Assembly: GCA_019058015.1 (NCBI GenBank)
Contig: JAHLWH010000200.1
Location: 1 to 25,158 of the forward strand
DNA: 25,158 bases
Reading direction: 5' to 3'
Source: Promethearchaeota archaeon
GTDB lineage: Archaea; Asgardarchaeota; Lokiarchaeia; Sigyniarchaeales; SOKP01
The notes below the pieces were generated by a model. It had not been told where the DNA came from. It was given only the letters and a program-made list of their open reading frames with translations, and did no database searches. Position 1 is the stretch's first letter; each line of letters opens with the position of its first letter. Shown in pieces: positions 1 to 25,158 of this stretch. The position numbers and the translations under genes are program-made.

Positions 1-116
1 ATTTCAAACATAGAAGAATTAAACTGAATAGGTGGTATCAAAATTATTTTCAATTCTGGGAGCAATATCTCGCTATAATTTGAAATAAAATGATTGCGAA
101 AAAATTTAAATGTCAT
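1..116 (-). CDS. Possible 5' end of a hypothetical protein running off the left edge
   Basis: ATG at 116 (minus) opens 38 stop-free codons to the window edge (MTFKFFRNHFISNYSEILLPELKIILIPPIQFNSSMFE), divergent from the 238 ORF. No recognisable motif. Confidence 0.3.
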   Translation of the reverse strand, partial: MTFKFFRNHFISNYSEILLPELKIILIPPIQFNSSMFE

Positions 117-237
117 CACTATCTTTTGTAACCACCCAAAATTATGTCAAGATTTCTCAATTCTTAAAATTTTTTATTTAAATATAACCATTTTATCTCC
201 ATTTCAATATAAAGAGAATAAAGATTTGGGGATTTAA

Positions 238-1398
238 GTGAGAAATTTGGTATTAGAAATGGAATTTTTTGATGATATTTACGAAATTAATAATTTAAAG
301 GAAATAAAAAGATCTTTAAATGCTTTACTCGAAGTTCGCGAAGAACAATTGAAACGTCAGATTATTAATATAATTTTGAAAGATTTAAAAGAGAAATTTT
401 CTGATAATTCTTATAAATTATCAGTTAACATCGCATATGATAATTCGAAAACCGTAGGATTTGTTATCGCTCAAATAAATCCATTTTTTCAAAGTTATGG
501 AAAGAAATGTGCTACTTTTGGTTGGTTACGAGCACAATCATTAGAAATTTGTAAAAAGCTTATGAATACATGTGAAAAATTTGCTATTGAAAATGGCTTC
601 CGAAAAATTCGAGGACCAATTAATTCTCCGAAAGGATTAGGTGGAATAGGAGCTCAAATTAAAGGATTTAATGAAGAATTGCTTTATGGTGTTGCTTTCA
701 ACCCGCCGACTATACCAACATTTTTAGATAAGTTGGGTTATAAGAGAGATGCAGAGTATATTTGTGTTTATGTTTCAGAAAAAACATGGAGACAAGGAAA
801 GGACCTTGATGAGAATGTTCGTATTGGATACCTTTCATTAAATGAGATGGTTGCAAGAAAAGATGAATTTTTAAATTTAATCTCCAGTGCTTTTGATTTT
901 ATGTTACCAGATCATTCAACCAATCGAGCTAAAGATGTAATAAATCAGTTAGCTGCTGTTCCTCGGGAATATTATAAATTATCACACAATTTTAATCCAA
1001 GAGATTATTATAATTTTCCAGCAGTTGTAGAAGCGTGGGAATCATGCGACCTTGAGAATGTCATGATATGGGCACCTCTAGCTTTTGATCGAAAAACTGA
1101 TAAGCTCATTGGAGTGATTTTTTGTCTTCCTGATTTATATCAATTATGGACTGGTAAACGAATTTCACGAGTTAATACCGATACTGCAATTGTCGATCCT
1201 AGATATACCGGTAAAGGAATCTTTTCATCATTAAATAATCTTGTACAAACTACTATGGGCTTTTTCGGAGTTGATTATGTTGAAGGATGCTACATCTGGA
1301 ATAAGAATGAAAAAGCAGTTCAATCAATTTTTCCTCATTCAAAACCAATTCGAAAACATATTGTTTTTCAAAAAAGGTTAAGAGCACATAAGAAATAA
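238..1398 (+). CDS. GNAT-fold N-acyltransferase-like protein (YghO-like tandem GNAT)
   Basis: 386 aa. Motifs 'ATFGWL', 'IRGPINS', 'FNPPTIPTFLDKLGY' and a C-terminal acetyl-CoA-binding motif A 'AIVDPRYTGKGIFSSL', followed by 'IWNKNEK'. True start may be ATG 259. Confidence 0.7.
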   Translation: MRNLVLEMEFFDDIYEINNLKEIKRSLNALLEVREEQLKRQIINIILKDLKEKFSDNSYKLSVNIAYDNSKTVGFVIAQINPFFQSYGKKCATFGWLRAQSLEICKKLMNTCEKFAIENGFRKIRGPINSPKGLGGIGAQIKGFNEELLYGVAFNPPTIPTFLDKLGYKRDAEYICVYVSEKTWRQGKDLDENVRIGYLSLNEMVARKDEFLNLISSAFDFMLPDHSTNRAKDVINQLAAVPREYYKLSHNFNPRDYYNFPAVVEAWESCDLENVMIWAPLAFDRKTDKLIGVIFCLPDLYQLWTGKRISRVNTDTAIVDPRYTGKGIFSSLNNLVQTTMGFFGVDYVEGCYIWNKNEKAVQSIFPHSKPIRKHIVFQKRLRAHKK

Positions 1399-1492
1399 AA
1401 AGATTTTAATAAATATAAAAATATTTTTTACTTCCTTTTTTTAAAAATTATGGTTTTTAGTTCATTTTATCCAATAAATAATTAAAATTATG

Positions 1493-2097
1493 TTAAATAA
1501 TTTTTTTAATTAATATTAAAATTCTATCTGAAGATTTTTTTAAACTTTTAAATCCAGGTGAATGAAGACTTTTGAAAATTTTATTTTTAACTTGATAATT
1601 TACTGTGCTCATTTTAATTCCTATTTTATTACATACGTGTACAAAAGGGATGGAATCTATTCCCAATGCAATCATTGTTAAAATAAAAATTACTCCTACT
1701 ATGTCATCATCTTTTGTATTTTTTATATAAGGCCAAAATTTTTTAAAAATCTCTTGAGATTTATTAGTAAAACCTTTGTCAAATCTAAAAATTTCTTTTA
1801 TTTTATTTTTTTTTTTTTGAGAATAATGGTTTTTCTATCTCTTTTAAAATAAGTCGGATAAAAAATCGCTGCTTGCTTTAAAATTTTAGTAAATTCTTTT
1901 TTATTTGAATTGATCTTTTCTATAAAATCAGCAATTTTAATGTCAAATCCTTTTGCTTTAAAAACCATATAAATTATTACTGGGGCTAACTTTTTTGGTG
2001 ACCTTGATTTAGTTCCTTTTCTCATCTGTTTCCATATCTGTAAAAAAATCTGAATACATTCTTCATATAAGTTTGGATATTTTACTGAAATTTTTAA
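1493..2097 (-). pseudogene. TFB/TFIIB cyclin-repeat-like gene, frameshifted at an A13 run and apparently 5'-truncated
   Basis: ORF 1798..2025 (…KGTKSRSPKKLAPVIIYMVFK…) resembles cyclin repeat 1 (GRSP..A..Y). A -1 shift in the A13 (T1806-1818) gives KEIFRFDKGFTNKSQEIFKKFWPYIKNTKDDDIVGVIFILT, in frame with ORF 1493..1675 (VCNKIGIKMSTV, an HTH-like end of repeat 2). The upstream frame is open to a TGA at 2098-2100. No Zn ribbon. Confidence 0.65.
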
Positions 2098-2220
2098 TCA
2101 TATCAAGAAAGTTATAAAACACAAGTTTTTAAAGAAAAAATATCATTTCATCTTTTTTTCTTTATATATTTTGATTATTATTTTCTCATAAAAGATAATT
2201 GAACGATCAAATTTTGATGA

Positions 2221-2556
2221 GTGATGAGTAAAACAAGTGTGTTAAAAATATTTGGAGTATTTTCAATAGGTATAATATCATTATTGGTATTTTTCCAAGA
2301 TGAAATTATGGTCCATCTTATTGATCCAATCCAAGATATTTTTAGATATATATTTAATTTAATTCCAGTGATATTATTTTCCGCAAGCGGAATATTTTTA
2401 ATAAGCGGACTTATAAGTAAAAGGAATAGAGTAAGTTGTCTCATATTCAGTGCATTATGTTTCTTATTTGGGTTCTGGTTATCTAATCCAAGTGGTTTAG
2501 AAGATATTGCAAATATGTTTGCTGGAAGACCAGAAACTCCAAAAGGTTGGCATTAA
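2221..2556 (+). CDS. Small membrane protein, 3 predicted TM helices
   Basis: 111 aa. Hydrophobic segments at about aa 8-25, 41-65 and 71-87, with a basic loop SKRNR between the last two. Confidence 0.7.
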   Translation: MMSKTSVLKIFGVFSIGIISLLVFFQDEIMVHLIDPIQDIFRYIFNLIPVILFSASGIFLISGLISKRNRVSCLIFSALCFLFGFWLSNPSGLEDIANMFAGRPETPKGWH

Positions 2557-2582
2557 TTAAAAAAATGGGGGTAAAATATAAA

Positions 2583-2840
2583 ATGTTTAATTTGTTTCAA
2601 TTTCCAGACATAATTGATATATTTACAAATCAATTACCTGTAAACTTAGCAGAGTTTTGGCAGTTTTTAAGAGCAATTCTTTCATTATTGGGACTAACAG
2701 GACTTGTCATTTCAATTGTGTGTCTTTTACTCTCGAATAAAGTAAAATTTAAAGGATTATTGAGTTTTATGATATTTTCATTCATTTTATGTTTAATTTG
2801 CGGCTTCGATACTGGATTGATCTATTTTAAGATTATTTAA
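2583..2840 (+). CDS. Small membrane protein, 2-TM helical hairpin
   Basis: Likely start ATG 2583 (MFNLFQFP…) after a GGGGGT SD-like motif; the ORF track starts at 2547. Two hydrophobic helices joined by basic loop SNKVKFK. Confidence 0.7.
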   Translation: MFNLFQFPDIIDIFTNQLPVNLAEFWQFLRAILSLLGLTGLVISIVCLLLSNKVKFKGLLSFMIFSFILCLICGFDTGLIYFKII

Positions 2841-2966
2841 ATTAAAAATTAATTTGCTTTAAATTAATTTAAGAGGAAAAAATTAACTATTTTTAATTAT
2901 TCTAATTTTTTCTTTTAAATATCTTCATTGTATAATTATTTCAAAATTTAAGAAATTTTGATAATA

Positions 2967-4145
2967 ATGACAGAATTAAAATTAGTGAAAGGCATTCAAG
3001 CAAGACATATTAAGATTTTTACAGAGAACGGTATTACTACAGCAGAAGCTCTTGCTATGTCGGGTTTTAAGAGTATTACTGCAATGGAAGGTATTGGAGA
3101 AGCAGCTTCTAAAAAACTTATTTGGAATGCCAGAAGTGCTTTGGGAATGAGTAGTTTTAAAGCAATATCAGAGTTCCAAGAAAATCATGAATATATTAGC
3201 ACAGGTTCTTTAAATTTTAATGCAATTTTAGGAGGTGGTATAGAAACAGGTTTTATAACAGAAGTTTATGGTCCATTTAAATCCGGAAAGACCAATTTAG
3301 CGCACACTTTGTGTGTTACTACACAATTACCAAAAGGAAAAGGTGGATTAAGTGGTGCTGTGATATATATTGATACTGAAAATACATTTTCGAAAGAAAA
3401 AATCAAACGAATTACCAGAAGATTTGGTCTTAAACCCGAAAATGTACTCTCGCACATTTATCATGCGAGAATTTATAGTTCTGATCATCAAGCTCAAATG
3501 ATTTTAGAAGCGGAGAAACTCGTAAAAGAAAAAAATGTCAGATTAATAATTTTAGATAGTTTAATGGCGCTTCTTCGAGCAGAATACATCGGAATTGGAA
3601 TGCTTCCACAACGACAAGCTACATTAAATCAAATGATTCATGCTCTTTCCAGAATTGCAGAGAGTTATAATATTGCGATCCTCGTAACAAATCAGGTTGC
3701 CCAACAAATGAAGGGAATGTTCAGCGGTATTGATGCAATTGGAGGGAATATCGTCGCTCATGGCTGCCAGATTCGGGTGATGTTTAAGACAAAAGGGTTC
3801 GCCGCGAATAGTTCTCTTGAAAGAAAGGCAATTATTGTTGATGCACCTGATTTACCTCCTGAGGAATGCCAATTTTATATAACTCCAGCAGGGATTGCAG
3901 ACACAGAAAAAACAGATTTTTCAAGTATGGAAGAAAATATAAAACCCAAATTTGTTATGGTTAATGATGAACTTACCTTAGAAAAAATTAGAGGAATAGG
4001 AAAAAACATAATGGAGAAATTGGAAAAAATAGGAATTACTACTACTGAGCAATTGAAAAATACAAATCCTGATGATCTTGCTAAAGACTTGCCAGGTATT
4101 TCAAGTAAAAAAGTAAAAGAATGGATTGAACAAATTCCTGCTTAG
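2967..4145 (+). CDS. radA: RadA/Rad51-family recombinase with additional C-terminal helix-hairpin-helix domain
   Basis: N-terminal HhH (GITTAEALA…EGIGE), 'ISTGSLNFNAILGGGIETGFITEVYG', Walker A GPFKSGKT, YIDTENTF, Walker B LIILDS, RAEYIG, TNQV, IGGNIVAH. C-terminal 'LEKIRGIGK…GITTTEQL…LPGIS'. ATG at 2967; the ORF track starts at TTG 2958. Confidence 0.9.
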   Translation: MTELKLVKGIQARHIKIFTENGITTAEALAMSGFKSITAMEGIGEAASKKLIWNARSALGMSSFKAISEFQENHEYISTGSLNFNAILGGGIETGFITEVYGPFKSGKTNLAHTLCVTTQLPKGKGGLSGAVIYIDTENTFSKEKIKRITRRFGLKPENVLSHIYHARIYSSDHQAQMILEAEKLVKEKNVRLIILDSLMALLRAEYIGIGMLPQRQATLNQMIHALSRIAESYNIAILVTNQVAQQMKGMFSGIDAIGGNIVAHGCQIRVMFKTKGFAANSSLERKAIIVDAPDLPPEECQFYITPAGIADTEKTDFSSMEENIKPKFVMVNDELTLEKIRGIGKNIMEKLEKIGITTTEQLKNTNPDDLAKDLPGISSKKVKEWIEQIPA

Positions 4146-4275
4146 AAAAAATAAATCTTTCTTTTTTTTAATATTAATATTTTTTTTTTAAGCTTAAATG
4201 AAAAAAACAGATAAAAATTGTTAGAATTAATTTCCTTACTATTCAAACTTTTCTGATATTTGATTATGTTTATAT

Positions 4276-5334
4276 TTATTTTATCGATTTTTGCCCATGT
4301 GTTTCCTCTAATCCTTTAATTTTTATTTTCCTTGCTTGCATTGATAAAATAATTACAATTACAACCACAATACTTACGAATATCATTAAAAAATAACCTT
4401 CTTGAGGGATTTCGAAATAAAATGTTGTGTTAAAATAGCCAGTATTATTAAAAGTGTCATTTGCTGGATTATTTATATCATAGGCTTGAGTTTCATTAAT
4501 TCCTTGTCCAATTTTTCCAAATTCGTATATTAGATATGCAAAATTGTATTTGGGATATGCTGAAGCCAGACCAAATTTAAATAAATAAGATCCACGAAGT
4601 GCTGTTCCGAATAAAATATCAGCAAACTCTAAATTTTCGGGAAGTGATGTTGTATTATCAAATATAAGATAAGGATCTGCCTCTGGATCAATAATAGTTA
4701 AATTTACTTTTTGAGTTGCTGGCAATGTATAGGCAATCGGAGAAACTCTTGCGGCAATTATTCGGTAAAATGTATCATTTTCAAAATTAACTAAAAATTG
4801 TAATTCATTATAAACTCCCGAACTGAAACAATGGACGTCATAAGATATAGTATCATTAAAAACATTTTCTAATAATTTGTCATATATGCACATATCCCCC
4901 TCCTTTACTGCAATATGTAAATTAAGATTATAATCAGTCTCAACTGTTATTTTCAGTTCATAAGTTCCATTTTTTGCTGTTCCAAATGGCACAGTAAATT
5001 TTTTCGTATTTTCAAAATAAAAAGACATTGTAGCATTATAGATTTCAAACTCAATACCATCGGGATCTATCATATTTAGAGATAAGTTGCACTCATTCGG
5101 CGTTACTAATTCACAATCGATTATATAATAATAGTGTTCTCTAAATTCTAACTCAAATATTCTTGTTGTTTTTGGAAAATTAAATTTATATACTTTATCG
5201 ATGTAAGTCTTTGGCCACTCATCTGATTCATTAGCAATCACATTATAAATATTAAAATTGATTGAATTCGTTATAATTAATGATGTTAGAGAAAAAATCA
5301 AATATAAGGATTTAATTTTTCTTTTAATACCCAT
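4276..5334 (-). CDS. Secreted, C-terminally membrane-anchored surface glycoprotein with two repeated beta-sandwich-like domains
   Basis: Basic plus hydrophobic N-terminal signal, C-terminal TM (FLMIFVSIVVVIVIIL) with basic tail, many N-x-S/T sequons, and an internal repeat (IDPD…FGTAKNGTY / IDPE…FGTALRGSY). Confidence 0.75.
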   Translation of the reverse strand: MGIKRKIKSLYLIFSLTSLIITNSINFNIYNVIANESDEWPKTYIDKVYKFNFPKTTRIFELEFREHYYYIIDCELVTPNECNLSLNMIDPDGIEFEIYNATMSFYFENTKKFTVPFGTAKNGTYELKITVETDYNLNLHIAVKEGDMCIYDKLLENVFNDTISYDVHCFSSGVYNELQFLVNFENDTFYRIIAARVSPIAYTLPATQKVNLTIIDPEADPYLIFDNTTSLPENLEFADILFGTALRGSYLFKFGLASAYPKYNFAYLIYEFGKIGQGINETQAYDINNPANDTFNNTGYFNTTFYFEIPQEGYFLMIFVSIVVVIVIILSMQARKIKIKGLEETHGQKSIK

Positions 5335-5650
5335 TCACCTTTAATTCTTTAAATTCATTAATTAGACAATTTACTTCTGAACATTGGGTATAATCAATGC
5401 AAGTAAAACATGGTCTATCAGTCCAAAAATAATTAGTTTTATCTTTCTTAAATATAAGCAAGATTGGAACTTTTGTATTCGGACATAATAAAGTAGTATT
5501 TTCAATCTTTCCTGCTTTGGGCACAGCATACGAAAAATTACATGTCTCAGATTCACATTTGGTAAATCTCTTATAAGATTTTGTCTTATAGAGAATTAAT
5601 TCATCTAATCCGCATTTAGGGCATTCTCCAATAGAAATAATCTTTCTCAT
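5324..5650 (-). CDS. Stand-alone topoisomerase IA C-terminal-type zinc-ribbon protein
   Basis: GECPKCG…KRFTKCESETCNFSYAVP…GKI…CP matches the TopA C4 Zn-ribbon pattern (GxCPxCG…RFxxCxxxxCxF..P), with further CxxC…C. Overlaps the next gene by 11 nt. Confidence 0.7.
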   Translation of the reverse strand: MRKIISIGECPKCGLDELILYKTKSYKRFTKCESETCNFSYAVPKAGKIENTTLLCPNTKVPILLIFKKDKTNYFWTDRPCFTCIDYTQCSEVNCLINEFKELKVNGY

Positions 5651-5722
5651 AACAATTAAATGCTAAATTCAAAATATTTAAATAAAAAAAAATGAGTGCA
5701 TATAAATGCTAGTGATAATCAT

Positions 5723-6505
5723 TTAATTCCCACTTTCTGACCAAATAAATTCAAATCCATTATTTGACAACCTGTATTTAGAAACAAACTCAATATTATG
5801 ATATTTTAAGTTAAGAATTTTTTCTCGTTTCTCATTTATTTCCAACTTAATCATTATTGAGTCAATCCTATCAAACATTTTATGTAAAAACTTAGTATTT
5901 TTATTCAATTTTGGTTTATATGAAACTTCATGAATAAAAATTAAATTTACTCTGTTAAGCGAAGCAAACATTTGTAGCGGATATATTTGCTCAGTAAAGA
6001 ATGAATTTATTAGCTTAATTTTAATATCAAGCTCATTAAATTCCATAAGTTTAAGGCGAAAATTGTGTGAAATTGAATCAAATATTATTAATTTTGTATT
6101 TATGGGAATAAAATTTTCTAATGAGCTTAACTCATTTATTAAATTCTGTTGTTTAAAATATGAAGAAATATTGGTTAAAAAAATATTATTTTTAATATAT
6201 TCTAACTGTTCTGGAGCTTCATTAAAGTTATGTTCCAATCTTTTATATGAAAATGGCGAACCGGCATTTATCCATAAAGCAGTCAATAAATTGTCTTTAT
6301 TTAAAATCAGATGTCCGACTAAATATTGAGCAAATGTTGATTTACCTGAACCCGATTCACCAGATATTTGAATTATTCTAGAATTATTTTTTAGGAGATT
6401 ATAGATAAGAGTAAAAAATTTATAACAGAACTCATTTTCATTTGAAATAAAATCATAGAAATTTGTGGTATTATTTTTTATCATTTTTTTTCCCTTAATC
6501 ATCAA
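5723..6505 (-). CDS. Divergent RecA-superfamily ATPase (RadB/aRadC/Rad51-paralog-like)
   Basis: 'IIQISGESGSGKSTFA' Walker A, 'LWINAGSPFSYKRL' (cf. YIDTE..FS..RL) and 'LIIFDSIS' Walker B. No N-terminal HhH. Likely start ATG 6484. Confidence 0.75.
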   Translation of the reverse strand: MMIKGKKMIKNNTTNFYDFISNENEFCYKFFTLIYNLLKNNSRIIQISGESGSGKSTFAQYLVGHLILNKDNLLTALWINAGSPFSYKRLEHNFNEAPEQLEYIKNNIFLTNISSYFKQQNLINELSSLENFIPINTKLIIFDSISHNFRLKLMEFNELDIKIKLINSFFTEQIYPLQMFASLNRVNLIFIHEVSYKPKLNKNTKFLHKMFDRIDSIMIKLEINEKREKILNLKYHNIEFVSKYRLSNNGFEFIWSESGN

Positions 6506-6842
6506 ATAATTTTAAAATTTGATTTTTTTCTTCTTTCAAATCTTCATCTCTTTCTTTTAAAGAATTCATCACATCTTGTTTTAAAATAAGTTTTACAGGT
6601 TGTGATTGATTCTGATTCAGTAAAGACATTAAAAGAACCAACTTCACCAAATCATTGTTTGTCGATTCCCCAATTTCTCCCTTCCTAAAAATTCCCTCGC
6701 CAGAATTCTTATATTTTCGATATTTTGGATATAAATAAATTATTAAAATAATTCCAACAATTATTGAGGTTGTTATGGGATCTTTCTGGAAAAATATAAA
6801 ACCCAACAATATTATTATCCCATATATTATTAATTTAAACAT
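6495..6842 (-). CDS. Small membrane protein, 2 N-terminal TMs and a charged helical C-terminus
   Basis: 115 aa. AAGGT SD-like motif upstream; tightly packed in a minus-strand operon. Confidence 0.7.
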   Translation of the reverse strand: MFKLIIYGIIILLGFIFFQKDPITTSIIVGIILIIYLYPKYRKYKNSGEGIFRKGEIGESTNNDLVKLVLLMSLLNQNQSQPVKLILKQDVMNSLKERDEDLKEEKNQILKLFDD

Positions 6843-6871
6843 TTTTTCTTACCTTATTTCTCTTCTCTATT

Positions 6872-7624
6872 CTACCATTGAGTGCGCGGTGAAAATTTAT
6901 TTCCTCTATTTTTTTTGCGATTTTTAACTTCTATTTTATGTTTAGTATATTTGATTTTTCTTCTGGAGATTCTTATGTTGTGATAGATGAAAATTAATCC
7001 AAGTCCGAGATATCTTATTATGTAATAAAAGAGCATTGCTAGAAAAAACAATGTTATTAATGAATCAAATATAATAATATCAAAAAAATTCATTAAATAA
7101 TAGGAGATTGACGAAGCAATAAAAATAACAATAATCTGAATTAATGTATATCTCTTGTTAGTGCTCTGAAATGAATTTGCAATTATTCGAATATCAGCAT
7201 TACTCGGAGATATGGTTAGCAAAATTGAAATTGTGATATAAATTAGGATCAGGGCAATTGTGTAATTAACTGCTGGATTGAATATATAAAAAAGGATAAA
7301 ACCAATAATATAGGTTCCAACGAATAAAGGGGCAAATGAGATCAGAAATGTTTGAAAAAAATTCGATTTTGCAGTGGTTATATTTCCAGACAGACCATCC
7401 TTTTTATTTCTTATTGGTATAATATTTGTTTTAGTTACTTTTGTATGAGTCAAAAAACACATAATATAATGACTTACCTCATGAACGATAATCCCAATAA
7501 AGAAGCATGAATGAAATAAACGATAAAATGATACACTTTTACTACATAAATGAGTTGTAACGAATGATAACAATGTGGAGACTATCAGAACTCCTATAAA
7601 TAATATCAAATAGGTTAAAATCAT
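6872..7624 (-). CDS. Integral membrane zinc metallopeptidase (M50B-like/DUF3267-type)
   Basis: HExxH within a TM helix (GIIVHEVSH), 'ISFAPL' and 'SPSNAD' (third-ligand Asp motif). About 6 TM helices. Confidence 0.75.
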   Translation of the reverse strand: MILTYLILFIGVLIVSTLLSFVTTHLCSKSVSFYRLFHSCFFIGIIVHEVSHYIMCFLTHTKVTKTNIIPIRNKKDGLSGNITTAKSNFFQTFLISFAPLFVGTYIIGFILFYIFNPAVNYTIALILIYITISILLTISPSNADIRIIANSFQSTNKRYTLIQIIVIFIASSISYYLMNFFDIIIFDSLITLFFLAMLFYYIIRYLGLGLIFIYHNIRISRRKIKYTKHKIEVKNRKKNRGNKFSPRTQW

Positions 7625-7721
7625 GTATTAAATTTTTTATAAAATGATTATTTAAAAAGAAAAAACGTAAAAATGAATTTTATTTAGAAGAATTTTAAAA
7701 ATTTGTTTCTTACATTAAATT

Positions 7722-8540
7722 ATGGTCAAATCAAAAATAAAATTTCCAAAAGAAGGAAATTTTGTTATTGCTAAGGTTGTAGATATTCAAAGAGGCTATA
7801 TTTATGTAGATCTATTAGATTTTGAAGGTCGGGAAGACGAAAATCTAGCAAGAGGGATGATTCACATATCCGAGATATCATCTAGGTGGATAAGAAATGT
7901 AAGAAATTATGTTCGTATGAACGAAATTTTAGTATTAAAAGTTTTAAAGGTAGATAATTTAAAGGGTCATGTGGATTTATCATTACGGCGAGTTACGGCT
8001 CAACAAAAGCAATTAAGAATGAAAGAATGGAAATATGCTTTTAAATTTGAAAATTTATTAACATTTTTAGCAGATGAAACTGGTAAATCAATAAATGAGC
8101 TATATGAAACGATTGGATTTCCGATATTAGATTCTTATAAATCATATCAAAAAACACTTGAAGATATTAAAGAAAATGGTATTCAATCAATTGAAAATTT
8201 GGATATTGAACAAGAAATTGCTAAAAAATTCGTAGAAATTATCGAAGAGAATGTTATTGTAAGTACAGTTTCAATTAGCGGTAAATTGTCATTGACTTCT
8301 ACTGCTCCAAATGGAATTAACCTTATAAAGAATGCAATAAAGGCTGGAATAACCGTGATAAAAAGCCCAAAAGAAACAAAGAGAGTTGATATTCGTTATG
8401 TTGCTGCCCCGAATTATCGTTTAGAAGTGATTGAAAAAAATTATCAAGAAGCAGAATCAGTACTAGCTAGTGTTCTAAAAACAATTGAAGATGAAATGAT
8501 TAATGTTGGTGGGACTTTAGAATTCATTCGAGATAAATAA
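7722..8540 (+). CDS. eif2a: Translation initiation factor 2 alpha subunit (aIF2-alpha)
   Basis: S1 domain 'FPKEG', 'GMIHISEISSRWIRNVR', 'KGHVDLSLRRV' and C-terminal 'YVAAPNYR'. Confidence 0.95.
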   Translation: MVKSKIKFPKEGNFVIAKVVDIQRGYIYVDLLDFEGREDENLARGMIHISEISSRWIRNVRNYVRMNEILVLKVLKVDNLKGHVDLSLRRVTAQQKQLRMKEWKYAFKFENLLTFLADETGKSINELYETIGFPILDSYKSYQKTLEDIKENGIQSIENLDIEQEIAKKFVEIIEENVIVSTVSISGKLSLTSTAPNGINLIKNAIKAGITVIKSPKETKRVDIRYVAAPNYRLEVIEKNYQEAESVLASVLKTIEDEMINVGGTLEFIRDK

Positions 8541-8570
8541 ATTATGAATTTAATTGGTTTTTGAAGAACT

Positions 8571-8777
8571 ATGACAAAATTACTTTTTAAATGCGTGGAT
8601 TGTGGAGAATATTCTTTACCAAATAAAGAAATGAAATGCAAAATTTGCGGAGGGAAATTAAAGAATTCTAAACCACCTAAGTTCTCATTAATTGATAAAT
8701 TTGGAAGATTTAGAAAAGATTATTTCAAGGAGCAATTTAATAAACGTTTTGATAGAACCTCTAATAATAATAATTAA
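8571..8777 (+). CDS. nop10: H/ACA RNP protein Nop10
   Basis: CxxC…CxxCGG Zn ribbon followed by 'PPKFSLIDKFGRFR'. Canonical position after aIF2-alpha. Confidence 0.9.
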   Translation: MTKLLFKCVDCGEYSLPNKEMKCKICGGKLKNSKPPKFSLIDKFGRFRKDYFKEQFNKRFDRTSNNNN

Positions 8778-8794
8778 AATTTTTCAACAATAAT

Positions 8795-9463
8795 TTATTT
8801 TGGCATTATTTTTTCCGCTATCTTTTCTTCAATAAGAATTTTCGCATTTTCAAAAGGTACCATACAAACATCTTCCTTTAAAAAAGGACCGTAATTTACA
8901 AGATCAATTCCCACTAATGCAGGACAATCCATTATAAATCTTACATTTAAATATTCAATTCCATTTAAAGATGCAGATTTTGTTGAGTTCACAGCCAGTT
9001 CATCTTTTATTGAAAGTATATTTTGAATTTCTGAAACCTTCTTTTCAACTGGAGTTAATTTTTTCTTCTTTAAAGAACTTTCGATATCAGATAATGTTAG
9101 AGATTCCAAATTTTTAAACCCTTTAAAAGAAGCAATGAGATTATCATAGAACATTTGTTCATGTTCTAATAATTTGTTTCTATCAATTTCTAATAAATTA
9201 AGTGATTTATCAATTATTTTGCGTTTTCTAACTTTTAATAAATCATCTAATAGAAATTTAATATTTTTTATTAAAGAATCAATTAAAGATTCTTTTATAA
9301 CTTGCATATCTGAATTATTTAATTTTCCATCTGAAGTCGAATCGAGCGCATATAATTTTAAATATTCATTAAAAGATTCATTAGTAAGAGAAGTTATCTC
9401 TTCATTATTTATTTCGTTAGTCCATTGTCGATACAATTTATTATATATTTTCTGAGAATTCAT
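8795..9463 (-). CDS. gins51: GINS complex subunit Gins51 (Gins15; Psf1/Sld5-like)
   Basis: Helical A domain ('RKRKII', 'LLEHEQMFY') plus C-terminal B domain 'VRFIMDCPALVGIDLVNYGPFLKEDVCMVPFENAKILI'. Lies downstream of priS. Confidence 0.85.
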   Translation of the reverse strand: MNSQKIYNKLYRQWTNEINNEEITSLTNESFNEYLKLYALDSTSDGKLNNSDMQVIKESLIDSLIKNIKFLLDDLLKVRKRKIIDKSLNLLEIDRNKLLEHEQMFYDNLIASFKGFKNLESLTLSDIESSLKKKKLTPVEKKVSEIQNILSIKDELAVNSTKSASLNGIEYLNVRFIMDCPALVGIDLVNYGPFLKEDVCMVPFENAKILIEEKIAEKIMPK

Positions 9464-9555
9464 TATTTCTTGAGTATATCTTTTAGTACCGATTCAATTA
9501 TTTTATATGTCTTATTATTTAAATAAATTTAAAATCACTATTAAATAATTAAATT

Positions 9556-10815
9556 TTATTTAAGAGTTGCCACATTTTTACATAAAAGAAAGATTCCAAT
9601 ATCGTGTGGAAGATCTAAGACTTCTCCCATTTTAAACGGACCCCAAGTAATTTCTCTTACACGAATCTCAGGAACTTTTGGTACGGTAATTTTTAGTTTT
9701 AATAAATTTTTTTTTGAAAAAATTACTGGATCAGAAAATGGATCAAAACTTTCTAAATTCTTATACTCAATTCCAACCACTTTAAAGCCACTACTACCAT
9801 GTAAAGAGCCAGGATATCTTATTAATCTATGGATATCAATGGTTACGGGGATATCAATATCTGTTCCAATATTTTTTACTAAATTGGAAAAAAGGTTTTT
9901 CCATGATTTTATGCCAAATCCAAGTAAATTCCAATAATTTTTGCTCTGAGATTCAATATTATCAATTATGTGTTTTCTTTCTTTAATTATAGTAACTATT
10001 TGTTCCTTGTTAAGTGAAAAATTACTTAAACTATTTTTTAATTCTTCTTCATTTTCTATTGAAAGTATCTCCTTTAATTTCAACATTATTTTTCTAGGCC
10101 AGCTAGCAACATATTGATTAAAGAAACCAAGACCAATGTTTGGCTTTTCCAATCCTAAAACAGTAAATGAAATATTGTTCCCGGTAATATAATCAACCAT
10201 TTCTCTTCGTTCATGACTTGATAATTTCCTTAATTTCTCATTTTCTATATGAAGATGATAACCTCTATGTCCAGAAAAAAAGACAAAACAACTTTCTTTA
10301 TTAATTCCGAAATCTGGTTCTAGAAATTCATCAATCAACTTAAATATCTCATTTTTAGCCGTCTCTAGACATTCTTCACAAATCCAAGTTATTTTTTTAA
10401 ATCTTGTTGATTTGCAATCAGGGTTGGGGCACAATTTGGGTGATAATCCAACTCCACATTGACTACAAGATCCACATTCCCAAAAGTCATGTTTTTCTTT
10501 ACATTTGGTATCTAAATGATCTGCATCAATATCAAATATTAGATCACAGCCAAGATATTTTTTACTATCCATTTTTGATGCACCAGGTATCTCATAAAGT
10601 GATGCGCTTGAATACATATGTTTTGGAACATTATGAATTAAATAATCAGTTAAAAAATCTAAGGATTTAAAGCCTATGTGTCTAATCATAATATTATTTT
10701 CCCATGGAACAAACGCGAATTCTCTTTCCAGCAAATTGCTAACCGATGGAAAAGACTTCTGTTGATTCTTATAATAGGCTTGAAATAATCTTTTTATAAA
10801 TCTTATACTTTCCAT
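9556..10815 (-). CDS. priS: DNA primase small (catalytic) subunit
   Basis: 'REFAF', 'DLIFDIDADH' (DxD), 'FSGHRGYH' and 'DIPVTIDIHRLIRYPGSLH' AEP motifs. Confidence 0.95.
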   Translation of the reverse strand: MESIRFIKRLFQAYYKNQQKSFPSVSNLLEREFAFVPWENNIMIRHIGFKSLDFLTDYLIHNVPKHMYSSASLYEIPGASKMDSKKYLGCDLIFDIDADHLDTKCKEKHDFWECGSCSQCGVGLSPKLCPNPDCKSTRFKKITWICEECLETAKNEIFKLIDEFLEPDFGINKESCFVFFSGHRGYHLHIENEKLRKLSSHERREMVDYITGNNISFTVLGLEKPNIGLGFFNQYVASWPRKIMLKLKEILSIENEEELKNSLSNFSLNKEQIVTIIKERKHIIDNIESQSKNYWNLLGFGIKSWKNLFSNLVKNIGTDIDIPVTIDIHRLIRYPGSLHGSSGFKVVGIEYKNLESFDPFSDPVIFSKKNLLKLKITVPKVPEIRVREITWGPFKMGEVLDLPHDIGIFLLCKNVATLK

Positions 10816-10827
10816 TATTTAGATTCC

Positions 10828-12078
10828 TTAATTTTTTTCAATTTTTGTTATTTTTTGTCTATTAATGTCTTGTTTTTTCATTTCCCAGAGAGACCTTGAT
10901 TCTTTAACACTCATATAAAAAAGTGGATGCGAAATTTTTATCATTCTATCTTGATTTCTTGAATAAAATCCTTCCCGACAAATCTCATCCCCAAAAATTT
11001 TATGATCCTTTTGACAAATCCCTAACGTTTCTAATTTTGCACAACTATGGGGTGAATACCCCTTTTTAATAGCAAATTCAATTTGATATCCTGCAATTTT
11101 GTCATCAAAATCCGGTAGTGTTTTAAAAATATTTATTATCTGGTCTATAGGGTATTTTAAAGAATTTAGAAAAAATACTAAAAATAGACGTTCATTGTGA
11201 ATTAAATTTTGACTTTGTTGTACTTTTGATAAAAGGAATTTTATACATGGAGGGAAAAAAATAGACAAATCTTTTCCCTCTATATATTTCATAGTTTCGG
11301 TGTAATCACTGCTAAATTCTATTTTTTTACTTTTAATTAGATTTTTTATTTTTTCAAATGTGATTTTAAAAGGGGTTATCTCGATTAAGATTTCTTCTAA
11401 ATCAGTTCTTTCTTTTAGATCTTCTTTAGATTTATTTGTTTTTTCAAACTTTAAAATTTCATTTCTAACATATTCTTGTAGAAGTCTAATCAATCGATTC
11501 TTTGAAATGAATACATATCCGTGAGAAAGTGAATTATTTACAAGTTTTCTATAATCATCCCTGAGATTGATTCCCATTTTTATGAAATCAATAAAATACA
11601 CGCTTAGGTTTGTCTTTTCAACAGCAGTAATTTTAATTGGATCTTCATAATATTGAACGTCAAGACCCAAATCACTACAAATCCAGTAAAGATCTTCCAT
11701 TTTTTCATCTCTAAGTAGTTCTAACTGTTTTAATGCATTTTTTGAATATAGATTGGCGATTCTATTTGTTATATTAGGATTATTTAGAAGGAATAAAATA
11801 ATTTTTAACATCCAATAAATGTAAATATTCAATTCTCCGTCTTTAGGATTAAAATCTCGAATTATCTCTAAATTATTTATTGCATCTTCAAAAATTGATT
11901 CGATTTTCTTATTTATATCAACTTTATTTTGGTCCCAATACTTTTTATATAGCCACTCAACAAATTCATTGGGATTTTTTTTTCCAATCTCTTTGAATTT
12001 TACTTTAGTAAAAGATAACCATGGGAATCTATATAGTAATTCTGGTTTCGATGTTAAGATATTTTCATCAGAGCTCAT
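10828..12078 (-). CDS. priL: DNA primase large subunit
   Basis: 'RFPWL', 'FPPCI', 'HNERL', 'PDFD…YQI' and 'YSPHSC…GIC…C' Fe-S cysteines. Lies between PCNA and priS. Confidence 0.93.
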   Translation of the reverse strand: MSSDENILTSKPELLYRFPWLSFTKVKFKEIGKKNPNEFVEWLYKKYWDQNKVDINKKIESIFEDAINNLEIIRDFNPKDGELNIYIYWMLKIILFLLNNPNITNRIANLYSKNALKQLELLRDEKMEDLYWICSDLGLDVQYYEDPIKITAVEKTNLSVYFIDFIKMGINLRDDYRKLVNNSLSHGYVFISKNRLIRLLQEYVRNEILKFEKTNKSKEDLKERTDLEEILIEITPFKITFEKIKNLIKSKKIEFSSDYTETMKYIEGKDLSIFFPPCIKFLLSKVQQSQNLIHNERLFLVFFLNSLKYPIDQIINIFKTLPDFDDKIAGYQIEFAIKKGYSPHSCAKLETLGICQKDHKIFGDEICREGFYSRNQDRMIKISHPLFYMSVKESRSLWEMKKQDINRQKITKIEKN

Positions 12079-12195
12079 AATTATTGTGCGTAGATTTTTT
12101 CTTATTATGAATAATTAACTAAAAAGATTAATAAAATTTGTAAGAATGAGTAATTAGTAATAAATAAAAAAACGATATGAATTAGCGATTAAATT

Positions 12196-12993
12196 TTAGT
12201 ATTCTTCTAGATCTTCTTCTTCAAATTCAACTTCTTCTACCCTCGGTGCCAGAAAATAACTAATTGTACCTCCTTCGAGAATATTAAAGATTAATTTTAA
12301 TGGATGATCGTCCTTCAATGAAATCGTTAATTTTTCAGTAATATTTTCAATTTTAAGAATACTCTTTAAAAATTGAAGTGAATAAGAACCTTTACTTATT
12401 GCCTTAATATTTGCTTCCAATAGATTATCGAGAGCTAATTCATATTCCATTTCTCCAATTTGACCAACAGAACTAAATAATAACCCTTTATCTTCCTCTG
12501 TTTTTATAGTCAGAATTTCTGAATATATTTCTGCATCTTTTATTGCTTCTACAAAAAATACAGGATCCATTGACCAATCTGCATTATATTCCAATTTTAA
12601 AAGATTTTCCATTGGAATATCTTCCATCTCTATATCTAATAATGCAAGACTAAAGGTTCTAGTTTTTGCGTTTTTAGATTGTGTCATTTTAATTTTTAAT
12701 TTTTGAGTATTAGGTTCGAAAATCAACTCAACAGAATCACCTGCAGAGCTTCTTTTTAATATTTTATCTAGATCTTCAAGATTTAGACCAATTTTGGTAT
12801 CTGTATCGACTTCATACTCATCAAAATCTTGCTTAGCCATAGACAATTGGAGAAGACATATTCTAGATGGATCCATAGCTCTAATTGATAATTCCTTAGT
12901 AGTAATTATAAATTCGGTTTCATCAATAATCGAAGCTAAAGCCTCTACAATCCCTCTTAAAATTTTACTATTTTCTAATTTTATTTTAAACAT
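12196..12993 (-). CDS. pcn: DNA polymerase sliding clamp PCNA
   Basis: 'RAMDPSRICL', 'YSLQFL' and 'YFLAPRVE', plus an acidic tail. Confidence 0.97.
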   Translation of the reverse strand: MFKIKLENSKILRGIVEALASIIDETEFIITTKELSIRAMDPSRICLLQLSMAKQDFDEYEVDTDTKIGLNLEDLDKILKRSSAGDSVELIFEPNTQKLKIKMTQSKNAKTRTFSLALLDIEMEDIPMENLLKLEYNADWSMDPVFFVEAIKDAEIYSEILTIKTEEDKGLLFSSVGQIGEMEYELALDNLLEANIKAISKGSYSLQFLKSILKIENITEKLTISLKDDHPLKLIFNILEGGTISYFLAPRVEEVEFEEEDLEEY

Positions 12994-13091
12994 AAAACGG
13001 TATCAACTACCAATGTTTTAATAAAAATAATTATATTTTGATAAATAATCTAAATATATATTAAAAATTATGTTATTAAGGGACTATTATT

Positions 13092-13427
13092 TTGACTGAG
13101 CCAAATTTTAAACCTAAATCACCAGCATTGCAAAGAATTATTAGTGATTTAAAAAGTGATGATGTTAGAATTCAAATTATTGGATATGTTAAGGAATTAA
13201 TATCAAATTCAGAGTTTATTTTAAAAGATAATTCAGGAGAAATCAAAGTTACTTTCGAAAAAAGTGATTTTCCTATTAAAAAAGATTTATTAATTAATGT
13301 AATTGGTGAATTGGAAATAAATGTTGAAGGTGAAAAGAATATTAAAGTGAAATTTATTCAAAATATGAATATGTTGAATTATGAATATTATGAAAAGATT
13401 TATCACTTAAAAAAAGAATTCCTTTAA
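13092..13427 (+). CDS. Single OB-fold protein, RPA3/RPA14-like replication protein A small subunit
   Basis: 'PA…I.DL…RIQIIGYV…FILKDNSGEIKV…LINVIG' OB fold plus C-terminal helix 'LNYEYYEK'. TTG start, divergent from PCNA. Confidence 0.7.
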   Translation: MTEPNFKPKSPALQRIISDLKSDDVRIQIIGYVKELISNSEFILKDNSGEIKVTFEKSDFPIKKDLLINVIGELEINVEGEKNIKVKFIQNMNMLNYEYYEKIYHLKKEFL

Positions 13428-13502
13428 AATTAAGTAATCGAAATCCTATTATGGCTTGTTTTATTTCTAAATTTACGAGAAATTTACTGGGAGTATAAGA
13501 AA

Positions 13503-13838
13503 ATGGTAAAATTTTGTCCAAAATGTAATAATTTATTACGAAAGAAAATAATTGATAAGAAATTTATTTATTCTTGTGCTTGTGGATATTCAGAACCGTT
13601 TGAAGAAGATATACAAGAAAAGGAAATGATTACTAAAAATAAAATCAAAAAATATTCCGATAAAACAATTGTCTTACCAGAAATAAATGCTATAATTTAT
13701 CCAATAACTAAGTCAGAATGTAGAAAATGTGGGAATAAAGAAGCAGAATATTGGCAATCTCAAACACGTTCGGCAGATGAAGGGTCAACAACTTTTTTTC
13801 GTTGCACAAAATGTAAATTTACTTGGCGTGAATATTAA
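13503..13838 (+). CDS. tfs: Transcription factor S (TFS/RpoM)
   Basis: Two Zn ribbons (FCPKC…CAC; CRKC…CTKC) with acidic hairpin QTRSADE and terminal WREY. Confidence 0.95.
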   Translation: MVKFCPKCNNLLRKKIIDKKFIYSCACGYSEPFEEDIQEKEMITKNKIKKYSDKTIVLPEINAIIYPITKSECRKCGNKEAEYWQSQTRSADEGSTTFFRCTKCKFTWREY

Positions 13839-13845
13839 AGCTTTT

Positions 13846-14046
13846 TTAGGTTAAAACTTCTAAAATTTTTGTTAAAATATTTGCTTTTCCTCCAGTAGAC
13901 TGTGTTAATGGCTTACCACATACACGACAAACAACTTTAGTGGAGGAACAACCAAAAATGACTTGTTCATTACCACAATTCAAGCATTTAACTGCTAGGA
14001 ACCTTGACTTTGGAGATGGTATTAATTTTCGAATTTCTCTTGACAT
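13846..14046 (-). CDS. rps27e: 30S ribosomal protein S27e
   Basis: '[20 protein letters not shown]…CRVCG…TGGKA'. Confidence 0.97.
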
Positions 14047-14068
14047 TTTTTTTAAATTCCTTTATTTT

Positions 14069-14350
14069 TTATACTTCAATTAATTCAAATCGTTTTACTC
14101 GATAGGATTTACCAATTGACTTTTTTGAACACTCCGTACATTGAAATACAGGCGTTGATTTCTTATTAATCTTGGCAAAATTATGTTGAACTGGTTTGGG
14201 CTGTGAACCATAGCCTTTTTTCTTTCGCTCGTATCTTCTTTTACCTTCCGCTTTTGATCGCTCTTTTCCTTTCTTATAAATAGTTACCTTGTGTTCTGTA
14301 TGCTTTTTACAATGTTTACAATATCTTCTTTGGGTCTTGGGATACTTCAT
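14069..14350 (-). CDS. rpl44e: 50S ribosomal protein L44e (eL42)
   Basis: 'PKTQRRYCKHCKKHTEHKV…GKRRY…GYGSQPKP…CTEC'. Confidence 0.97.
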   Translation of the reverse strand: MKYPKTQRRYCKHCKKHTEHKVTIYKKGKERSKAEGKRRYERKKKGYGSQPKPVQHNFAKINKKSTPVFQCTECSKKSIGKSYRVKRFELIEV

Positions 14351-14485
14351 AAATGTTTTTTCTCGTTATTATACATATCATAAAAATTGATAAATTTTAA
14401 ATTTTTTCACAAAGAGCAAGTTTCAAAACTAATTAGACAATTATTATATTTCAAGAAAATTTTTTATAATAAAAAAACTTCCTAA

Positions 14486-15418
14486 ATGATAATGAGGGAT
14501 TTTAAAAACCAGCATATATTAAGTGCAAGAGATTTTTCTAGGGAAGAAATTGATTTTATTCTGGAAATCGGTAAAAAAATGATAAATAATAAGTATTCTA
14601 AATTATTAGATAATAAGATAATGGCTGCTTTATTTTTTGAACCTTCAACCAGAACAAGATTGAGTTTTGAATCTGCAATGCTTAGATTGGGAGGAAAAGT
14701 TATTGGATTTCAATCTCGAGATGTCTCATCAGTTAAAAAGGGAGAATCTATTGCAGATACTATTAGAACAGTTGAAAATTATTCAGACGTTATTGTAATG
14801 CGTCATTCTTTGGAAGGTGTAGCACGTATGGCAGCCAAATTTTCTTCAATTCCAATTATTAATGGTGGATCAGGAAGCGCAGAACATCCTACACAGGCGT
14901 TATTAGATTTATTTACAATCAAAGAAGAATGTGGAACTATTGATGGACTAAACATTGGACTCTGTGGTGATTTAAAATATGGCAGGACAGTTCATTCGCT
15001 AGCCTATCTTTTTAGTAATTATAATATAAATTTATATTTTATATCTCCTGCTTCATTGAGAATGCGATTTAGAATAATTGATTGGTTGCGCGACAAAAAG
15101 ATGAAATTTAAAGAAACTGAAAAGTTCAAGGAGATATTACCAATTTTAGACATTCTATATATGACTCGAATTCAAGAAGAGCGTTTTCTGGAACCAGAAG
15201 AATTTGAAAAAGTTAAAGATGTATATGTTTTAAGTAAGAAGGATTTAGATAATACAAAAGATAGTTTTCGTCTGATGCATCCTTTACCAAGATTAGGTGA
15301 AATATCTCCAGATATTGATAAATCTCCTAAAGCAATTTATTTTAAGCAAATGAAATATGGGTTATATCTAAGAATGGCACTGCTTGCATTAGTATTAAAA
15401 GGAAATAATTTTATATAG
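14486..15418 (+). CDS. pyrB: Aspartate carbamoyltransferase catalytic subunit
   Basis: 'FFEPSTRTRLSF', 'HPTQALLD', 'GDLKYGRTVHSL', 'TRIQEER' and 'MHPLPR'. Confidence 0.97.
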   Translation: MIMRDFKNQHILSARDFSREEIDFILEIGKKMINNKYSKLLDNKIMAALFFEPSTRTRLSFESAMLRLGGKVIGFQSRDVSSVKKGESIADTIRTVENYSDVIVMRHSLEGVARMAAKFSSIPIINGGSGSAEHPTQALLDLFTIKEECGTIDGLNIGLCGDLKYGRTVHSLAYLFSNYNINLYFISPASLRMRFRIIDWLRDKKMKFKETEKFKEILPILDILYMTRIQEERFLEPEEFEKVKDVYVLSKKDLDNTKDSFRLMHPLPRLGEISPDIDKSPKAIYFKQMKYGLYLRMALLALVLKGNNFI

Positions 15419-15421
15419 ATT

Positions 15422-17551
15422 TTATAAAAATCTATTTATAATTTTTTTATTTAAGAATTCAGAATCTATATATTGAGTGTCTGGTCTTATAAGAATACAT
15501 TTTTTGTCAATAGATTCATTGTAATAATTTAATTGTTTTGATGAAAAACAAAAATAATGAATCCCATATTTAATTAAATATTTTACCTTTTCATAGAAAT
15601 CTTCTATATTTTTTGAATCGGGTAATAATATATTAAAAAGCGTGCCCCCATCTACTATTTTTTGAAATATTTTAAATAATGAGACTTTTTTTTCAAAATT
15701 CAATTTTGATTCAAATCGTATGAATTCTGTACTGAAACTATCATATTTATGAGAAATTTTATCAAATTCTAAATTCCATCTATTCATAAGATAATTATCT
15801 ACATGAGGTTGGGAGAAAATGAAGTATTCATTTTGTTCATTATTCATTTCATTTATTCTGTTATTAATTCTAATCAAAATTTTTTTTGCAAACTCTTGAC
15901 TTTGGTCAATTCGATCTAGCTCGATATTACAATGATATAGAATGGATTCATTTAAACCAAAAAAACTGAATGCTTTAAAAGCATGATCAGGTAATCCAAA
16001 ATCTTTTTTATTAAAGAGAATTCTAGAAAGAGACTGCCAATGATGAAATGAATTTAAATATTTTTTTATTAAATCTTGTTTTATTTTAAAAATTTCAAAT
16101 ATCGCTGTGATATTTAAATCTAATAATTCTAGAAAGTGTTGATCATTTTGTTTTGATTCTAGTGCAATTTTTGGTAAATTTATAAAGATTTTATCTAATA
16201 ATATTTTGTTAAATGAATTAGGGATGGAATCAAAATTTTGAGTAATTGAAGTTAATATATTGTTTATTGGATTTGATCCTCGATTTCTATAGAAAAGTAA
16301 ATTTGATTTATCAATTATATTAAAGAATCGAGTGAGAACACTTTCTTTGAAGTTTTGAGAATTTATATCACTACAGTCATATAATATCAATGGATTTAAA
16401 TGAACAAAATTTTGATATCGATCAATTTTTATTGATTCAATCAAATCATTTTCTAATTCTATGATAAGACTCGGGTCAAATTCTCTCTTTCTTAAAAAAT
16501 CATGTGAAAAATCTAAACTGATTTGAGATTTTCCTATATTTAAATTTAAATTTAATTTAAAGAATTGCTCTAAAAGGAATAATAATAAATTTTTTGTATC
16601 TTTTTGATTAAATCTTGAAAGTATTGAAAGTAATATTTCATTAAACCTATATAATAAAATATCTTCATTAAAAAATTTCTTAATATCAGTTAGAATTGAG
16701 ACTAAATTTGAGAAATACGATTTTATTTGGGTTTTTTCAAGAGTTTCATCGATTTTTAGAAAATTTTTATCTATATTATTTATATTCTCTATATTAGATA
16801 TCGAAATAGACAAAGGACGTAAAGCCCAAGAATCTAAATGTAATAACGATATCTGCCCTGAAAGATAGAGGTCTGCTAATTCACGTGGTAATAAATTCAA
16901 TAATAGATATTGCTCTGATACTTCACTACCCATTTTTTTTAAAAATTCTTCAGGATTAGAAAATTGTTGGTTTCTTAATAAGGATTCTACTTCGAAAGGT
17001 GGTAAGCCTAATCGCGTAAGTTTGTGTCTATATTCCTCAAAACCTTTTTCAATTAAAATACCATTTAAATATTCTCTTATTAGAGGAGTAGTTAAGTAAT
17101 TTACTTTAGAATTAGATAACTTTAACTTAACTTCATTTGCAATTGTTCTTGCCAATTTTTCTGGCATTTCCGATTCTCGAATTAAATATTCAATGATTTT
17201 ATTTATATCAAATAGTTCAAAAGTGTAATTTGATGTCCGGATTTGGAGAATTCTTTTTTCTTCATTAATTATATCTCCTATGTCTAATAATTTCTCCAAT
17301 ATTCTCCTACCCAATTTTGTTAAAAAATAACCCTCGTCTCCTAATAATATGAAATTGTTTTCTTTTAGAATGTTTAAATGATATGAAATCTTACTACTAT
17401 CCCCTTTTTCTTCTAAAATTCTTCTCTTTAAAGCCATAAACGGAATTGGGCTTCTTATTTCATATAAAATCTTGAGAATTCCAAATCTTATATTTTTTCC
17501 AATTATTTGCAAATGTTTTTCTAAATTACTTGAACTGTCTTTTGTATTCAA
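15422..17551 (-). CDS. ArsR-like wHTH + ATP cone + degenerate class III (NrdD-like) ribonucleotide reductase barrel; probable pseudo-enzyme/regulator
   Basis: wHTH aa ~10-92 (IRFGILKIL…ISYHLNILKE…YFLTKLGR). ATP cone ('IRTS…FDINKI…LTTPLIRE…TRLGLP'). NrdD-like blocks 'LPRELADLYLSGQI', 'INLPKIALE', 'FGLNE', 'FQKIVDGG'. Catalytic Cys, Zn site and glycyl loop are absent. Confidence 0.8.
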   Translation of the reverse strand: MNTKDSSSNLEKHLQIIGKNIRFGILKILYEIRSPIPFMALKRRILEEKGDSSKISYHLNILKENNFILLGDEGYFLTKLGRRILEKLLDIGDIINEEKRILQIRTSNYTFELFDINKIIEYLIRESEMPEKLARTIANEVKLKLSNSKVNYLTTPLIREYLNGILIEKGFEEYRHKLTRLGLPPFEVESLLRNQQFSNPEEFLKKMGSEVSEQYLLLNLLPRELADLYLSGQISLLHLDSWALRPLSISISNIENINNIDKNFLKIDETLEKTQIKSYFSNLVSILTDIKKFFNEDILLYRFNEILLSILSRFNQKDTKNLLLFLLEQFFKLNLNLNIGKSQISLDFSHDFLRKREFDPSLIIELENDLIESIKIDRYQNFVHLNPLILYDCSDINSQNFKESVLTRFFNIIDKSNLLFYRNRGSNPINNILTSITQNFDSIPNSFNKILLDKIFINLPKIALESKQNDQHFLELLDLNITAIFEIFKIKQDLIKKYLNSFHHWQSLSRILFNKKDFGLPDHAFKAFSFFGLNESILYHCNIELDRIDQSQEFAKKILIRINNRINEMNNEQNEYFIFSQPHVDNYLMNRWNLEFDKISHKYDSFSTEFIRFESKLNFEKKVSLFKIFQKIVDGGTLFNILLPDSKNIEDFYEKVKYLIKYGIHYFCFSSKQLNYYNESIDKKCILIRPDTQYIDSEFLNKKIINRFL

Positions 17552-17726
17552 ATTGTTGTATCAATTTATTCTTCTTTTCTAAACTAGATTTAACCAAATA
17601 CAAATATAAAATTTGCTGATTCGATATAATTGGGAAAAATTAAGGATTTTTATTATCCTTTCCGACAAAAATCACTTTAGAATACAACAAATAATTAAGA
17701 AAAATATAGTAAAAGTATAGTTCTAA

Positions 17727-18344
17727 CTATCGAGCAGAAACCGCAATTCTTTCAATTTCGTCTTTTCTTTTAATTGCTTTAGAATTTTGACTTTTTTTTG
17801 AAGCCGCTATTAATTCCTGAGCGATAGCTTCTTCAATTGTAATTATATTACCATGTGTTTCATTGACAATAGCATGAACAAGTAATTTTAATGCAAGATC
17901 AACTCTACGCTGTGGAGCAATATCAACGGCACTTGCATATGAAATTCCACCCATTGCGATTTTTGTAGTTTCTTCTCTTGGAGCAACATTTTCAATTGCA
18001 TTAATTAACACTTGCAAAGGATTCATACCCGTTTTTAACTCAATTAATGAAAATGCAGTCTCAACCAATTTAATTAGTTTACTTTTTTTACCTGAATTAT
18101 AAGAGCTTTTATGACCCTTTACTTTTCCACTTATAAAACCCGGAGATTGAAGTTTATTAATAAAACGTTCTATAATAGAGATATTAGATTTCCAAAATCT
18201 TTTGTGCGTATGACGACCTTGAGAATCAGGTATTATAATCGGTTTTAAATTAATATATCTCTCTAAGCTATAATCATGAATTTCAATATCGAAATCCCAT
18301 TTATTAAAAAATTTTATTATGGGTTTTTTCTTTGTTTTGCTCAT
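17727..18344 (-). CDS. rps7: 30S ribosomal protein S7 (uS7)
   Basis: 'FNKWD', 'NPLQVLINAIENVAPREE', 'AVDIAPQRRVD' and 'KDEIERIAVSAR'. Likely ATG 18344; the ORF track starts at TTG 18359. Confidence 0.97.
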   Translation of the reverse strand: MSKTKKKPIIKFFNKWDFDIEIHDYSLERYINLKPIIIPDSQGRHTHKRFWKSNISIIERFINKLQSPGFISGKVKGHKSSYNSGKKSKLIKLVETAFSLIELKTGMNPLQVLINAIENVAPREETTKIAMGGISYASAVDIAPQRRVDLALKLLVHAIVNETHGNIITIEEAIAQELIAASKKSQNSKAIKRKDEIERIAVSAR

Positions 18345-18523
18345 ATGCTCACATAACAATCAAAAATATCTATTGTTGAATATAAAATTCCATTTCTCTT
18401 AAATTTATCTTTCACCTAAAGAAAAATTAGAAAGTAATGAAGCGAAAATAACAGTAAAATTTAATTAAAGTGATTAAATATTAAAATATAACAAAAAAAT
18501 TTTCACAATAAATTGAGTTTTAA

Positions 18524-18952
18524 ATGCCTAAGGGTCTATATAGTGCAAGAGCACTAAAACGAAATCGGAAAAAATTTAGATGGAGTAAGACAAAATATAA
18601 AAGAAAAAAGCTTAAATTAAAACAAAAAGCAGATCCATTACAAGGCGCCCCAGCTGCTGAAGGAATAGTGCTTGAGAAGGTGGGTAGAGAGAGTAAACAA
18701 CCTAACAGTGCAATACGTAAATGTCTTAGAGTCCAATTAAGAAAGAATGGCAAAACTATTACTGCCTTCCTTCCAGGTGATGGAGCGCTTAATTTCATCC
18801 AGGAACATGACACTGTATTGGTAGAGGGCATAGGTGGTGCAAAGGGAAGGGCAGTGGGTGATTTACCTGGTGTTAGGTGGAAAGTAACAAAGGTTAACGG
18901 AGTAAGTTTAGAAGCTTTAATAGCTGGAAAGCGAGAAAAAACTATGCGCTAA
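18524..18952 (+). CDS. rps12: 30S ribosomal protein S12 (uS12)
   Basis: 'PKGLYSAR', '[10 protein letters not shown]', 'TAFLPGDG' and '[10 protein letters not shown]'. Opposite strand to both neighbours. Confidence 0.98.
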
Positions 18953-18976
18953 CTTATTTTTGTGTATATATTAAAA

Positions 18977-19003
18977 CTAGGGCTTTTTATTGAACAAACC
19001 TAG
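18977..19003. terminator. Imperfect hairpin between convergent rps12 and nusA
   Basis: CTAGG(18977-81)…CCTAG(18999-19003) stem, extendable by TTT/AAA pairs, 24 nt after the rps12 stop. T-rich context. Confidence 0.3.
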
Positions 19004-19101
19004 ATAATATTAAGTATTTATTTAATTTATTTAGATCAAGCTAATTTAATCCAATTAGAAATTATATTAAAAATTAGGAAGTAAAAAAACTGCTATTATA
19101 T

Positions 19102-19563
19102 TTAATTTTTCGTGTTGACAATACAATTATCAGCATTAAAATGTCGTAATACGAGCAGTTTAGTTTTCTTTATCATTATTCCATTCTTTCCAATGGCTTT
19201 ACCCTTATCTTCAGGATTAACGGTTATGATAACCGTTTTCTTCCCGCTAATATTTTCTCTAATTTCAACATTTTGGACTTTACTTGTATTAAGAATATTT
19301 TGAATAAATTCTTTAAGATCTTCGGAAAATCCAATTATATCTATAGTTTTCTGTAGTTTTTCCTTTAAAATTTTAACATTCTCTCCATTTCTACCAATTG
19401 CTTTTCCAACATCTTCTTTTAATACGAGAAATATGACCTTATCTCGTACTCCCATTTTTCCAGGGATTACAATACAATCTTTAACAACAGCACCAGTTAA
19501 ATTATTAAATAGAGAAATTAACTTTATAGATTCCTCATCAATTTTAACAGCTTTTCTATGCAT
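19102..19563 (-). CDS. nusA: Archaeal NusA (two KH domains)
   Basis: 'TGAVVKDC', 'VGKAIGRNGENVK' and 'DKGKAIGKNG'. Follows L30e; GAGG SD upstream. Confidence 0.95.
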   Translation of the reverse strand: MHRKAVKIDEESIKLISLFNNLTGAVVKDCIVIPGKMGVRDKVIFLVLKEDVGKAIGRNGENVKILKEKLQKTIDIIGFSEDLKEFIQNILNTSKVQNVEIRENISGKKTVIITVNPEDKGKAIGKNGIMIKKTKLLVLRHFNADNCIVNTKN

Positions 19564-19585
19564 TAGAATTCCTCATTAAATGATT

Positions 19586-19948
19586 TCATTTTATTAATTG
19601 TAATAGATCTGAATCTCCTTCATCATAAACTCCCAATGTAGAAACCATAAAGGGTTTTCCACAAGCTAAACCTAATTCCCAGCTTGACTGGTTAAATTTA
19701 TAAATAAAAATAGGATCATCTAAAAGAGAATTTTGATACTTTATCTTATTCTCAATATTCATGGGACAATTATCAGCTAGTATAATCATTTTAAATCTAT
19801 GAAGTCTTATCTCTTGTATGGTTCTTTTTGAACCAATAATTACCTTTCCACTTTTAACTGCAATATTAATGTTTTTTCTAACATCGAATTCTTTTTCTTT
19901 TCTTTTTCGTTCCGTTTTATATTTAGAGACCAAACTTTTGGTAGACAT
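19586..19948 (-). CDS. rpl30e: 50S ribosomal protein L30e
   Basis: 'AVKSGKVIIGSK…ILADNCP…ELGLACGKPFMVS…DEGDSDLL', with a basic N-terminal extension. Confidence 0.96.
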   Translation of the reverse strand: MSTKSLVSKYKTERKRKEKEFDVRKNINIAVKSGKVIIGSKRTIQEIRLHRFKMIILADNCPMNIENKIKYQNSLLDDPIFIYKFNQSSWELGLACGKPFMVSTLGVYDEGDSDLLQLIK

Positions 19949-20063
19949 ACTTATTTTTCCCGCAGAATTTTTTGGAATAATAGGTTTGTTTTCAATTATA
20001 AAATAATTAATTCTTTATAACATTTATATTTAATATTTTATGTATTGTTAAATAAAATCTTTA

Positions 20064-21299
20064 TCATTCATCATTTAAATCTTCTGATAATAACTTTTCC
20101 TCTTTCTTTTCTTTTTCCTTTAGAATCTTTAAATTATCATCTAAAGACATCATAAGTTCGACTCCTCCAGTACCCATTGGTACGATTTGACCTATTATAA
20201 CATTTTCAGGAATTCCAAGCAATAGTTCTTCTTCTCCATATATTCCGGCATCTAAAAGTTGATTTACTGTCACTTCAAACGCTGCTCTTGCAAATACACT
20301 TGATTTTGACCCAGAAATTCCATGCCGTCCAATAGATAAAACTGTTCCATTTTGACACATTAAGTCAGCTAGAATTAATAAATGCCTTAAATCAACATCT
20401 AAACCTTGATCTTCAAGAACTTCCAATGCTTCATTAATTAAGAGGTTTCGAGCTGCTTCGATTCCGAAAATTTTTTGAACCTCATGAATATGATTTGAGT
20501 AGGTTCTTGTTGAATCTACCCCTTCAATCTCAAGAACGCCTTGTAAATTAGTTCCTTCTGTCTGTATTATCCATTCATCAACCTTTGAATCCTTTGTTAT
20601 TAAACCTCTCTTTATACCTCTTACTCCCTTAATTACTTTCTTTAGGATTTTTTCTCTTAATTTTTGAAGTTTTTGTAAATCTTCTATTCCAGAATCTATT
20701 ATAATCGAATATTTTTCTTTCTTAATTGAACCTTTTTTTTTATAACGTTTTAAAATCTTGGGAATATCATCAATACTTATATTTTTTTTTTTTAACATTT
20801 CTGGGATTAAGTTGATATGGATACGCCATTCTATGAAATCTAAATCTACATCATATGTAATATTTTCAATTCTGATTTGTTCAATACGATTATGAACTTC
20901 CTTAGCCATTTCTTCATCATGAGCATATTCTTCTTCTAAAAATATTTTCATAATTGGAGTTGAAGGAAATCGACGAGCATCAACTAATTCGATTAAACGT
21001 GGAAGACCTTGAGTAACCGAGAATTCTGCAACGCCTGCGTAGTGAAATGTCCGTAAAGTCATTTGTGTTCCTGGTTCCCCTATACTCTGAGCCGCAACTG
21101 TTCCAACTGGTTCAGCAGGCTCTATTAATGAATTCATATATATAACGTAAAGTTTATCTGCTAAGTAATCTATTTGAGATTCGGTTAATTGTTCCTTTAT
21201 TATTTTTTCTTTAACACGTGTTATTAAATCATGAGGAATTCCATCTTTTTCAAGATTTTCTAAACAATTATCGATATATTTTTCCGACGCTTTTGACAT
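20064..21299 (-). CDS. rpoA2: DNA-directed RNA polymerase subunit A'' (Rpo1C)
   Basis: '[24 protein letters not shown]', 'GLPRLIE', 'RHL.ILADLM' and 'ARAAFE'. GAGGT SD upstream. Confidence 0.98.
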
Positions 21300-21326
21300 T
21301 AAATTTTACCTCTAAATTATAAAATT

Positions 21327-24248
21327 TTATTTTTTAACTCCATGTTTTTCATTTTTCCATTCAATAAATTGTTTTGTTTGTTTTCCACGCCAGATTGCCT
21401 TTTTCCCTGTTTCCTTTTCAAATTCTTGAATTAGAGATTCTTCATCAAGAATTTTTTCTTCTTTTTTCATTGGCTGCTTTGGAATTATTTTTTTTTTTTT
21501 CCCAGGAACTTTTTTCACTGGTGTTTTTTTCTCCGAAGTTTTAGTGGTTGGTATTTTCTTGGCATATTTTAACGCTTTGGCTTTTAATATTAAAAGGTCA
21601 AGGTTTATTGCTAAGCCATGGTCGCTTTTAGAGGGATCAATTCCATCATCACCAAATTGAAATTGTACAATACTCTTATTAGCATCTCTTACAGTATTAT
21701 CATTTTCAACAATTACATCTTGTAATGCATTAACTAACCTTCTTTGCATATACCCACTTTGACTAGTTCTGACAGCAGTATCAACAAGTCCCTCTCTACC
21801 ACCCATTGAATGGAAGAAAAACTCTTCAGGATTCAGCCCTTTTCGATATGATGATGAAACAAATCCTCTTGCTTTAGGAGAGAGATCATTAATCTTATAG
21901 TGAGGTAATGTTCTCTTTATATATCCTCGATGAATTCTTTCACCCCGAATTGCTTGTTGCCCAACTACTGCAGCCATTTGACCAAGATTTAGAGGATTAC
22001 CTCGCGCTCCAGATTTTGTCATTATTACCGAATGGGCTTGATCTCCAATATCAAGTGATGCAATCGTTTCAGCTTTCTTTCTTGTATCGTTTAATATCCC
22101 TCTAACTCTTAATTCCAAAGTTTCTTTTAAAGTTCTTCCTGGGGCTCGAGATAAAACAGTCTCATCTTTGCTATAGTATGCTTTTATGAGTTCTTCACAT
22201 TCTACATTTGCTTTATCTATAGCATTTATGATTTCTTCCATTGCATCACCTTTTACAAAAACTTCATCTAGCCCAATAGTAATTCCATTCATTCTTATTA
22301 CATAAAGGAGCATTTGTATCGAATTATCCAAAAACACTCTCCCTCTTTCATTTCCATTATCTTTTATTATTCGGTGCAAAATACTATTCGGTTTCATTGC
22401 TCCAAAAGTATTTTCATCAATAGTTCCAGTTATCAATTTCCCGTTTTCAATATGAACATATGCATCATATTCACAGTCATCCTCTTTACATACGTCACAT
22501 TTCTTGCAAAACTTTGATCTTTGCCGTAAATTTAAACTTCGTGGAAATAATGCAGAAAAAATTGACTTTCCAGAATATTTTGGGTCTGGATCTGTCGTTA
22601 CTGGTGTTAAATCAATTATTGAAAAATCAGGATTTGTGTCAAATATTCTACCTAAATACAATAATTTTAAAGTATCCTTAATATTATAAACAGAGTCCTT
22701 ACTTGTAAATTGATAAACAGTAGATATAAAATCTTGAATTCCACCTATTATAGGTCCACCAAAACGAGGAGATAACATATGGTTTTGAACCTTTAAAAGT
22801 AATTCTGCTTCAGTCCTTGCCTCTTCACTCTGTGGGACATGCAAATTCATCTCATCTCCATCGAAATCTGCATTATATGGAGGACAAATTGTTAAATTTA
22901 ATCTAAATGTTCTTCCATCCATAATTTTTACTTCATGAGCCATAATTGACATTCTATGAAGTGAAGGTTGGCGATTAAATAAGATTAAATCTCCATTATT
23001 AAGGTGCCTTTCAACAATATAACCAGGTACTAGTGTTTCTGCAATTACATCTCTATTCTTAACATATCGGAGATCTATTCTCCGATTATCAGTTCTTATT
23101 AAATAATTTGCTCCTGGATGCATAAAAGGTCCATTTATAACTAGTCGTTTCATCTCTCCAATATTCCAAGGATTTACATTAGATGGAATTGTGAGTATTT
23201 TTGCAATAGTGGTTGGTACTCCCACTTCATTAATACTAATATGAGGATTAGGTGAAATTACACTTCTGGCGGAAAAATCTACTCTTTTCCCACTCAAATT
23301 ACTTCTAAATCGTCCCTCCTTACCCTTTAATCTCTGTGTAATTGTTCGTAAGGCTCTACCAGATCTATGCCGTGCAGGAGGAATTCCAGAAACTTCATTA
23401 TCAAAATATGTAGTAATATGATATTGTAAAAGTTCCCATAAATCTTCCACAATAAGATGTGGTGCTCCAGCGTCAAGATTTTCTCTCAATCTTTGATTTA
23501 TACGGATTACATCAACTAATTTATGAGTTAAATCATCCTCCGATCTAATTCCACTATCTAATGTAATTGAAGGCCTAACACAAACTGGTGGAATAGGTAA
23601 AACCTCCAATATTGTCCATTCAGGTCTAGCAGAAGCTGGAGAGATTCCCATAATTCTAAGATCATTATCAGTAATTCTTGTTAATCTCTCTCTAATATCC
23701 ATTGGAGTCAATCTTCTTGAACCTTTACCCTCTTCCTCTTCATAAAAAGTAGTAGGTTTCTCTATAACATTTTTTTTCTTTCTTGCTCCACAATATGGAC
23801 ATTTTTTTGCTTTTCTTGCAGTTTTATAAATTATCTTAGTTATTTCTTCATCACTTTCAAAATACATCTCACGATGTTTCTCTTGTTCTTTAATATATTT
23901 TTCCTTTTCATCTTCAGTGAGCATGAGCCTTGAGCATTCTGGGCATATACTACGTAGAATCTTTAAAACCTTTTTTGCATAACCACAATGAATAATAGGT
24001 CTGGCCATTTCAATGTGGCCAAAATGGCCCATACATTGACTTACAAGATTTCCGCATGTTTGGCAACGCTGACCAGGCTCAATCGTGCCCAAGCGTTGAT
24101 CCATAAGACCAGATGGAATAGGAAGGCCATCTTCATCATATGTATCGGCAGTAATGATTCTGGCACAGCTTAACTTACGTATTTCATCTGGAGAGAGGAT
24201 CCCGAACCTAATTTTTTCGATTATCTTGGTTTTTAAATAACTACTCAA
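21327..24248 (-). CDS. rpoA1: DNA-directed RNA polymerase subunit A' (Rpo1N)
   Basis: Catalytic 'YNADFDGDEMN', 'GKRVDFSAR', 'NRQPSLH' and 'GGREGLVDTAVRTSQSGY'. TTG start; about 80-aa C-terminal extension. Confidence 0.98.
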   Translation of the reverse strand: MSSYLKTKIIEKIRFGILSPDEIRKLSCARIITADTYDEDGLPIPSGLMDQRLGTIEPGQRCQTCGNLVSQCMGHFGHIEMARPIIHCGYAKKVLKILRSICPECSRLMLTEDEKEKYIKEQEKHREMYFESDEEITKIIYKTARKAKKCPYCGARKKKNVIEKPTTFYEEEEGKGSRRLTPMDIRERLTRITDNDLRIMGISPASARPEWTILEVLPIPPVCVRPSITLDSGIRSEDDLTHKLVDVIRINQRLRENLDAGAPHLIVEDLWELLQYHITTYFDNEVSGIPPARHRSGRALRTITQRLKGKEGRFRSNLSGKRVDFSARSVISPNPHISINEVGVPTTIAKILTIPSNVNPWNIGEMKRLVINGPFMHPGANYLIRTDNRRIDLRYVKNRDVIAETLVPGYIVERHLNNGDLILFNRQPSLHRMSIMAHEVKIMDGRTFRLNLTICPPYNADFDGDEMNLHVPQSEEARTEAELLLKVQNHMLSPRFGGPIIGGIQDFISTVYQFTSKDSVYNIKDTLKLLYLGRIFDTNPDFSIIDLTPVTTDPDPKYSGKSIFSALFPRSLNLRQRSKFCKKCDVCKEDDCEYDAYVHIENGKLITGTIDENTFGAMKPNSILHRIIKDNGNERGRVFLDNSIQMLLYVIRMNGITIGLDEVFVKGDAMEEIINAIDKANVECEELIKAYYSKDETVLSRAPGRTLKETLELRVRGILNDTRKKAETIASLDIGDQAHSVIMTKSGARGNPLNLGQMAAVVGQQAIRGERIHRGYIKRTLPHYKINDLSPKARGFVSSSYRKGLNPEEFFFHSMGGREGLVDTAVRTSQSGYMQRRLVNALQDVIVENDNTVRDANKSIVQFQFGDDGIDPSKSDHGLAINLDLLILKAKALKYAKKIPTTKTSEKKTPVKKVPGKKKKIIPKQPMKKEEKILDEESLIQEFEKETGKKAIWRGKQTKQFIEWKNEKHGVKK

Positions 24249-24257
24249 AGAGTAAAG

Positions 24258-24263
24258 ACCTCA
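24258..24263 (-). promoter_or_regulatory. Shine-Dalgarno-like TGAGGT upstream of the rpoA' TTG start
   Basis: Minus strand reads TGAGGT-ctttactct-TTG. Similar GAGGT/GAGG motifs precede rpoA'' and nusA. Confidence 0.5.
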
Positions 24264-24631
24264 TTTTATTTTTTTTATATATTGATTGAAATAAGAAATA
24301 AACCTACAAAACAAGTTAGAATAAATCTCCTAATTTTGGTTTGTAAGATTTTCTCATGAAGCAAATCTTAAAAATTTTTCTAAAATTTTAATTCTAACTC
24401 AATTAAACAACATAATAGGTCAAACAAAATTAATCTTTTTTAAAATTCAAAACTATTTCTAAATATTTACCTTCATATCGAAAGAAAGTTATCTATAACG
24501 CAAAGTAACATAATAAATCTGCAATAAATAAAAAAAATAAGAGAGATTGGCAAATTGAGCGAGCTAGAAGCAAAAATCGTTATTTTCAGCAATGAAACAC
24601 ATTTCTCTATATAAAATTCAAGTGATTGTCA

Positions 24632-24979
24632 CTATACTTTTTGATTTAATATTGTGAAGCTGCAAGAGGAAACATTGAACTTTTTTGTATAATTTTCCAC
24701 AATCTCCCTTAAGTGTGTATCATTCTCCACTGCTTCAAAAAACTTTTCAAAATCTTCAATATCTTTGAAGATCATTTGCTCCGTATATTTATTTTTTTTC
24801 TGAGTAAATTGGTAGGGAAAGTACTTTTTCACTTCCGTGGGCATAAATAATTCATACCGCTTACAGTTGTGGGATTCATAAAATGGTTTCAATTTTTCCC
24901 TTGCAAACTTAAGGAAATCTTCCAACTTTTCTGGAAGCACCTCACACGACCATTGGACCAGAATCAAATCCTTTAACAA
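24632..24979 (-). CDS. Small dimeric alpha-beta barrel protein (NIPSNAP/ABM-like), hypothetical
   Basis: 115 aa with the ferredoxin-like pattern 'EVLPEKLEDFLKF…LKPFYESH…F.DIEDFEKF'. TTG start. Confidence 0.55.
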   Translation of the reverse strand: MLKDLILVQWSCEVLPEKLEDFLKFAREKLKPFYESHNCKRYELFMPTEVKKYFPYQFTQKKNKYTEQMIFKDIEDFEKFFEAVENDTHLREIVENYTKKFNVSSCSFTILNQKV

Positions 24980-25158
24980 CTCTTAAAAAATTTTTTAATT
25001 ATAGATCTTATCTTTTATTCAGTGAACCTTCTAATTGTTTATAAAAATTTGGTAATTTCTATAAAATTCCAAAATTTATTCCAATCATCAATCTTTCCTT
25101 TTTTAGAAAGACCAGCCTTAAGGTTATCGGGCTGTGCGCTCGTCGCCGAGTTCAAGAC

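Follow-up and report, generated by a model that had tools for sequence, protein, structure and literature searches.

A winged-helix paralogue of the anaerobic ribonucleotide reductase NrdD, predicted to be catalytically dead, as a candidate nucleotide-sensing regulator in Asgard archaea

NrdR is a repressor that contains an ATP-cone. Its boxes are located at the promoters of ribonucleotide reductase (RNR) genes and often at nrdR itself, and it is described as occurring in the majority of bacteria but only in certain archaea (PMC9110341). The archaeal protein described here resembles NrdR in that an ATP-cone is joined to a predicted nucleic-acid-binding domain. Further, its own gene and an RNR gene share a conserved box, of which the protein is a candidate reader. 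However, the homology is limited to the cone. The DNA-binding domain of NrdR is a Zn ribbon, while here it is a predicted winged helix (DUF7347), and a dead enzyme body of 530 aa is added. Further, NrdR uses paired palindromic boxes overlapping the transcript start, while here a single asymmetric 9-mer lies ~70 nt past the TATA word.

A second comparison is with the betaherpesvirus proteins M45/UL45, which are catalytically dead homologues of the RNR large subunit kept for another role. In both cases an RNR catalytic subunit without catalysis appears to have been retained for some other role. However, M45/UL45 are of class I RNR origin and act in host cell-death pathways via protein contacts, and to the best of our knowledge they have neither a DNA-binding domain nor a link to nucleotide sensing. 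The control of archaeal RNR genes is, to our knowledge, largely unknown.

The protein combines lost chemistry, a predicted DNA-binding head, a predicted nucleotide-sensing domain and a box shared with nrdD. Thus, it probably represents a so far undescribed switch that controls the supply of DNA precursors. With modest confidence, we lean towards the reading that the protein senses nucleotides and, working like NrdR, regulates both nrdD and itself. No publication on this wHTH-NrdD family was found in literature searches.

Domain architecture and lost catalytic features

The gene is located on the minus strand of the window, i.e., the whole stretch of 25,158 nucleotides that was analysed. Its parts are:

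15422..17551, minus strand: whole gene, winged helix-turn-helix (wHTH), ATP-cone and predicted dead NrdD-like body (ORF list, translation; 709 aa)
17294..17512, minus strand: winged helix-turn-helix (DUF7347), residues 14-86 (Pfam, E 1.5e-9)
17030..17245, minus strand: ATP-cone, residues 103-174 (Pfam, 28.9 bits, cut-off 25.8)
16808..17026, minus strand: stretch of highest conservation within the NrdD-like body, residues 176-248 (HKLTRLG...LRPLS; alignment)
16202..16807, minus strand: diverged mid-barrel, residues 249-450, in which the finger loop with the thiyl Cys is absent (MAFFT, hhalign)
15536..16186, minus strand: C-terminal half of the barrel, residues 456-672 (Pfam NRDD, E 5.4e-19)
15425..15535, minus strand: C-terminal tail, residues 673-709, without the Zn-ribbon Cys and without Gly, found in the genus-level clade only

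The reading frame starts at a TTG, ends with the stop codon at 15422-15424 and has no internal stops, and its same-genus orthologues (2/2 genomes) have equal length and 91% identity. The Pfam NRDD match is confined to residues 456-672. However, profile-profile alignment with hhalign against real Asgard NrdDs covers residues 106-656 (531 columns, probability 99.65%, E 4.4e-25), i.e., homology to NrdD extends from the cone through the whole barrel and the body is NrdD-like end to end, with residues ~250-450 strongly diverged. Both the N-terminal winged HTH and the NrdD-like barrel proposed in the first-pass annotation are thereby recovered. When the PDB was searched by sequence, the whole protein gave a weak match to NrdD of T. 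maritima (4coi/4u3e, E 2e-3), the cone alone matched no solved cone and the wHTH alone had no solved relative; a search with the family profile gave no match at E <= 0.01.

The same annotation described the ATP-cone as intact-looking, which agrees with the profile match but not with all of its residues: K108 and K111, which are kept in >=90% of the family, are replaced by N and F in this genus. The core of the cone aligns with the cone of the active NrdD paralogue, and when the genome was searched with the ATP-cone profile it scored 32.5 bits, compared with 29.8 bits for its counterpart in the intact NrdD.

This intact NrdD (480 bits, Pfam NRDD) is encoded separately in the genome, and comparison with it locates the losses, see the stretch of highest conservation above. 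Residues 176-248 contain many invariant columns and are at the same time the site of the lost HxHD motif and of the lost first Cys: HVHML...RPFC of the intact NrdD reads SLLHL...RPLS, with the substrate motif HVHM aligned to SLLH. The finger-loop QCCR has no counterpart in the MAFFT and hhalign alignments, and both the CxxC...CxxC Zn ribbon and the SRITGYY glycyl loop of the intact NrdD are absent. Against the TIGR02487 equivalog the protein scores 68.4 bits, below the cut-off of 326.35. Thus, the alignment with the genome's own NrdD bears out the loss of the Cys residues, the finger loop and the Zn site that had been noted from the letters of this one gene.

For the glycyl loop the picture is mixed. 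The loop is indeed lost, but the segment IRPDTQY, which had been read as its remnant, is not supported as such, as MAFFT places it elsewhere; the tail region that contains it evolves at dN/dS ~1. Other Loki-type members stop ~45 aa before the end of this protein, and the C-terminal tail, residues 673-709, is possibly a vestige of the glycyl-radical domain.

Judged from these alignments, the gene product is a pseudoenzyme, paralogous to the catalytic subunit of class III RNR and incapable of radical chemistry: NrdD has two active-site Cys, HxHD, the Zn ribbon and the glycyl loop, while this protein has none of them. Could it still be an enzyme, with a chemistry that needs neither a thiyl nor a glycyl radical and uses new conserved residues? 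The C-terminal half of the barrel does contain family-specific invariant residues, many of them polar (LDK..NL, HC at 540-541 and QPH at 581-583), and C541 is the only invariant Cys of the family. However, the mid-barrel is poorly conserved, Pfam reveals no cofactor motif, and the lost HxHD is the motif that holds the substrate triphosphate (PMC11226230). We consider a surviving enzymatic activity of this kind very unlikely.

Conservation and origin of the family

The family is large, with 243 cluster representatives at E <= 1e-30, and it is not confined to the Asgard archaea: in addition to various Asgard lineages, names and atlas clusters point to Bathyarchaeota, Nitrososphaerota and further groups. 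Among the 117 representatives of >=600 aa, 110 carry the wHTH, and in none of these 110 are both Cys present. Every catalytic feature is found in only four of the 117, and all four lack the wHTH. The other motifs are lost less evenly: HxH is retained in 2/110 wHTH-bearing representatives, R/KxxG in 23/110 and all four Zn-ribbon Cys in 56/110, the latter two in more distant long forms. In the Loki-type members, including this protein, the Zn ribbon and the Gly loop are wholly lost.

The 71 close members are more uniform. The Cys at the RPxC column, the C-terminal CxxC and RxxG[YFH] are each present in 0/71, and the RPxC column contains S (40), G (30) or A (1) instead. All 71 match both DUF7347 and Pfam NRDD, and 61 match the ATP-cone (E <= 0.01); the N-terminal domain is also detected as HTH_45 in 37, HTH_20 in 15 and HTH_5 in 2. 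Short proteins with a wHTH and a cone, but no barrel, account for 48 matches, most of which are marked partial or lie on short contigs.

The selection analysis separates the parts of the gene. The whole gene has dN/dS 0.24-0.28 (pyrB, for comparison, 0.12-0.22). The ATP-cone (0.06-0.21, the lowest of the gene) and the wHTH (0.07-0.19) are its most constrained parts, the mid-barrel at residues 249-450 has 0.24-0.40, and residues 666-709 have ~1 or more. Thus, both checks that the first-pass annotation had proposed on homologues, i.e., consistent loss of the motifs and purifying selection, came out in its favour.

The same data bear on whether this is simply a decaying copy heading for loss, an alternative that had been named among those that would overturn the regulator reading. 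The C-terminal tail, with its dN/dS of ~1, would fit such decay. However, the reading frame is intact in 3/3 genomes of the genus, full-length orthologues exist in 25/25 genomes of the taxonomic family, and neither the size of the family nor the dN/dS of the whole gene is that of a gene being lost. Decay is thus ruled out for all practical purposes.

In the phylogenetic tree, the 37 wHTH rows form one group (SH-aLRT 100), and, as far as the sequences tell, the wHTH-bearing dead NrdDs share one origin. The nearest active row is P0346, the cluster holding the NrdD of Methanococcus vannielii.

A real NrdD and the dead paralogue occur together in 5/5 distant genomes, and the search for a separate active RNR in this genome found, in addition to the active-looking NrdD, NrdG2 (154 bits) and a class II RNR. 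NrdG2 is located on contig C215, and the window contains no nrdG, in line with the earlier observation that none is nearby. NrdR (TIGR00244) has no match in this genome, which is 94% complete. The database name of the family members is "anaerobic ribonucleoside-triphosphate reductase"; therefore, metabolic reconstructions may count a false reductase.

In an alternative explanation, the protein acts through protein contacts rather than specific DNA binding, either as a dead partner of the active NrdD (or of NrdG or ATCase) or as a nucleotide buffer, and the wHTH would mediate contacts or tethering. Conservation within the body is highest in the part that follows the cone, and residues 114-248 are 36% identical to the genome's own NrdD. 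The Zn-ribbon Cys and R/KxxG that persist in many distant long forms suggest a retained interaction surface, e.g., for the activase; however, this protein and all Loki-type members have neither the Zn ribbon nor the Gly loop. In this genome, a wHTH of the same type is also found in fusion with a redox protein that resembles HdrA/MvhD and looks intact. Thus, the fusion alone is no proof of a regulator. On the other hand, the wHTH is constrained as much as the cone, and a role in protein contacts leaves the nucleotide-level retention of a box at the 5' end of the gene, described below, unexplained. Altogether, we regard this alternative as unlikely.

The CCGACAAAA box at nrdD and at the gene itself

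The region upstream of the gene contains the following features, and from comparison of orthologous sequences we infer that the intergenic stretch is a promoter region:

17552..17726, minus strand: putative intergenic promoter region, from the S7 gene to this gene (sequence, orthologous promoters)
17622-17636 and 17601-17614, within the putative promoter region: TATA-like words
17643-17659, within the putative promoter region: imperfect inverted repeat
17662..17670, plus strand: CCGACAAAA box, antisense to the gene, 119 nt before the start codon
17727..18359, minus strand: ribosomal protein S7 gene, directly upstream of the gene (Pfam)

The S7 gene is also upstream in 10/12 loci of the taxonomic family. 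The 9-base box has 27 exact sites in 3.84 Mb. It occurs in 16/16 nrdD leaders, in each of them on the sense strand and exactly 70 nt past the word TTTATAT. At the gene described here, it is exact in 3/3 genomes of the genus, while its flanks vary. Elsewhere in the taxonomic family it is located inside the reading frame: in 19/21 other loci it covers codons 3-5 on the sense strand, and in 16 of the 18 parsed loci of the gene the box is 75-79 nt from the TATA word. Two loci carry it with one mismatch.

The residue that the in-ORF box encodes varies (T/S/A/P), while the bases are fixed. In the ORFs that contain the box, GAC accounts for just 38 of 268 Asp codons and NCC for just 80 of 849 NCN codons. 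By these counts, the box at the 5' end of the gene is kept by nucleotide-level selection. No further copies were found in ~59 kb of loci L007-L018, and when the promoter sets of nrdD and of the family gene were compared by 8-mers, the box was the only word common to most of both.

The distribution of the box beyond these two genes is patchy. It is found upstream of the class II RNR gene in 5/23 genomes; no box lies within 400 nt of that gene in this genome, and the count in the genus is 0/3. In families without the paralogue the box is absent upstream of nrdD in 13/13 genomes, a comparison confounded with phylogenetic distance. In five distant lineages with the long-form protein the shared box was not found in the stretches examined; there nrdD seems to lie behind another gene, so that its promoters are probably outside these stretches. 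The replication initiator gene Orc1/Cdc6 was tried as a further target and rejected, as an upstream box is present in just 6/25 genomes, three of which belong to this genus.

The conserved box ties the gene to nrdD and adds support to the reading as a regulator. The link between box and protein is one of co-occurrence, i.e., the protein is a candidate reader, and recognition by some other factor could account for the box as well. The 9-mer also lacks dyad symmetry, which is unusual for the site of a dimeric wHTH protein.

The position of the box inside transcribed sequence allows for another explanation, namely that it acts in RNA. Here, the nascent nrdD leader and the 5' end of the mRNA of the gene itself would be bound by the protein or by some other factor, with control exerted on elongation, stability or translation. 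In all 35 cases within transcribed sequence (16/16 nrdD leaders and 19/19 in-ORF sites) the box is on the sense strand, and its distance from the TATA word is nearly fixed both at nrdD and at the gene. However, in this genus (3/3), in family f2 (2/2) and at two class II RNR genes the box precedes the start and has the antisense orientation. The nrdD leaders have no Rfam match, and RNAalifold finds 0 conserved pairs in 11 of them, so that a structured RNA element was rejected; a hairpin TTTTGTC...GACAAAA exists in some leaders and is not conserved. A leader peptide is also unlikely, as a start-like codon precedes the box in only 10/16 nrdD leaders, and in two a stop codon is present there. An action in RNA therefore appears quite improbable.

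Neighbouring genes and a proposed mechanism

The other neighbours of the gene in the window are:

14486..15418, plus strand: pyrB, aspartate carbamoyltransferase catalytic chain (Pfam OTCace_N, OTCace)
8.8-13 kb of the window: PCNA, PriL, PriS and GINS51

The contact with pyrB noted in the first-pass annotation is not a local accident. The end of pyrB at 15418 and the stop codon of the gene at 15422-15424 are 3 nt apart, and pyrB adjoins the family gene in 18/21 loci, across distant lineages. In 16 of these 18 loci the two genes are convergent, as they are here, and in the other two (L023 and L025) pyrB is co-directional and just upstream. Tail to tail, as in this window, the two genes have no shared promoter. 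A replacement of PyrI by the gene was considered and rejected, as the genome contains pyrI at another place, on C177.

A second conserved element, ATCACC.A.ATAT, is located -125 to -128 from the box in 14/19 promoters of the gene and at -100 in a 15th, while it is found in 0/16 nrdD upstream regions. Both this element and the conserved neighbourhood of pyrB fit an explanation in which the protein is a DNA-binding regulator, but some other factor reads CCGACAAAA and its own targets are elsewhere, e.g., pyrB or the second element. However, neither the box nor a shared element was found upstream of pyrB in the window, the predominantly convergent arrangement provides no common promoter, and it is the box, not the second element, that the 5' region of the gene has in common with nrdD. 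We think it improbable that the targets lie elsewhere.

Returning to the reading in which the protein senses nucleotides and, as a sequence-specific DNA-binding regulator, acts on nrdD and on itself, the following mechanism can be proposed; (i) the N-terminal winged helix would read CCGACAAAA, (ii) the ATP-cone would sense ATP/dATP, (iii) dNTP effectors may also be sensed, by the conserved N-terminal part of the NrdD body, and (iv) the dead barrel would serve as a dimer or oligomer scaffold. In the NrdD enzyme, the part named under (iii) comes after the cone and makes up the effector and dimer region. Nucleotides would then set the occupancy of the box by changing the conformation or the oligomer state, as in bacterial NrdR. 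At 70 nt past the TATA word, the nrdD box would lie ~45 nt into the transcribed region, a position that suggests action as a roadblock or repressor. At the gene itself, the box precedes the putative TATA and has the opposite orientation, and autoregulation may therefore be of a different sign.

A broader speculation, about which we are more doubtful than confident, is that archaea lacking NrdR control their dNTP supply through a transcription factor derived from the reductase. Here, the dead NrdD would have kept both allosteric sensors of the enzyme: the ATP-cone would read the ATP/dATP ratio and the effector/dimer region the dNTP balance. The box would be the site of action at nrdD (exactly 70 nt past TATA) and at the gene of the factor, and some genera would also use it at the class II RNR gene. 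Through the persistent linkage to pyrB, pyrimidine synthesis would be coupled to the same sensor. If true, this would be a clear case of the allosteric apparatus of an enzyme being reused as the sensor of a transcription factor, and a ready test exists in the form of a defined 9-base box at defined positions.

The loss of catalysis in NrdD paralogues is not restricted to the wHTH-bearing group. A second dead NrdD paralogue, here called par3, exists in the same archaeal family. It is a protein of ~604 aa with an ATP-cone and NRDD, and like the protein described here it has neither the Cys residues nor the finger loop nor the C-terminal domain. However, par3 has no wHTH, and its gene adjoins a gene for a RagA/Gtr1-like GTPase. 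It branches within the Asgard NrdD clade, and thus represents an independent, more recent loss. In this genome, all that is left in the place of par3 is a stand-alone ATP-cone protein of 147 aa.

A wHTH and an ATP-cone on a catalytically dead NrdD body

The open reading frame at 15422..17551 (-) encodes a protein of 709 aa, with a TTG start and no internal stops. Its domains are the following.

Domains of the 709-aa protein
Residues 14-86: DUF7347 winged helix (wHTH), Pfam E 1.5e-9
Residues 103-174: ATP-cone, Pfam 28.9 bits (cut-off 25.8)
Residues 456-672 only: NRDD, Pfam E 5.4e-19

Against the NCBIfam NrdD equivalog the protein scores 68 bits (cut-off 326), and its BLASTP identity to the genome's own NrdD is 36% for residues 114-248 and 23% for residues 440-670. 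When the profile of 71 family members is compared with that of 20 Asgard NrdDs, the alignment covers residues 106-656 (531 columns, probability 99.65%, E 4.4e-25). The protein is thus, judged by sequence, a NrdD homologue over its full length with a very diverged middle.

The first-pass annotation had described an NrdD that lost its catalytic residues, and MAFFT alignment with other NrdDs, that of this genome among them, agrees: Ser replaces the RPxC Cys, SLLH stands at the HxHD segment, the finger loop is gone with its two Cys, and both the Zn-ribbon Cys and RxxGY are missing. In the P. copri NrdD, the HxHD motif holds the substrate triphosphate, as described in the available part of PMC11226230. 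Among 71 close members, the RPxC Cys column contains S in 40, G in 30 and A in one, and none has a CxxC within the last 120 aa or an RxxG[YFH] within the last 60 aa. The sole invariant Cys among them, C541, is family-specific; the rival reading of an enzyme with new chemistry is very unlikely.

A profile search over 1.84 billion cluster representatives matched 1099 proteins at E <= 1e-3, 617 at <= 1e-10 and 243 at <= 1e-30. From the best 150 matches, the 117 proteins of at least 600 aa were added to the NrdD alignment; 110 carry the wHTH. One of these 110 has the first Cys, and in two the loop columns contain some Cys; the Zn Cys are all retained, four in number, by 56, and R/KxxG by 23. All catalytic features are complete in four sampled proteins, none with a wHTH. 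Since 0/110 wHTH-bearing representatives have both Cys, the motif loss is consistent across the family, and the close homologues do not retain what this copy has lost.

The assembly (3.84 Mb, 283 contigs, 94% complete; the window is contig C204, with G+C of ~23-35% along its length) was searched for a separate active-type RNR. An intact NrdD is encoded on contig C87 (480 bits, 720 aa) with HVHML...RPFC, QCCR, the CxxC...C..RC Zn site and SRITGYY, and C215 encodes an NrdG2 activase (154 bits). At C267:42007-45312 (-) is the class II RNR gene, with an ATP-cone and a LAGLIDADG intein; inteins also occur in several NrdD relatives within the protein collection. The 94% complete assembly has no NrdR match.

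No description of the family or its architecture was found in full-text literature, a scope that excludes subscription journals. The available part of an RNR insertions paper (PMC9669993) has none of the terms sought, that of a GRE review (PMC13450708) does not mention the family, and in that of a Tn7 preprint nrdD appears only as an attachment site.

Purifying selection and distribution

That the gene is a decaying copy is very improbable. Nei-Gojobori dN/dS from three genomes of the genus is 0.24-0.28 overall, i.e., the gene is under purifying selection, although the estimates are noisy because dS is 0.14-0.17.

dN/dS by region (three genomes of the genus, noisy estimates)
ATP-cone: 0.06-0.21
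wHTH: 0.07-0.19
Residues 181-250: 0.08-0.21
Middle of the protein: 0.24-0.40
C-terminal half of the barrel: 0.33-0.35
Tail, residues 666-709: about 1 or more
pyrB, as comparison: 0.12-0.22

Full-length orthologues are present in 25/25 sampled genomes of the taxonomic family and in 2/2 of a second family in the order, and wHTH-bearing forms of ~770 aa occur in five further Asgard families. The names on the protein's relatives are Promethearchaeota (Lokiarchaeota) and other Asgard groups. Going by names and by atlas clusters, the latter with few labelled members, the wHTH, cone and NRDD combination is also found in Jordarchaeia/Freyarchaeota, Atabeyarchaeum, Helarchaeota and Odinarchaeia, as well as in Bathyarchaeota, Nitrososphaerota, Nanobdellota and Thermoproteota.

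In a quick IQ-TREE tree (LG+G4, SH-aLRT only, 53 hand-chosen rows), one group holds all 37 wHTH rows (support 100), and the short Loki-type forms (support 99) sit nested within long forms in which the Zn ribbon is retained. The window's clade is the sister of the other short forms and alone keeps a 45-aa tail. The closest active row comes from the cluster containing the Methanococcus vannielii NrdD. A second dead paralogue in the same archaeal family, par3, has no wHTH and branches within the Asgard NrdD clade, and is thus an independent loss.

The par3 protein (~604 aa; L026:1613-3424 (+), and L027) consists of ATP-cone and NRDD and has neither the catalytic Cys nor the C-terminal domain. The next gene (~480 aa) encodes a Gtr1/RagA-like GTPase whose N-terminus is weakly Folliculin-like, and the two products match in their first residues. 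In the window's own genome (C105; L028:1268-1711 and 1924-3366), only a 147-aa stand-alone ATP-cone protein is left before the GTPase gene.

A position-constrained box at nrdD and at the gene itself

In this genome, the upstream regions of the gene and of nrdD have one G+C-containing 9-mer in common, CCGACAAAA (the box), which has 27 exact sites genome-wide on both strands, of which ~15 are not in ORFs of 80 aa or longer. The box is on the sense strand in 16/16 nrdD leaders (from 16 genomes of the family, this one included), exactly 70 nt past the nearest TTTATAT every time, with intervening sequence that differs among genera. A box ~70 nt past a TATA-like word is found in this genome at nrdD only.

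Box at the gene
Window 17662-17670, antisense to the gene: 119 nt before the start, identical in 3/3 genomes of the genus

In other genera the form CCGACAAA occupies codons 3-5 (start, NNN, NCC GAC AAA) in 19/21 loci, with one mismatch in 2/21, and the gene's box is 75-79 nt past a TATA-like word in 16/18 parsed loci. The codon 3 residue changes (T, S, A, P) and both C are invariant; in these ORFs GAC makes up 38/268 Asp codons and NCC 80/849 NCN codons. Because both C are fixed while the residue varies, and GAC and NCC are rare, the constraint on the in-ORF box is at the nucleotide level. In the sister family, the box of two loci is antisense and upstream, like that of the window's gene, and ~59 kb of loci L007-L018 hold no further copies. 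In a comparison of all 8-mers from 19 gene promoters and 13 nrdD upstream regions, only this word is common to most of both sets; only the nrdD count is free, because the promoter set was anchored on the box.

Other elements were also seen. ATCACC.A.ATAT occurs 125-128 nt before the box in 14/19 other-genera promoters of the gene, and at -100 in a 15th (L010, L012, L017 and L085 are among the promoters with it); nrdD upstream regions have none, and the window's genus has other sequence instead. In most genera, nrdD leaders retain a block right after the TATA word that is distinct from the box and contains a 10-base palindrome, TTAACGTTAA or a close variant (e.g., L036:218-353 (-)).

Action of the box at the RNA level is unlikely; nrdD leaders show no conserved RNA pairing and no Rfam match. 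Less likely than binding by the 709-aa protein is that another factor reads it. Of 13 genomes from two Asgard families without the paralogue, none has the box ahead of nrdD, a comparison confounded with phylogenetic distance, and five distant lineages that carry long forms showed no common box. The class II RNR gene has it upstream in 5/23 genomes (0/3 in the window's genus), and Orc1/Cdc6 in 6/25, three being of the window's genus. The site at C87:32926 is 280 nt upstream of Orc1/Cdc6 (C87:31332-32654) and is kept only within the genus. Orc1/Cdc6 is ~25 kb from nrdD on C87, a linkage also seen in three other genomes.

The best-supported explanation, towards which we lean slightly, is a regulator that senses nucleotides and controls nrdD as well as its own gene, NrdR-like in action and outside the NrdR family. 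The 709-aa protein would read the box, its cone would bind nucleotides, and we infer the sign of regulation at nrdD and at its own gene. According to the available part of PMC9110341, NrdR combines an ATP-cone with a Zn ribbon, it binds boxes at the promoters of RNR genes and frequently also at nrdR itself, and ATP and dATP switch its oligomer state. The likeness is the ATP-cone; a box at an RNR gene and at the own gene would be a second one if the 709-aa protein binds it. Less probably, the protein acts via protein contacts.

A caveat for the regulator reading is that the same wHTH type is joined to another enzyme-like body in this genome, an HdrA/MvhD-like redox protein of 843 aa (C72, L158:126-2657 (+)) with an N-terminal DUF7347 wHTH, HdrA-like FAD/Fe-S domains and an MvhD (FlpD) domain.

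Neighbourhood and pyrB

The gene comes after the cluster rpoA1, rpoA2, L30e, NusA, S12, S7. The first-pass annotation had placed it next to pyrB and near replication genes, and both placements hold: pyrB is adjacent and convergent, and PCNA, PriL, PriS and GINS51 are 2.5-6.6 kb past it. The pyrB linkage is conserved, with pyrB adjoining the family gene in 18/21 loci, convergent in 16 and co-directional just upstream in two (L023, L025); it was not found in L019, L031 or the short L024. No box is upstream of pyrB in the window, and pyrI is apart, on C177.

The S12 gene, normally co-directional within this cluster, is at window 18524-18952 (+), on the strand opposite to rpoA1, rpoA2, L30e, NusA and S7. 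In a distant lineage (L023; genome G007, contig C56), pyrB, the dead wHTH paralogue and a real nrdD stand side by side, with pyrB and the paralogue co-directional and nrdD converging on both.
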